Shown here: positions 1 through 64,000 of the stretch, piece after piece | Numbering within the stretch: position 1 is the first letter of the stretch | Layout: every line of letters starts with the position of its first letter | Origin: an uncultured delta proteobacterium | Lineage (GTDB): Bacteria > Desulfobacterota > Binatia > UBA9968 | Reading direction: 5' to 3' | NCBI GenBank assembly: GCA_963727625.1 | Contig: CAVSHR010000009.1 | Span: 32,001 to 96,000, forward strand | DNA: 64,000 nucleotides | Position numbers and translations under genes: made by a program | The notes under the pieces: model-generated | Databases searched by the model: none | What the model saw: only the letters and a program-made list of their open reading frames with translations | Told to the model about the DNA's origin: nothing

Positions 1-1635
1 CACGACCTTGCCGCCGCGCGACTCGACTTCCTTTAAGTTGCTCAAGGTTTTCTCAAAGTAACGATCCCGCGGTGCCAGCACGATCACCGGCATTTTCTCG
101 TCGATCAAGGCGATCGGTCCGTGCTTCATCTCCCCGGCGGGATAACCCTCGGCGTGGATGTAGGAGATCTCCTTGAGCTTGAGCGCGCCTTCGAGCGCAA
201 TCGGATAATTGATGCCGCGGCCGAGGTAAAGAAAATCCTGGCTGTGCATGAGTTCGCGCGCCAGCTCTTTGATCTGATCTTCGATCTCCAAAGCTTTTTC
301 GACCCAGCTCGGCAAATACATGAGATCGCGCAGCAGCTTTCTCGCCTCGGTGGCTTTGAGCTTGCCGTTGAGCCGGCCCAACGCCACCGCGAGCAAATAG
401 ATCGCGGTCAACTGTGTGGTGAACGCTTTGGTGCTCGCCACGCTGATCTCGGGACCGGCGTGGGTGTAAAGCACACCGTCGGACTTGCGCGGGATCGACG
501 CGTCGATGACATTGCAGATGGAAAGAACTCGGGCTTTTTTGGCCCGCGCAACTTCGGTGGCCGCCAAGGTGTCGGCGGTCTCGCCGGACTGGCTCACCAT
601 CAACAACACCGACTTGGGGTCCATCAGCGGCGAGCGGTAGCGAAACTCCGAGCCGTAGTCGACTTCGGCAGGAATGCCGGCGATCTCCTCGAGCATGAAC
701 TTGCCGACCAAACAAGCATGCCAGGCGGTGCCGCAGGCGACCAGATGAAAGCGTTTGATCTGTTTGACTGTGCTTGCCGTCAACTTGATATCTTCCAGCG
801 CTACATCGCCGGTTTTGAGCGAGATCCGGCCGCGAAAGGTATCGGCCAACGCCCGCGGTTGATCGTGAATCTCCTTCAGCATGAAGTGGGCGTAGCCGTC
901 CTTGCGCGCCGCCACCGCATCCCAGGTGACTTCTTTCACCGGGCGGTTGACGGTTTTGCCCCTGCCGTCAAGCAAACGATAGGAGCCGACGGTAACTTCG
1001 CCGATTTCGCCGTCCTCGAGAAAAGTCACTTTGCGCGTGTAATCCAACAACGCCGGAATATCGGAAGCAATGAACGTCTCCCCTTCGCCCCAGCCTATGA
1101 CGATCGGCGTGGAATTCTTGGCGACGATCAGACGTGTAGGGTCGCGGCGATTGAGAAACAGCAGCGCGTAGGAGCCGTGGATTTCGCGCAGCGTGCGCCG
1201 CACCGCATCGAGAAAATCCAAGCCGCGCTCGATTTTTTCTGCGACCAGATGGGCGACGATTTCCGAGTCGGTCTCCGAGCTGAATTGCACGCCGTGCTTG
1301 CTCAGCTGCTCTTTGAGCTCGAGATAATTTTCGATGATGCCGTTGTGCACCACGACGATGTCGCCGGCGCGGTGCGGGTGGGCGTTGGTTTCCGACGGCC
1401 TCCCGTGGGTCGCCCAACGCGTGTGGCCGATGCCGACCACCCCGGCCATCGGTTGGCGTTGCAGCAGGGCTTCGAGATTGCCCAACTTGCCTTCGCAGCG
1501 CCGAATCGCCACTTCGCCGTCTTGCAGCACCGCGATACCGGCGGAATCGTAACCGCGATATTCGAGCTTTCTCAAGCTTTCCAGTATCAGCGGCGCCGCT
1601 TGCCGATGACCGATATATCCGACGATACCACACAT
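1..1635 (-). CDS. glmS: Glutamine--fructose-6-phosphate aminotransferase (3' end runs off the window)
   Basis: Not in the ORF track. Read by hand: ATG at 1635-1633 gives MCGIVGYIG, the N-terminal Ntn-amidotransferase signature, followed by GIGHTRWATHG. Its start overlaps the glmU stop (TAATG). Confidence 0.95.
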   Translation of the reverse strand, partial: MCGIVGYIGHRQAAPLILESLRKLEYRGYDSAGIAVLQDGEVAIRRCEGKLGNLEALLQRQPMAGVVGIGHTRWATHGRPSETNAHPHRAGDIVVVHNGIIENYLELKEQLSKHGVQFSSETDSEIVAHLVAEKIERGLDFLDAVRRTLREIHGSYALLFLNRRDPTRLIVAKNSTPIVIGWGEGETFIASDIPALLDYTRKVTFLEDGEIGEVTVGSYRLLDGRGKTVNRPVKEVTWDAVAARKDGYAHFMLKEIHDQPRALADTFRGRISLKTGDVALEDIKLTASTVKQIKRFHLVACGTAWHACLVGKFMLEEIAGIPAEVDYGSEFRYRSPLMDPKSVLLMVSQSGETADTLAATEVARAKKARVLSICNVIDASIPRKSDGVLYTHAGPEISVASTKAFTTQLTAIYLLAVALGRLNGKLKATEARKLLRDLMYLPSWVEKALEIEDQIKELARELMHSQDFLYLGRGINYPIALEGALKLKEISYIHAEGYPAGEMKHGPIALIDEKMPVIVLAPRDRYFEKTLSNLKEVESRGGKVV

Positions 1636-3029
1636 TACTTTTTGTTTCTTTTCATCTTTTCGCGTTTCAGTTCAGTCCAGCCTTCGCGTAGTTGTTCTTC
1701 CCGCTGATTGAAGACCAACGCACCCGCGGGTACGTCGTGGCGCACGGTGCTCGCCGTGGCGACGTAAACATCGTCGCCCAGCGAGACCGGCGCCACCAAC
1801 GTGGTATCGCTGCCCACTTGCACGCGATCGCCGATTTTCGTTTGGTATTTATGGAAGCCGTCATAATTGCACGTGATCGTGCCGGCACCGATATTGGTGT
1901 CGCGGCCGATGGTGACGTCGCCCAGATAAGTCAGATGATTAGCTTTGGTGCCTTCGCCCACATGGGCGGCTTTCGCTTCGACGAAGTTGCCGATATGCAC
2001 ATTACGCCCCAAATGGGTTCCCGGGCGTAGATGAGCAAAGGGTCCGACGATGGCTCCGTGATCGATCCGACTGCCCGTCATGACGACGGAGAATTTCAAC
2101 TGCACTTCATCACCAATCTCCATATCTGTAAGATAAGCGCTGCCGTCAATCTGGCAGCGTTCGCCGACGACGGTCTTGCCCTTGAGGTGGGTGTTGGGAC
2201 CGATCACCGTATCTTTGCCGATGGTCACGCCCGCTTCGATGTAAGTGGTGTCCGGGTCCTCGAGCGTAACCCCGGAGAGCATCCATTTCTGGTTGATGCT
2301 GTCACGCAAATTTTTTTCCATCACGGCGAGCTCCTCTCGGCTGTTGATCCCCATCATCTCGCGGGAATTATCGACTTTTAGCGTTTCAATAGTTTGTTTC
2401 TCAGTAAGACCGATAGTGACAATGTCAGGCAGATAGTATTCGCCCTGTTGGTTTTCGTTCTTGACGGTTTTCAACGCGGCAAACAGAAACGGCGCCGATG
2501 CAACGTAAACGCCGGCGTTCACCTCGTGGATTGTCCGCTGCGACTTGGTGGTGTCTTTTTCCTCGACGATGCCCGTGATCGCGCCACCGCTGTCTCGTAA
2601 AATACGACCGTAACCCTTGGGCATTTCCAATTGAGCCGTGAGCAAGGTCAAAGCGGCGCTCCGGCTGCGATGGCGCTCGATGAGCCCGCGCAAGGTCTGC
2701 TCCCGAATCAACGGCACGTCGCCGCTCAAGATCAACACGTCGCCGGAAAAGTCTTTGAAGACCGGCTCCGCGCATAACACGGCATGACCGGTGCCGAGCT
2801 GTTGATTTTGAATTACCCAGTTGACCTGCGAGTCCGTGCAGGCTCGCCGAACCGCCTCGGCGCCATGGCCGACCACGACTGCCGTAATCTTGGGATCGAG
2901 CCGACGCGCGGTTCCCAAGGCATGCAGAAACAACGCCTTTCCGCCGACCGGGTGCAGCACCTTCGGCAGCTCCGACTTCATCCGGGTACCCTGCCCGGCA
3001 GCCAATAAAATGACGCTCAGTTCAACCAT
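1635..3029 (-). CDS. glmU: Bifunctional UDP-GlcNAc pyrophosphorylase / glucosamine-1-P acetyltransferase
   Basis: LAAGQGTRMKS..PKVLH motif, hexapeptide repeats, HLTYLGD and GAGTITCNYDG. Start placed at MVELS. Confidence 0.96.
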   Translation of the reverse strand: MVELSVILLAAGQGTRMKSELPKVLHPVGGKALFLHALGTARRLDPKITAVVVGHGAEAVRRACTDSQVNWVIQNQQLGTGHAVLCAEPVFKDFSGDVLILSGDVPLIREQTLRGLIERHRSRSAALTLLTAQLEMPKGYGRILRDSGGAITGIVEEKDTTKSQRTIHEVNAGVYVASAPFLFAALKTVKNENQQGEYYLPDIVTIGLTEKQTIETLKVDNSREMMGINSREELAVMEKNLRDSINQKWMLSGVTLEDPDTTYIEAGVTIGKDTVIGPNTHLKGKTVVGERCQIDGSAYLTDMEIGDEVQLKFSVVMTGSRIDHGAIVGPFAHLRPGTHLGRNVHIGNFVEAKAAHVGEGTKANHLTYLGDVTIGRDTNIGAGTITCNYDGFHKYQTKIGDRVQVGSDTTLVAPVSLGDDVYVATASTVRHDVPAGALVFNQREEQLREGWTELKREKMKRNKK

Positions 3030-3303
3030 ATTTTTCGTCCGAGACTCGAAAATAAGAATTATAATCCAACTCGGCATGCAATCAATCAGAACTTGCGCGG
3101 GCGCGGGAACAGCGGGGAGACCATGCCGCAGACGTCTCTAGACTAGCCTTCAGTATATTCCTTTTGGCGAGAAAATCCTTGTCAGGCGATGAGAATTCGA
3201 CTACAAAAAGCTCATCCGGCAAAATAAATGGCCATAATCTTGCCACGCTGCAGCGAGCGCGACCATCGGCGTGTTAGGATTAACAATTTCGGAGGATTAT
3301 CCG

Positions 3304-3468
3304 GTGAATCGTTCGGAATCAACGTCGCCTGCTGAGACCGAGTCGCAGGAAAATTGGTGGGACTATTGCCCGATTTGCAACGCCAAGCTGTTCAATCAGA
3401 AATGCAAATATGTCTGCTCCAATCCGAAGTGTAACTTTTTCATGAGCTGCAGCGAATTCGATCTTTAA
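3304..3468 (+). CDS. Small Cys-rich zinc-finger-like protein (54 aa)
   Basis: GTG at 3304 after GGAGGA. Pattern CPIC-x7-KCKYVC-x4-C-x4-SCSEF. Confidence 0.7.
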   Translation: MNRSESTSPAETESQENWWDYCPICNAKLFNQKCKYVCSNPKCNFFMSCSEFDL

Positions 3469-3527
3469 GCGCCAGCCAAGCGTCGGGCGCTGGCCAACGC
3501 GCTTGGGGTGCGCTAAGAGATAAAAGC

Positions 3528-4256
3528 ATGTCGAAAACCGCGGGCATCGTCATCATCGGCAACGAAGTTTTGTCGGGGAAAACCCAAGACATCAACTCGC
3601 ATTTTTTCTGCACCGAGCTGCGCCGCCTCGGCGTCGAAGTGCAAAAGATCTCGACGATCCAGGACGAGATCGAGTTGATCGGCCAGGAGGTCGCGGCTTT
3701 TTCCAAACGTTTCGATTATGTCTTTACTTCCGGCGGCGTCGGCCCCACCCACGACGACGTCACCATCGACGGTATCGCCCATGGCTTCGGTCTCAACGTC
3801 GTGCGCCATCCGGACATCGAACAGCGCATGCGCCGGCGGCTCGGCGATCAGGTCAACGAAGCGCGCCTGCGCATGGCCAACGTTCCCGAAGGGGCCATGC
3901 TGCTTGCCACCGAAGCGCGGTTCGCGCCGATCGTCAAAATTCACAACGTCTATATTTTCCCGGGCATCCCGAAAATTCTCCAGGAGCGCTTTCATGCGAT
4001 CAAGGAGCGCTTCCGCGACGCGCCGTACTATTTGAAGAACGTCTACGTTAAATATGGCGAAGGCATTATCGCCGACATGCTGAACAGCCTGTTGGTGAAA
4101 TTTCCCCAACTCATGCTCGGCTCCTATCCGGTCCTCGACCTGCCGGATTACAAGGTCAAGGTCACGCTGGAGTCGAAGGACCCCAACTACCTCGAGCAGG
4201 CGCTGCAAACTTTCGTCGCCTCCCTTCCCGGAGATGCGGTGCAACGGATCGATTAA
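3528..4256 (+). CDS. Molybdopterin-binding/CinA N-terminal-like domain protein
   Basis: IIGNEVLSGKTQDIN and TSGGVGPTHDDVT motifs. No C-terminal PncC domain. Confidence 0.85.
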   Translation: MSKTAGIVIIGNEVLSGKTQDINSHFFCTELRRLGVEVQKISTIQDEIELIGQEVAAFSKRFDYVFTSGGVGPTHDDVTIDGIAHGFGLNVVRHPDIEQRMRRRLGDQVNEARLRMANVPEGAMLLATEARFAPIVKIHNVYIFPGIPKILQERFHAIKERFRDAPYYLKNVYVKYGEGIIADMLNSLLVKFPQLMLGSYPVLDLPDYKVKVTLESKDPNYLEQALQTFVASLPGDAVQRID

Positions 4257-4266
4257 TCGATAGCTC

Positions 4267-5706
4267 ATGGCGGATCATTCATCCTGGGGAGTCTTGCCGC
4301 CTTACCAAAAGGCGCCGCTGCCGCCGCTGCCGAACATGCTGCGCGCCCTCGGTCCGGGCGTCATCTTCATGGCGTTGGCGCAGGGCAGCGGCGAGCTTAT
4401 CTGGTGGCCTTATATTATTGCCAAATACGGTCTGAGTTTTTTGTTTTTGTTGCTGCCCGCTTGCTTGTTGCAATTTCCTGTCACCTACGAGATCGGCCGC
4501 TACACCCTGCTGACCGGTGAAAGCATTTTTCAGGGCTTTATTCGTTTGCAACGCCACTTCGCGTTTTTTCTCTGGATCTTGATGACGCTGTCGTTTCTTT
4601 GGTTCGGCGCCTTCGCCGCTGCCGGCGGCACTTCGCTGGCAGCACTGACCGATTTCCCCACCGGTTGGAGCGCGCGCGGCCAAACGCTTTTCTGGGGCTA
4701 CGCCTCCATGCTGGTTTTTCTCGCCGCCATTCTGCTCAGCAAAGTGATCTACCAGATGGTCGAGCTTTTTATGTGGAGCGTGGCCCTGCTGACCCTCGTC
4801 GGGCTTACCTGGGCGAGCGCCAACGCCGAGGCGCTGCAAGCCCTGCCGGCATTCGTCAAAGGCCTTTTCGTGCCCGATCTGTCGATGCCGCGCCCCTGGG
4901 ATCCGGCCGACGCAACCAAATTGCTGACCGCGATCACCTTTGCCGGGCTGGGCGGCTTCTGGACGCTTTTTTACTCCTATTGGGTGCGCGACAAGGGCTG
5001 CGGCATGGCCCACTACATGGGTCGGATGACCGGACCGGTTACGGGTAAAGCCGAAGTGATTCCAGCGTCGGGTTTTTTGCCGGGCAATGACGAGGGCTTG
5101 GCCCATGTGCCGCGATGGCGCCGTTACTTATTCTGGGATGTCAGCATCGGCATCGGCGGCAATTTGCTCACCACGCTGATGACCTGTCTGCTCGCCTACG
5201 CGTTACTCTTCCCCAAGGGACTGCTGCCGGAAGGCTACGAGCTTGCCGTGGTGCAAAGCCGCTTCTTTGAAGTGAGCTGGGGCATTGTCGGCAGGTTCCT
5301 GTTCCTTATCGTGGCCGCCGCCTTTCTCTCAGACACCTGGCTTGCCACGGTGGATGCCGTCAGCCGGATTCACACCGACTGCCTGTTCGGCTTTTTTCCC
5401 AAAACCCAATCGATTTCGGTGCGGACTTGGTATTTGATCTTACTATTTTTGCTCACCGCCATCACCGCCGCGACCATGGGCGCCGCGGCACCGGGGCCGC
5501 TGATTTTGCTTTCCGCCGTGATCGGCTTTGTCGGCACGGTGCTCTTTTCTGTAGCGTTGATTTTTCTCAACCATGTCTATCTGCCGCGCCGGCTGCCGGC
5601 CGCAGCTCGGCCCGGCAAGCTCAACCTATGCTGTCTGATCGTCTCCTGCGTGGCGTATTTCGCTCTGGCGGTGATGTACTTGCTGACCGTCATTGGCGCG
5701 ATCTAG
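4267..5706 (+). CDS. Nramp-related membrane transporter
   Basis: About 11 hydrophobic segments; GPGVIFMALAQGSGELIWWP and EIGRYTLLTGES motifs. Confidence 0.7.
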   Translation: MADHSSWGVLPPYQKAPLPPLPNMLRALGPGVIFMALAQGSGELIWWPYIIAKYGLSFLFLLLPACLLQFPVTYEIGRYTLLTGESIFQGFIRLQRHFAFFLWILMTLSFLWFGAFAAAGGTSLAALTDFPTGWSARGQTLFWGYASMLVFLAAILLSKVIYQMVELFMWSVALLTLVGLTWASANAEALQALPAFVKGLFVPDLSMPRPWDPADATKLLTAITFAGLGGFWTLFYSYWVRDKGCGMAHYMGRMTGPVTGKAEVIPASGFLPGNDEGLAHVPRWRRYLFWDVSIGIGGNLLTTLMTCLLAYALLFPKGLLPEGYELAVVQSRFFEVSWGIVGRFLFLIVAAAFLSDTWLATVDAVSRIHTDCLFGFFPKTQSISVRTWYLILLFLLTAITAATMGAAAPGPLILLSAVIGFVGTVLFSVALIFLNHVYLPRRLPAAARPGKLNLCCLIVSCVAYFALAVMYLLTVIGAI

Positions 5707-5799
5707 TCCGAGCGAGCGAGAAATCCCAAGACATCCACCGCGATGGATTTGATAGCTTCAAGTTGTTAGCCTAGACGAAATTTTTCTAAAGACGCTTTT

Positions 5800-6450
5800 G
5801 TGACCGATATTCTCAACTGGATCATGGAATCCATCCGCGCCTACGGGCCGTGGAGCGTGTTCGTGGGCGTGATCATCGAGTCGGTGATCGTACCGATCCC
5901 TTCGCCCCTGATCATCATGGGCGCCGGCTTCGTGCTGATCAGCGCCGAGTTGTCGTTCTTTCAAGCGTTCTTGCCGATCATTTCGCAGATCGTATTGCCG
6001 GGCTCCGTCGCTTCCACACTCGGCGCCTATATCGGCTATGGCATCGGCTATTTCGGCGGCAAGCCGATGGTCGATCGCTGGCAAAGATTTTTGGGATTTA
6101 CCTGGAACGATGTCGCCGCCATGGAACACCGTTTTCACAGCGGCCAGGTCAATACTTCGATATTTTTTCTCCGCGCCTTGCCGATCTTTCCGCTGTCGGT
6201 GATCTCCGCGGCGGCGGGATTGCTGCGCTTGCCGATCCGGCAGTTTAGCCTCTGGACTTTTTACGGGACGATCCCGCGCTGTCTATTTCTCGGCTATCTC
6301 GGTTGGGGATTGGGCGAAACTTATCAGGGCATCGCCAATGGCATCGATCGGGCGGAAGGCATCGTCTCCGGAATTTTGATCCTGGCGATCATCGCTGCGA
6401 TCATCTGGCTGCGCGCGCGCGTGCGCGGCAAGATTTTGGATAACGGTTAG
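5800..6450 (+). CDS. DedA family membrane protein
   Basis: IESVIVPIPS, GYFGGKP and RALPIFP motifs. Confidence 0.85.
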   Translation: MTDILNWIMESIRAYGPWSVFVGVIIESVIVPIPSPLIIMGAGFVLISAELSFFQAFLPIISQIVLPGSVASTLGAYIGYGIGYFGGKPMVDRWQRFLGFTWNDVAAMEHRFHSGQVNTSIFFLRALPIFPLSVISAAAGLLRLPIRQFSLWTFYGTIPRCLFLGYLGWGLGETYQGIANGIDRAEGIVSGILILAIIAAIIWLRARVRGKILDNG

Positions 6451-7157
6451 AAAAATCCCAGCGCCGAGCTGATCTCCCAACCCAAGATCAGGCCGAACAC
6501 GATGCTCGCCACGCCGGCCACGACACGAATCGAGCGGTTCATCGCGGAGAACCGTTGCGCGGTCAGAACGAACGGCAAGCTGATAATGCCGCTCAGCAAG
6601 AGCATCCCGCCCACTGAGCCCAGGCCGAAGATAACGATGTAGAGCAGGCCGCCGAGCGCCGAATCGATGGTCGAGAGCACCAGCAGCATGAGCGCCGCGC
6701 TGCCGGCAAGACCGTGCACCATGCCGACGATGAACGGCCGGCGCATTGCCGCGAATCGGTGGCTATGCGCGTGATCCTGTTTGGGATTTTCATGGACGTG
6801 AATATGCGTGTGGGTTTCCGGATTATGGCTATGGGTATGCAAATGAACCCGCTCGGCACCGAACGTCTTGCGCAGCACGTTCGAACCGAGAATAATCAGC
6901 ATCGCTGCTACCAGCAACTCGAGGCTGGAACCGAGGCGCGGTGGAATCGTCAAACGCAAACCGATGACCAGCACACCGACAATGAACAGCGTCGTGGTGT
7001 GTCCCAAGCCCCAAAATGCACCGATCAACGAAGCCCATTTAAAACTGCGGTGTTCGCTGACGATAGTCGATACAGCGATGAGATGGTCGGGATCGAGAGC
7101 GTGTTGAATCCCTAGCACCAGACCCAGGCCAAAAGCCGCAAGCAGTGATGACTCCAT
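6447..7157 (-). CDS. Ni/Co transporter-like membrane protein (UreH/HoxN-type)
   Basis: HALDPDH, WGLGH, a His-rich loop (HLHTHSH..HTHIHVH) and GMVHGLAGS. Start uncertain (7157 or 7172). Confidence 0.8.
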   Translation of the reverse strand: MESSLLAAFGLGLVLGIQHALDPDHLIAVSTIVSEHRSFKWASLIGAFWGLGHTTTLFIVGVLVIGLRLTIPPRLGSSLELLVAAMLIILGSNVLRKTFGAERVHLHTHSHNPETHTHIHVHENPKQDHAHSHRFAAMRRPFIVGMVHGLAGSAALMLLVLSTIDSALGGLLYIVIFGLGSVGGMLLLSGIISLPFVLTAQRFSAMNRSIRVVAGVASIVFGLILGWEISSALGFF

Positions 7158-7312
7158 GGTTTGCTCAAACAACTTCCTTGATCGGACATTTCATTTTAGA
7201 ACCCGATAAAAATAAACACAGCTTTGGCGCGCGAATCCGAAGCGACGCGAGAAGACATGATTACACTATTTTGGATCAAGACGTTCTAGCGCAGCGCACG
7301 TGGCGGGTGCGG

Positions 7313-7744
7313 TCAGCGGTCCGGTAACGGTTGGCCACTCTGCGTGCCGATCCACACTTCGCCGCCTTCGAATACCTCTTTTTTCCAGATCGGCACGGTC
7401 TTTTTAATCTCTTCGATAGCGAAGCGGCTGGCGGCAAAGGCCGCATCCCGATGCGCCGACGAAACCGCGATGATCACGCTCGCTTCGCCGATCTGCACCG
7501 GGCCGAGCCGATGCACGATCGCCATTTTGCAGATCGGCCACCGCTTCGCGGCATCGGCGCCGATGCGCGCCAGCTCTTTCTCGGCCATCTCCGGATAGGC
7601 TTCGTAATCCAAGGCGATGACCTTGCGCCCTTCGTTGTTATTGCGCGTCGTGCCGATGAACGGAACGATGGCGCCGGCTTCCGGGTCGGTGACGTAGCGG
7701 ATCAGCTCGTCTAAATCAATCGGTATATCGGTTACGCGAAACAT
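7313..7744 (-). CDS. moaE: Molybdopterin synthase catalytic subunit
   Basis: YEAYPEMA, HRLG, SAHR and PIWKKE motifs. Confidence 0.93.
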   Translation of the reverse strand: MFRVTDIPIDLDELIRYVTDPEAGAIVPFIGTTRNNNEGRKVIALDYEAYPEMAEKELARIGADAAKRWPICKMAIVHRLGPVQIGEASVIIAVSSAHRDAAFAASRFAIEEIKKTVPIWKKEVFEGGEVWIGTQSGQPLPDR

Positions 7745-7750
7745 CTTCGC

Positions 7751-7996
7751 TCAGCCTCCGCTCACCGGCGGCAGAAAAACTACTTCGTCATTGTCGGCGA
7801 GTTGATGATCCACGCCGACGTAATTCCGATTGACCGCATACAACAAGCGGATTCCCGGCACATCGAGCTTGGGATAATCCTTCTGCAGCTGGTGCCACAG
7901 GTCGGCCACGCTGCTGCCCGGCGCGATCTCCTTCGAAACCTCTGCGACGCCCGCGCGCTCGCGCAAAATCGCGAAAAGTTTTATCCGGACGTTCAT
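7751..7996 (-). CDS. moaD: Molybdopterin synthase sulfur carrier subunit
   Basis: 81 aa ubiquitin-like protein ending PPVSGG; start at MNVRIKLFA. Confidence 0.92.
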   Translation of the reverse strand: MNVRIKLFAILRERAGVAEVSKEIAPGSSVADLWHQLQKDYPKLDVPGIRLLYAVNRNYVGVDHQLADNDEVVFLPPVSGG

Positions 7997-8499
7997 TGCC
8001 CCTGAAGCTGCGAGACCATGTGGCGGATTTCCGGCAGAATCAACTTCTCCATGGCCAGTGTAACGGCGCCCTTGGAACCCGGCAGCGAGATCAATATCTT
8101 GCCACACGCGCTGCCGGCGGCGGCCCGGCTCATGATCGCCGCCGAGCCGATGTCGAGGTAGCTCAAATAGCGAAACACCTCGCCAAAGCCGTCAAGCTTT
8201 TTTTCCAGGAAACGGCAGACCACTTCATAGGTACCGTCCCGCGGCGCGATGCCGGTGCCTCCGTTGACGATTACCGCGTCGACATCGCTCTTGGTAAGCG
8301 CTTCGTTGAGCAGGCTTTCGATTTGTGTCGGTTCGTCCTTGACGATCCGATAGCCCGTCGCCTGATGCCCCTCGCCGGTCAATAATTTTTTAATCGTCTG
8401 CCCGCTCGTGTCCGTGTTTTCGTCGCGCGTGTCGCTGACCGTGACGACGAAGCAGCGAATGCTCTTTTTACCCTTTTCCTTGTGCTCGTGAACCGACAT
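7993..8499 (-). CDS. moaB: Molybdenum cofactor biosynthesis protein MoaB/MogA family
   Basis: VTVSDTR, NGGTGIAPRD, SRAAAG and LPGS motifs. Confidence 0.88.
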   Translation of the reverse strand: MSVHEHKEKGKKSIRCFVVTVSDTRDENTDTSGQTIKKLLTGEGHQATGYRIVKDEPTQIESLLNEALTKSDVDAVIVNGGTGIAPRDGTYEVVCRFLEKKLDGFGEVFRYLSYLDIGSAAIMSRAAAGSACGKILISLPGSKGAVTLAMEKLILPEIRHMVSQLQGQ

Positions 8500-8630
8500 C
8501 GCGCGTCTCCTTGAAATTCTCAGCTCGAATCATAGCAACACCGGGCGCGATTTCAAAGGTTGCCGTAAGCTCAAATCCCAAGCCCGATGCAGTTGTACCC
8601 GCGGTTTCAGCCGAATATGATAAGGACACA

Positions 8631-9788
8631 GTGGCAGCACCCTTTTCGCTTTATATCCACATCCCATACTGTATCAGCAAGTGTCCCTACTGCGACTTCA
8701 ACTCTCATGTCGTCGCCGATATTCCCGAACAAGTCTATACCGACAGCCTTTTAGGAGAACTGGAATTTTATGGCGAGCAGGCGGACTGGCGCGGCCGGCT
8801 CGTGCAAAGCATCTTCTTCGGCGGCGGCACGCCGTCGACGTTCAGGCCGGAAAGCATCGGCAAGCTGCTCGCCCGGGTCGCGGCGACATTTCCGATCAAC
8901 GCCGACTGCGAAATTACATTGGAAGCCAATCCCGGCACCGTCGACAGCGATAAGTTCTTCGGCTACCGCGACGCCGGTGTCAACCGCATCAGCGTGGGCG
9001 TGCAGTCGTTCCAACCGCGGCTCTTGAAATTTCTCGGGCGCGTGCACAGTGCCGACGAGGCCAAGCAGGCGCTGCGAGTGGTCAAGCAAGCCCGTTTTGA
9101 CAATTTTAGTTTCGATCTGATTTATGCCAACCCCGGTCAGACTCTGAAAGAATTGGCAGACGATCTCGACACCGCGCTGGAGTTCAAGCCGCCCCACCTG
9201 TCGGCTTACAATCTAACCTTCGAAGAAGGCACGCCGTTTCATCACGAGTACCGCGCCGGACGGATGAAATCGCTCGGCGAGGAAGAAGAAATCGCCATGG
9301 CGGAGCTGGTCGAGACTAAGCTATCCGCCGCAGGGCTCAAGCGTTACGAAATATCGAACTATGCCCGGCCCCGTTGGCACTCGCGACATAACGTGAATTA
9401 TTGGCGTAGCGGCGACTATCTCGGTCTCGGCGCCGGCGCGCATAGTTACAGCAAGGACCGTGACGTTGTAACGGGCCGGCGCTGGAGCAATGAAAAAAGC
9501 CCCGCCAAATACATGGAGCAAGTCAACCAGCATCGGCACGCCGTGATCGAGCGGGAAAACATCGACAGCGAGAAAGCCGCCGCGGAATTTATGTTCCTCG
9601 GCTTGCGCATAACCGAGGGAATCTCGGTTGAGAAATTTCGCCGGCGCTTCGGCAAGACTCCGGTGGACTTCTACCCGCAGATCGGTTCATGGATTGACGG
9701 TAGAATTTTGAAAGAACAAGCTGGCTTCCTGCATTTTACGCCCCAAGGCCTCATGGTCGCCAACTCTATCTTCGTTCATTTCATGTGA
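8631..9788 (+). CDS. hemW: Radical SAM heme chaperone HemW (HemN-like)
   Basis: LYIHIPYC-x3-C-x2-CDF, GGGTPS, YEISN and HNxxYW motifs. GTG start after AAGGA. Confidence 0.9.
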   Translation: MAAPFSLYIHIPYCISKCPYCDFNSHVVADIPEQVYTDSLLGELEFYGEQADWRGRLVQSIFFGGGTPSTFRPESIGKLLARVAATFPINADCEITLEANPGTVDSDKFFGYRDAGVNRISVGVQSFQPRLLKFLGRVHSADEAKQALRVVKQARFDNFSFDLIYANPGQTLKELADDLDTALEFKPPHLSAYNLTFEEGTPFHHEYRAGRMKSLGEEEEIAMAELVETKLSAAGLKRYEISNYARPRWHSRHNVNYWRSGDYLGLGAGAHSYSKDRDVVTGRRWSNEKSPAKYMEQVNQHRHAVIERENIDSEKAAAEFMFLGLRITEGISVEKFRRRFGKTPVDFYPQIGSWIDGRILKEQAGFLHFTPQGLMVANSIFVHFM

Positions 9789-9871
9789 GCCTTGGGTTGC
9801 AGCAAATCGCCAAATTTTAATCTCTTGTCGCGATCATTCGCACGAGATACCGATCAACCGTGGAGGAGATT

Positions 9872-11044
9872 ATGGGAAATGACTTAAATAAAATTCGCAT
9901 CGACCATATCGGCAGCATGGTGCGCCCGGAGAATCTGAAAGAGGTGTTTGCTCGTTTCGATCGCGGCCATGCGACCCGGGAAGAACTGTCAAAAGCCCAG
10001 GACGAAGCGATCCGCGACCTAATCCAAAAGCAGGAAGCCCATGGCTTGCCGGTGGTCACCGACGGCGAGTTTCGCCGCCACAGCTTCCAGGAAAGTTTCT
10101 CCGAATGTGTCACCGGCTTCGACGTGCCCAAAAATGTCGAGCTCTACTACGAGCAGCGCGATCTCAATCAAACACCGCTGGAACGAGCGGAGCAAAACTT
10201 CGATGACTCCGGACCGGCGATCATCACCCGGCGTGGCGCCGACGAGCGGCTCGGGCTCATCCGCAACCTTCCATTGGAAGAATTACGCTACGCCCAGAGC
10301 GTCGCGAAAGTCCCGGTGAAAGTCACCGTCCTCGGACCGGACCGCATCGCCCAGCGTTTCAAATGGGAAACGTCGCTCGATATTTATAAAGGCCTCGATG
10401 ATTTTGTCGAGCACGTGGTTCAAATCGAACGGCAAATCATCGCAGATTTGGTCAAGGCGGGCTGCAAATACATCCAGATCGACGCTCCAGGCTACACTGC
10501 CTACGTCGACAAGGTTTCGCTAGAGCGTATGCGCTCCCGCGGCGAAGATCCGCATAGAAACTTCCAGCGCTCCATCGACGCCGACAACGCGCTTATCGAA
10601 GGCTTTCCGGGCGTGACTTTCGGCATTCACATCTGCCGCGGCAACGCCCGCACCGTCGATCCAAAGACCGGCAAGCTCGTACCGCAATGGCATCGGGAAG
10701 GATCCTACGACGCCATCGCGGAAAAACTGTTCAACACCCTCAAGCACCAGCGCCTGCTGCTCGAATACGACAGCGACCGTGCCGGCGGCTTCGAGCCGCT
10801 GCGGCTCGTACCTAAAGATAAGATCGTGGTTCTGGGTCTGGTCTCAACCAAGGACTCGGACATGGAAACCGTCGACGACTTGAAACACCGTATCGACCAG
10901 GCCGGTAAATTTCTGCCCATCGATCAACTCGCCTTGAGCCCCCAATGCGGCTTCGGTGGCATCGACTCGAAAGTGCTCAGCGAAGCGGAAATGTGGAAAA
11001 AGTTGGAGACGATCGTCAAGACCGCGCGACAGGTTTGGCTTTAG
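9872..11044 (+). CDS. Cobalamin-independent methionine synthase II family protein (single barrel)
   Basis: DHIGS, TDGEFRR, HICRGN, LEYD and LSPQCGF zinc-ligand motifs; GGAGG RBS. Confidence 0.85.
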   Translation: MGNDLNKIRIDHIGSMVRPENLKEVFARFDRGHATREELSKAQDEAIRDLIQKQEAHGLPVVTDGEFRRHSFQESFSECVTGFDVPKNVELYYEQRDLNQTPLERAEQNFDDSGPAIITRRGADERLGLIRNLPLEELRYAQSVAKVPVKVTVLGPDRIAQRFKWETSLDIYKGLDDFVEHVVQIERQIIADLVKAGCKYIQIDAPGYTAYVDKVSLERMRSRGEDPHRNFQRSIDADNALIEGFPGVTFGIHICRGNARTVDPKTGKLVPQWHREGSYDAIAEKLFNTLKHQRLLLEYDSDRAGGFEPLRLVPKDKIVVLGLVSTKDSDMETVDDLKHRIDQAGKFLPIDQLALSPQCGFGGIDSKVLSEAEMWKKLETIVKTARQVWL

Positions 11045-11451
11045 CGCCGCGAGGCTTTAGGAACGTTCCCAGTAGCACGTTCGATACTTTTCAAGCTCGC
11101 GACGGTGTTGGTTGATACGGTTAGGATGACTATTTGACTGCGTGATCTAGACCCTATTTCACGAGCAATGACTCAAAAATCAGCTATTAAGCCTACATCC
11201 AAATGGGGCAAATCCCGCGCGCAAACGCAATTGCTCGCTTCGGGTGATGCGGTTAACCGGAAGGGATGCTCCGTATTTTTAGCATCGTACGATCTAAGCG
11301 CGGGCTTGCATTGATCTTTGTGGCAATTTTTCATGCGACGGAGTAAACTCAGATTTCAAAGTTGCTGGTCAGAATTGATTTCCGTTTCAGAATTCCAACC
11401 CGGCAGCCCAGCGATTGTGTAAACGTCGTCGAACCAAAGTATTTGAACGCT

Positions 11452-12003
11452 ATGTCGTTACGACTTGAGAATGATTCGGTTGTACTGACGCCGGTTTACA
11501 AGGATTGGAAGGCACTCTCATTGCTACTCCCAGAGTTAGACCGTGCCCTCGCGCGGAGTGATTTCAAGGCACGAGTCGTGCTGGTTGATGACGGGTCCAC
11601 AGTCCCAGACCCCGCAACGCTTAGTCAATGTCATTTCGAATCGATAATCAGCGTCGAACTCGTATCACTTCACCGTAACCTCGGTCACCAACGCGCTATC
11701 GCGGTAGGACTTTGCTATATCGGAGCGAACCTGCAACAGAGTACGGTTTCGATTATGGACTCAGACGGTGAAGACGATCCCAAGGACGTTTTACGGCTGG
11801 TTCAGGAATGTGTGGCCCAACGAAACGAGAAGTGCGTCTTTGCCGCTTGGACCAGTCGTTCGGAAGGTTGGCGATTCACCTTCTGTTATCACCTGTATCG
11901 TCTCATTCACTTTCTGCTAACGGGAATCCGTGTGCGCGTAGGAACCTTCAGTGTCATTCCGCCGCTGGCTTTGAAGCGGCTCGTGGCGGCATCAGGCAGT
12001 TGA
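11452..12003 (+). pseudogene. Glycosyltransferase family 2, C-terminally truncated
   Basis: LTPVYKDW, VDDGS, RNLGHQRAIAVGL and MDSDGED motifs. Stops abruptly after ...LKRLVAASGS without the usual C-terminal region. Confidence 0.65.
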
Positions 12004-12218
12004 AATCCGATACATACATTGAACAGAATCTTACCTATCTCGATTCAATTGGGAGGTTGCTATCCCTCGGCAATGCGGTTGTGCTTCGCCGGGCGATGCC
12101 AACCGAAGCTCAGATCCTTACTTGGGACCGCCTCTGCATACCCGTTTCGCGACTCGTCGATCGGCTCATGTTGGGCACCGTTGGGAAATCTATTCTAGCC
12201 GTATCGCGCAAGCAATGA
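12000..12218 (+). pseudogene. C-terminal fragment of a class I SAM-dependent methyltransferase-like protein
   Basis: YLDSIGRLLSLGN..PTEAQILTWDRLCIPVSRLVD..GKSILAV resembles methyltransferase tails found in glycosylation loci. No SAM-binding N-terminus or start codon present. Confidence 0.5.
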
Positions 12219-13459
12219 TCTTGTCGATAATAGCCCGCGGACACGGCAACCGAATCATTAGAAAGATGAATCTGCGGACCAGCGCGCGTTTTTGCGTGAT
12301 TATTTGTCTTATTTGTGCACTCGATCGGTCAACTGTGTTTGCCGAAGCCCATCCTGCCTCTGGCACGGGCGTTCAAACAGATTTTGTGGAATTTTGGGCG
12401 GCATCGCGATTGCTCATCAATGGTGGAAACCCATTCTCGCCTGTCCAGGTCTTAGACCTGCAGCAATCGGTAGGGTATAGCGATGCCAAACCGCTCTTGA
12501 TGTGGCATCCGCCGTGGGCCCTTTCATTCGTTTTACCGGTCGGCGTTCTGGACTACGGGCTCAGCCAATTTGTTTGGCTAACCCTACACATTTTCTTCAT
12601 ATTGTTTTCGGCACAAAAACTATGGGCGATTTATAGTCCAACAGCACGACAAGCGTATTTGCCGTGGATTGCCGCATTCACTTTTGTTCCAACCTTGATG
12701 GTATTGATAATAGGGCAGATTACCCCGCTCGTCCTGCTTGGGATTGTCGGCTTTCTCTATTTTGAAAGGAAAAATCAGTTATTCTTGGCGGGCTTATCAA
12801 CAACAGCCATATCAATCAAACCGCATCTAGTCTATCTATTTTGGCTCGCATTGCTGCTTTGGGTCTGGAATCAAGGTCGCTGGCGGGTTGTGTATGGTGC
12901 AATGGTAGCTGGCTTAATTGTCGTCATCATACCCGCGATCATCGATCCTGCGGTATATTACCAGTTTATAGAAATGTACCGGGTCCCTGGACAATCGACC
13001 CCATTTGAATTGCCTGCACCAAGTATCGGAACTTTCCTAACGCATTACATCCCCCATGGAAATTTGCCGATTCAATTCCTACCACCGCTCCTAGGAATAT
13101 TATGGATTTTGTGGCATTGGCAAAGTCATAAGGAGAATTGGAATTGGTCTGAACAAGTTCCGTTGATAATATTGGTATCTCTCAATCTGAGTCCGTACGC
13201 TTGGACGTACGATCAGGTTCTTCTACTCCCCGCGGTTATCCATGGTTTCGTGATTATGAGCCGGCAGAGTTTTTCGTGGCATAAGTCCGGGTTCTGGCTT
13301 TTGTACAGTGGGGTTAATGCATGCTATTTTGCAGGCAAGCTTATTGTAACCACGGACTTATATTATTTTTGGCTAGCTCCTGCGTTTCTGTTAATATACT
13401 TAGGAATAAGTGCCAGTTCTCGCAGCAGCATTCCGGAAAGGTCTTATGGAGTTACTTGA
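12215..13459 (+). CDS. GT-C fold membrane glycosyltransferase (GT87/DUF2029-like)
   Basis: DFVEFWAA, HPPW, GQITP, IKPH and PYAWTYD motifs; multiple TM segments. ATGA overlap with the upstream fragment. Confidence 0.75.
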   Translation: MILSIIARGHGNRIIRKMNLRTSARFCVIICLICALDRSTVFAEAHPASGTGVQTDFVEFWAASRLLINGGNPFSPVQVLDLQQSVGYSDAKPLLMWHPPWALSFVLPVGVLDYGLSQFVWLTLHIFFILFSAQKLWAIYSPTARQAYLPWIAAFTFVPTLMVLIIGQITPLVLLGIVGFLYFERKNQLFLAGLSTTAISIKPHLVYLFWLALLLWVWNQGRWRVVYGAMVAGLIVVIIPAIIDPAVYYQFIEMYRVPGQSTPFELPAPSIGTFLTHYIPHGNLPIQFLPPLLGILWILWHWQSHKENWNWSEQVPLIILVSLNLSPYAWTYDQVLLLPAVIHGFVIMSRQSFSWHKSGFWLLYSGVNACYFAGKLIVTTDLYYFWLAPAFLLIYLGISASSRSSIPERSYGVT

Positions 13460-13700
13460 AACGAATATCGTTCGATTGAGCAAGTTCAACAGCGGATACG
13501 GATTGAGACGGAGCGTTCTAAGTTTAAGCCGGTACATATTTCAAAGTTAGCGGGGACCCTCAGAACCGAATGCGGCTTCGGCGGCATCCACTCGAAAGGT
13601 TTTTACGAAGATGAAATTGGTCAGAGGTTAGGTAAATTGTCGAAACCGCGCAATGAATTTGCGCACCAACTCTAACAACGTACACCTAACAAGATCTCAG

Positions 13701-13970
13701 CTATACTTCGCTCAGCCACTCTTCATGCACATCAACCCAGATTGAATCTTGATCACCGCAGTTCGACACTTCGCTGAGATCAAAACGGACGGTATAGAGC
13801 GGTTTATGGATGCCGCGGTGATCCCTAACATTTTCAAGAATACCGTGGACTAAACCGATGACGCCGCGTTTGCCGCGAATATAATGCGGAGTGCGCGGGT
13901 TGCCGGCGGGATTTTCCGCGGCGACCAGGACGGCATCGCCTATCTTGTACTTACTGGAGCTGAATTCCAT
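13701..13970 (-). CDS. Stand-alone nitrile hydratase beta-subunit C-terminal (SH3-like) domain; thiocyanate hydrolase alpha-like
   Basis: YKIGDAV, RTPHYIRGKRGVI, PLYTVRF and VDVHEEWL match the NHase beta C-terminal pattern. Confidence 0.85.
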   Translation of the reverse strand: MEFSSSKYKIGDAVLVAAENPAGNPRTPHYIRGKRGVIGLVHGILENVRDHRGIHKPLYTVRFDLSEVSNCGDQDSIWVDVHEEWLSEV

Positions 13971-13979
13971 CGTTCTCTC

Positions 13980-15053
13980 TCAGTCCGGGCGAACTCTCGG
14001 CGCTTCCGGCGTCGCTCCGGCTCTTTCGGCCGCTTGCTGTTGGGCCGGTTCCAGCGCGTAGCCCGCGCCGATTAAGCTGTCGACCGTGACGAGCTTGGCC
14101 AATTCTTCTTCGGCCATTCCCTCGATCCCGGCGGGCCGCTGCGGCAAAACGAAATAACGAACATCGGAGGTGCTGTCCCAGACTCGGACCTCTTTACGCT
14201 CCGGAACTTTCAACCCGAACATATCCTGGACGCATTGGCGCGGGTTCTGGACGATATTGGTCCGGTAGCTTTCGTGCTTGTACCACCAGGGGGTGTCGCC
14301 GAGGATATCGTAGGGGTAGCAGGAGCACAGCGTACAGACGATCACGTTATGCACCGCGTCGGTGTTCTCGACGACGACCAGCTTACCGACTTTCCCCTGG
14401 TGCACACCCATTTCTCGAAGCGCTTCCCTGCCCGTCGTTAGGAGCGCCTCTTTAAAAGCCGGGTCCGTCCATGCCTTGGCCACAATCACGCCGCCGGCCC
14501 ATGGACGTTCTTCATGGAGCTGCCTCCAGCGCTGTTCCAACTCCGCTCGAGTTGCCCAGCCGCGCAGGATCAGCGCCTGAACGAAAACCTCGAGCAGCTC
14601 GGAATAGTCTTTCAGGTCCTGCTGCACACTCGCCATGCGCTCCTCAAGTTCACCTTGGTGTTCTTTCTTTTTGATCTTGAAAAAGTCGTCGTAGTCGCCG
14701 CGCTCCTTGCGGTTGTCCTCGGTCACCATGTCCATGCCTTCGACGGCGCGCGCCGAGACCAGAGCGATGCCCTTGACGTATTCATCGAGCCATTCCTCTA
14801 AGTAACGCACCCGGGCCTCGATGTTTTTTCCCTGCGGTTTGGCGATCTTGAAAAAATGGTCCTTCTTTTTGAGCGTCTCGCGAACTTTGAGCAGGTCATA
14901 AAACGTTACCACCCCGCGCCGCAGCAAGTATATAATCCTCGGCTCGAAGCGCTTGGCGCGATAATACTCCAGATCTTCTTCGACCGCTTTGATATGCGCG
15001 AGGTAGTCGTGCATATGACCTTCGAACGGCTTGTGTCCATGCTTTCCCGACAT
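13980..15053 (-). CDS. Co-type nitrile hydratase alpha / thiocyanate hydrolase gamma-like subunit with ~150-aa N-terminal extension
   Basis: VAKAWTDPAFK, VENT..VHNVIVCTLCSCYP, WYK..YR and VWDSTSDVRYFVLPQRP motifs; GGAGG RBS. Confidence 0.9.
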   Translation of the reverse strand: MSGKHGHKPFEGHMHDYLAHIKAVEEDLEYYRAKRFEPRIIYLLRRGVVTFYDLLKVRETLKKKDHFFKIAKPQGKNIEARVRYLEEWLDEYVKGIALVSARAVEGMDMVTEDNRKERGDYDDFFKIKKKEHQGELEERMASVQQDLKDYSELLEVFVQALILRGWATRAELEQRWRQLHEERPWAGGVIVAKAWTDPAFKEALLTTGREALREMGVHQGKVGKLVVVENTDAVHNVIVCTLCSCYPYDILGDTPWWYKHESYRTNIVQNPRQCVQDMFGLKVPERKEVRVWDSTSDVRYFVLPQRPAGIEGMAEEELAKLVTVDSLIGAGYALEPAQQQAAERAGATPEAPRVRPD

Positions 15054-15075
15054 CGTTCCTCCGAATCGATCTACA

Positions 15076-16791
15076 TCAGTGGGTATCGAATATCTCCTGG
15101 AACTGTTTCAACTTGGCTTTGGTCGCTTCAGTCTCAGCTGCCGTCGGTTTCATGGCATCGACAGCCGGCGGCAAACAACCGAACTTCATCAGGCATGCCA
15201 TCAATAACAGCCGCGCCTTCGTGGCCGTTAAGTTACTGCCGGCAATCGATAACGGGTCGCGCGTCGGATCGACGAAGCCGCCGGCGTTGCCGCGGCCGAC
15301 CTTGACCACCGGCATGCCGCTAAACACGGCGCGCTTGAGCGCCGCATTGACAGAGTTGCTCATGGCGCCGAACGGCGCCGATCCTTCGGCGACAAAACCG
15401 GCCAATGGCGCATCGCGCAAGTTTTTCTCGATCCGGGCCAAGATGTCGACCTCGCTGCTGGCGTCGCCCGAAGTATCCGGCGGCAGGTAGCGCGCGTGCT
15501 TGACAATGGTGACCGTCGGAATCGCGCTAGCAAGCATCTCTCCATTCGCGTCTTTAACGGCGATGGCGATCTTTTCAACCTTTGAACCTTGAACCCTAGA
15601 ACCTTGAACGTCTCTGGGAAACTGCGTCAAATTCACCGCTGACCGGTGCGTATGCCGCTTCACCGGCTTAAATGTGAACTGCGGCGCTCCGGGATGGCCC
15701 ATGCGGCCGATGATGCCGCCATGACCGCCGGTGGCGACATAGCCGCCGGGGCGAGCGTCGGATTTTTGCACGTCGCGCGAAGTGAAAATCTGCTCGTCGA
15801 GGATCGCCACCGCGCCGACGCAGTCACGGCCGTTTTCATCGGCCCAGATCCGCGAAGCGATGTAGTCCACCGAGTCGACGATGTTGCGATCGCCGTCGTT
15901 GGCGATGGCGCCGTGAGGCCGCTGGGACGAATTTCCGCAAATCGGCACTGCCGTATCGATCAGCAAGTTCAGCCAGTAGGTCGTCTCTTCGACAAACGGG
16001 CTGCCTTCGAGCCAGATCGCGCCCAAGTATTTGCCGCTCGCGAGCGCCCGTTGAACGGTATTGGTCAGCCGCGCCAGCGCCGCCATGGGAGGTTCTTTGC
16101 GCAAGTAGCCTGGCCGGTAAGGAAAGAAATCGACGCCGCGCGTCTCGGGCGCGATGTCTCCTTCGCCGATATCGGTGCGCTCCTCGCCGCGCCGGCCGGT
16201 TGGATAACCGCCGGAAGGCAAGGCGCGGTAAAAATCGAAGTTGGCTTTTCTACTTATGAGGCATCCCACACCTTCGTCGGAGATACCTAAACGATCGATC
16301 TCTTCGAACAGCCGCGAGCCGTCGGGGAAGAAAGGAACGCGGCATAATTCGGCGGGCGCGTTCTTTTCCGTGCCGTCCATCTCCCATGCTTGTCCGTTCG
16401 CCTGCCGCGCCATGTAGGGCAGGGGATAGAGACCATCTTCAGGTCTGAGCGTTACTTCGTACACCGGCCGATCGATCGGGCTGGTGCGCTCCTTGTGAAT
16501 GATCCCGGCACCGTCGAGATAGCCGTCAGGAGGAGCGTAGAGTTCAGCCGAGTCGCGTTCGAGCGGATGGGCGCTAAACTGTTCGATGTAAACGGTTACC
16601 GGCGCCGCCAGGCGCTGCGGGCGCAGGACGTCGAAGCGCATCGACGACCCGTCCGCGTGGGCGCGCGCCGGCAAGCCGTACCGCTCGCGCGCTTTATTGC
16701 TGGTCACCAGCGGTTCGGTGTTCTGAATGGTTGCGGTGGGTCCGGAAAAAATCGCGATACGCGGTTTCTCGCCGCCGTCTACATGGACCAC
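15076..16791 (-). CDS. Large asparaginase/glutaminase-fold protein with divergent active-site motifs
   Basis: IAIFSGPTATI, EGSPFVEETTYWL, SQRP, GMPVVKVGR and GSNLTATKARLLLM follow the asparaginase motif order. Long insertion after the first motif. Confidence 0.7.
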   Translation of the reverse strand: MVHVDGGEKPRIAIFSGPTATIQNTEPLVTSNKARERYGLPARAHADGSSMRFDVLRPQRLAAPVTVYIEQFSAHPLERDSAELYAPPDGYLDGAGIIHKERTSPIDRPVYEVTLRPEDGLYPLPYMARQANGQAWEMDGTEKNAPAELCRVPFFPDGSRLFEEIDRLGISDEGVGCLISRKANFDFYRALPSGGYPTGRRGEERTDIGEGDIAPETRGVDFFPYRPGYLRKEPPMAALARLTNTVQRALASGKYLGAIWLEGSPFVEETTYWLNLLIDTAVPICGNSSQRPHGAIANDGDRNIVDSVDYIASRIWADENGRDCVGAVAILDEQIFTSRDVQKSDARPGGYVATGGHGGIIGRMGHPGAPQFTFKPVKRHTHRSAVNLTQFPRDVQGSRVQGSKVEKIAIAVKDANGEMLASAIPTVTIVKHARYLPPDTSGDASSEVDILARIEKNLRDAPLAGFVAEGSAPFGAMSNSVNAALKRAVFSGMPVVKVGRGNAGGFVDPTRDPLSIAGSNLTATKARLLLMACLMKFGCLPPAVDAMKPTAAETEATKAKLKQFQEIFDTH

Positions 16792-16854
16792 AGAATTCTC
16801 CTTCTAAATGAGATCGACTGTTTACGGCACAGGAGTAGTGCTAGATCGCCGATG

Positions 16855-17436
16855 CTACTTCAATTCGAACGGAATTTGTTCCGGTCCGTATCCCTGCCAA
16901 TAATTATTCGCCGCCGGATCGTAACGTCCCTGCAAGAAGCCGCCGGCCTTCTCGGCCCGGATGATAATCGCAACTGTCCGCTCCTCGCCGCTTTCCTCGG
17001 CGTGGATCTGGTAGGGCGGCACGAGGTCAACCTTGCCGGGCCCAACTCTGACATTTTCGCTGCGGCGAATCTCGGCGTAATCCGGCTTAGAGCCGTCGTC
17101 GAGGCGCTCGTAGCGTTCGATGCTTTCGTGCCCGTCGAGCACGCCGTAGAGAGTCCAGTTGTGCGCGTGGTCGTGAATCTGAGTGCGGGATTTGGGCGCC
17201 TTGATCAGGCCGTTGATCACGAACTTGTAGTCTGGGTCCTCGTAAAAGAGGAGATTTTGCGCCCTGCCGATTTGCTGGCAGGTCGGCCAACTCTTCGATT
17301 GTTCCCGAACCGACGGATCGGCGAGCAACGCCTGCAAAACAGGTGTCATCTTTTGCCAGCGAACCGATGGATCCTTTTCTTCAGCGAAAAGCTCGCGCGT
17401 CGACGCGATAAATTTTTCCACGGCGGTCTGAGGCAT
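16855..17436 (-). CDS. Cysteine dioxygenase-like cupin
   Basis: IHDH..WTLYGVLDGHE..Y plus a distal IH give a 3-His cupin metal site. Confidence 0.7.
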   Translation of the reverse strand: MPQTAVEKFIASTRELFAEEKDPSVRWQKMTPVLQALLADPSVREQSKSWPTCQQIGRAQNLLFYEDPDYKFVINGLIKAPKSRTQIHDHAHNWTLYGVLDGHESIERYERLDDGSKPDYAEIRRSENVRVGPGKVDLVPPYQIHAEESGEERTVAIIIRAEKAGGFLQGRYDPAANNYWQGYGPEQIPFELK

Positions 17437-17797
17437 GGAACCCTCCTTGGTACGGTTTTCAAGAGAGTGCTACTGGGTTAATTATTAGTCTGTCCGGAAG
17501 GCGGGCGTCAAGCGCGCCTAAGACAATCCAGCGTGCCAATCCGCGGATGAAAGGTTTAGAGAACTCAGAGAAACGAAAAACAAGGAGCGATGAAATCTTT
17601 TCCCCTACAGGTCATTCCCGAAACCTGACCAAGAAAGTGACAGCACAGCGGCTGCGTGGGACGCGACGACCTACCGAACCGCGTAAAGTCCATTAAACCA
17701 GCATTGCCGAACGACGGCCATTCAATTTGTAACTGTCCCCGCACTACACAAACGCTAAAATTACCGCTAGAATCCATGCTGCCTGGTAGTTCTAGTC

Positions 17798-18445
17798 ATG
17801 GAAGCATCAAAATTTAAGTTCCTGCTTGTCGGCGCCGTGGTCATCGCTATAGGGGTCGCTCTCGGCACGGCGCTATGGCTCAAGCTTGGACCCCATAACC
17901 AATTCAGTCGAGGTCTGCTCGAAGGCGGCGACGGCATGAAGGATTATGGTGCGGTTCCGGACTTCTCCTTGACGGAAAGAAACGGCAGTACCATAAATCT
18001 AACCCAGCTCCACGGCAAAATCTGGGTTGCAGACTTTATTTATACGAGCTGCACCGACACCTGTCCGCTGCAAACGGCGATGATGGCCAAGCTCCAAGAG
18101 AAATACGCAGACAAGCCGAATGTCCAACTGGTCTCGTTCAGTGTCGATCCCGAACGTGACACGCCCCAAGCGCTTACTGTCTACGCCGAGAAATACCAGT
18201 CCGATCCCAAACGCTGGTTTTTCTTGACCGGGCAGCGCAATCGAATTATTAGCCTGGTCCAGGAAGGTTTTCATTTGGCCGTGGCCGCGATCCCCGATGA
18301 TAAGGACCCGAGCGGCACGATTCCGCATAGCTCGCGCTTTGTGCTGGTGGACAAAAGCGGCCGAATTCGCGGGTATTACGACAGCCGCGAGCTGGAAGCG
18401 TTCGTGCGCCTTAAGAATGACATCGATACTTTGGTGAAAGGGTAA
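17798..18445 (+). CDS. SCO family copper chaperone
   Basis: N-terminal TM segment, FIYTSCTDTCP (CxxxC), SVDPERDTP and HSSRFVLVD. Confidence 0.92.
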   Translation: MEASKFKFLLVGAVVIAIGVALGTALWLKLGPHNQFSRGLLEGGDGMKDYGAVPDFSLTERNGSTINLTQLHGKIWVADFIYTSCTDTCPLQTAMMAKLQEKYADKPNVQLVSFSVDPERDTPQALTVYAEKYQSDPKRWFFLTGQRNRIISLVQEGFHLAVAAIPDDKDPSGTIPHSSRFVLVDKSGRIRGYYDSRELEAFVRLKNDIDTLVKG

Positions 18446-18450
18446 CAAAG

Positions 18451-19323
18451 ATGGCCAACGACAGAAACAAAAGAGCCAGGCAACCGACCACCAACTCGCT
18501 TGCGCGCCAGGGCCCCAACTGGCCATTGTTTGTTCTCGCCTTGATCGGCATGGGCTTGTCCGGCTATCTCACCTTTTCCGCGTGGCAGGGAAGTCAAGTT
18601 GCTTTCTGTACCGAAGGCGCCGGTTGTGATGTCGTGCTCAATAGCCGCTGGTCAACCCTCCTAGGCATGCCGACTGCGTTCTGGGGTTTCCTTACCTATG
18701 CGCTCCTCGCCGCTGTCGCCTGGAACAAGAATGCCGCGGATCAATGGCGCTGGGCTTGGGTGATTTCTTTATTCGGGCTGCTCTACAGCCTCTATTTGAC
18801 TTCGATCTCTTTCTTCGAGTTGCAAGCTGCTTGTCCCTATTGCCTGACCTCGCTTGCTTTGATGACGGCGATTTTTATTTTGCTGACTTTCCAGAAGCCG
18901 AGCAGTCTTGCGAAATTTTCCTGGGGGCCATGGTTGGCCAAAACGGTCGGAACCGCCGCTGTCGCCATCGTATTACTTCATACATATTATGCCGGCTTTT
19001 GGGGCAATGCTCCCGGACCGGAGGATCCTTGGATTCGCGGCTTGGCCGAACATCTGTCGAAAAGCGACGCTAAATTTTACGGCGCCTCCTGGTGCCCGCA
19101 TTGCAAAGACCAGAAAGAGATGTTCGGCAGTTCGGTTGAACGCATTCCCTATGTGGAGTGCAGCCCCGGCGGACCCCAAGCGCCCCAAGCGCAGGTGTGT
19201 AAAGATAAAAATATTGAGAGTTACCCCACTTGGATCATTAACGGACAGCGCTATACCGGCGTCCAACCGTTGGATACCCTCGCCCAGTTGACCCAGTTCC
19301 AGTATCAAGGAGACAAACCATGA
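18451..19323 (+). CDS. Vitamin K epoxide reductase (VKOR)-thioredoxin fusion
   Basis: C-x5-C loop (CTEGAGCDVVLNS), TM CPYC, then a C-terminal YGASWCPHC..YPTW thioredoxin domain. Confidence 0.9.
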   Translation: MANDRNKRARQPTTNSLARQGPNWPLFVLALIGMGLSGYLTFSAWQGSQVAFCTEGAGCDVVLNSRWSTLLGMPTAFWGFLTYALLAAVAWNKNAADQWRWAWVISLFGLLYSLYLTSISFFELQAACPYCLTSLALMTAIFILLTFQKPSSLAKFSWGPWLAKTVGTAAVAIVLLHTYYAGFWGNAPGPEDPWIRGLAEHLSKSDAKFYGASWCPHCKDQKEMFGSSVERIPYVECSPGGPQAPQAQVCKDKNIESYPTWIINGQRYTGVQPLDTLAQLTQFQYQGDKP

Positions 19324-19790
19324 GAGGGTGCGATTGGCAATATAAGATAACCTTGAATCTGGCCGCCGTTGCGCTGGTTATGGCCTTCTGGCCCGCGGTC
19401 GCGCCGGCCGACCCGTCAAAATATCCGGAATTCGCCCAACAGACGGTTCCTCCGGATGTCAAACTTGTCTTTATTAGCATCGAGGAACTCGTCAAGGAAT
19501 TGAAAGGTAGAATCCGACCGGTGATCATCGACGTCCGTTCAACGGAGGAATTCCGCGAGGTGCACATTCTGGGCGCGGTTTCCGCGCCGCTGGCGGAATT
19601 CAAAGATTACATCAAAAGCATCCCGCGTGATCGGCCGGTCGTGCTTTATTGAGCATGCCCTCATCACCTGGCCAGTCTGGCCTATGGCATTCTCTACGAA
19701 GACGGCTACCGCAACATGAAAGTGCTCAACGAAGGAATCGTCGGTTGGTACCAGAAGCGCTACCCCATGGAAGGAACTAAGGCTCCCTGA
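19320..19790 (+). CDS. Exported rhodanese-domain protein, probable selenoprotein (UGA at 19650-19652)
   Basis: Signal-like N-terminus and IIDVRS..EF..HILGA. The frame continues past TGA as (U)ACPHHLA..GYRNMKVLNEGIVGW, completing the rhodanese fold; true stop at 19788-19790. Confidence 0.85.
19653..19690 (+). promoter_or_regulatory. Candidate bacterial SECIS hairpin
   Basis: Immediately 3' of the UGA: upper stem GGCC-AGTCT-GGCC (19670-19682) with G in the loop; lower pairing ATGCC (19655-59)/GGCAT (19686-90). Confidence 0.65.
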
Positions 19791-19799
19791 CCACAAGAC

Positions 19800-20495
19800 A
19801 TGGCTCGCAAGAACGCGGTGATCCTTCTTAGCGGCGGCATCGACTCCGCTACCGCCGCCGCAATCGCTAAACAGGTCGGTTTTGACCTGCACGCGCTAAG
19901 CTTTTCTTACGGCCAGCGCCACGAGCGCGAGATCGTGTACGCCGGCAAAGTCGCGGCGTTCTTGCAGGCCAAAACCCACCGGGTGATCCGCTTCGATCTA
20001 AGAGCAATCGGCGGTTCCGCACTCACCGATCAGATCGAAGTACCGAAAGGACGAAGCGAGACGGAGATTTCAACCGGCATACCGGTCACCTACGTGCCGG
20101 CGCGCAACACGATCTTCCTCTCCTTCGCGCTCGCCCTCGCCGAGCGCATCGAAGCGCAGGATATTTTTTTCGGCGCCAATCAACTCGATTACAGCGGCTA
20201 TCCCGATTGCCGCGAGGCCTATATCCGCGCCTTTGAAACGATGGCGAACCTCGCCACCAAGGCCGGCATCGAGGGCAAGTCTCGGCTGCACATTCAGACA
20301 CCGTTGCTGCAGATGACTAAAGCGAAAATCATTGCCACCGGCCTGAAGCTCGGCCTCGACTATGGATTGACCTGGAGCTGTTACGACCCGGTGCACGATG
20401 GGCGCGCCTGCGGCCGCTGCGATAGCTGCCAGCTCAGGCTTAAAGGATTCAAAGAGGCAGGAAGCGTCGATCCGATCGCCTACGCCGACCATTAG
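19800..20495 (+). CDS. queC: 7-cyano-7-deazaguanine synthase
   Basis: LSGGIDS, TYVPARN, YPDCR and TWSCY..CGRCDSC motifs. Confidence 0.95.
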   Translation: MARKNAVILLSGGIDSATAAAIAKQVGFDLHALSFSYGQRHEREIVYAGKVAAFLQAKTHRVIRFDLRAIGGSALTDQIEVPKGRSETEISTGIPVTYVPARNTIFLSFALALAERIEAQDIFFGANQLDYSGYPDCREAYIRAFETMANLATKAGIEGKSRLHIQTPLLQMTKAKIIATGLKLGLDYGLTWSCYDPVHDGRACGRCDSCQLRLKGFKEAGSVDPIAYADH

Positions 20496-20517
20496 GATTT
20501 CGACGCAACAATTTGAA

Positions 20518-21408
20518 ATGTTAACCGCCCCCTTCACGCCCGAATTTCTCAGCCAATTGGAAGCGCTCAGGCTGCGCACGCGAAAGGAATTCTTGGGCAA
20601 CCACCCGGGCAGCTATTCTTCGCCACGGCGCGGCACGAGCTTGGAATTTTCCGACTACCGCCGTTACAGCCCGGGCGACGACCTGCGCTACCTCGACTGG
20701 GGCATTTATGCGCGCAGCGACCGGCTCTACATAAAAGTCTTCCGTGAAGAGGTCGACTTATTTGCCTACGTGTTCATCGACGCCAGCGCTTCGATGGCCT
20801 TCCCGTCGCGTGAGCAAAAGTTTTTGCCGGCTAGTCACGTGGCGCTCTCTCTCGCCTACGTCGTTCTAGCCAACCACGACCACGTCAAATTCCATTTGTT
20901 GCAGGACGGCGCCGGTGCCGCCTCGCCCTTTTATCGCGGTCGGCGTCGCATGACAGATTGCGCTGATTTCGCCAACTCGGCGAGCCCCGCCGGACCGCTG
21001 GAGCTGGCCGCTTCCCTAGGCGAGCACTTGAAGCGCCTGCGCCGGCCGGGGAAAGCCATTCTCATCTCGGATTTTCTCATGCCCGCCGCGGCTTATCAGC
21101 AGGGGCTTAACTTGCTACGCGCCTTCAATCTCGACATCGTCGCCATTCAAGTGCTGTCGCGCTATGAAGTCGATCCGCCGTTTCCCACCGGTACCGTCGC
21201 CTTGGTCGACAGCGAGAGCCAAACCGAGATCAAGCATCAGTGGAGTACGGCCGCCCGGCGCGAATATCAGAGCAAATTGGCGCATCACAACGCGGAGATT
21301 CGCAGTTTCTGCCACCAGAGCGGTATCCACTATTCATTCTATGTGACCGATCGTGATCTCGGCGAATTTGTCTTCGCCACCCTGCCGGCCGTCGGCCTGT
21401 TCAAGTAA
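20518..21408 (+). CDS. DUF58 domain protein
   Basis: GTSLEFSDYRRYSPGDDLRYLDW, DASASM and ISDF motifs. Confidence 0.9.
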   Translation: MLTAPFTPEFLSQLEALRLRTRKEFLGNHPGSYSSPRRGTSLEFSDYRRYSPGDDLRYLDWGIYARSDRLYIKVFREEVDLFAYVFIDASASMAFPSREQKFLPASHVALSLAYVVLANHDHVKFHLLQDGAGAASPFYRGRRRMTDCADFANSASPAGPLELAASLGEHLKRLRRPGKAILISDFLMPAAAYQQGLNLLRAFNLDIVAIQVLSRYEVDPPFPTGTVALVDSESQTEIKHQWSTAARREYQSKLAHHNAEIRSFCHQSGIHYSFYVTDRDLGEFVFATLPAVGLFK

Positions 21409-21412
21409 GCCT

Positions 21413-23230
21413 ATGGAATTTCTCAATCCTGCCGCGTTACTCGGCCTGCTCGCGCTGCCGCTGCTGCTGATTCCATACTTGATCCGGCGCAAGCCGCGCC
21501 GGCTGGTATTTTCCAGCCTGTTGCTTTTCATCGAGGGCGATGCCGAAGCCAGCCGGCCACTCGGGCGAATCAACCTGCCACCGATTTTTTTCCTGCAGCT
21601 GTTGCTGCTGGCTTTGCTTATCTTTGCCATGAGCGAACCGGTGTTTTCCGTGCGCCCCACCAGCATCGCCATCGTTTTGGACAATTCCGCGAGCATGCAG
21701 GCCGCGCAAGATGGCAAGACCCGATTGACGCTGGCTCAAGAGAAAGCCGGCGCCGTGATCGGCGAGCTTGGCGCGGCCGGCAAAGTCGATCTCTACGTGA
21801 CGACGCCGCGGCTGGCGAAAATTCATGCGGCGGCGTTGACGCCGAGCCAAGCCCGAAGCGCAGTCAAAAATATTAAAGCGTACGACCTCGGCGATTCCCC
21901 GATCGATTACGACCAGGCGCTTAACCAATTGGCCCGGGAACAAAAGTACGAGCGCGTCTACCTCATTACGGATCATCCCGCGGGCGGCCAGACCGCGGCA
22001 ACCCGGGTCATTTCCGTCGGGCAACCGCGCGACAATCTGGCTGTCACGGCCTTCGACGTGCGCCGCTCCTCTCTGATCAACTCGCGCATGGAAGCCAGCG
22101 CCCTGGTGGCCAATTTTTCCGCCAAGAACGAACGGGTAAAAATTTCGCTCAAAGCCGACGGCGCCATCCTGGCCAGCCGCGAGCTTCGCGTCGGCGCCGA
22201 CAAGACTGCCAGCGCGACTTTCGAGGGTTTTTCCGAGCATCCGAGCTATGAAGTCGAGATCGACGCGCGCGACGCGTTGGCGCTCGACAATCGCCGCTTT
22301 GCGGTGGCAACTAGCACCCGCAAACTGCGCATTCTCGCGGTCACGCCGCGCCCCCAGGCGGCAAGCAGCTTGAAATTGATTCAAGGTGTGAGTGTCGATG
22401 TCATCGCGCCGGCCGATTACGCAAAATATCAGCGCCCCGGATATGGATTGGAGATATTCCATTTCGCCACGCCCGCACGCCTGCCGGAAAATCCCGCGCT
22501 GTTTATCCTGCCGCCGGCGAATAACTCCCTCGTGGATCTCGGCGCGCCAATTTCGAACCCGCAAATTTCCAGCTGGCGCGAGCCTCATGTGCTGACACGC
22601 TACATCAATTTCAGCTTGTTGCGCCCGACCTACGCCCGCCCGCTGAAACCTCAGAGCGCGGGCGATGTCATTATCGAAAGTCCCGCCGGCGCTCTCGCTT
22701 TCGCGGTTGAGCGGCCAGGGACCCGTTATCTGATCCTCGGCTTCGACCCCTTGCCTTATCTGGGGCGGAAAAACTTGCCGATGTCGATTTTCACCCTCAA
22801 CTTTCTCGATTGGTTCATCGAGAGCGGCGGTTCGCGCAGCCAAGCCACCGGCGAGCCCATTCCATTGATCGCCGCCCGATCCGGCGACCTCCTGATAACG
22901 CCCGCGGGCGATAGAATTGCGCTGAAACCTGGCCTCAGCTATTTTCCGTCGACCTTTGCGCAGGGGATTTACCGGCGCAGCCGCGCCGGTGCGAGCGAGC
23001 TTTACGCGCGTAATCTGGACGACCTGGGCGAGTCCGATCTGCGCGCTTCCAGTACGATCGAGCTGCGCGGCGAGTCCGAGAATTCCGGCAGCGCCTCGGT
23101 GCTGTTTTCCTTCTGGCCCTATCTCCTGCTCGCCTCGTTGTTCCTGCTAGTGATTGAGTGGTTCATCAATCCGCGGCTGGCGCGCCCGGCGTTCTTGCGC
23201 CGCGGCCGTCGCCCGCTATTTTCACGCTGA
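21413..23230 (+). CDS. BatA N-terminal / vWA domain membrane protein
   Basis: MEFLNPAALLGL N-terminus, MIDAS-like DNSASM, LITD, C-terminal TM. Confidence 0.82.
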   Translation: MEFLNPAALLGLLALPLLLIPYLIRRKPRRLVFSSLLLFIEGDAEASRPLGRINLPPIFFLQLLLLALLIFAMSEPVFSVRPTSIAIVLDNSASMQAAQDGKTRLTLAQEKAGAVIGELGAAGKVDLYVTTPRLAKIHAAALTPSQARSAVKNIKAYDLGDSPIDYDQALNQLAREQKYERVYLITDHPAGGQTAATRVISVGQPRDNLAVTAFDVRRSSLINSRMEASALVANFSAKNERVKISLKADGAILASRELRVGADKTASATFEGFSEHPSYEVEIDARDALALDNRRFAVATSTRKLRILAVTPRPQAASSLKLIQGVSVDVIAPADYAKYQRPGYGLEIFHFATPARLPENPALFILPPANNSLVDLGAPISNPQISSWREPHVLTRYINFSLLRPTYARPLKPQSAGDVIIESPAGALAFAVERPGTRYLILGFDPLPYLGRKNLPMSIFTLNFLDWFIESGGSRSQATGEPIPLIAARSGDLLITPAGDRIALKPGLSYFPSTFAQGIYRRSRAGASELYARNLDDLGESDLRASSTIELRGESENSGSASVLFSFWPYLLLASLFLLVIEWFINPRLARPAFLRRGRRPLFSR

Positions 23231-25785
23231 TGAAAACCTTATTAGCCAATATCGAGTTTGCCAGGCCGGTCTTTCTCTGGCTTTTCCTTGCCTTGCCGCT
23301 GCTTTGGTTTCGCCTGCGTGACCGCCGTCTGACCGTGCTGATCGCGCGCACCTTAATCGTCGCGTTGCTGATCGTCGCTCTAACCGACCCGCAATCCACC
23401 AGTGAACAAGCGAGCAGCCAAGAGCGAGTGTTCGCCTTCGATCTCTCTGCGAGCATTCCTGCTTCGATGCGCGACTGGATGAAACGTGCGACCGACGCAC
23501 AGCCCGCACCGAGACGCGGCGATCACGTCTTCGTTTTTGGCGCGGTTCCAGTCAAAGCCGCCAATTGGCGCGACCGCTTGAACGGCGACGCTTCGAAATC
23601 CAACGGTATCCAACCGGAGAAAACTGATCTTGAGAGGCTTCTGCATGCGATCCTAGAATTGCCGCCAGCACCGCGAAGTCTGTTTCTATATACCGACGGC
23701 TGGGAAACGGAAGGAACCGTGGAGCGCCTGTTGCCGGCCGTCGCCGCAGCGGGAATTAAAATCTACCCGATCTTGCCAACGGAGCGCCCGGCCATCGCCA
23801 ACGTGGCCGTAACCAAGCTCCTGGCGCCGACTCAGGGCAACACCGGGGAAAGCTTGAATCTGAAGGTTGTCGTCGAAAATCAAAATGATCGGCCGGTCGA
23901 GGGCACCTTGACTCTGACGCGCAACGGCCAGACTGTTAAATCTGAAACGGCCAGACTAAGTCCGGGCAGCCAAGTTTTCTCCTTTCAAACCACGCCGGCC
24001 GAAGGCACGCTGACCTCTTTTCAGGCGAGTTTCAGCGCGCGCAACCCGCAGCTCGACCGTTATTCGACTGACAACCGCGCCCTCGCCTGGGTTTCCGTGC
24101 ACGCCAAAGCCAAGATCTTGCTGATCAACGGCCGTAGCGGCGCCGGCCGTTATCTCGAGGAAATACTCAAGCGCCAGGGCCTTGAGCTGACCGTGCGCAC
24201 GGCCGACAACGCGCCATCTCCCAGCGGTTACAAGGTAGTGATCTTCAACAATGCGGAGCGCGAGCGCTTTTCGCCGAGTTACCTCGCATCGGTGGAACGC
24301 CACGTTGCCGATGGCAACGGCTTTATCATGCTCGGCGCCGATGCCAGCTTCGCGCCGGCGAGCTATCGTCAGACACCGATCGAGCGGATTTTGCCGGTCG
24401 AGCCGAAAGAGCCGCCCAAGCGCGAAGAGAAAAACCGTGCCGTGGTTTTGGTCATCGACAAGTCCGGCAGCATGCGCGACGACAACCGGATTGTTTACGC
24501 AAAAGAAGCGGCCAAAGCGGTGGCGCGCCAACTGCGCGACATCGACCTGTTGGGCGTGGTCGGTTTCGATGACAGCCCGTTTGTCGTAGTTTATCTGGAA
24601 CGCATGGCGCGGCTGCGCGGCGTGGTCGACACGCAAATTGATCGCCTGAAGCCCGGCGGTCAAACCTACTTCCTTCCCGCTCTGGTCGAAGCCGGACGGC
24701 AGCTGGAACGGGCCAACGCGACCCGCAAGCATATCATCTTGTTGAGCGACGGCGTCACGAGGGGCAGCCAGGGCGAGCTCGTTGATCTGGTCAGTTACTT
24801 CAAAAACCGCCTCAAGATCACGGTTTCGACCGTGGCGATCAGCAGCGAGGCGGATGTCCGCATTATGAAGCGGCTAAGCCAATATGGCGGCGGCCTGTTT
24901 CACCACACCGTGGACCCTTCGACGCTGCCGCGAATCGTCCTAGAACAGCTTCAAGACAAACCGAAGGACGAGCCGCAAAATGAAGGGCCATGGACGCCGA
25001 TTCCCGAGCGAAGCTCTGAACTGCTGGCGGGGCTTGGCATAAGAAACTATCCGGCGGTTTTGGGCTACATGGACACGGACTTGAAGCGCGGCGCGAAGAT
25101 GGACCTGATGATCCAGCGGCAGGATCGTAGGCTGCCGTTATTGGCTTCTTGGCGCTACGGCAAAGGTAAGGCGATTGCTTTGACCACCGACTTGGAGGGG
25201 CGCTGGAGCCGAAACTGGATCCCGTGGACCGGCCTGCAGGCTTTTTGGGGCCGCATTCTGGAATGGCTCGTCCCGGTCGAGGAAAATCTGGTACCGGCCC
25301 ACGAAGCAAGGGTAAGCTTAGTCGAAAATCGCTCGATCCTCGACCTGTCAGTATACGAAGAAGCCGGCGCCAATAGCCAATATCGCTACACAATGACCGG
25401 CAAAGCCGGCAAGAACGAGGGTTCTCTCACCAAACTGGCTCCCGGCCATTACCAAACCGTTTTGCCGGTTTCCGAACCAGGGGACTACCGGATTGACCTA
25501 GTGGAGGATCGCGCCGGTCGGCGCATCCCCTTTCCACCGGTCGGCTACAGTCTTGCCCACGATTTGAAGAGTGAAATGCCGCGGCCCGAGTTCAACACCC
25601 GCTTACTCGCCAAGATGGCCGAGGCTACCGGTGGCGAGATCAATCCTCGACCAGCGCAGACGCGCGTTACCATAAGCGTAACCAAGTCTTATGCGCCGCT
25701 CAGGCAACCCCTGATTCTGACGGTTTTCTGCCTGTTGCTGCTCGAGGTGGCAATCAGAAAGTTCGCCTTTGCCGAGCCGGACTGA
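23230..25785 (+). CDS. vWA domain protein with glutamine amidotransferase-like domain
   Basis: DLSAS and DKSGSM MIDAS motifs, LSDG, PLLASWRYGKGK; terminal TM segments. Confidence 0.8.
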   Translation: MKTLLANIEFARPVFLWLFLALPLLWFRLRDRRLTVLIARTLIVALLIVALTDPQSTSEQASSQERVFAFDLSASIPASMRDWMKRATDAQPAPRRGDHVFVFGAVPVKAANWRDRLNGDASKSNGIQPEKTDLERLLHAILELPPAPRSLFLYTDGWETEGTVERLLPAVAAAGIKIYPILPTERPAIANVAVTKLLAPTQGNTGESLNLKVVVENQNDRPVEGTLTLTRNGQTVKSETARLSPGSQVFSFQTTPAEGTLTSFQASFSARNPQLDRYSTDNRALAWVSVHAKAKILLINGRSGAGRYLEEILKRQGLELTVRTADNAPSPSGYKVVIFNNAERERFSPSYLASVERHVADGNGFIMLGADASFAPASYRQTPIERILPVEPKEPPKREEKNRAVVLVIDKSGSMRDDNRIVYAKEAAKAVARQLRDIDLLGVVGFDDSPFVVVYLERMARLRGVVDTQIDRLKPGGQTYFLPALVEAGRQLERANATRKHIILLSDGVTRGSQGELVDLVSYFKNRLKITVSTVAISSEADVRIMKRLSQYGGGLFHHTVDPSTLPRIVLEQLQDKPKDEPQNEGPWTPIPERSSELLAGLGIRNYPAVLGYMDTDLKRGAKMDLMIQRQDRRLPLLASWRYGKGKAIALTTDLEGRWSRNWIPWTGLQAFWGRILEWLVPVEENLVPAHEARVSLVENRSILDLSVYEEAGANSQYRYTMTGKAGKNEGSLTKLAPGHYQTVLPVSEPGDYRIDLVEDRAGRRIPFPPVGYSLAHDLKSEMPRPEFNTRLLAKMAEATGGEINPRPAQTRVTISVTKSYAPLRQPLILTVFCLLLLEVAIRKFAFAEPD

Positions 25786-25891
25786 CGAGCGCTCCCGCGC
25801 TTCCTAACACCCTCTCCCAATTACCTTTTCCGGGTTTTTTTTCGTTTGACAGGAGCCCGGAAACGATCTATTGGTTGGAGTCTTTTTAATT

Positions 25892-27313
25892 ATGCGGGTC
25901 ATAGCATCAGTAAACCGAAGCGCGACGGCAGTTAGTCAGCGGGTCGCCTGGCGGTGTTTTTCTTTTAGCCAGACTAAGAATTTATCGTGGCTGGTTACAT
26001 TCGTCGCAGTGCTAGCGATGAATCTTGTCCAGGCTCACGCCGCCAGACAAAGAGCGGTCGTCCGCAAGGATATCCCCAAGGGTAAATCCGCGGCCACCCA
26101 GGCGAAAAAACATTCCACGCCTCAACCGCGCAAAGCATTACAGCGTTACCAACTCCCTGAACCCATCGATGTGTTAGAAAAGCGAGAGCAAATCGTGCAC
26201 CGGGTGCGCCGCGGCGAATCCTTCACCGATTTGTTGAGTCGTTATGGCCTGGCGGGGACTGAAAAACGATTGTGGTTACGTTCCCTGACGCAAAATAGCG
26301 GTCGGCGGCCATTACCCGTGGGGCGCGAAGTTCATCTCTACTTTGCCAAGCCCACGTTAACGCGCGCAAAAAGAGCCGTTCCGGGCCAACTCAAAGCGCT
26401 GGAAATTGATCAAGACGATTCTTACACGCTGGCTTGGGAAAAAAGCTTAAAAGGAATTCTGTTCCAGCGGCGCGAGAAGCCGTTCGATGTTGAAGTCAAG
26501 AGCGTGAGTGGCGAGGTCGATACCTCGTTATTCGAGGACAGTCGTAAAGCCGCGGTTCATCCCAAACTGCTCTCTCAGCTCGCCGATATCTTCACCTGGG
26601 ACATCGACATCGAGAAGGCGGTCAAAAAGGGCGATAGCTATAAAATTCTTTATGAACAGCGGAGTCGAAAGGGTCAAGAAAGCAAGCCAGTGATGCGAAT
26701 CCTGGCCGCCGAGTTGAACAATGCGGGGCAAAAGCTCACCGCAGTCTATTTCGAAAAGCAAAAGGGACGGGGCAACTATTACAATCTGGAAGGTCGGAGT
26801 CTGGCCCGCTCTTTTCTGCGTTTCCCGCTTGAGTTCACCAGCATAACTTCGCACTTTAACGAATCCCGTTTTCATCCGCTCTTGAAAACCAATTTGCCGC
26901 ATAAGGGCATCGATTTTGCCGCCCGAAGAGGCACTCCCGTCCGAGCAGTCGGCGACGGCGTGATCACCGAAGCGGGCTGGAACGGCGGTTACGGTAAAGC
27001 CATCGACATCAAGCATGATTCGACGTACACGAGCCGCTACGCCCATCTGCAAGGTTTCGCGCCCGGCATCCGCAGCGGCGTGAGTGTCGCCAAGGGACAG
27101 ATCATCGGCTACGTCGGCTCCACGGGCAGGAGCACCGGCCCGCATCTCCACTTTGAACTCTACAAGGACCAGCAGTTCATCGATCCGTTGGGTGTCGACT
27201 TTCCCGCCGAGGAAAGCATCGAACCGGCATTACAGAAAGTCTTTGAAAATCAGACTCGCACCTATATGGTCGAGCTCGCCACTTTTGCACAGCCGTCTCC
27301 GCCACAATCCTAA
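25892..27313 (+). CDS. M23 family peptidoglycan metalloendopeptidase
   Basis: HKGIDFAA, YAHL and TGPHLHFE zinc motifs. Start uncertain. Confidence 0.9.
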   Translation: MRVIASVNRSATAVSQRVAWRCFSFSQTKNLSWLVTFVAVLAMNLVQAHAARQRAVVRKDIPKGKSAATQAKKHSTPQPRKALQRYQLPEPIDVLEKREQIVHRVRRGESFTDLLSRYGLAGTEKRLWLRSLTQNSGRRPLPVGREVHLYFAKPTLTRAKRAVPGQLKALEIDQDDSYTLAWEKSLKGILFQRREKPFDVEVKSVSGEVDTSLFEDSRKAAVHPKLLSQLADIFTWDIDIEKAVKKGDSYKILYEQRSRKGQESKPVMRILAAELNNAGQKLTAVYFEKQKGRGNYYNLEGRSLARSFLRFPLEFTSITSHFNESRFHPLLKTNLPHKGIDFAARRGTPVRAVGDGVITEAGWNGGYGKAIDIKHDSTYTSRYAHLQGFAPGIRSGVSVAKGQIIGYVGSTGRSTGPHLHFELYKDQQFIDPLGVDFPAEESIEPALQKVFENQTRTYMVELATFAQPSPPQS

Positions 27314-27451
27314 CGCTCTCGCCCTGTTTTTTGATTTGGAAAGGGCTGTTCTTTTAGCTTCGGTTTGTAGTCATTGTCTAGGCGCCATCGATCGGACTTT
27401 GGTTTTCCGTATGGACTGTGTGTGTTTACCGAACCGGATTATTGAATTGCC

Positions 27452-27922
27452 ATGGGACAGACCGAGCGAAAGCTCATTCTAATCTTCGCGAGCGGCGGCG
27501 GCGTTGGCTTTTCGCCATATTTTCCGGGCACCTTAGGAACTCTAATCGCCGTGCCGGTTTCTCTCGCCGTCAATCGGCTCGCGCAAATCGCGCCGGTGAT
27601 AGCCTTATTTGCGCTTGCTGGATTAATCTTGATCGCGATCGGCTTGGCGGATAAAGCCGCTAGAATTTTAGAGAAAAAAGATCCCCAAATCGTCGTCATC
27701 GACGAGATCGCCGGTTTTGCCGTGGCCAATTTCCTCACCTACAGCGCCAGCGCTGTAGTCATCGCCTTTGTCTTGTTTCGAATATTTGATATTTCAAAGG
27801 TGTTTCCGGTGGGTCGGCTCGAAAAGCTGCCCGGCGGCGCCGGAATCGTTTTGGACGATCTTATGGCTGGGCTGTATACGTTTTTGATTCTCCGGCTGCT
27901 CTTGTTAATAAATCTCGCATGA
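27452..27922 (+). CDS. pgpA: Phosphatidylglycerophosphatase A
   Basis: PGTLGT, DPQIVVIDE, FRIFDI.K and GIVLDDLMAG motifs. Confidence 0.93.
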   Translation: MGQTERKLILIFASGGGVGFSPYFPGTLGTLIAVPVSLAVNRLAQIAPVIALFALAGLILIAIGLADKAARILEKKDPQIVVIDEIAGFAVANFLTYSASAVVIAFVLFRIFDISKVFPVGRLEKLPGGAGIVLDDLMAGLYTFLILRLLLLINLA

Positions 27923-29157
27923 TTCAAAGCGCGGTACTTTTAAGCACGGGTGACGAGCTTACCACCGGCAAGGTGGTCGATACTAATTCAGCGTTTATCG
28001 CCGAGCGTCTGTTCTCGCTCGGCATCAAAGTGGCCGCCGTGCTAAAAGTCGGTGACGATCGCGACAAGCTCCTCTGGGCCTTTGCGCGCGCACGGGAGCT
28101 TGCCGATTTGATCATCGGTACGGGTGGCCTCGGACCGACGGCGGATGATTTGACTACGGAAATGGTCGCTGAATTCATCGGTGGGAGACTGATTCGAGAC
28201 GAGCAGGTCGCCAGCGGCTTAATGCAACGGTTCGAAACTCGCGGGATTCCCTGGACGGAAAACAATCTCAAGCAAGCGCTTTTTCCCGAAGGCGCGACGA
28301 TCGTTCCCAATCCCGTCGGCACCGCGCCAGGATTTCACGTGAGCCTGGACGAAAACAAAAATCTTTTCTGGCTATCCGGTGTGCCGCAAGAAATGAGCGC
28401 CATGTTCAACGCCACGGTTATGCCTTGGATCGTCGAACAGCAAGGCCAAAACAGAGAGATTTATTCCGGCACGTTTAAAATCTATGGGCTTACGGAATCG
28501 AAGCTGGACAGCCTCGTCAAACCCATCGATCTAGGCGAAGGGGGGAGACTCTCCTTTCGCGCCCATTTTCCCGACTTGACCCTGCGCTTGACGGTGACCG
28601 GCGGCAAGGCTCAAGAAAAAAGTTTCGCTGCAATTTGCGCACGAATCCGCAGCGTTCTTGGCCGACATATCTACGCTGAAGGCGATGTTACCATGGAAGA
28701 TCGAGTCGGCCAGCTGCTTCTCGAAAAGCAGCAAACCCTGGCCCTTGCGGAATCATGCACCGGCGGCTTGATCAGCCGGCGGATTACGCGCATCGCCGGC
28801 AGCTCGGCCTATTACTATGGCGGCGCGGTAACCTATGCCAACGAAGCGAAAGTAAATTTCTTAGGTGTAGAACCGGCGACCCTGGAAAGATACGGCGCCG
28901 TCAGCGAGCAAAGCGCACTGGAAATGTCGCGTGGCATTAGAGAGAGAACCGGTGCAAGTATCGGTCTGAGCGTCACCGGAGTCGCCGGACCGTCCGGCGG
29001 CAGTCCGGAAAAACCGGTCGGCACGGTCTGGATGAGCATCGCGCGGGCGGACTACCACCAAGCCCGCCATTTTCAATTTTACGGCGACCGCGAGCGGGTT
29101 GTTCTGGCGGCCTCTCAGGCCGCGCTCAATTGGCTGCGCACGGCGCTCTTAACTTGA
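27919..29157 (+). CDS. cinA: Competence/damage-inducible protein A (MocF + PncC domains)
   Basis: GDELTTG..DTNS, GGLGPTADD, AESCTGG and TGVAGP motifs. Confidence 0.93.
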   Translation: MIQSAVLLSTGDELTTGKVVDTNSAFIAERLFSLGIKVAAVLKVGDDRDKLLWAFARARELADLIIGTGGLGPTADDLTTEMVAEFIGGRLIRDEQVASGLMQRFETRGIPWTENNLKQALFPEGATIVPNPVGTAPGFHVSLDENKNLFWLSGVPQEMSAMFNATVMPWIVEQQGQNREIYSGTFKIYGLTESKLDSLVKPIDLGEGGRLSFRAHFPDLTLRLTVTGGKAQEKSFAAICARIRSVLGRHIYAEGDVTMEDRVGQLLLEKQQTLALAESCTGGLISRRITRIAGSSAYYYGGAVTYANEAKVNFLGVEPATLERYGAVSEQSALEMSRGIRERTGASIGLSVTGVAGPSGGSPEKPVGTVWMSIARADYHQARHFQFYGDRERVVLAASQAALNWLRTALLT

Positions 29158-29170
29158 ATCGCCTGAAACT

Positions 29171-29746
29171 GTGATTCGCGCTTTCATTGCCGTTACTCTA
29201 GAGCCCCAAGTCATCGCCAAAATCGCGGCAGCCATCGATCAACTAAAACGGCAGATCCCCAACGTGCGCTGGGTACAGCCGCGCAATCTTCACGTGACGC
29301 TGAAATTCCTCGGCGACATCGATGAAACACTGGTCGAGCCGATCGGCGCCGCGCTGAACCGGCAACTCTGCCTCTTTCCGCGCTGCACCATAAATGCTAA
29401 AGGTTTAGGGGTATTTCCAGGGCTCAAACGACCGCGCGTGTTATGGGTCGACTTGGCCGGTAGCCGATTGGTTTCGTTAGCTTTGAAAATAGAATCTGCG
29501 CTACAGCCCCTTGGTTTTGCGCCGGAGACGAGAACATTCACGCCGCATTTAACCATCGGACGATGGCGGCAGATGGACAGAGTGCCGCGATCGTTCGCTT
29601 GGCAGCTGGAGCCGTGGCAAACCTATGAATTCGGCGCATCCGAAGTCGAGCACGTGAAATTCATTCAAAGCGTGCTAAAACCCGAAGGCGCAAACTATTT
29701 TGAGTTAACAGCGGTGCCGCTAAGCGACCAGCAAGCCGCTCAATAA
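29171..29746 (+). CDS. thpR: RNA 2',3'-cyclic phosphodiesterase (2H family)
   Basis: [13 protein letters not shown] and PHLTIGR (two HxT motifs). Confidence 0.92.
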
Positions 29747-29771
29747 CCCGGCGTTGCGAAGGAGGCAGGAG

Positions 29772-30836
29772 ATGGATGCAAATCGAGAAAAAGCAATCGA
29801 CTTGGCGGTGAGCCAGATCGAACGGCAGTTCGGCAAGGGCGCCATCATGAAGCTGGGCGAAGCCGGTGTGCCCAAAGACCTGCCCGTGCTCTCGACTGGC
29901 TCTCTAGGCCTCGATATCGCGCTGGGAATCGGCGGCGTGCCGCGCGGCCGCGTGATTGAAATTTACGGCCCGGAGTCTTCGGGTAAGACCACGCTGGCCC
30001 TGCACATTGTCGCGGAAGCCCAGAAACTGGGCGGCATGGGCGCGTATATCGATGCGGAACACGCCCTCGACCTCGGCTATGCAAAAAAGCTCGGCGTCAA
30101 TACCGACGAATTGCTGATCTCCCAACCCGATCACGGCGAACAAGCTCTGGAAATCGCCGAGACCCTGGTGCGCAGCGGTGCGATTGACGTGTTGGTCATT
30201 GACTCGGTTGCCGCACTCGTGCCCAAGGCGGAAATCGAGGGCGAGATGGGCGACTCTCACATGGGCTTGCAGGCCCGGCTGATGTCGCAAGCGCTGCGCA
30301 AATTGACCGCTACCATTGCCCGCTCCATGACCGTGGTCATCTTTATCAACCAGATCCGCATGAAGATCGGCGTCATGTTCGGCAACCCGGAAACCACCAC
30401 CGGCGGCAATGCGCTCAAGTTTTACGCTTCAGTGCGCATGGACATCCGGCGCATCGGAGCGCTCAAGGACGGCGACAACATGATTGGCGGCCGCACTCGC
30501 GTCAAGGTCGTCAAGAACAAAGTCGCGCCGCCGTTTAAAGAAGCTGAATTCGACATCCTTTACGGCACCGGCATCTCCCGCGACGGCGAGATCGTTGATC
30601 TTGGCAGCGAGAGTGGCGTCGTCGAAAAGAGCGGCGCTTGGTATTCCTACGGCGGCGAACGCATCGGCCAGGGTCGGGAAGCGGCGAAGAATTTTCTCAA
30701 GGAACACCCCGAGACGGCCAACGAGATTATGGGCAAAGTCATGGAAAAAATAGGCATAAAACGGACCGCGTCCGATTCTGCGGCGGCGAGCGTCGTAGCT
30801 GCCCCGGATAAGAAAGAAAAAGGCAAAGGCAAATAG
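29772..30836 (+). CDS. recA: Recombinase RecA
   Basis: [26 protein letters not shown] and [10 protein letters not shown] motifs; GGAG RBS. Confidence 0.99.
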
Positions 30837-30851
30837 TTTACAAAGTTAATT

Positions 30852-31352
30852 CTGGCACCGAGGAAAAATAGCGGCCAAGCAGCAACCTCAGGCGCGGCAG
30901 AGGACGCGCTGAATGCGGCGCTGCGATATTTAGGCTACCGTTCACGTAGCGAAGCCGAAGTTCGACAGTACCTGCGCCGGCGGGGCTACCTGCCCGCGGC
31001 CGCTGATAAAGTGATCGATAAGCTTCGTTCATTCCACTACCTAAACGACGAGGCATTTGCCCGCAGCTGGGCCCTGGCACGCGCCCAAGAGCGCGGCTAC
31101 GGCCCACGGAGAATCGACCAGGAATTGAGAAGCAAGGGTATCGGTCAAGCTCTGATCCGCGCCACGCTTAAAGAAACTTTCGATCAGGTCGACGAAGCGG
31201 CGAGCGCAAAGCGGCTTTTGGCGAAACGCTTCAAAGGCGAAAGCTTAAAAGAGCCGAAAACCCAGCGTCGCGCCGCGGCTTACTTACAGCGCCGCGGCTA
31301 TGACAATCAAGTTATTTTCGACCTACTCCGTTTTCCGACAGAAGAAGACTGA
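30852..31352 (+). CDS. recX: Regulatory protein RecX (start non-canonical or uncertain)
   Basis: Frame is open from 30837. It reads ALRYLGYRSRSEAEVRQYLRRRGY..YLNDEAFA..GPRRI..LQRRGY, so the conserved first repeat lies upstream of the first GTG (31011). Confidence 0.85.
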   Translation: MAPRKNSGQAATSGAAEDALNAALRYLGYRSRSEAEVRQYLRRRGYLPAAADKVIDKLRSFHYLNDEAFARSWALARAQERGYGPRRIDQELRSKGIGQALIRATLKETFDQVDEAASAKRLLAKRFKGESLKEPKTQRRAAAYLQRRGYDNQVIFDLLRFPTEED

Positions 31353-31359
31353 TGGAATC

Positions 31360-33996
31360 ATGATCACCGGAAACCAAATACGCCAATCATTCTTGGATTA
31401 CTTTGCCAAACAAAGCCATACGGTGGTGCGCAGCTCATCGCTGGTACCGGACAAGGATCCGACCCTGCTTTTCACTAACGCGGGTATGGTGCAGTTCAAG
31501 AACGTCTTTCTTGGCCAAGACCGCCCTCCTTATACGCGCGCCGCCAGCGCGCAAAAATGTCTGCGTATCAGCGGCAAGCACAACGATCTCGAAGCGGTCG
31601 GCCGCGATACCTATCACCACACGTTTTTTGAGATGCTCGGCAACTGGTCCTTCGGCGATTATTATAAAGCCGAAGCGATCGAGTGGGCCTGGACGCTATT
31701 GACCAAGGAATGGGGCCTGCCCAAAGACAAGCTCTACGCCACGGTTTATCTCAACGACGATGAAGCGGAAAAACTTTGGTTCAAAATCAGCGGGCTGCCA
31801 TCGGAGCGGGTGAGCCGTTTCGGCGACAAGGAAAATTTCTGGGAAATGGGGGAAACCGGTCCCTGCGGACCGTGCAGCGAAATTCATCTCGACCGAGGAC
31901 CGCAAGCCTGCGACATGTCCGGCGTGGCGGGCCATGAGTGCCGAGTGAACGGCGATTGCGCTCGTTACATCGAGCTGTGGAATCTAGTTTTTATTCAGTA
32001 CAACCGCAAAGAAAACCGCGAGCTGGTGGAATTGCCTTCTAAGCACGTCGACACCGGCATGGGCTTGGAGCGCATCACCGCCGTCTTGCAAAAAGTCTTA
32101 TCGAACTACGATATCGATTACCTGCGCGAGCTCACCGCGAGCACCGAAAGACTCACCGGCAAAAAGTATGGCGCCAATTCGGCGGAGGATATTTCTTTTC
32201 GCGTGATCGACGATCACGCCCGGGCGGTGAGTTTCTTGATCGCCGACGGTGTCATGCCAAGCAACGAAGGGCGCGGCTATGTCTTGCGCCGGCTCTTGCG
32301 CCGCGCCGCGCGCCATGGACGGTTAATCGGTTTGCAACAGCCGTTCCTGCATGAAGTCGCCAAGACCGTGGCGGCGGTGATGGGCGACGCCTATCCGGAG
32401 CTACGCAAGGAAGAACAGCGGGTTCGCGACGTGATTCGCATCGAAGAGGAACGTTTTGGCGAAACCCTGGAAAAGGGACTAACGCTGCTCGAAGAGGCCA
32501 CCGCAAAACTTCGGGCGGAGAAAAAAAATATACTTCCCGGCGAAGTTGCCTTCCGTCTTTATGACACATTCGGCTTTCCACTCGATCTGACCGAAGACAT
32601 CCTGCGCGGCGAATCCATAGGCGTCGACCAGGCGGGCTTCGAGAAACTGATGGAAGAGCAGCGGACACGAGGTCGTGACGCGCGCGACACTAGCAGTATG
32701 GAATCGAAGATTCAGCTCGATCGCCAGGTGTGTTTCATCGGCTATAATCACCTCGACGGTGAGTCGTCAGTTCTTGCGATATACGGCAATGGCAACGGTA
32801 AACACGAAGCCGTCGAAGGCGATGAAATCGATTTGCTCACCGCCGAAACTCCTTTTTATGGTGAGTCCGGCGGCCAAGTCGGCGACCGCGGCACGATCAT
32901 CACGTCCCGCGGCGACGTCATCGAAGTCATCGACACACAACATCCGACGCCGCAACTCACCGCCCATCGCGCCAGAGTCAAAAAAGGCCGGGTTCAGATC
33001 GGCGACAATGTTCGCCTAATCGTCGACCCTAAGCACCGGCAAAGAACCAAGCTCAACCACTCGGCTACGCACATTTTGCACGCGGTCCTGCGCCGGGAAT
33101 TGGGACAGCAGGTGCGCCAGGCGGGCTCCCTGGTAACTCCCGAGCGGTTGCGCTTCGACTTTAGCCATACCGGCGCGATCGCCGACGAAAAGCTTGCGTC
33201 GATCGAAGTCGAAGTCAATCAGCATATTCGCGAGGATGCGGGTGTTTCCATTGAGGAGTTGAGCTACGACGAGGCGATTCACCGCGGCGCCCTCGCTTTC
33301 TTCGGCGACAAATACGGAGATCGCGTGCGCGTCGTTAAGATCGGCAATTTTTCCACCGAGCTATGCGGCGGAACCCATGTGCAGGCTTCCGGCGAAATCG
33401 GGTTATTCAAGCTCCATTCCGAGGGCGGCGTTGCCGCGGGCGTGCGTCGCGTCGAAGCTTTTACCGGTGAAGGCGCCCTGGATCTAATTCACAATTACGA
33501 ACAACGGCTCAAGGAAATCGGCAACCTGGTGCGCGGCAGCGCCGCTGACGCCGTGGATAAAGTCAAGAAACTGCTCGAGCGTCAAAAAGAGCTCGAGAAG
33601 GAAATCGACAAATTGCGCGGTCAGCTTGAGAAAGACCGGATTCCCGAACTGCTCGCCAGGCAGCGTTCCGTCGACGGCGCCAACGTTTTGGTCAGCCGGG
33701 TCGACGGCGTCGACGGCAAGCAACTGCGCGACCTCGCGGATCAGCTCAAGGAAAAACTCGGCGCGGCCGTCATCGTCCTGCTCAGCGCGGGGGAAGCCAA
33801 CGTCAATCTAGTCGCCTCGGTCAGCAATGAACTCACCAAGCGCTATCACGCAGGCAACATAATCAAAGAGCTCGCCGGGATAGTTGGCGGTGGGGGCGGC
33901 GGGCGACCCGACTTCGCCCAGGCAGGCGGCAGTGACCCAGCCAAGATCGATGCGGCGCTCCAGCGCGCCGAAGAAATGTTTCGCCAGGCCAAATGA
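31360..33996 (+). CDS. alaS: Alanine--tRNA ligase
   Basis: LLFTNAGMVQFK, HHTFFEMLGN, DTGMGLER, ELCGGTH and GGGRPDFAQAGG motifs. Confidence 0.99.
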   Translation: MITGNQIRQSFLDYFAKQSHTVVRSSSLVPDKDPTLLFTNAGMVQFKNVFLGQDRPPYTRAASAQKCLRISGKHNDLEAVGRDTYHHTFFEMLGNWSFGDYYKAEAIEWAWTLLTKEWGLPKDKLYATVYLNDDEAEKLWFKISGLPSERVSRFGDKENFWEMGETGPCGPCSEIHLDRGPQACDMSGVAGHECRVNGDCARYIELWNLVFIQYNRKENRELVELPSKHVDTGMGLERITAVLQKVLSNYDIDYLRELTASTERLTGKKYGANSAEDISFRVIDDHARAVSFLIADGVMPSNEGRGYVLRRLLRRAARHGRLIGLQQPFLHEVAKTVAAVMGDAYPELRKEEQRVRDVIRIEEERFGETLEKGLTLLEEATAKLRAEKKNILPGEVAFRLYDTFGFPLDLTEDILRGESIGVDQAGFEKLMEEQRTRGRDARDTSSMESKIQLDRQVCFIGYNHLDGESSVLAIYGNGNGKHEAVEGDEIDLLTAETPFYGESGGQVGDRGTIITSRGDVIEVIDTQHPTPQLTAHRARVKKGRVQIGDNVRLIVDPKHRQRTKLNHSATHILHAVLRRELGQQVRQAGSLVTPERLRFDFSHTGAIADEKLASIEVEVNQHIREDAGVSIEELSYDEAIHRGALAFFGDKYGDRVRVVKIGNFSTELCGGTHVQASGEIGLFKLHSEGGVAAGVRRVEAFTGEGALDLIHNYEQRLKEIGNLVRGSAADAVDKVKKLLERQKELEKEIDKLRGQLEKDRIPELLARQRSVDGANVLVSRVDGVDGKQLRDLADQLKEKLGAAVIVLLSAGEANVNLVASVSNELTKRYHAGNIIKELAGIVGGGGGGRPDFAQAGGSDPAKIDAALQRAEEMFRQAK

Positions 33997-34095
33997 ACTC
34001 GGAACCTCGCGCTAATCTTGTCAATTGCCACGGTTTCTCTGCACGAGAGACTCAACGTGGATAGGCTCGGCAGTTTCTAGGAACACTGAGTAAGC

Positions 34096-34527
34096 GTGTT
34101 AACGATCCGCGCCAAGAAAATCATCGAAAAGACCTCCGGGTTCTGCGATATCATTGACATAACGCCCAAGGTTCGCGCGCATATCGAGAAACGAAGAAAA
34201 TTCGCAGCGGATTGGTCATGCTCTTCGTTTCCGGTTCCACTGCGGCGCTCACGACCATTGAATACGAGCCGGGGCTGATCCAGGATTTAAAGGAGTTCGT
34301 CGAGCAGCAAATTCCGTCCAACCGTCGCTATCATCACGACGACCGCTGGGGCGACGATAACGGTTTCTCTCACCTGCGCGCCTCGCTTTTCGGTCCGTCG
34401 ATAACCATTCCGATCGAGAACGGTCGTCGCAAGCTTAGGCACCTGGCAACAAGTGATCCTGCTCGATTTTGACAATCGCCCGCGCACGCGGGAAATCATC
34501 GTCCAGCTTATAGGAGAAAGCGAGTGA
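34096..34527 (+). pseudogene. YjbQ/UPF0047 family gene broken by two frameshifts
   Basis: IIDIT (frame A), then GSTAALTTIEYEPGL..HDDRWGDDNGFSHLRASL (frame B), then LGTWQQVILLDFDNRPRTR (frame A again). Shifts near 34195 and 34432. Confidence 0.75.
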
Positions 34528-35549
34528 AAGACGAAAAGAAGCAAAGCGCCGGTGTCGTCACCCAGGTGGGCGTCAACTTTCTCGAATTCAATGATCCGCG
34601 GCTGTTTCGCGATCTGTTGGGGCAGCATGATCAGCATATAAAAATCATCCAACAAACCTTGCAGGTGAAGATTCGCGTGCGCGGCTCGGGAATAGAGATC
34701 GAAGGCGATCCGCTGCAAGTGGAGCTCGCCAGCCAAATTCTGCGCCAACTCTACGGCCTGTTGGAGAAGGGTTATCCGGTTTACGCCAGCGACGTTGACT
34801 ACGCGATTCGCATTTTGAGCGCCGACTCGCGCGCTCGCTTGCAGGAAATCTTTCTCGATACGATTTATATTTCGGCGCACAAGCGCACGATCACGCCGAA
34901 AAGCATCGCGCAGAAAGCCTACATCGACGCGATCCGCCGCTACGACATCGTGTTCGGCATCGGTCCCGCCGGCACCGGCAAAACCTATCTCGCCATGGCG
35001 ATGGCGGTCGCTGAGCTGATGAAGAATAATTACGTGCGTATCATTCTGACTCGGCCGGCAGTTGAAGCGGGTGAGAAACTGGGTTTCTTGCCCGGCGATT
35101 TGGCTGAGAAGGTCAATCCTTACTTACGCCCGCTTTACGATGCATTGCACGATATGGTCGACTTTGACCGCGCCCGCAAGCTGGTCGAACGGGGCACCAT
35201 CGAGGTAGCGCCGTTGGCGTTTATGCGCGGCAGGACTTTGAACGACTCTTTCGTGATTCTCGACGAGGCGCAGAACACCACGCCTGAACAGATGAAGATG
35301 TTTCTGACCCGGCTCGGTTACGGTTCGAAAGCGGTGATCACCGGCGACGCCACACAGATCGATTTGCCGGCCGGCAAGCTTTCCGGATTGAAAGAGGCGT
35401 CGCGCATTCTCAAAGGCGTGCAGGGCATCCGCTTCATTCCGTTCACCGAAAAAGACGTCGCGCGCCACCACCTGGTGCAGGAGATCATCACCGCGTACGA
35501 ACGGGACGAGAATCAGTCGAGCGTGCGGGATTTCCCGGAAAAAATCTGA
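34524..35549 (+). CDS. phoH: PhoH-like ATPase
   Basis: GPAGTGKTYLA, RPAVEAGE.LGFLPG, MRGRT and DEAQN motifs. Confidence 0.93.
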   Translation: MKDEKKQSAGVVTQVGVNFLEFNDPRLFRDLLGQHDQHIKIIQQTLQVKIRVRGSGIEIEGDPLQVELASQILRQLYGLLEKGYPVYASDVDYAIRILSADSRARLQEIFLDTIYISAHKRTITPKSIAQKAYIDAIRRYDIVFGIGPAGTGKTYLAMAMAVAELMKNNYVRIILTRPAVEAGEKLGFLPGDLAEKVNPYLRPLYDALHDMVDFDRARKLVERGTIEVAPLAFMRGRTLNDSFVILDEAQNTTPEQMKMFLTRLGYGSKAVITGDATQIDLPAGKLSGLKEASRILKGVQGIRFIPFTEKDVARHHLVQEIITAYERDENQSSVRDFPEKI

Positions 35550-35591
35550 ATCGGAACTTTCAACCCCGCCGGCTGGAGCGGTCGCCGCGGT

Positions 35592-36728
35592 TTATTGAAC
35601 CGCCTCCAGCGTCACCTTAGTCTGCACGGTTCGGCCGTCGCGCAACATGGAAATAGTCACCGCGTCGCCGACTTTGTATTTTTCCAAAAGTAAATATAGA
35701 TCGTTCGGCGATTCAACTTTTTTACCGTCGATGGCGATGATGATATCGCCCAGACGCAAGCGTCCATCGGAATCGCGTCGAGTCGGCCGAATTCCCGTCC
35801 GTGCCGCCGCGCTGCCCCTTACGACATCGACCACCAACACGCCGGTCACGCCGAGTCTCTGGGCTATCTGTTCGTCGGCGATTTGAATGCCCATTCCCGG
35901 CCGTGTGATTTTGCCGCTGCGAATTAGCTCCGGCACGATGCGATTAACGGTGTCCACCGGTATCGCAAAGCCGATACCCGCCGAGGCGCCGGATGGGCTG
36001 TAGATTGCCGTATTGACACCGATCAATCGACCAGCGCTGTCCAGCAGCGGACCGCCGGAGTTTCCCGGGTTGATCGCCGCGTCGGACTGAATCACGCCTT
36101 GAATTGGCCGGCGCGTGACCGATTCAATCTCGCGGTTGAGCGCGCTGATCACCCCGGTTGTCAGAGTTTGATCCAGGCCGAAGGGATTGCCGATGGCGAA
36201 AACACTCTGTCCCACCTGCAAATTTTTCGACGTGCCGATGGGTATCGGATGCAGCCGGTTGGCCGGCGCGTCAATGCGCAGCACGGCGAGATCTTTGTCC
36301 GGCGCCGCGCCGACCACGCGCGCTTTCCAGTTGGATTGGTCGGCCAAGGTGACCTGTGCGGCGTCGGCATTTTGGATCACATGAAAATTGGTAATGACAT
36401 TGCCGCGGGTATCCCACACAAATCCGGAGCCGGTACCCTGGGGAATTTGATAGAGGTTTAGGGTGAAGAGATCACGTTCTACGCCGATCGCCGTGATGTT
36501 CACCACCGCAGGAGAGGCTTGCCGAAACAAAGCGATGGTGGATCTTTCGTCCGATAGAAGCTCCCCCCTAGGCATCACGGCCCGAGGCGCCGCGCGAGGA
36601 TCGTTAAGAGCCGCACCACCAACCCAGGAATCACGAATCAACAGGAAACTGATTACGGCAAGAGCAACGACTGCACAGATGTGAGTCCAAACTGAGCGCC
36701 GCCCCGCCGCTGGGTCCGTTGTCGACAT
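35592..36728 (-). CDS. HtrA/Deg-family trypsin-like serine protease with PDZ domain
   Basis: GSGFVWD, TNFHV, DLAVL and AAINPGNSGGPL catalytic motifs; N-terminal TM. Confidence 0.93.
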   Translation of the reverse strand: MSTTDPAAGRRSVWTHICAVVALAVISFLLIRDSWVGGAALNDPRAAPRAVMPRGELLSDERSTIALFRQASPAVVNITAIGVERDLFTLNLYQIPQGTGSGFVWDTRGNVITNFHVIQNADAAQVTLADQSNWKARVVGAAPDKDLAVLRIDAPANRLHPIPIGTSKNLQVGQSVFAIGNPFGLDQTLTTGVISALNREIESVTRRPIQGVIQSDAAINPGNSGGPLLDSAGRLIGVNTAIYSPSGASAGIGFAIPVDTVNRIVPELIRSGKITRPGMGIQIADEQIAQRLGVTGVLVVDVVRGSAAARTGIRPTRRDSDGRLRLGDIIIAIDGKKVESPNDLYLLLEKYKVGDAVTISMLRDGRTVQTKVTLEAVQ

Positions 36729-37415
36729 GAATATTATCCTCTGCCGTGCAGCCAACACGCAAAATTTGAAAACAATTTAAACGCATCCGTTGGGCGCCTG
36801 TTTGTTCATAACACAATTCGGAGCCCAAATTCCAAAGCCGTTCTTAGCCGCACCCAACTAACATTGCACGTTCGTGCGCGTCCAACACCCAGAACTAACA
36901 TTCGAGAGATCGGAAACAATCCAAACTTCCGAGTGCCCGAACACGGGAAAGTAAAACCACGACGCCCGGAGTAGCAGCGAAAAAAATAATTGAAAATTGC
37001 GGGGTACGCTTCTTAAAGGCGTTAGCAGGGCATCGCACCTGGGAGACTGTACGGCGCGGGCAAGCGCGGCGATAGCTGTGAACACCACGCTCGCGTTTTA
37101 AACAACTTGAATTCTCTTTCTCTGATATCACCCTCGCTCAGTTTTGGGTCGCGCTATCGTTAAAACGCCACTATCGTAGCCGGCAGTTAGCCGATCACGA
37201 TCAATCTCGAATGGCGACGTTATCGCCTAGCGATAGCGGCATCGTACGACTCGTATTTCGCGTAGCCTCGGCAGCGGCGGGCGACGCGTCATCAACCTTT
37301 TGGCGCGGTTGCTCCATCGACCCTTTGCAAGTGTCGTTGGAAGCAAATCCGCCATGTTGTTTCGCCTCCCTTAATTTCGATTTCTTCACGGAAAGCCAGA
37401 CAAAGAATGAGTTTC

Positions 37416-37817
37416 TCAAACTACGTGAATATCGATTTTTCTCGGTTTGGCTTCTTCGGCCTTGGGTAAATTTAAGGTGAGCACGCCGTTTTTGAGCTCC
37501 GCCGATATTTTTGCTTGATCGACTCTTTCGCTCAGTTCGAACTGCCGAAAAAAATTAACCAGATCATATTCCCGGTAGACCAGTTCCCCGGTCGCGGAAT
37601 GCGTCCCTTTGCCTCGAATCGTCAACAAATTGTTTTCGACGCGCACATCCAGGCCGTCTTTGGCGACTCCGGGTAAATCCGCCTTTACCACAAGACCTTC
37701 GGGAGTTTCGTAGATATCGACCGGCGGCGTCACAGCCCGTTCTTGGCTGCGGGTCACCTCCCGGCCGGCAGGTTCTTTCTCTTGCGGATATTCCGGCACG
37801 GTTTTTTCTGCCATCAT
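37416..37817 (-). CDS. Small heat shock protein (Hsp20)
   Basis: PPVDIYET, ADLPGV and AELKNGVLTLNLPK. Confidence 0.93.
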   Translation of the reverse strand: MMAEKTVPEYPQEKEPAGREVTRSQERAVTPPVDIYETPEGLVVKADLPGVAKDGLDVRVENNLLTIRGKGTHSATGELVYREYDLVNFFRQFELSERVDQAKISAELKNGVLTLNLPKAEEAKPRKIDIHVV

Positions 37818-37840
37818 GGTTCTCTCCTTCGCGGGGCTGG

Positions 37841-38299
37841 TTACGCTACTTTGACGGTAACTTGACGCGGCTTGGCTTTTTCCGCCTTTGGTAAGGTAAT
37901 CCTCAATAGTCCATTTTTATATTCGGCTTGAATCCGCTCATCATTGACTTCGACCGGTAGCTCGAAAGTTCGCACGAACTTGCCGCTCGAACGCTCGCTT
38001 CTGTGAAAGGCTTCCGGTTTCACGTCGGCCGAAATACGACTTTTCTCTCCCGATAAAGTGAGTCGGCTTTGCATTACCGTAACGTTAAACGATTGCGGAT
38101 CCACACCGGGAGTGAGCGCTTCGACGTACAAATTGTCTTTGTCCTCGAGCAAATTCACCAATGGATAACGTCGCGGCCCGCGGCCTGGTAAGAAGGCAAC
38201 TCGGTGCGAAGGCCCCTCCGCCAAAGTAAATTCGTCAAAGGCTTTATCGATGTCGCGCCGTAATTGGTCCATGTCTGCAAACGCGTTCCATTGTGCCAT
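37841..38299 (-). CDS. Small heat shock protein (Hsp20)
   Basis: YPLVN, ERSSGKFVRTFELP and AEYKNGLLRITLPK. Confidence 0.93.
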   Translation of the reverse strand: MAQWNAFADMDQLRRDIDKAFDEFTLAEGPSHRVAFLPGRGPRRYPLVNLLEDKDNLYVEALTPGVDPQSFNVTVMQSRLTLSGEKSRISADVKPEAFHRSERSSGKFVRTFELPVEVNDERIQAEYKNGLLRITLPKAEKAKPRQVTVKVA

Positions 38300-38343
38300 G
38301 ATAATCTACCTCCGAGTGTTTTAGGACGCCGTCTCTTCTTGCG

Positions 38344-38372
38344 AAGTTAGTCACGCTTCAGCGCTTGTCAAG
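38344..38372 (-). promoter_or_regulatory. Candidate promoter of the hsp20 pair
   Basis: cTTGACA-N16-TAACTT upstream of a GGAGG RBS. Confidence 0.5.
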
Positions 38373-38592
38373 GGTGAGCGCAACACGCCGCCCGCCGCGC
38401 GAATGGGCCGTTTGCCTCATTTACTCGACGACAAAAGCAATTTTCTGACAGGGGAAATTGTCGAGAGAGCACGGGACGTCAAATTCGGTGCTTTCCAACA
38501 TTGGGGGCAAGCACAAATCGCTAGAAAAGTTTTCCGCTAGTGAAATTACAATGGATCAAATGGTCTCTTCAATTTGCCGCCAACCGTTTGCA

Positions 38593-38880
38593 TTAAAAGC
38601 GTCGCCCGAGCCGGCGCAAGAAGACGACCTGTTCCCGCCGCAGGTTGATCAACTGGTCGCGCATATGCAGGGCGACCTCGACCCCCGCCAGATTGACGCC
38701 TAATTCATTGACGAGAACCTGCGCCACGCGAATCCGATCGACTTGCTCGACTGGATAGAGTTTCAAGCGGCGGCGCTTGATCGATTGAATCACATGCTCA
38801 CGCTCGAGGTAGCGGACGAATTCCTCACTCACATCACAGACCTCGATCACCTCGGTCATGCGAAAATATTTTTTCACCAT
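38593..38880 (-). CDS. MerR-like chaperone modulator / repressor (CbpM/HspR-like)
   Basis: 95 aa immediately downstream of dnaJ; LVNELGVNLAGVEVALHM motif. Confidence 0.8.
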   Translation of the reverse strand: MVKKYFRMTEVIEVCDVSEEFVRYLEREHVIQSIKRRRLKLYPVEQVDRIRVAQVLVNELGVNLAGVEVALHMRDQLINLRREQVVFLRRLGRRF

Positions 38881-38894
38881 CGTTTAGTCTCGTT

Positions 38895-40025
38895 TCACAA
38901 GGCTATGTCCTTGCGAATATCCTCACCGTAAGCTTGCTCGACTCGCTCGAGATTTTCGTCTGGAATCGCGCCCTTGGGAACACGCACCATCAGACGCAAA
39001 TAAAGATCTCCCGCGGGGCTACGGCCCCGCCCCTGCACGCCCTTCCCTTTAACCCGGAGCGATTGGCCGCTCTGCGCACCCGCTGGAATTTTTACTTGGA
39101 CGGCACCTATCGGCGTCGGTACCCTGATCGATGCCCCACGCACAGCCTCGCCGACGGTAATCGGCAATTCCATGGTAAGATCGTTTTTAGTGCGGCTGAA
39201 TAACGCATGAGACCGCACCCGAGGCATCAAGTAAAGATCACCAGGCAGACCGCCGCGAACGCCGCTGGCGCCTTTACCTGGAACCCGAATTCGTTTGCCC
39301 GTCTCCGCACCGGGAGGAATATTGACTCGGACGTTTTCCGTACGCACGACGCGTCCAGCGCCACGGCAATTTGCGCATGGGCTACCGGCTAGTTTACCGC
39401 TGCCGTGACACCTCGGGCAGGTCTGGCGTAAGCTAACGGATCCCTGGCGGATTTCTTTCCAGCCCGTACCGAGGCATTCGCCGCATTGTTTTGATCCGGC
39501 CTCCGCTTTCGATCCAGTGCCGCCGCAGAGATCACATGGGACCGGCCGCTGGATCTGTAAATTTGTCTGAAAACCGCGAACGGCGTTGAGAAAATCAATT
39601 TCGATTGCCGTCTCAATATCCTCGCCGCGCCGAACCGATTCTTCCGCAAACGGCCCGCTGCCGCCGAACAAATCTTCGAATCCGCCAAAACCAAAAAAGT
39701 CGTCGGGGCGTCCTTGCGCGAATCTGGAACCGCCGCCGGTTTGCGCCGATTGCTCTTGCCATCTTTGATAGGCCCTGGCCTTTTCCGGATCAAATCCCGG
39801 ACTCAGCCCTTCTTCGCCGAATTCGTCGAAGCGCTTGCGTTTCTCCGCGTCGCCCAAAACTTCGTAGGCTGACGAGATTTCTTTGAATTTCTCTTCGGCG
39901 CTCCGATCGCCGGGATTGATATCGGGATGATAGCGGCGCGCGAGTTTTCGGTAGGCGTCGCGAATTTCGTCCGCGCTGGCCGATCTCTCGACGCCGAGAA
40001 TTTTGTAGTAATCCTTGCGTTCCAT
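38895..40025 (-). CDS. dnaJ: DnaJ family chaperone
   Basis: J-domain with HPD, G/F-rich region, four CxxCxGxG repeats, C-terminal domain. Confidence 0.88.
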   Translation of the reverse strand: MERKDYYKILGVERSASADEIRDAYRKLARRYHPDINPGDRSAEEKFKEISSAYEVLGDAEKRKRFDEFGEEGLSPGFDPEKARAYQRWQEQSAQTGGGSRFAQGRPDDFFGFGGFEDLFGGSGPFAEESVRRGEDIETAIEIDFLNAVRGFQTNLQIQRPVPCDLCGGTGSKAEAGSKQCGECLGTGWKEIRQGSVSLRQTCPRCHGSGKLAGSPCANCRGAGRVVRTENVRVNIPPGAETGKRIRVPGKGASGVRGGLPGDLYLMPRVRSHALFSRTKNDLTMELPITVGEAVRGASIRVPTPIGAVQVKIPAGAQSGQSLRVKGKGVQGRGRSPAGDLYLRLMVRVPKGAIPDENLERVEQAYGEDIRKDIAL

Positions 40026-40159
40026 TACGCCTCATCGCGCGAATAAAAACGGGACATTCACGCTTTCTTGCTTTGCGCCTCGCTAGAGTTCTGCGGCACC
40101 GGCGAAGAGCATACAGTTCCCTAAACCCCTGCCGGATACAAATTTACTTAATATATTTC

Positions 40160-40231
40160 AATTTGGGTTTGTTGACCCCTCTTGTCAAGCTGCTGCGCTG
40201 GCTTGACAGGCGATAGAACCGTACTTAACTT
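40160..40231. promoter_or_regulatory. Back-to-back candidate promoters for dnaJ (-) and hsp20 (+)
   Basis: Inverted TGTCAAGC-N10-GCTTGACA. Plus strand TTGACA-N17-TAACTT; minus strand TTGACA-N17-CAAATT. Confidence 0.5.
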
Positions 40232-40269
40232 TTCTCTAGTCAGTCAAATTCCTGAAAGGAGGAACATTT

Positions 40270-40716
40270 ATGGATTTAGTAAGATGGGAACCGTTTGAGG
40301 GTTTGAATCGAATTCCGTCGCGCATCAACGATTTATTCGACGATACCTTCGGCCGGTCGCGGACTCTGCCAAATTCTGCCAATGGGGTGTGGTTTCCTCC
40401 TGTAGACATACTGGAGAGCAAAGATTCCTACCTCATTCGCGCGGAGCTTCCGGGAATGAAAAAGGAAAACTTTAACCTGGAAGTCAAAGACGGCACGCTG
40501 ACCCTCAGCGGTGAAAGAAAGTCCGAAGAAGCAGCCAATGGCGTCGAGTATCATCGGGTGGAGCGAGTTACCGGAAAGTTTGTCCGGTCGTTCTATCTAC
40601 CGCAGACGGTAAAAAGCGACGACATCAAGGCGACCTATCGTGACGGTATTCTCGCGGTTCACGTGCCTAAGGCCGAGGAGGCTAAACCGAAGCAGATCGC
40701 GATCAACGTTCATTAA
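40270..40716 (+). CDS. Small heat shock protein (Hsp20)
   Basis: MDLVRWEPF, PPVDILE, AELPG and ATYRDGILAVHVPK; AGGAGG RBS. Confidence 0.94.
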   Translation: MDLVRWEPFEGLNRIPSRINDLFDDTFGRSRTLPNSANGVWFPPVDILESKDSYLIRAELPGMKKENFNLEVKDGTLTLSGERKSEEAANGVEYHRVERVTGKFVRSFYLPQTVKSDDIKATYRDGILAVHVPKAEEAKPKQIAINVH

Positions 40717-40740
40717 TACCTTGGGGAATCGTGGGTAAGA

Positions 40741-40781
40741 ACTGACAAGGGAAAGCCTTCAAGCTTCCTCTTGTCGGTTTT
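40741..40781 (+). terminator. Probable intrinsic terminator after hsp20
   Basis: Imperfect hairpin ACTGACAAGGGAAAGC..GCTTCCTCTTGTCGGT followed by a T run. Confidence 0.55.
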
Positions 40782-40966
40782 ATGCTAGCGTTATTATTGC
40801 GCGCGCCGGCGCGCAGATTAGGTGATGCCCCCCGGTCAGCTCGTTGTCTCTCCTTATCACCGATCGAAAACGCGCGTCGCTACTATTTCAATGGGCGAAG
40901 ACGACATTGACGTCAGCTCTGAATTGGCGGCCTGCTCTCTCCATCAGTAGACTTTCACCCGGCCAT

Positions 40967-40998
40967 AAAAAAGGCGCCTGATTGCTCAGGCGCCTTTT
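40967..40998 (-). terminator. Intrinsic terminator after groL
   Basis: AAAAGGCGCCTGA-TTGC-TCAGGCGCCTTTT perfect stem; the A run reads as a U tract on the minus strand. Confidence 0.85.
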
Positions 40999-41023
40999 GG
41001 GTTAGCGGTCTTTGCAGGACGAT

Positions 41024-42661
<1,638 letters not shown>

Positions 42662-42952
42662 TTATTCGACAACGCCGAGGATGTCATCCTCGCGCATGAT
42701 CAGATGCTCCACACCATCCAGTTTGATCTCCGTGCCGGAATATTTGCCAAAAAGTATCTTATCGCCGCTCTTCACACCGAGAGGAATGAGTTTGCCATCT
42801 TCATATTTGCCCGGACCGACCGCGATAACTTTGCCCTCTTGCGGCTTCTCTTTCGCCGTATCCGGGATAATGATACCTCCCTTGGTTTTTTCCTCTTCCT
42901 CGATTCGCTTCACGATCACCCTATCATGTAGGGGACGAATTTTTGTCGCCAT
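42662..42952 (-). CDS. groS: Co-chaperonin GroES
   Basis: [21 protein letters not shown] and KYSGTE; GGAGG RBS before MATK. Confidence 0.98.
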
Positions 42953-43012
42953 AAAACCCCTCCTGAAATAAAACGTAGATTTAGATTCCTGCAAAACAGG
43001 TTAGATGCGGCA

Positions 43013-43041
43013 AATTTAATCTTGCATCTGAAATCGTCAAG
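43013..43041 (-). promoter_or_regulatory. Candidate groSL promoter
   Basis: cTTGACG-N16-TAAATT. No CIRCE element seen. Confidence 0.45.
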
Positions 43042-43104
43042 GGGGGAATAGCAAAAATCTGAACTTTTTTTTGAGCAGCAGCTCTGAATTAGGGTCGGCA
43101 TGGA

Positions 43105-43457
43105 GCAGCGCGAGGGTTGGTATGAAGACTACATGTCTCGGACCCGCTATTTCGTTTAACATCGGCCCCCAAGAAGGCATAAAATTCGATTTTTCCACCG
43201 TGCCGCCACCCTTAGAAATGATGTCCAGGAGGAACTGATCGGAATGCTTATTCATGATCGCCCCATTGCTGTGGTCGGTCGGCGCGACCGGCAGCGAAGC
43301 AGCCGCCTGCCGTCGCCGTTGCCTCGCTCCCCTTGGCAGGTCAAAAGTGGGTCGCATAGAGCAATCTTCCCTACGCCTGATTTTGTCCCCAGCTGACTGA
43401 GCCAGTAGCGATGACTGCCAATATCCAAAGCCCCGGCGTAAAAGGAGCTCATTTCAT
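43105..43457 (-). pseudogene. Degraded class I cytochrome c gene
   Basis: Across stops and frameshifts it reads MK*..LWILAVIATGSVSWGQNQA*GRLLYATH/LTCQGERGNGDG/AAASLPVAPTDHSNGAIMNKHSDQFLLDIISKGG..FMPSWG. The CxxCH motif is eroded; the axial Met (MP) remains. Confidence 0.7.
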
Positions 43458-43618
43458 CGCAGGGTTGTCGCCTGCCGTATCGCTATCTTCGCTATTGGCT
43501 ATCAGTCATTTAGCAAAACTGACAGAGCCGTCAAACACCAAATTTAGCAGTCTAGGCATTCTCCCCAAAGGGTGATAAGCAACACGAGCGATATTCATCG
43601 CAATTGAGGGGGCCGACC

Positions 43619-44239
43619 ATGATCAAGATCTGGGGCAGAACGGATTCGTCCAACGTGCAGAAAGTATTGTGGTGCTGCGGCGAGCTTCGCATTGAGTTCG
43701 AAAGACTGGATTGGGGCGGGAAGTTCGGTGGGAACAAGGACCGGGATTATCTAGCCATGAACCCGAACGGCCTGGTGCCGACGCTTAGGGACGGCGACTT
43801 TGTCCTTTGGGAGTCGAACAGCATCTTGCGCTATCTCAACGCCAAATACGGCGCTGGCAAGCTGCTTCCCTCGACCCCCGAGGGAATGGCCAACGCCAAC
43901 CGCTGGATGGACTGGCAACTTTCTATTTTTAATGGCGTCATCGTGCCGCTATTCTGGAACTTGATTCGGACTCCCGAGGACAAGCGTGACCCCAAAGCCG
44001 TACGAGGCTCCCTAGAGAAAACGGTCAAGGCCTGGCAGACGGTCGAGGACCAACTGGGAAAACACCGCTATCTCGGCGGTGAAGAATTTTCCCTGGGTGA
44101 TATCCCGCTCGGCGTCTGGGCCTATCGTTGGTTTAACTTGCCGATCGAGCGACCCGACTTTCCGAAAATCAACGACTGGTACGAGCGCCTCAAACAGCGC
44201 AAGCCCTACCAGACGCATGTCATGATCCCGTTGTCTTAA
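43619..44239 (+). CDS. Glutathione S-transferase family protein
   Basis: WGRTDSSNVQKVLW, NPNGLVPTL, WESNSILRYL and RWMDWQ motifs. Confidence 0.92.
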   Translation: MIKIWGRTDSSNVQKVLWCCGELRIEFERLDWGGKFGGNKDRDYLAMNPNGLVPTLRDGDFVLWESNSILRYLNAKYGAGKLLPSTPEGMANANRWMDWQLSIFNGVIVPLFWNLIRTPEDKRDPKAVRGSLEKTVKAWQTVEDQLGKHRYLGGEEFSLGDIPLGVWAYRWFNLPIERPDFPKINDWYERLKQRKPYQTHVMIPLS

Positions 44240-44460
44240 GTTTCTAGTTTATCGGGCCGAAAATCTCTGCTGTCATGGCGACGGCTTGCGACTCGTAAGC
44301 TTGCTGGAGATTTGTTGAAACCATTGGGACGGCGTCGATGCCAGAGGGCGCATCCTTGGCAAAATAGCAGCCCCGCGCAGGTTGTTGGAGCAGTCGGCTA
44401 CACCACGCCGGGAGGTCAATGAGCTAAACGAAGTACACGGGTCATCTGTCCCGTAGCGCC

Positions 44461-45876
44461 TCAATCTGACAGAGGCAGCGTAATTTCAATTTTGGTGCCG
44501 TGGCCGGAACTGTTAGTGAGCACGATTTTGCCGCCGTTTCTTTCCAGGAATTTTTTCGCCAGCGGCAGGCCGATACCGGTTCCATGTGGTTTGGTGGTAA
44601 AAAAAGGATCGAAGACGCGCTCGCGGTTTTCCAAGGGAATCCCCTCGCCGTCGTCCTCGATTGTTACCTGTACCGCATTGCCGTCACTGTTGTGGGTGAC
44701 CGATCTCGTGCGGATCGTTACCATGCCGCCCTTCGGAGCGGCTTCCAGCGCATTGGTAATCAGCACCATCAAGGCTTGCTCCAAATGATTCATATCGGAT
44801 GTGACGCTAGGCAGGTCCGGATCGAGGACCAGGTTTGATTGCACGCCGGCGTCGCGAAAGCGTGAGCCCATCGTGTCGACCACGTCGCGCACCAGCGCAT
44901 TGACTTCCAGCGCGACAGGGTGCGGCTCGAGAGGCTTGGCGAAATTCAAAAGACCTTGCATCCGTTTTTGCACCCGGTCGACCTGGCGCAAGATGTTCTG
45001 TAAATTATTCCGCGTTTTAGGATTCGTCTCCGCCCCGTCGCCGGAGTCGGATTCGAGCAGTGCGACCTGGGCCGCGGCCCGAATCGACGATAGCGGATTA
45101 CCGATGCCATGAGCCACCGCGCCAGCCATTTCGCCCACCGCCGCCATACGTTGGGAGGCAATCAGCTCGGTTTGCATCTTAAGCAGTTTCATTTGCTGCT
45201 CATCTATCTGGCGTGCGGCTTGGCGCATGATCGCAAACAAGGAAAAATAGACCAGCAAGCCGCCGCCGAGAGCGCCTAAAAGTACAACGATTCTCGCTTC
45301 GCGAATTTGCTTGAAAATCGCATCTGGGCGACGGTAGGTTTCGAACACGCCCAGCAGTTCTCGTTGGTTTTCCGCATAAATCGGCACATAAACTTGGACT
45401 GCTGTCAACGAAGCCCTCCCCCCCTTGGGATTCTCGCGCTCGCCCATGGAACCCAAATCTGAGAGCACCATGCCGTGCAGCGCTTTCTGAAGCTTGGGAT
45501 TATCGGTAAAAGACTTGCCGACCAGCCGTTTATCATCCGACCAGACAACGACTCCCTTCGGATTGTAAACCTTGAAGCCGACGATCTCCGGCGCCAAGCG
45601 CATGTAATCAAGCAGGGTGACAAACTTATGCCCTACCGACTTGCGGTCCCGGGCTTTAAAATCATAATCTTCGAGAAACTTTCGTACGTCGGCGCGAACC
45701 ATCTGCGCCGTGGTTTTCCACTCCTGTTCGAGGATCTGACCGATCAGATAGTGTGAAACGACAAGCCATAAGACCGCGCTCATCAGTCCAATGCAAAGAA
45801 AACTATAGACGGCAAACCGGGTGGTGAGGCTGGCGCTGGCGAATAGCGATCTGAGCGAAGCGTTAGCGGGCTTCAT
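44461..45876 (-). CDS. Membrane sensor histidine kinase
   Basis: Two TM segments, H-box VAHGIGNPL, N-box NALEA, DDGEGI and FFTTK..GTGIGL. Confidence 0.9.
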   Translation of the reverse strand: MKPANASLRSLFASASLTTRFAVYSFLCIGLMSAVLWLVVSHYLIGQILEQEWKTTAQMVRADVRKFLEDYDFKARDRKSVGHKFVTLLDYMRLAPEIVGFKVYNPKGVVVWSDDKRLVGKSFTDNPKLQKALHGMVLSDLGSMGERENPKGGRASLTAVQVYVPIYAENQRELLGVFETYRRPDAIFKQIREARIVVLLGALGGGLLVYFSLFAIMRQAARQIDEQQMKLLKMQTELIASQRMAAVGEMAGAVAHGIGNPLSSIRAAAQVALLESDSGDGAETNPKTRNNLQNILRQVDRVQKRMQGLLNFAKPLEPHPVALEVNALVRDVVDTMGSRFRDAGVQSNLVLDPDLPSVTSDMNHLEQALMVLITNALEAAPKGGMVTIRTRSVTHNSDGNAVQVTIEDDGEGIPLENRERVFDPFFTTKPHGTGIGLPLAKKFLERNGGKIVLTNSSGHGTKIEITLPLSD

Positions 45877-46140
45877 GGACCTGTTCAAACACCCCTTACA
45901 CCGGCACGCTAACACCGGCCGGCGCCACCGGTCAATCGGCGGACACCAGGGGGATGAACCGCCCTTTTTAATGACGAGTGGACGCACTAGCCCGGACTCG
46001 CCCCGGGAGGATCGACATGCTCGCAAAAGGCTCACGATCTGAAAAAATAATTCGAAAGGACTTGTGTGGCGGTGAGCTGCGCGGTGTCGACACCCCGCGG
46101 TCGCACAGCTCAAGCTTTTATCAGTTGGCGACCTTTCAGG

Positions 46141-47166
46141 TCAGCGCAACTTTCCGCCCTCGGCCAAGCGCATCACTGCGTCGATAACTTGGCCGACATC
46201 CGGAATCATCGCATCGACGAGCGGCGGGCTATGGGGCGGCGGAATCGGTTGGGCCGCCACGCGCACTACGGGGCCTTTTAGATCAGAGAATAAATTCTCT
46301 TGGATCAGCGCGGCAAGCTCCGCGGAGAGGCCGCCGATCATCGGTCCTTCATCCAATACGATCGCGCGTTTGGTTTTTGCCACGGAGGTGAGAATCGTTT
46401 CATTGTCCAATGGCGCAAGCGAACGAAGATCGACGATTTCGATGTCGATGCCTTTGGCTTTGAGCTGTTCCGCGGCAGCGTCAGCTTTCAAGACCATACC
46501 GCCACAGGTAACGATGGTTAGGTCTTGGCCGGCGCGCCGCACCGCGGCTTTGCCGATCGGCACGGTGTGATCTCCCTCCGGCACCGGGCCGCGGATGCCA
46601 TAAAGATGATGGCTCTCGAAGCAGAGCACCGGATTGGGGTCGCGGATCGCGGAAAGCAATAACCCCTTGGCGTCCGCCGGCGTGGTCGGCATGATGATTT
46701 TCAGACCAGGAAAATGAATGAAGGCGCCGTGATTGCAACTCGAATGGCTCGGTCCGCCGCCCGGGCGCGTGGCGAACTTGGTGCGCACCACCATTGGCAC
46801 ATTAACCCGCCCGCCGGTCATATAATGATAGCGCGCCGCATGTGACGCTAGCTGATCCATGGCGAGCGGCAGCAAATCGGCGAACTGAATTTCTACCACC
46901 GGGCGCATGCCATTGATCGCCGCGCCCACCGCGAGACCGACCAGCGCCGCTTCGGAAATCGGCGTGTCCAAGACCCGGCGCTCGCCGAATTCCTGCATCA
47001 GACCGCGCGTGACGCCGTAAGCGCCGCCGAACAGAGCGACGTCTTCACCCATGACGAAAACCCGTTCGTCGCGGCCCATCTCATAACGCAGGGCCTCGCG
47101 CAGGGCTTCCTGGACGCGCATCTCTTTAACCGGCACTTGTGTTCCCGTGGTCATCGGTTTAGCCAT
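46141..47166 (-). CDS. 2-oxoacid/acetoin dehydrogenase E1 beta subunit
   Basis: GEDV..GG, DTPISE, EIQFAD, HS and DLRSLAPLD motifs. Confidence 0.92.
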   Translation of the reverse strand: MAKPMTTGTQVPVKEMRVQEALREALRYEMGRDERVFVMGEDVALFGGAYGVTRGLMQEFGERRVLDTPISEAALVGLAVGAAINGMRPVVEIQFADLLPLAMDQLASHAARYHYMTGGRVNVPMVVRTKFATRPGGGPSHSSCNHGAFIHFPGLKIIMPTTPADAKGLLLSAIRDPNPVLCFESHHLYGIRGPVPEGDHTVPIGKAAVRRAGQDLTIVTCGGMVLKADAAAEQLKAKGIDIEIVDLRSLAPLDNETILTSVAKTKRAIVLDEGPMIGGLSAELAALIQENLFSDLKGPVVRVAAQPIPPPHSPPLVDAMIPDVGQVIDAVMRLAEGGKLR

Positions 47167-48139
47167 GAGCCGCCTCCGTCGCCGCGTAAATGCTGCTTAG
47201 ATCGACTTCTTTTTGGGGCAGCGGCGCCGCTTCCGCGCGCTTGGCCACTTCGTTAAGCTCCGCGTAAACCGCAGCAGAACTTGTTGCAAATTCCTGCTCG
47301 GTTAAATTTCCTTCTTGAATTAGTTTTTCCTTGAGGCGCTTGATCGGGCACTTTAGTTTCCACGCCTCGATCTCTTCTTTGCTGCGATAGCCCGTGCCTG
47401 GGTCGCCCCCGAAGTGGCCGTCCCAGCGATAGGTGATGCATTCGAGAAACGTCGCGCCGCCGCCGCTGCGCGCTTTGGCCGCCGCCGCTTGCGTGGCTAA
47501 ATAAACGGCTTCGACATCGTTGCCGTCGATCGTTTTGCCTTCGAATCCGTAAGCCGCCGCGCGCTCCGACAAATGCTTGATCGCTACGCTTTTTTCCAAG
47601 CTCACGGTCATCGCATATTGATTGTTCTCGCAAACGTAGATCACCGGCAGCTTCCACACTCCGGCGAGATTCATCGCTTCATGAACCACGCCCTGGTTGG
47701 CCGCGCCGTCGCCGAAAAAGCTCGCGACCACCTCAGCGGAACCGCGCACCTTCGCCGCCAGCGCCGCGCCGGTGGCGGTGGGAACAGTTCCCCCGACGGT
47801 GCCGGTATTGCCGATAAAGCCAAAGCCCATGTCGCCCATATGCATTTTGCCGCCACGGCCTTTTGAATAACCATCCCCGCGTCCCATGCACTCGCAGAGC
47901 AAAGTGTAAAGATCCGCGCCTTTGGCGATGAGATGGCCGGTGCCGCGATGATAGCTCGCGATCAGATCAGAATGCTGCAAAGCCGAACAGACGCCCGCGG
48001 CAATCGCCTCCTGGCCCCGGTAGGAATGGGTGCTGCCAAACATCGCTTTACGCTGGTAGAGCTCTTCCAGCTTCTCTTCGAATGCCCGCACCAGAATCAT
48101 TTGCCGCAGCATTTGCTTTCGTTTAGCCACCTCAAGCAT
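47159..48139 (-). CDS. 2-oxoacid/acetoin dehydrogenase E1 alpha subunit
   Basis: GQEA, HRG, ThDP motif FGDGA..N, ENNQY and TYR..GH. Confidence 0.92.
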   Translation of the reverse strand: MLEVAKRKQMLRQMILVRAFEEKLEELYQRKAMFGSTHSYRGQEAIAAGVCSALQHSDLIASYHRGTGHLIAKGADLYTLLCECMGRGDGYSKGRGGKMHMGDMGFGFIGNTGTVGGTVPTATGAALAAKVRGSAEVVASFFGDGAANQGVVHEAMNLAGVWKLPVIYVCENNQYAMTVSLEKSVAIKHLSERAAAYGFEGKTIDGNDVEAVYLATQAAAAKARSGGGATFLECITYRWDGHFGGDPGTGYRSKEEIEAWKLKCPIKRLKEKLIQEGNLTEQEFATSSAAVYAELNEVAKRAEAAPLPQKEVDLSSIYAATEAAHG

Positions 48140-48477
48140 GCAAGGCTCCTTTCATGGCTCGAAATGAAATGTCTCCGAGGCCGTAGTCTCGTTACTTGTT
48201 AGTTGGACGAACCGGACTTGTCAAGGCAAGGAAGTTTCAGATCGGGTAGGCTCGAATCGCGTATCGCTGTGGAAGAAAGAGAGCGGAAAAGGACGGAAAA
48301 GTTATTGGTTTAACAGGCTGTCACCGCATGCCGTGGGCGCGGGTCAACCTTGACAATCGGCGAAAACAACCAAAGGGCACGGACCGAACGGGGCTGCCTT
48401 CCACCGATGGGGTGCGCCAAGCTTAGGGCGCAATCAAAGGACCGGCGGGGTCACCCGTCGCCGAGCCAATAGCCGCG

Positions 48478-49968
48478 CTATTTTATGAAAAAGCTCAGAG
48501 ACTGGTGGGTATATCGAACCAACGGAGCAAAGTAGATACCGAACAAGACCGTCAGTGCGGTAAGCGGCAATAGAAGTGTAAAGTTGAAATCTGTGGCTTT
48601 GACCGCGATGGCTTTGTCTTCGGGATTCGGCGTGTCAAGGAACATCGTTTTGACGATGTTTGCATAGTAATAAAGTGACACTACGCTATTAAGAGCCGCC
48701 ACGACGGCCAGCGCCGCAAAGGCGCCGCCTTGCTTGATCACCGCGGAGAAGAGAAAAAACTTGCCGATAAAGCCGGCAAAGGGCGGCAAGCCGGTGAGCG
48801 AAAAAAGAAACACCGCCAGGCAAACCGCCGGTACGATCGCACCGCGCCATGCGAGGCCGCGATAGGTTTCGATGTCTTCATTCCCCGCCACGTTTGCGAT
48901 CATGCCGATGACCAAAAAGGCGCCAAAATTCATAATCAGATACACCACCAAGTAAAAGAGAATCGCGGACAGGCCGTCATTGTTCAAAACCGCCAAACCC
49001 ATAAGCATATAACCGGCGTGGGCGATACCTGAATAGGCCAGCATGCGCTTGAGATTTCTCTGATTGAGCGCGCAGAGGTTGCCGACGGTCATGGTCATCA
49101 TGCTGACAAACAGCAACACATGAGGCCACTCGACGCCCGAGATAGAGGTCCAGTCGCCGTCCGGCACCATGCGCGAGACGCCGGGGAAAAAAAACCGAAT
49201 CATGATCGCGATGCCTGCCGCGTTGGACGCAACCGAGAGAAACGCCGTGAATGGCGTGGGCGCACCCTGATAGACATCGGGCGACCACATGTGGAAAGGC
49301 ACAAAGACAATCTTGTAACCGAAGCCGGCCATGATGAAAACAAATGCCATGAACAGCGCGCCTTTGTTGATCGCGCCTTGCGACAACGCGGCTTGAATTG
49401 CCGAATATTCGAGACTGCCGGTCATGCCGAAAATCCAGCTCATGCCGTAAATCATCGTCCCGGAAGCCACCCCGCCATAGATCAAATATTTTAAAGCCGC
49501 TTCGCTGGAACGGCGATTGTGCGGCAAAAAGCCGGTTAATACATAGGATGTCAAGCTGACCAGCTCGAGCGACAGATAGGCCATCAGCAGATTGCTCGCC
49601 GAGGCCATGAAATAAATGCCGAGAGTGCAGGTGAGCAAGAGCGTGTAATATTCACCCTCGTGCACCTGTTTGATCTCCTTGCTGCCGAGGGACATCAAAA
49701 CGCAAAGAATCGCCGCTACCACCGCGATGACTTTAAAAAAGAGACTGAAGTTGTCGAGGATCATCATCCGGTGGAACAACCATCCGGGCGGCGCGCTGTA
49801 AAGATCAAAAGTCGCGATCAGCGACACGACGCTGCCGGCCAACGCGATCAGGGCGAGGCTGCGCTTGGCGCTGACCACGAGATCGAGAGCGATCAGGAGC
49901 AAAATCGTTCCCGAAAGAATGAGCTCCGGATAAAAAAAGCTAAGACTCGCGACGTTCTTTAGATCCAT
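48478..49968 (-). CDS. nuoN: NADH-quinone oxidoreductase subunit N
   Basis: EAALKY, PFHMWSPDVYQGAP and KRMLAYSGIAH motifs. Confidence 0.95.
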   Translation of the reverse strand: MDLKNVASLSFFYPELILSGTILLLIALDLVVSAKRSLALIALAGSVVSLIATFDLYSAPPGWLFHRMMILDNFSLFFKVIAVVAAILCVLMSLGSKEIKQVHEGEYYTLLLTCTLGIYFMASASNLLMAYLSLELVSLTSYVLTGFLPHNRRSSEAALKYLIYGGVASGTMIYGMSWIFGMTGSLEYSAIQAALSQGAINKGALFMAFVFIMAGFGYKIVFVPFHMWSPDVYQGAPTPFTAFLSVASNAAGIAIMIRFFFPGVSRMVPDGDWTSISGVEWPHVLLFVSMMTMTVGNLCALNQRNLKRMLAYSGIAHAGYMLMGLAVLNNDGLSAILFYLVVYLIMNFGAFLVIGMIANVAGNEDIETYRGLAWRGAIVPAVCLAVFLFSLTGLPPFAGFIGKFFLFSAVIKQGGAFAALAVVAALNSVVSLYYYANIVKTMFLDTPNPEDKAIAVKATDFNFTLLLPLTALTVLFGIYFAPLVRYTHQSLSFFIK

Positions 49969-49978
49969 AGCCGAATTT

Positions 49979-51490
49979 TTAAAGATGCGGAATGATGATT
50001 TGATTGAGATGATCCAAAGAAGATCGCAACAAATCCAAGACCACGTTGGGATAAATACCGACGATAATTACGATGGCGCCCAACGGTACCAGGGTAAACA
50101 TTTCGCGGCCGTTGATCTCCGGCATTTTCAAATATTTTTCATTGGGCGGGCCGAGAAAAACCCGCTGGAACGTCCAGAGCAGATAGCCGGCGGTCAGGAT
50201 CACGCCGCTGGCGCCGCAAATCGTCAGCACCGGATATCTCTGCCAGCTGCCGAGCAGCACCAACACTTCAGAAATAAAGCCGGATAGACCGGGAAGTCCC
50301 ATGGACGCAAAAAACGCCAGCGCGGTAACCCCGGTGTAGACCGGCATGACCGCGGCCATGCCGCCGAAGCCCTCGATCTCACGATGATGCGCGCGATCAT
50401 AGATCACGCCGACCAGAAGAAAAAGCATGCCGGTAATGGTGCCGTGATTGAACATCTGCAGCACTGCGCCGTTGATACCCTGCGTCGTGAAGCTCGCCAT
50501 ACCGAGCATGACGTAACCCATGTGGCTCACGCTCGAGTAGGCGACCAGTTTTTTGAGATCCGTTTGTGCCATGGCGCAGAACGCACCGTAAATGATATTC
50601 CAGGCACCGAGCGCGCCCAAAAAGACGAACGCCAAATCCGCCGTAGCGCTCGGAAGCATTGGAAAGTTGGTGCGCAGGATACCGTAGGTGCCCATCTTCA
50701 AGAGCACGCCGGCGAGGATAACAGAAATTGCCGTCGGCGCCTCGACGTGAGCATCGGGCAGCCAGGTGTGAAACGGGAACGCCGGGATTTTTATGGCGAA
50801 GCCGATAAACAACGCCATCCAAATGACGTGTTGGAAGCCCCAACCCAATTGATGAAACGGCCAGATCGGCAGCACCGACGTGCCGAATTTATTGCCCTGC
50901 GCCATTAGTATCCGCATGTCGAAAGTGTGCGGGTCGCTTGCGAAATAGAGCGCCAGGATGGCCAGGAGCATGAGAATACTGCCGAATAAGGTATAAAGAA
51001 AAAATTTGATCGCCGCGTATTCGCGCCGCGGCCCGCCCCAGATACCGATGAGAAAATACATCGGCAACAGCATGACTTCCCAAAAAATGTAGAACAAAAA
51101 GAAATCGAGAGCGCAGAAAACACCCATCATGCCGGCATCGAGCATGAGGAATAGCGCAAAATAACCTTTGACCGCCTTGTCGATACCAAAAGAAGCAAAG
51201 ATACAGATAAAACACAACAAGGCGGTCAGCAGCACCATGGAAATGCTCAGGCCGTCAATACCCATGGTGTAGCTGATGTTGTAAGCGGGGATCCAGTGAT
51301 AGTCCTCGACAAATTGGAAACCGGGCGTGCTACGATCGAAATGATTGAACAACCAAACCGCCATCAACAGCGGCGGCACGGTCGCGGCCGCGGACACCCA
51401 ACGAATCAGCTTGGCGTTGTTCGGCAACACAAGCACGATCGCCGCCCCGGCGAGGGGAATAAAAGTCATGTAAGTCAGCACGTTTTCCAT
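49979..51490 (-). CDS. nuoM: NADH-quinone oxidoreductase subunit M
   Basis: FWEVMLLPM, HTWLPDAHVEAPT and KKLVAYSSVSHMG motifs. Confidence 0.96.
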   Translation of the reverse strand: MENVLTYMTFIPLAGAAIVLVLPNNAKLIRWVSAAATVPPLLMAVWLFNHFDRSTPGFQFVEDYHWIPAYNISYTMGIDGLSISMVLLTALLCFICIFASFGIDKAVKGYFALFLMLDAGMMGVFCALDFFLFYIFWEVMLLPMYFLIGIWGGPRREYAAIKFFLYTLFGSILMLLAILALYFASDPHTFDMRILMAQGNKFGTSVLPIWPFHQLGWGFQHVIWMALFIGFAIKIPAFPFHTWLPDAHVEAPTAISVILAGVLLKMGTYGILRTNFPMLPSATADLAFVFLGALGAWNIIYGAFCAMAQTDLKKLVAYSSVSHMGYVMLGMASFTTQGINGAVLQMFNHGTITGMLFLLVGVIYDRAHHREIEGFGGMAAVMPVYTGVTALAFFASMGLPGLSGFISEVLVLLGSWQRYPVLTICGASGVILTAGYLLWTFQRVFLGPPNEKYLKMPEINGREMFTLVPLGAIVIIVGIYPNVVLDLLRSSLDHLNQIIIPHL

Positions 51491-51511
51491 CTTCTGGATA
51501 CTCCCTAGAAC

Positions 51512-53548
51512 TCAGCTCCAGTACCGGATCTTGACGATGATGGCGAGCGCCATGGCAATCAAAATGCCGTAGAGATAACTGTTGATGTTGCCGGTCTGCA
51601 CGCGGCGGAACTTATTGCCGATCCAAAAAATAATGTTGGCGACCGCGTTGACGATGCCGTCGATGATGTAGGCATCGAAAAGCCCGTTCAGCCAGGAAAC
51701 AAAACGCGTGACTGTCGCCGCGCCGTTGACGATGCCGTCGACGACATACTTGTCGAACGCCGATAATAGATTCGCGAGCACTAAAGAGCCGTTGACAAAA
51801 ATAAATTGGTAAATTTCATCGAAATACCATTTGCGGTCGAACAGGCGATAAAATACACCGCCTGCCAGGCCTGAGAAGGTCTCCGGCGACAGCGCTTCGC
51901 GACGGTAAACGAGGTACGCGACGAACGCGCCCAACACCGCCACCGACACGGAAACCGCCATCAGGCTCCACTCCAGGGCGAGGGAGCCGTGCTCTTCGGC
52001 ATGAGCGTGGATCACCGGTTCGAGCCAGTGAGCGAATTGACTGCCGCCCAACACTCCGGGCAATCCGATAAAGCCGGCAAACAGGGCGCCGATCGCCAAG
52101 ACCACCAAGGGCATGGTCATGACCGAGGGTGATTCATGCAAATGTTCTTGGGTATGATGATCCGCCCGGCATTTTCCGTAGAAAGTCATGAACAGCTGGC
52201 GGAACATGTAAAAGGCGGTTATACCGGCGCCGCAGACCGCGAAGAACCAAACACTCCAATGATGATTCGAAGCGGCGAGCCAAAGGATTTCATCCTTGGA
52301 AAAGAAGCCCGCGAAGGGCGGAAAGCCGGAGATGGCCAGCACGGAGATGAAGAACGTGGCGAAAGTGATCGGCATCCACTGCTTGAGGCCGCCCATTTTG
52401 CGCATGTCCTGCTCGTGGTGCATGGCATGGATGACGCTGCCGGCCCCGAGGAACAGGCAGGCCTTGAAGAACGCGTGGGTCATCAGGTGGAACACCGCCG
52501 CGGCGTAGCCACCGACGCCGACGCCGATAAACATGTAACCGAGCTGGCTGACGGTGGAATAGGCCAAGACTTTTTTAATGTCGTACTGCGTCAGCGCGAT
52601 GCTGGCGGCGACTAGCGCGGTTGCGACGCCGATGACGGCGATCACGTTGAGCGTAGCCGGCGCCATCGAAAAGAAAACGTTCATGCGCGCGGTCATGTAG
52701 ACGCCGGCCGTCACCATGGTGGCGGCGTGGATGAGCGCGCTCACCGGTGTCGGTCCGGCCATCGCGTCGGGCAGCCAGACGAACAGTGGAATCTGCGCCG
52801 ATTTGCCGGTCGCCCCGACGAAGAGAAGCAAGGTGGCCAAGGTCACCACCGGCACGCCCCAAAGCGACATATCTTTAATCGACGGCGCCCATTGCACCAT
52901 TTCGCGAAAAGTAAGACTGCCATGCCCCTGCGCGTCGAGCGACCAGAATAGCAGAAACATGCCCAGGACAAAGCCGAAGTCACCTACCCGGTTGACGATA
53001 AAGGCCTTGTTGCCGGCGCGGGCGTTGGCGTGATCCTGATACCAAAAACCGATCAAGGCATAGGAACATAACCCCACGCCCTCCCAGCCGACAAACAAAA
53101 GCAACAGACTGTCGCCCAGCACCAGCGTGAGCATGGCGGCAGTGAATAAGTTGAGATAGGCGAAAAAGCGCCAGAAGGCCTTGTCGTCGTGCATGTAGCC
53201 AATAGAATAAATATGAATCAGCCCGCCGATGCCGGTAACGATCAGAATCATCACGGTCGAGAGCGGATCGATCATGAACGCCATGTCGACCTTGAGCGAG
53301 CCGAGATCGACCCAACGATATATATTGTCGATCAGAAACCGCTTTTCCGGCTCCAGAGCTTTGAGCGTGAAGAAGGCATTCAGGGACAAAAGGAAGGCGA
53401 CGACGACCGGCGCGCAGGCGATCAGTGAGATCGCTCCTTTACCCAGGCTCTTCTGAATCTTGGCGCCCAATAAGCCGTTGATGATCGCGCCGAGCAGCGG
53501 CAAGAAAACGACCCAGCGAATAAAATCGGTTTGAATTGGATGGTCCAT
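51512..53548 (-). CDS. nuoL: NADH-quinone oxidoreductase subunit L
   Basis: GWEGVGLCSY and GKSAQIPL..WLPDAMAGPTPVSALIHAATMV motifs. Confidence 0.96.
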   Translation of the reverse strand: MDHPIQTDFIRWVVFLPLLGAIINGLLGAKIQKSLGKGAISLIACAPVVVAFLLSLNAFFTLKALEPEKRFLIDNIYRWVDLGSLKVDMAFMIDPLSTVMILIVTGIGGLIHIYSIGYMHDDKAFWRFFAYLNLFTAAMLTLVLGDSLLLLFVGWEGVGLCSYALIGFWYQDHANARAGNKAFIVNRVGDFGFVLGMFLLFWSLDAQGHGSLTFREMVQWAPSIKDMSLWGVPVVTLATLLLFVGATGKSAQIPLFVWLPDAMAGPTPVSALIHAATMVTAGVYMTARMNVFFSMAPATLNVIAVIGVATALVAASIALTQYDIKKVLAYSTVSQLGYMFIGVGVGGYAAAVFHLMTHAFFKACLFLGAGSVIHAMHHEQDMRKMGGLKQWMPITFATFFISVLAISGFPPFAGFFSKDEILWLAASNHHWSVWFFAVCGAGITAFYMFRQLFMTFYGKCRADHHTQEHLHESPSVMTMPLVVLAIGALFAGFIGLPGVLGGSQFAHWLEPVIHAHAEEHGSLALEWSLMAVSVSVAVLGAFVAYLVYRREALSPETFSGLAGGVFYRLFDRKWYFDEIYQFIFVNGSLVLANLLSAFDKYVVDGIVNGAATVTRFVSWLNGLFDAYIIDGIVNAVANIIFWIGNKFRRVQTGNINSYLYGILIAMALAIIVKIRYWS

Positions 53549-53596
53549 CTAATCCTTGAACCCTTGAACTTTCGAATCCTCGAACCGTTTAACGAA

Positions 53597-53908
53597 TCAT
53601 TCTTTCAGAGTCTCAGCCGCTTCGACATCGATGGTATGGAAAAGCTGGAAGATCGCCAACACGATCGCCAGGCCCACCGCGGCTTCAGCGGCGGCCAACA
53701 TGATCACGAAGATGGCATAGATCTGGCCATCCGAGTTACCGCTGCCAAAATGGGAAAACGCAACGTAGTTGATATTGGCGCTGTTGAGAATCAGTTCGAC
53801 GCCCATCAGCACGCTGATGGCGTTGCGCCGGGTCAGTACGGTAAAAAGTCCGAAGGCGAAAAGAATCGCGCCGATGACTAGGTAAGAGGAGAGATCGTTC
53901 GGTGACAT
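53597..53908 (-). CDS. nuoK: NADH-quinone oxidoreductase subunit K
   Basis: RRN..LMGVELILN and AAAEAAVGLA motifs. Confidence 0.95.
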   Translation of the reverse strand: MSPNDLSSYLVIGAILFAFGLFTVLTRRNAISVLMGVELILNSANINYVAFSHFGSGNSDGQIYAIFVIMLAAAEAAVGLAIVLAIFQLFHTIDVEAAETLKE

Positions 53909-53910
53909 GG

Positions 53911-54411
53911 CTACTCTTTGATCTCCTTGCGCGACAGCACTACGGCGCCGATCATAGCCGCGAGCAAGACCAAAGAGGCGAGTTCGAACGGGAGCAAGTA
54001 GCTGGACAAGAACAGATCGCCGATTTTCGCCGCGGTCGCCGCGTAAATGACTTTCGGCGTTTTCACCCAGGGAGTTTCTTTCACGGTTTGGATCAATAGG
54101 TAAAGAAAAACACCGACGATGATCAGCGCCGGAATCCGCCCCGCCGCCCGGTTGGTAATCTCGACGTCGGTGATACGATGAGTCAACATGACCGCGAAAA
54201 GAATCAAGACCAGGATGCCGCCGACGTAAATCAGCACCTGCACGGCGGCGACAAAATCGGCGCCGAGAAATACGTAGAGGCCGGCCACGCCCATGAAGGT
54301 GCCGAGCAGGGAGAACGCGGAGTAAATGATATTCCGTGAAAATGCCACCATCCCGGCGGAAACCACCGTAATGAGAGCGATTAGATAAAAAACCGCCGTC
54401 GCGACGTTCAT
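53911..54411 (-). CDS. nuoJ: NADH-quinone oxidoreductase subunit J
   Basis: QVLIYVGGILVL and PFELASLVLLAAMIGA motifs. Confidence 0.95.
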   Translation of the reverse strand: MNVATAVFYLIALITVVSAGMVAFSRNIIYSAFSLLGTFMGVAGLYVFLGADFVAAVQVLIYVGGILVLILFAVMLTHRITDVEITNRAAGRIPALIIVGVFLYLLIQTVKETPWVKTPKVIYAATAAKIGDLFLSSYLLPFELASLVLLAAMIGAVVLSRKEIKE

Positions 54412-54531
54412 AATAAACTGTCAGGATCGCAGAAAGTTGAAGATGTCTTGGGTCAATTACCGGAAGTTGCGATTTGGATCAAGGGGCCCGATCCATGATT
54501 TCCCCCGCCGCCCCGCTTCCAATGCTCATCC

Positions 54532-55086
54532 CTACTCTGCTGCGCTTCCCCCTCCATCTGGCGTAGCGAACTCATCGAGATATTTTTGTCCGATTTCGAC
54601 TTTCGTCACCAACTTCGGTTCGGTTTCGCCGCCCTTCTTTGGCTTGTAGAGATTCGCCGGCTGCGGCGCAAAATGGCGCACCAAACCCGCCGGGTTATAA
54701 CTCGCGCCTTCGAATTCCTGCGAATGGCGGATAGCGCCGGTCGGACAAGCTTCAGAACAGAGCCCGCAATACATGCACTTGCAGACATCGATATCGAAGT
54801 GGCTGAATTTGCGCACCTTGGTTTCCTTGTCCATCTCGATGCCGATCGTAATGCACGTGATCGGACAGTCTCTTTCGCAGGCCAGACAACCCGTGCAGAT
54901 ATCGAGATCGACTTCGAGGATACCGCGATAACGGAGCGGCAGGGTTTCCTGAATCGGCACCGGAATCTTGTCCGGGTATTGAATCGTCATCGGCCGGCGC
55001 ACCAGATGAGACAGGGTGATCGACATCCCCTCGAACGTCGAGCTGATCGCCTGCCAGATATCTTTTCCGTAGCTTAGGGCATTCAT
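54532..55086 (-). CDS. nuoI: NADH-quinone oxidoreductase subunit I
   Basis: TIQYP, RYRG and two CxxCxxCxxxCP motifs. Confidence 0.93.
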   Translation of the reverse strand: MNALSYGKDIWQAISSTFEGMSITLSHLVRRPMTIQYPDKIPVPIQETLPLRYRGILEVDLDICTGCLACERDCPITCITIGIEMDKETKVRKFSHFDIDVCKCMYCGLCSEACPTGAIRHSQEFEGASYNPAGLVRHFAPQPANLYKPKKGGETEPKLVTKVEIGQKYLDEFATPDGGGSAAE

Positions 55087-55099
55087 AGAACCTCAGCCG

Positions 55100-56296
55100 C
55101 TAAATTTGCGGTTTAAAATAAAGCTCCGGCTTCGCGTTGCGAATCTGAAAGACCACCCGCATGAAGAAGATAATCGCAACGGCGACCGCGAAGCCCAAAG
55201 TCGCCGCGCTGATGATCCGATGCAGATCGCTGGGTACGAACATAAACCCGATGGTGCCGAGCAGACAGACAAACGACAGCGGCACCATATACTTCCAACA
55301 AAGCGCCATCAACTGATCGACGCGCACGCGCGGCAGAGTCGCGCGCACCCACATAGCGACGAACACCCATAAATAAGCTTTCAAGAAAAACGTCACGAAT
55401 TGGGCTATGCCCAAGAGCACCGGGCTGTTCTCGAAGATCGGCAGCGGCGGCACTTGCCAACCGCCCAAAAACAACGTGGTGGCCACCGCGCCAATGACAT
55501 AAAGGTTGCCCCACTCGGCGAAGAAGAAAAATAGAAAACGCATGCCGCTGTATTCGGTCACGTAGCCGGCGACGAGCTCGGACTCGGCTTCCGGGATATC
55601 GAACGGCGTGCGGTTGCCTTCGGCGAGCGCCGCCGTGAAGTAGAGGAAAAACGCCGCAAAGGTAAATGGATTGTTGAACAGGAACCAGTCCCAGGGCCCC
55701 CAGCCTTGGGCCTGGATGATTCCCTGCATGCTCATCGTGCCGGCAAGAAATACGATGGTGAGAATCGACAAACCCGCCGGAATTTCATAGCTGACAATTT
55801 GCGCCGCAGAGCGCATGCCGCCGAGCAGCGACCACTTGTTGTTCGATGACCAGCCGGCCATGAGAATGCCGACCACCACCAGCGAAGTGACCGCGAGGAT
55901 ATAGAGGATCCCGATGTTGAGATCGGCGACGATCAGGCTGCCGCCGAAGGGAATGACCACGAAAGTGCAGAGAAACCCCATGAACACGACGTACGGCGCC
56001 AGCGCGAAAAGCTTGGCGTCCGCTGCCGCGGGAATCAAATCTTCCTTGAGCAAATTTTTGATTCCGTCGGCGAGCCATTGGAGAATTCCCTGGGGCCCGA
56101 CCCGGTTTGGGCCGACCCGCGATTGCATGCGCGCCCACACTCGCCGCTCTAGCCAACTGGTAACCCCGGCGAGCGGCGCGACAAACGCGGAAAGCACGAC
56201 GAGCGCCACCAGTACCATCGCGATCGCGTAGACGACTTCTATCGGCATCCCGGCAAAGGCGCCGTCTTTGATCATCCGGTCAAGATAAGCTTGCAT
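55100..56296 (-). CDS. nuoH: NADH-quinone oxidoreductase subunit H
   Basis: ERR..R.GPNRVG, AQIVSYE and NRTPFDIPEAESELVAG motifs. Confidence 0.96.
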   Translation of the reverse strand: MQAYLDRMIKDGAFAGMPIEVVYAIAMVLVALVVLSAFVAPLAGVTSWLERRVWARMQSRVGPNRVGPQGILQWLADGIKNLLKEDLIPAAADAKLFALAPYVVFMGFLCTFVVIPFGGSLIVADLNIGILYILAVTSLVVVGILMAGWSSNNKWSLLGGMRSAAQIVSYEIPAGLSILTIVFLAGTMSMQGIIQAQGWGPWDWFLFNNPFTFAAFFLYFTAALAEGNRTPFDIPEAESELVAGYVTEYSGMRFLFFFFAEWGNLYVIGAVATTLFLGGWQVPPLPIFENSPVLLGIAQFVTFFLKAYLWVFVAMWVRATLPRVRVDQLMALCWKYMVPLSFVCLLGTIGFMFVPSDLHRIISAATLGFAVAVAIIFFMRVVFQIRNAKPELYFKPQI

Positions 56297-56315
56297 GATC
56301 GATATGAATCCCGTT

Positions 56316-57455
56316 CTAGCGGTCGATCTCCGGCGCGTCGACGTCCAGGCTGCCGATCAAGGCGATCAGGTCGGCGAGCATGATCCCCTTGCTGATTTTG
56401 TCGATGATGCTCATCGCGGTGTAGGAACCGGTGCGGATGCGGACGCGATAGGGATACTCGCTGCCGTCGCTGACCACGTAAAACCCCATGTCGCCGCGCG
56501 GCGCTTCGACGCGGGCATAGCACTCCCCCGCCGGGGGACGAAATTTTTTCGGCACCTTGGCGATCGCCGGTCCCTTCGGCATCGTCTTGAGACACTGACG
56601 CAAAATCTTAACGCTTTCCTGCATCTCGCGAATGCGCACCCAGTAACGATCGAAGCTGTCGCCCAATATGCCCAACTGAGCGTTGCCGATGGGCACTTCG
56701 AAATCCAATTCGGGATAGATCGAATAGGGAATATCGCGCCGGATGTCCCACTTGACTCCGGAGCCGCGCAGGTTCGGTCCGACCAGGTTATAGGAAAAAG
56801 CGTCTTCTTTGCTGACCACCGCCACACCGGCCAGCCGCTCGATAAAAATCTTGTTGCCCGAGAGCAAGCGGTTAAATTCGCCAACGATCGGTTCGAAGTG
56901 ATCGAGGAATTGACCGATTCGAGCGCAGGTTTCCGGGAAAATATCGTAGCCGACACCGCCGATGCGAATGTAATTATAGGTGAGCCGCGCGCCACAGATT
57001 TCCTCCATCAGATTGTTGATGGTTTCCCGTTCTCTCAGCGCGTGGACGAACGGCGTCATGGCGCCGATATCCTGGCCGAAGGTGCCGACCGAAATCAGAT
57101 GGCTGGCAATCCGGTTGAGCTCGCAGGCGATCACGCGGCAAAACTCGCCGCGCCGGGTCACTTCGGTTCCAGCGAGCTTCTCGGCCGCCATGCAGAAGGC
57201 CTGATTGGCAAACATTGCGGCCAAATAATCGGCCCGGTCGGTGTAAGGCACATAGCCATGATAGGTGACCTTCTCGCCGATTTTTTCGATCGAACGATGC
57301 AGGTAACCGACGTCGGGGATCGCCTCGCTGATGACTTCGCCGTCGGTTTTCACCACGAAGCGCAACACGCCATGGGTGCTGGGGTGCTGCGGACCGACGC
57401 TGATGGTCATGTCCTCGGTATAAAAACCGGTCTCTGCTTGAGCCGTTTCGTTCAT
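56316..57455 (-). CDS. nuoD: NADH-quinone oxidoreductase subunit D
   Basis: [26 protein letters not shown] and terminal EIDR. Confidence 0.95.
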
Positions 57456-57462
57456 TGCTTTC

Positions 57463-57969
57463 CTATCGCAATAGCTTCTCGACCAATGGCGCCCGTTGCG
57501 TGCTGATGCCGTCGTATTCTTCCTGCTCGACGTAGTCCTTGCGCAGCGGGTGGCCGGTCCAGTCTTCCGGCAGCATGATCCGGCGCAAGTCGCTGTGCCC
57601 CTCGAAGATCACGCCGAAAAGATCGTAAACCTCGCGCTCGAACCAATTCGCCACCTTCCAAACCGCCTCGACGGTGGAGATTTTCGGGTTGTCACGCGGC
57701 AGATCGACCTTGAGCACGATCTGATGATTCAGCGAGTAAGAAAACAGGTGGTAAACGACTTGTATCTTTTCTTCCTTGGGCCAATCGAGAGCGGTTAAAT
57801 CGGATAGAACTTCGAATTTGAGCCCGGCGCCGTCGCGCAGAAAGCGGCAGACTTCGACGATCGAATCGCACTCGGCCGTCAAGTAGGGGTCCAAGACGTC
57901 GCCCTTAAAATCCCTCACCTTGCCGGGAAACTGTTTTTCTAAGCCCGCGTATATCTCTTTTGCGTCCAT
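57463..57969 (-). CDS. nuoC: NADH-quinone oxidoreductase subunit C
   Basis: [17 protein letters not shown] and GHPLRKDY motifs. Confidence 0.95.
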
Positions 57970-57975
57970 TGTGAT

Positions 57976-58488
57976 TTACGCTTCGGGCCGCTCTTGCGCC
58001 GGTCGCGACGGCTTAACCAGCCAGCGTTCGCGCATCATCTTATCTTGAATCCGTAGCAGTCCTTCGGTGAGCGCCTCTGGACGGGGCGGACAGCCGGGCA
58101 CGTAAACGTCCACTGGAATGATCTTATCGACACCCTTGCAAACCGAGTAGGCAAGCTGAAAAAGCCCGCCGCAATTCGAGCAGCTGCCCATGGAAATCAC
58201 GTACTTCGGATCCGGCATCTGATCGTAAAGCAGCTTGGTTCGCTTGGCCATCTTGTAAGTCAACGTACCCGCGACGATCATCAGATCCGACTGCCTTGGC
58301 GTCGCCCGCGGCACCGCGCCGAAGCGATCAAGATCCGCCCGCGGCCCACCGGTTTGCATCAGCTCGATGGCGCAACAGGCCAGACCGAAGAGCATGTACC
58401 ATTGCGAGGAGGCGCGCCCCCAATTGAGCAAGTCGTCAACTTTCGTCGTGAAAACCGTTTCCGGCAGAGAATTGATTAAAGGTTTCAT
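57976..58488 (-). CDS. nuoB: NADH-quinone oxidoreductase subunit B
   Basis: [13 protein letters not shown] and PGCPPRPE; start at MKPLINS after GGAG. Confidence 0.95.
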
Positions 58489-58507
58489 GCCAGGGCTCCT
58501 AACGGCA

Positions 58508-58894
58508 TCAGGCCTTGATTTTCTTGACCCACTCCAAATCTCCTTTGACCCAGGCGTAAACCAGGCCAAGAAAGAGAACGCCGACAAAAAGCAATATTTC
58601 GATCAGCGCGAAAACGCCTACGCCGCCCTCGACCCAGCGGCGAAACACGGAAGCCACGGGAAAAATGAAGGCAATTTCAACTTCGAAGATGATAAAGATC
58701 AGCGCGACGATGTAAAAGCGGATGTTGAAATTCACCCACGCGCTGCCCATCGCCGGCTCGCCGCACTCGTAGGTCGAGAGCTTTCGCGCTTGCGGGTTGG
58801 ACGGACGCAGCAGCTTGCCAATCAATAGATTGACCCCGACAAAGCCCAGGCCCAATGCCGTGAACACCAAGACATTCGCAAAATCAAATAACAT
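58508..58894 (-). CDS. nuoA: NADH-quinone oxidoreductase subunit A
   Basis: [18 protein letters not shown] and [10 protein letters not shown] motifs. Confidence 0.95.
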
Positions 58895-59124
58895 CGTAAG
58901 TTTCCGAAATTGCTCTAGAAGAGAGGCTATAATTGGTATTAATCACAAAAGCTCTGGAGAATCAACCAGCTCTCTGCGCCGCTTTCCGCCTAACTTTGTT
59001 TGCGGTAGCGAATTTTTTTGACTACATTTAGCGCCGGTCGACGGGTTGCCTTTCCAAGATCTGCAAATTCATTCCAAGCAGCCGTCTACACAGCGGAATC
59101 GGAGATTTAAGCGGGTGAAATTGG

Positions 59125-59345
59125 GACTAAAATTCGGCGCCGCGTTGAGCGTCCTGCAAAAAATCCTGCGCGCCGAAGATCGCTTACTCGAAGACGGTTA
59201 CAAAGAATACTGCGGCGCGATTTCCAGTCCGCCCTATCCAGGGTTGAAAGGTCTCGGAGCCGTGCGCGCCGGCCTGGTGGATTCGACACCGCGGCTCAGG
59301 AACGCAGACTTGAGAAAATATGTTGACGATAGATTTAAGCCAGGT
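59125..59345 (+). pseudogene. C-terminal remnant of an ABC-type substrate-binding protein
   Basis: ..LEDGYKEY..PPYPGLKGLGAV..P...ADLRKYVDDRF resembles the tail of SsuA/NMT1-like binding proteins. No signal peptide or N-terminal part. Confidence 0.4.
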
Positions 59346-59417
59346 AGCCGCGGTTTTCTAGTTCAAGATCTGACCTTGAACTTTGAACGTTAAACTTGTG
59401 AACCGGCCGGAGGCCCC

Positions 59418-60629
59418 ATGAGAATCGAAACCGAACGAAAAATACGCCGCTGGCGCGAGCAGCGCTGGATCTTGGATCAAGTCATTCAAACCCGGGGCAT
59501 CGACTGGGACCAGGGTCGCACCGGAAAGATCCTTCGCAACTGCGGCCCGGCCGTCCAGGCCGACCTGCAGGAAGTCTGCCGGCGCATTCAAAAATTCGTC
59601 GACATCCCGCGCGAGTTCAGCCGCGCCGCGGCGCGCCGTGAAGAACAGGGGCGCCAGGCCGAGGCCGCCGGCCATCTGCCCGAAGCGCGCGACCACTACT
59701 ACATCGCCGCCTGTTTTTACACCAACGCCATGTGGGCGATCTATGAAGACGGCAACCCAGAGCGGATTCACTGGCAGGAAAGAAAGCACGCCTGTTACGA
59801 TAAATTTATCGCCTTCGCGGCCCGGCCCATCGAGCGCGTCGAGCTGCCCTATGAGGGGAAAAAGATACAGGCGATTTTGCATCTGCCGCCGAATCGAAAG
59901 CCGGATGAGAAAGTCCCCTGCATCATGTACATCCCGGGCATGGACGGGGTGAAAGAAGACAACCCGGCGACCGGCGATCCGTTTCTCGAGCGCGGCTTCG
60001 CGGTGCTCGCTATCGACGGCCCCGGCCAAGGCGAGACCCGCGAAGGCGGGATTTGCTGCACGGCGTCCAACTATGCCGACGCCGGCAAGCTCGCCTGCGA
60101 TTATTTGGTCAAACGGCCGGAGATCGACGCGCAGAGACTCGGAATTATGGGTTCGAGCATGGGCTCCTACTGGGCGCCGCGCGTGGTCGCCGAAGAGAAA
60201 CGCTTCAAAGCCTGTGCCGTCAGCGGCGTCTGCATGGAACCGGGCCAGTTCGCGATTTTCAACATGTCGTCGCCGACTTTTAAATTAAATTATATGTACA
60301 TGTCGGGCTACGACGACGAGGCCGCCTTCGACGAGTTTACGACGACGCTGAGTCTCGAAGGCGTCACTGCCAAGATCAACTGTCCTTATATGGTTGCCGC
60401 CGGCGAAGACGACGAGCATTGCGATATGAAATTCGTTTACCGGTTGATGGGCGAGATCCCCGCGCCCAAGCTGCTCTACGTTTTCGAAGGCGAGCGTCAC
60501 TCGATTCGCAATCCGCGCTCACGTCCGCTGGTGGTCAACTGGCTCATCGACACCCTGCTCGGCAAGCCGTTCAAGTCGGAAATCGTCCGAGTCGAGACCA
60601 GCGGCAAGGAAGTGCACCGGGATTGGTAA
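59418..60629 (+). CDS. Alpha/beta hydrolase (FrsA / dihydroxypseudooxynicotine hydrolase-like)
   Basis: PGMDGVKE, DGPGQGE, GSSMG nucleophile elbow, GEDD and a late His (ERH). Confidence 0.82.
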   Translation: MRIETERKIRRWREQRWILDQVIQTRGIDWDQGRTGKILRNCGPAVQADLQEVCRRIQKFVDIPREFSRAAARREEQGRQAEAAGHLPEARDHYYIAACFYTNAMWAIYEDGNPERIHWQERKHACYDKFIAFAARPIERVELPYEGKKIQAILHLPPNRKPDEKVPCIMYIPGMDGVKEDNPATGDPFLERGFAVLAIDGPGQGETREGGICCTASNYADAGKLACDYLVKRPEIDAQRLGIMGSSMGSYWAPRVVAEEKRFKACAVSGVCMEPGQFAIFNMSSPTFKLNYMYMSGYDDEAAFDEFTTTLSLEGVTAKINCPYMVAAGEDDEHCDMKFVYRLMGEIPAPKLLYVFEGERHSIRNPRSRPLVVNWLIDTLLGKPFKSEIVRVETSGKEVHRDW

Positions 60630-60633
60630 ATGC

Positions 60634-60714
60634 CGTGCTCGTGGGCGTGAAACGTGATCGTGACAGAACGAACACGGGACACGGGCACGCACGCGATTCA
60701 CGACCACGAGCACG
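60634..60714. repeat. Intergenic inverted repeat built of CGTG/CACG units
   Basis: CGTGCTCGTGGGCGTGAA (60634-51) pairs with TTCACGACCACGAGCACG (60697-714), 17 of 18 positions. Confidence 0.8.
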
Positions 60715-60732
60715 ATGAGATAGGTGGCAGGG

Positions 60733-61896
60733 ATGGGGATAGCATATGGTGATCTGATCGGCGGAGTGAGCGGCGACATGTTCGTCGCTGCCTTGCTCGA
60801 TCTCGGCCTATCGCTAAATAAAGTCCGGTCCGAACTAAAAAAGATCCCGACTCTCAAATTCGAAATCAAGACGGTTAAAAAGCACGTTCACTTGATACGT
60901 GCTACACAGCTCAAAGTCATTTGCGCAAAAGACGAGGCGCCGCGATCGTGGAAACAAATCCGCGACCTGATCGAGCGGAGCAAACTCGACGCCGAGGTTA
61001 AAACAACCGGGATCGCGGTTTTTTCTCGGCTGGCACAAGCCGAAGCGAAGATCCACGGCGTCGCGGTCGATCGCGTCCACTTTCACGAAGTCGGCGCCAC
61101 CGACTCCATCGTCGACATCATTGCCGCCGCCATCGGCATTCAAACCCTCGGCATCGACTCGTTTCACTTCTCGCCAATTCCTCTGGGCCGAGGCGTCGCC
61201 CGTTCGCTGCACGGCCCGCTTCCCGTGCCCGGCCCCGCGACTCTCGAGCTCCTCAAAGGGCTGCCGGTCTTCGGCGTCGATGTGGGAAGCGAAACGGTCA
61301 CGCCCACCGGCGCGGCGATTCTGCGCACCCTGGGGCAGGGATTTGGCGGCCAACCGGCCATGAAAATCGCCAAGATCGGCTACGGCGCGGGACAGAAGGA
61401 ATTCGCCGATCGTCCCAATCTTTTTCGCGTTGTCCTCGGCGAGCCGGATTTATCCTGTCAAACCGAAGAAATGCTGGTCATCGAAACCAACATCGACGAC
61501 ATGAACCCGCAGTTCTACGATTATGTCATGGCTCGTTTGTTCGCGGCCGGCGCGCGCGATGTTTTTTTGACGCCGATCCAGATGAAAAAGAACCGCCCCG
61601 CGACCCTGCTCAGCGTGATCGCCGACCCACCGGATCGTGACAAGCTCGCAAAGATTATTTTCGAGGAAACTTCGACCCTCGGCCTTCGCTCCTACCCGGT
61701 GCGCCGCCTGGTGCTCAAGCGCCGCTCAAAAAAATTAAAAACCCGCTTCGGCGAAGTCGCGATCAAAATCGTCGAACAGCCCGACGGGAGCAAGAAAGCT
61801 TCAGTGGAGTACGATGATCTAAAGCGCATCGCCGCCGCCAACAAATTGCCGATCAAACTCGTCCGTCAAGAAATCCTGCGCCTGGTTGGGGAATAG
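60733..61896 (+). CDS. larC: Nickel pincer cofactor biosynthesis protein (Ni insertase)
   Basis: GVSGDM, HFHEVGATDSIVD, TPTGAA, ETNIDD and MKKNRP motifs. Confidence 0.93.
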   Translation: MGIAYGDLIGGVSGDMFVAALLDLGLSLNKVRSELKKIPTLKFEIKTVKKHVHLIRATQLKVICAKDEAPRSWKQIRDLIERSKLDAEVKTTGIAVFSRLAQAEAKIHGVAVDRVHFHEVGATDSIVDIIAAAIGIQTLGIDSFHFSPIPLGRGVARSLHGPLPVPGPATLELLKGLPVFGVDVGSETVTPTGAAILRTLGQGFGGQPAMKIAKIGYGAGQKEFADRPNLFRVVLGEPDLSCQTEEMLVIETNIDDMNPQFYDYVMARLFAAGARDVFLTPIQMKKNRPATLLSVIADPPDRDKLAKIIFEETSTLGLRSYPVRRLVLKRRSKKLKTRFGEVAIKIVEQPDGSKKASVEYDDLKRIAAANKLPIKLVRQEILRLVGE

Positions 61897-61917
61897 CCTG
61901 CCGCAGAAAACCCAGAG

Positions 61918-63180
61918 ATGTCCGACAACCTGTCCGGCAACGACGACAGATTGGTTCCGTTTCGCCCCTGGGCGTCGCTGCGCCATCGCGATTACAGCTT
62001 CCTGTTTTTGTTTTCGCTTTTCGCCACCACCGCCCAGCAGATGCGCGTGACGCAAAATTTCTATCAGGTTTACGAGATCTCGGGGTCGGCTTTTCAACTC
62101 GGTCTCACCGGCCTGGCGCAGGGGATTCCGATCTTTGCGCTCGGTCTGTTCGGCGGCACGCTGGCCGATTTCCTTGACCGCAAGAAACTGCTCTTGATCA
62201 CGACCTTCGGAAATCTCCTCGTCGCCGTCGCCCTGGGAGTGTTGACGCTGACCGGCCTCATCGAAGTGTGGCACATCCTGGTCGGCACCGCGGTCACCTC
62301 CGGGCTCAACATCGTCCTCAACCCGACGCGCATGGCACTGATTTCTCGTCTCGTGCCGCGCTCTCATTTGACCAATGCCGTGTCGCTAAACTCGAGTGTT
62401 TCCCAAGGCTCGCACTTCATCGGCCCGATGCTCGGCGGCTTGAGCCTAGCCTGGATGACCACGGGAAACGCTTACCTGTTCAACGCTTTGTTTTACCTGC
62501 CGGCGGCCATCGCCGTGGTCCTGTTGAAAGTTCCGGCGATCGACCAGAGCGAGCGGGAAACATTTTCGCCCGGCAGCATTTTGGGCGGTCTGCGCTTTTT
62601 ATTCTCCGAGCCGATCATTCTCGCCCTGGTTCTGCTCGACTTCACCATTGTCGGAGTCGGCTACTACCGGCCGCTGTTGCCGATCTTCGCCAAGGATATT
62701 CTTTTCGTCGGTCCCGCCGGTTTCGGCGCGCTTTCCTCGGCACCCGCAGTGGGCGGCATCCTCGGCACCGTCACGATTCTGTTTTTCGGCGACGTCAAGC
62801 GCAAAGGGCTGCTCGCCCTCTGGGCGTTTCTGAGTTATGCGATTGCTCTGGGTTTCTTTGCGGTTTCGGCGAGCTTCGCGCTGTCGCTGCTGCTGCTCGG
62901 CGCCATGGGCCTGGCCAATTCGCTGCAAGCGGTCATGCGCCAGACGACTTTTCACCTGCTAACTCCCGATCACCTGCGCGGCCGTGCCTTTTCAGTTTTC
63001 AATATGTTTTCCCAGGGCGCCAACTCCGTCGGCGCCACCGAAGTCGGCTTTGTGGCCGTGCTCCTCGGCGCGCCGGGCTCGCTGCTCTTCGGCTGCGCCG
63101 TCGGCGGACTATTGACTGTGGGCTGTTGGATTATGATGCCGGGGTTAAGAAGTTTCGGCGCCGAAATGCGCCAACGCTGA
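61918..63180 (+). CDS. MFS transporter
   Basis: About 12 TM segments; GGTLADFLDRKK motif A and LRGRAFS. Confidence 0.9.
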   Translation: MSDNLSGNDDRLVPFRPWASLRHRDYSFLFLFSLFATTAQQMRVTQNFYQVYEISGSAFQLGLTGLAQGIPIFALGLFGGTLADFLDRKKLLLITTFGNLLVAVALGVLTLTGLIEVWHILVGTAVTSGLNIVLNPTRMALISRLVPRSHLTNAVSLNSSVSQGSHFIGPMLGGLSLAWMTTGNAYLFNALFYLPAAIAVVLLKVPAIDQSERETFSPGSILGGLRFLFSEPIILALVLLDFTIVGVGYYRPLLPIFAKDILFVGPAGFGALSSAPAVGGILGTVTILFFGDVKRKGLLALWAFLSYAIALGFFAVSASFALSLLLLGAMGLANSLQAVMRQTTFHLLTPDHLRGRAFSVFNMFSQGANSVGATEVGFVAVLLGAPGSLLFGCAVGGLLTVGCWIMMPGLRSFGAEMRQR

Positions 63181-63200
63181 GGAAACGATCTAAACGCTTT

Positions 63201-63235
63201 TTATCTTTATCCTTTATCCTTCCGCCCTTATCCTT
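63201..63235. repeat. Short tandem heptamer tract between convergent genes
   Basis: TTATCTT TATCCTT TATCCTT CCGCCCT TATCCTT. Confidence 0.6.
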
Positions 63236-63239
63236 CTGG

Positions 63240-64000
63240 CTATTTCAGATATCCCCGCTCGCGATAAAACTTTCTCGCGCCGGGATGAAGCGGCACGTCA
63301 TAGGGCGCCTCTTCACCGTTGGCACAGAGGTCAGCGATGCGCAGCGGTCGAAAATTGTCCGTCGGGATCGTTTTTCGCCGCGCTTCGAGCGCTTCGCAGA
63401 GGGCGTAGGCCACGTCGTTCGGCATGTCGGCGCGCACCGCCATCGGCCAGCCGCTGAAATCGATGGTCGGCACGTCCGCCACCAAACCCTTAAACTGAGA
63501 CTTGGGAACAAAGCCCGGCCGGTAGCCCATCGCTTTGAGGCGTCTGAGCAGCGCTCCATCGATGGGCAGATAGCGAAAGCCATGTTCGAGTGCCGACTGA
63601 CCCCAGCTCTTGATGCCCTCGTCGAACACCGCGTTGATCGCGCCGCTTTCGATGCCGGCGCGCCGGTCGGGGTGGCTCGGCCGCGACACCGCTTGAATCT
63701 TGCCGCCCCACTTGCGCAGATCGTCAATGCTAAACCCGGCGGCCTTGAGCGCCGCGTGCACCATGAAGGTCACCGGACTCTCGATCATATCGCGCTTGCC
63801 CACCGGCCCGGTGGAAAGGCGCAGCGGAAAACGATTTTCTTTGATTTGCGCGAGCGAAGTGATGCCGGTGGACTCGTGCACCGCAAAGCCCATCACGTCC
63901 CAGGAGGGAAACGTGCCGATGACGCGCAATGGAATGCGCCCTTTGAGCGGCCCGGTGCCCCGGTAGGCAAGCGTCACTGACGCCGAAGGATTGATCCACG
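63240..64000 (-). CDS. TAXI-family TRAP transporter solute-binding protein (5' end outside the window)
   Basis: C-terminal VPLHPGARKFYRERGYL and DVPT motifs; frame open to the window edge. Confidence 0.75.
   Translation of the reverse strand, partial: WINPSASVTLAYRGTGPLKGRIPLRVIGTFPSWDVMGFAVHESTGITSLAQIKENRFPLRLSTGPVGKRDMIESPVTFMVHAALKAAGFSIDDLRKWGGKIQAVSRPSHPDRRAGIESGAINAVFDEGIKSWGQSALEHGFRYLPIDGALLRRLKAMGYRPGFVPKSQFKGLVADVPTIDFSGWPMAVRADMPNDVAYALCEALEARRKTIPTDNFRPLRIADLCANGEEAPYDVPLHPGARKFYRERGYLK

Follow-up and report, generated by a model that had tools for sequence, protein, structure and literature searches.

A gene at positions 19320..19790 on the forward strand of the window (the whole 64,000-nucleotide stretch of DNA that was analysed) very probably encodes a 156-residue selenoprotein with a rhodanese fold and predicted export. 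SelA, SelB, SelC and SelD would decode its UGA at 19650 as selenocysteine, presumably directed by the hairpin GGCCA-GUC-UGGCC, the loop of which lies 22 nt downstream. That the apparent stop inside this gene is a selenocysteine codon is well supported by sequence comparison. Translated with TGA as U, the full gene for this single-domain rhodanese comprises 156 codons and a terminal TGA, and a Shine-Dalgarno-like AAGGAG, read from the sequence, is located 7 nt 5' of the ATG (19307..19312, +).

An in-frame UGA in a conserved rhodanese gene

The UGA codon (19650..19652, +) would specify selenocysteine at residue 111 (U111), in the column of the catalytic Cys of the rhodanese fold. Two codons further, TGC (19656..19658, +) codes for Cys113, the putative second redox residue of a U-x-C-P-[HR]-H loop. 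The sequence-only reading of this DNA had noticed that the open reading frame stops at ..PVVLY and that the frame remains open for 45 codons beyond the TGA. Both observations held, as the ORF 19320-19652 (+) encodes 110 amino acids ending in ...RDRPVVLY, followed by the TGA at 19650-19652, and translation confirmed the 45 further codons, which end at another TGA (19788-19790). The tail gained by read-through is U-A-C-P-H-H-L-A-S-L-A-Y-G-I-L-Y-E-D-G-Y-R-N-M-K-V-L-N-E-G-I-V-G-W-Y-Q-K-R-Y-P-M-E-G-T-K-A-P. The match to the Pfam family Rhodanese (PF00581; 2e-15, 57.5 bits versus a gathering cut-off of 22.2) covers residues 58-145, and thus crosses the TGA at residue 111. A search for matching sequencing runs listed no RNA run; the best two DNA runs contain fractions of 0.26 and 0.20 of the words sampled. 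The Logan contigs cover only 19348-19508 and 19731-19900, so that 19512-19727, with the UGA, lies outside them. An assembly error at the TGA is excluded, since the same TGA occurs in many independent assemblies.

A search of 61 related genomes gave 44 orthologue-level matches, 43 of which carry TGA at the identical codon, and this was confirmed by translation for 30 of 30 close loci and 13 of 14 distant loci. The Y-U-x-C-P-[HR]-H loop is invariant among the TGA-bearing orthologues. In an alignment of 31 sequences the 45 codons 3' of the UGA were strongly kept as protein, and 16 of the 24 invariant columns are located after the UGA. Cys113 is invariant in all 31 aligned sequences, as are Pro114 and His116, and residue 115 is either H or R. 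The recurrent TGA, the conserved tail and the Pfam match across the TGA together indicate comparative conservation far beyond chance. Homologues of a selenoprotein are expected to carry either Cys or UGA at this column, and this is what we found: among 80 named loci, 52 have the Sec form and 27 a Cys form (YCACPHH), and Cys113 is present in 79. In one relative (G036/L050/L113) the loop reads YGNRPRH, so that U and C are lost together, and SelA is retained in the genome of this deviant. A metagenomic Cys form (P0044) has the loop LYCACPHH. Among the best 120 of 681 relatives from a protein search, 118 terminate exactly at ...[VI]LY, one has Cys and one has W at the Sec column, the latter being metagenomic record P0003, in which the W stems from a TGA=W translation.

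Public annotation treats the codon as a stop, and HME61764.1 and MGH7875604.1 are entered as 'rhodanese-like domain-containing protein' of 111-112 amino acids. A true stop or a pseudogene, the sole product of which would be a rhodanese fragment of 110 residues that lacks the active site, would agree with these records and with the lack of significance of the lone hairpin described below. It is nevertheless very improbable, because the 45 post-TGA codons are kept as protein in all 43 TGA-bearing orthologues, the tail completes both the Pfam domain and the predicted fold, the Cys forms are full length, and a decaying tail would hold neither the 16 invariant columns nor the local dip in synonymous variation.

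Selenocysteine machinery and a candidate SECIS hairpin

The sequence-only reading had made the presence of selenocysteine genes a check on its proposal, and tRNA-Sec, selA, selB and a Sec-containing selD were all found in the genome. The tRNA-Sec scored 76.7 bits versus a cut-off of 47 and was called SeC, with anticodon tca, by ARAGORN; SelA, SelB (wing domain) and SelD were identified as well. SelD of this genome itself has one in-frame TGA, and all 5 relatives tested likewise have SelA. Of 11 neighbouring genes with Pfam support, 7 end normally with TGA, the terminal stop of the rhodanese gene counted, thus the genetic code is not reassigned. Read-through without selenium, either by near-cognate insertion of Trp or Cys or by a reassigned code, could draw on the W in P0003, but deserves hardly any credence in view of these ordinary TGA stops, the SelA and SelB frames that are open under table 11, the Cys that homologues without Sec have at this column, a typical Sec/Cys signature, and the complete Sec machinery.

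The apical hairpin GGCCA-GUC-UGGCC (19670..19682, +) is proposed as the SECIS core, based on its pairing, the synonymous dip and its selD-like apex. It had been described from the letters as GGCC-AGTCT-GGCC with a loop about 22 nt past the UGA; the three segments are present (GGCC 19670-19673, AGTCT 19674-19678 and GGCC 19679-19682), and we measured the loop start at 21-22 nt. In 41 distinct sequences the hairpin cells were 98.5% paired, and variation was confined to the third loop base (C or U) and to the closing pair, which changes from G-C to G-U. The strongest dip in synonymous variation coincides with the hairpin: codons +5 to +12 show the lowest synonymous diversity of 82 codon windows (0.111 versus a mean of 0.387), a value that none of 5000 shuffles reached. 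The A-GUC-U apex is common to this hairpin and the selD hairpin of the same genome, GUGCAA-GUC-UUGCAC, and a small apical loop with a G is described as the common bacterial SECIS feature (PMC1088965).

When folded as a single sequence, the 71-nt region was no more stable than its shuffles (z = -0.31; 66 of 200 shuffles fold as well or better). There were no compensatory changes at any of the five hairpin pairs, three of which never vary in the 41 sequences, and pair counting did not exceed the shuffle controls. RNAalifold applied to 43 sequences predicted other weak pairs (-2.48 kcal/mol) and not the hairpin, and Rfam, searched at E up to 10, gave no family match and only two chance-level hits. 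In four distant sequences, which have the motif HLSRLAF, one of the pairs is broken, and these would require another hairpin in a shifted position, GCCACCU-GUCC-AGGU(U)GGC. A possible outer SECIS helix (19651..19694, +), in which 19651-19659 would pair with 19686-19694, is a weak candidate that occurs in close relatives only. It appears in the minimum free energy fold of this sequence and of the 7 other close orthologues folded, and is 86% paired overall, with several pairs broken in 6-11 of 41 sequences.

Predicted export, gene neighbourhood and possible function

The rhodanese is probably exported, as its N-terminus resembles a Sec-type signal peptide (predicted at 19320..19409, +; residues 1-30, with cleavage after A-P-A). 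The signal peptide was assessed by eye and from the hydropathy profile: basic residues R2 and K9 precede a hydrophobic stretch (residues 10-24, mean Kyte-Doolittle 2.0-2.4), after which comes an AxA|DP-type site, A28-P29-A30|D31. The pattern of small-x-small before D/N-P recurs in the 31 aligned sequences, and neither a twin-arginine motif nor a lipobox is present in the N-terminus. The AlphaFold2 model has a mean pLDDT of 86; after residue 40, the means of 10-residue blocks lie between 85 and 97. Its top Foldseek matches are the rhodaneses 3nhv, 6mxv and 3gk5, the best PDB neighbours being single-domain, and 3nhv superposes with an rmsd of 1.6 over 109 columns (E 3.5e-9). In profile alignments U111 aligns with the loop Cys of the PDB rhodaneses 6mxv (LYCGSGFRS) and 3tp9 (VYCRTGGRS); the U-x-C-P loop is one residue longer than theirs and is without their R/S tail.

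The rhodanese gene belongs to a conserved cluster that starts with a gene of the SCO1/SenC family (17798..18445, +; 215 aa; Pfam SCO1-SenC 1.9e-30). The second gene encodes a 290-aa fusion of VKOR with a C-terminal thioredoxin-like domain (18451..19323, +; Pfam VKOR 2.1e-26, with a weak Thioredoxin match at residues 209-278), and its stop overlaps the rhodanese start (ATGA). The order SCO1-VKOR-rhodanese is found in 46 of the 52 Sec-form named loci, across three families, and was also seen in the G-handle loci of related genomes; the Sec-rhodanese of G034 adjoins neither SCO1 nor VKOR. In 35 sequences of the VKOR fusion C53, C59, C128, C131 and W214-C215-P216-x-C218 are invariant. This gene is the sole VKOR match in the genome (G000), so the fusion may serve disulfide oxidation in general instead of being a dedicated partner. 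Four SCO1 matches in G000 exceed the cut-off, so the SCO1 of the cluster is one paralogue. In the more distant group g9, as in an Acidiferrales MAG, a Cox11-like gene is located before SCO1, and the Cox11 gene of G000 is located elsewhere (C6:175382), adjoining another SCO1 copy. The ORF at 16390-17478 was considered as a Cox11-like gene and rejected, as it neither matches a Pfam family nor resembles the Cox11-like protein of L049, and it is probably not a gene. At the 3' side, 9 nt after the rhodanese gene, lies queC (19800..20495, +; Pfam QueC 3.8e-72), which is not beside the rhodanese gene in g9; since this linkage is confined to the family of the window, QueC is probably not a functional part of the cluster. 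Gene neighbourhood alone is weak evidence of binding.

The Cys-form relatives, from Kofleriaceae (Myxococcota), WOR-3 and MAGs of Rokubacteria/Methylomirabilota, share the loop C-A-C-P-H-H-L and 34-50% domain identity, with Cys instead of Sec at the column. None of the 27 Cys-form loci has SCO1 or VKOR as a neighbour, an observation that goes against the functional model given below. In the two Kofleriaceae proteins tested (L125 and L134), the Cys form makes up the C-terminus of a dihaem cytochrome c, after its two cytochrome c domains, and here the loop is wired to an electron carrier. The neighbours of these Kofleriaceae fusions showed nothing informative, and a literature search found no paper on a rhodanese/cytochrome c fusion with a CXC motif. 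In a tree of Sec and Cys forms the backbone was unresolved (23 of 79 inner branches open, and long branches), so a direction of the Cys/Sec change cannot be claimed.

The function that we tentatively favour, at slightly less than an even chance, is that of a selenium-boosted periplasmic thiol oxidoreductase, and not of a plain thiosulfate sulfurtransferase, which would work with a VKOR-thioredoxin/quinone relay in the pathway of SCO1. In such a mechanism, Sec would take the place of the catalytic Cys and form the U-x-C-P-[HR]-H loop with Cys113, and the pair would cycle in the periplasm between a selenol/thiol and an intramolecular selenenylsulfide. The VKOR fusion encoded immediately upstream would accept the electrons at its thioredoxin-like domain and hand them on to quinone, and SCO1, the copper chaperone of the cluster, would share this pathway with the rhodanese. 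The selenenylsulfide, the partners and the substrate are parts of the model that we infer. A redox pair is favoured by the finding that U and C are both invariant and are lost together in the YGNRPRH deviant. The overlap with the VKOR fusion gene, the gene order kept across three families, the Kofleriaceae cytochrome c fusion and the Cox11-like genes before SCO1 also speak for the model.

It is rather unlikely, but worth weighing, that the selenoprotein acts as a classical sulfurtransferase, with Sec111 carrying sulfane sulfur (Se-S-) from thiosulfate or polysulfide to a periplasmic acceptor and Cys113 being auxiliary only. The rhodanese fold and the position of Sec at the catalytic column are in line with this, and other rhodanese selenoproteins, where listed, appear as sulfurtransferases. 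However, one catalytic residue is enough for such a reaction, yet Cys113, Pro114 and His116 are invariant, the loop differs in length and in its missing R/S tail from those of 6mxv and 3tp9, and we saw no sulfur-oxidation gene in the cluster.

Still less likely is a role as periplasmic Cu(I) carrier, in which Sec111, Cys113 and His116 bind copper and deliver it to SCO1, replacing the chaperone PCuAC. The clustering with SCO1 and the Cox11-like genes of g9 and the Acidiferrales MAG would fit, and other Sec-containing metal-binding motifs, a UxC Cu/Zn efflux transporter and MbdU, are given in PMC13188914. A search of G000, which is 98.45% complete, gave no PCuAC, and among 61 relatives the family turned up in a single one, G034, the genome whose Sec-rhodanese lacks the SCO1/VKOR neighbours. 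However, PCuAC is also missing from 9 g9 genomes without a rhodanese orthologue, so there is no complementary pattern of PCuAC and rhodanese, and we rejected its absence as support for a copper carrier, as 60 of 61 relatives are without PCuAC whether or not the rhodanese is present. Moreover, His115 is not conserved (H or R), and the fusion to cytochrome c in Kofleriaceae speaks for electron transfer.

The thiol oxidoreductase remains our preferred reading. In a more speculative extension, which we consider doubtful, the U-x-C-P-H-H rhodanese would be a selenolate partner of SCO1, either as Cu(I) donor where PCuAC is not found, or as a rapid selenol/thiol switch that controls whether SCO1 is oxidized or reduced, the electrons being drained by VKOR-thioredoxin and quinone. 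If this partnership were true, the assembly of respiratory copper centres in Binatia would depend on selenium.

Relation to known rhodanese systems

By its sequence, the U-x-C rhodanese is almost certainly a real selenoprotein and an uncatalogued variant of the known rhodanese selenoproteins. It differs from the forms catalogued in PMC13188914 in three ways, namely the placing of Sec in the catalytic column and of Cys at +2, its predicted export, and the tie to SCO1 and VKOR-thioredoxin. A literature search found no paper on selenocysteine or selenoproteins in Binatia/Binatota. The protein is widespread in soil bacteria, and databases shorten it at the UGA; since the protein search gave several hundred relatives, the best of which nearly all end at this codon, a curated model would correct many records at once. 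The gene order suggests a connection, open to testing, of selenium use with disulfide formation in the periplasm and with the biogenesis of copper centres, in a soil lineage that is widespread and uncultured.

E. coli PspE is likewise a small, exported, periplasmic single-domain rhodanese, but it has one Cys, and neither Sec nor a second redox residue. The PspE models score well below their cut-offs here (NF007627, 29.4 bits versus 102; TIGR02981, 28.7 versus 126.3). Overexpression of PspE can reportedly restore disulfide formation without DsbA, going by the title of the 2012 work of Chng et al., which by analogy may serve as a precedent for a periplasmic rhodanese in thiol oxidation.

A 2026 review (PMC13188914) tabulates five rhodanese selenoprotein forms, UxxS, UxxG, CxU, UxxG and UxxxxU. 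A UxC form is absent from these five, which bears out the remark in the sequence-only reading that a UxC form with a signal peptide was unfamiliar. Forms 1, 2 and 4 (UxxS, UxxG and UxxG) and form 5 (TsoB, UxxxxU) likewise have Sec in the rhodanese active-site loop and are likewise known from genomic prediction only; their tabulated motifs set them apart from the U-A-C-P found here. TsoB (NF045694), a rhodanese/DsbD fusion, also differs in score, 21 bits versus a cut-off of 805, the protein described here being a single domain of 156 aa.

The closest likeness in NCBIfam is to the CxU form 3, NF041203 (rhodanese_LYCAU), which was the best match (3.2e-17; 62.4 bits versus a cut-off of 115, and 55.5 in the genome search). 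Both have a single rhodanese domain with two chalcogen residues one apart and then Pro ([CU]-x-[CU]-P), and a UxU variant of the CxU form has been reported from Olavius symbionts (PMC1976440). The protein does not belong to NF041203, either by score or by residue order (LY-U-A-C, not CxU). Whereas NF041203 has CxU, here the positions are swapped, Sec occupying the catalytic column and Cys following at +2; the loop runs on as P-[HR]-H-L instead of P-N-E, and the signal peptide and the SCO1/VKOR gene order set it further apart. The same genome also has a copy of the CxU type (LYCS-U-PNE), fused to a DedA-like membrane domain. The mirror-image CxU and UxC loops, on one fold and in one genome, form a natural experiment that asks which member of a pair of neighbouring redox residues benefits from selenium.

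Reading frame, predicted export and recoding of the UGA

The rhodanese open reading frame at 19320–19652 (+) ends in ...RDRPVVLY followed by a TGA (19650–19652); its start codon overlaps the stop codon of the upstream gene (ATGA) and is preceded by AAGGAG 7 nt 5'. Past this TGA, the frame encodes ACPHHLASLAYGILYEDGYRNMKVLNEGIVGWYQKRYPMEGTKAP up to the next TGA at 19788–19790, giving a total of 156 residues. The Pfam Rhodanese profile matches residues 58–145 of the read-through product (2e-15; 57.5 bits, cut-off 22.2), and since the first TGA corresponds to residue 111 (U111), the profile runs across it. The sequence-only reading had proposed a hidden selenoprotein from this ORF end, the continuation of the frame and a GGCC-AGTCT-GGCC hairpin (19670–19682), and was correct in all of these sequence statements.

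Residues 1–30 look like a predicted Sec-type signal peptide, with R2, K9, a hydrophobic core at 10–24 and then A-P-A followed by D-P, and a signal-peptide-like N-terminal pattern is common to all aligned relatives. AlphaFold2 modeling on the alignment gave a mean pLDDT of 86, with 10-residue block means of 85–97 from residue 41 on, and the top Foldseek matches were single-domain rhodaneses, led by 3nhv (E 3.5e-9, rmsd 1.6, 109 columns) and followed by 6mxv and 3gk5. In profile alignments, U111 coincides with the catalytic Cys of the solved rhodaneses 6mxv and 3tp9, whose active-site loops are shorter by one residue.

The window's own genome assembly (G000; 6.6 Mb, 15 contigs, 98.45% complete, 6.3% contamination; the window is C9:32001–96000) was searched for the selenocysteine machinery that the sequence-only reading had called for, and selA, selB, selD and tRNA-Sec were all found. 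The three protein genes lie in a row (C5:715340–719466), encoding SelA, a 638-aa frame with the SelB wing domain, and SelD with one in-frame TGA (...KAAG-U-AAKLGP). The tRNA-Sec gene, about 50 kb away (C5:768830–768920), scored 76.7 bits against a cut-off of 47 and was called by ARAGORN as SeC with anticodon tca. Together, these genes indicate that Sec decoding is in use in this organism.

Orthologue-level matches (E 1.2e-29 or better) were present in 44 of 61 related genomes, G000 included, and 43 of these carry the TGA. In the translated loci it occupies the identical codon in 30/30 close loci (including L026 from the unpublished genome G005, on which none of the conclusions rests) and 13/14 distant loci, and the loop of all TGA-bearing loci is Y-U-[AQE]-C-P-[HR]-H. 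The exception, genome G036 (locus L050, the same as L113), has YGNRPRH instead of Y-U-x-C-P-R-H, with both redox residues absent, and keeps the VKOR and QueC neighbors as well as SelA. A 31-sequence alignment contains 24 invariant columns, 16 of them from the UGA onward: the Sec column, C113, P114, H116, L117, L120, A121, R131, N132, V135, L136, E138, G139, G142, W143 and P149. Homologues with Cys at this position had been expected, and among 80 loci kept from named species genomes, which overlap the related genomes and are therefore not an independent count, 52 have TGA, 27 have Cys (YCACPHH) and one has the GNR form; a metagenomic Cys form (P0044) reads LYCACPHH. Among the best 120 of 681 protein collection matches, 118 terminate exactly at [VI]LY, including NCBI records of 111–112 aa named 'rhodanese-like domain-containing protein'. 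The Sec-rhodanese is widespread in Binatia-type MAGs and systematically truncated in annotation.

A reassigned genetic code was excluded because TGA is the ordinary stop of 7/11 neighboring Pfam-supported genes (counting the rhodanese's own terminal stop) and the SelA and SelB frames are open under table 11. We are highly confident that the rhodanese at 19320–19790 is a genuine selenoprotein gene with a recoded TGA. The Tyr codon before the UGA (19647–19649) is TAT in 30/30 close orthologues, while TAC is common at the gene's other Tyr codons, which may reflect a codon-context effect on recoding.

The hairpin downstream of the UGA

We rate the rhodanese hairpin as a likely, though unproven, SECIS. 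Synonymous diversity among the 30 close orthologues falls to 0.111 in codons +5 to +12 (CAC CTG GCC AGT YTG GCY TAT GGC) against a per-codon mean of 0.387. This minimum among 82 eight-codon windows was reached by 0/5000 column shuffles. Only two sites vary in this stretch, one at the third base of the loop and the other changing a G-C pair to G-U. The hairpin after the selD UGA of G000, GUGCAA-GUC-UUGCAC, has the same A-GUC-U apex, at 33 nt from the UGA compared to 22 nt in the rhodanese.

Other results speak against the hairpin. The single-sequence fold of the hairpin had z = -0.31, with 66/200 shuffles as stable, RNAalifold on the orthologue alignment did not predict the apical hairpin, and an Rfam search returned no match to the region. 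An alignment of 43 sequences, 41 of them distinct, shows 98.5% pairing in the 5-bp apical stem (columns 21–25 with 29–33 after the UGA), but no pair shows a compensatory change: three pairs are without any variation and one varies solely from G-C to G-U (11 sequences). Shuffle controls were not exceeded. The fold of the window's own sequence also has an outer helix, several pairs of which are broken in 6–11 of 41 sequences. In four distant sequences, which encode the peptide HLSRLAF, one pair of the stem is lost; these could instead fold into a shifted hairpin of 7 bp that has a GUCC loop and a bulged U.

Gene neighborhood and proposed function

SCO1/SenC (17798–18445) is separated by 5 nt from a VKOR-thioredoxin fusion (18451–19323), which overlaps the rhodanese by 4 nt. 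The CxxC motifs of the membrane and Trx parts of this fusion are invariant, and its gene is the sole VKOR in G000. The conserved rhodanese, which carries Sec in the catalytic column and an invariant Cys at +2 and is predicted to be exported, is thereby encoded together with a quinone-linked thiol oxidase, and translation of the two genes is probably coupled. The SCO1-VKOR-rhodanese order is found in 46/52 Sec-form named loci; of the other six, three have VKOR and a contig end upstream, one has SCO1 alone, one lies on a cut contig with QueC as its sole neighbor, and the last has neither SCO1 nor VKOR. The order is also present in the more distant group g9, and QueC lies 3' of the rhodanese solely within the window's own family. 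A SCO1 or VKOR neighbor was found in 0/27 Cys-form loci.

A Cox11-like gene lies 5' of SCO1 in g9 and also in an Acidiferrales MAG; the g9 representative is a 388-aa Cox11/CtaG-DUF4382 protein (L049:14–1177, +). Its homologues occur upstream in 26/124 loci searched, often as the DUF4382 half alone, and relatives closer than g9 keep only this half. The Cox11-like gene of G000 lies elsewhere, adjoining another SCO1 copy.

Several other features were observed. Within the window, a nitrile-hydratase alpha-chain domain occurs in a 357-aa protein (13980–15053, -) encoded next to a 571-aa asparaginase-like protein (15076–16791, -); locus L105 has a gene resembling the latter 1.1 kb 3' of its Sec-rhodanese. 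The DUF58 ORF (20398–21408), as listed, overlaps the end of QueC (19800–20495) by 98 nt; it probably starts further 3' than listed. Outside the window, a 205-aa frame with one in-frame TGA has a weak SCO1-like match (C9:339060–339272, +; 21.6 bits, below cut-off).

What we infer for the function is that U111 and C113 would work as a redox couple by forming a selenenylsulfide. We hold this reading tentatively. In its favor, U and C are invariant and lost together in one deviant whose genome keeps SelA, the partner genes encode thiol or copper redox proteins, and the identical loop recurs in another phylum, joined there to an electron carrier. In the two Cys forms tested from Kofleriaceae MAGs (L125:1756–3387, +, 544 aa; L134:2212–3363, +, 384 aa), the rhodanese with its YCACPHH loop is the C-terminal domain behind two cytochrome c domains; a literature search found no paper on such dihaem fusions with the terms used. 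A plain sulfurtransferase, with U111 at the catalytic Cys column, is less likely. A Cu(I) carrier beside SCO1 is still less probable; a search for PCuAC gave no match in G000 and a match in only 1/61 relatives, but genomes that lack the rhodanese lack PCuAC too, so its absence favors none of the readings over the others.

Comparison with other rhodanese selenoproteins

G000 encodes further Sec-rhodaneses. Locus L059 (C14:7560–7877, -) combines a DedA-like membrane domain with a rhodanese of CxU order (LYCS-TGA-PNEATSARV; 77.2 bits to NF041203, below cut-off), with a second, partial-looking copy 2.4 kb away (L062, C14:5139–5279, -), and many relatives have similar frames of ~383 aa, each containing one TGA. 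A third type (L065, C2:630507–630857, +) carries an N-terminal rhodanese domain with VYCAGPT-TGA-PLGKQ in a 418-aa frame, the rest of which is a long, channel-like membrane region, and has a stable hairpin 3' of the TGA; the table of a 2026 review (PMC13188914) lists no form with this C-x4-U motif. With UxC, CxU and CAGPT-U rhodaneses, this organism uses Sec at three loop positions of one fold.

A literature search for papers linking Binatia or Binatota to selenocysteine or selenoproteins returned none; a prior listing under another name is possible. Among NCBIfam models, NF041203 matches the Sec-rhodanese best, but the score of 62.4 bits is below the curated cut-off of 115, and by that test the protein is not a member of the family. 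The review table describes five rhodanese selenoprotein forms, UxxS, UxxG, CxU (NF041203), a further UxxG, and UxxxxU (TsoB), and a UxU variant is described in PMC1976440. UxC, which the sequence-only reading had found less familiar in a signal-peptide-bearing form, is absent from the forms in that table and in the relevant passages of PMC1976440. Going by these descriptions, the Sec-rhodanese is a variant of the rhodanese selenoproteins already known, with a U-x-C motif that has not been catalogued.
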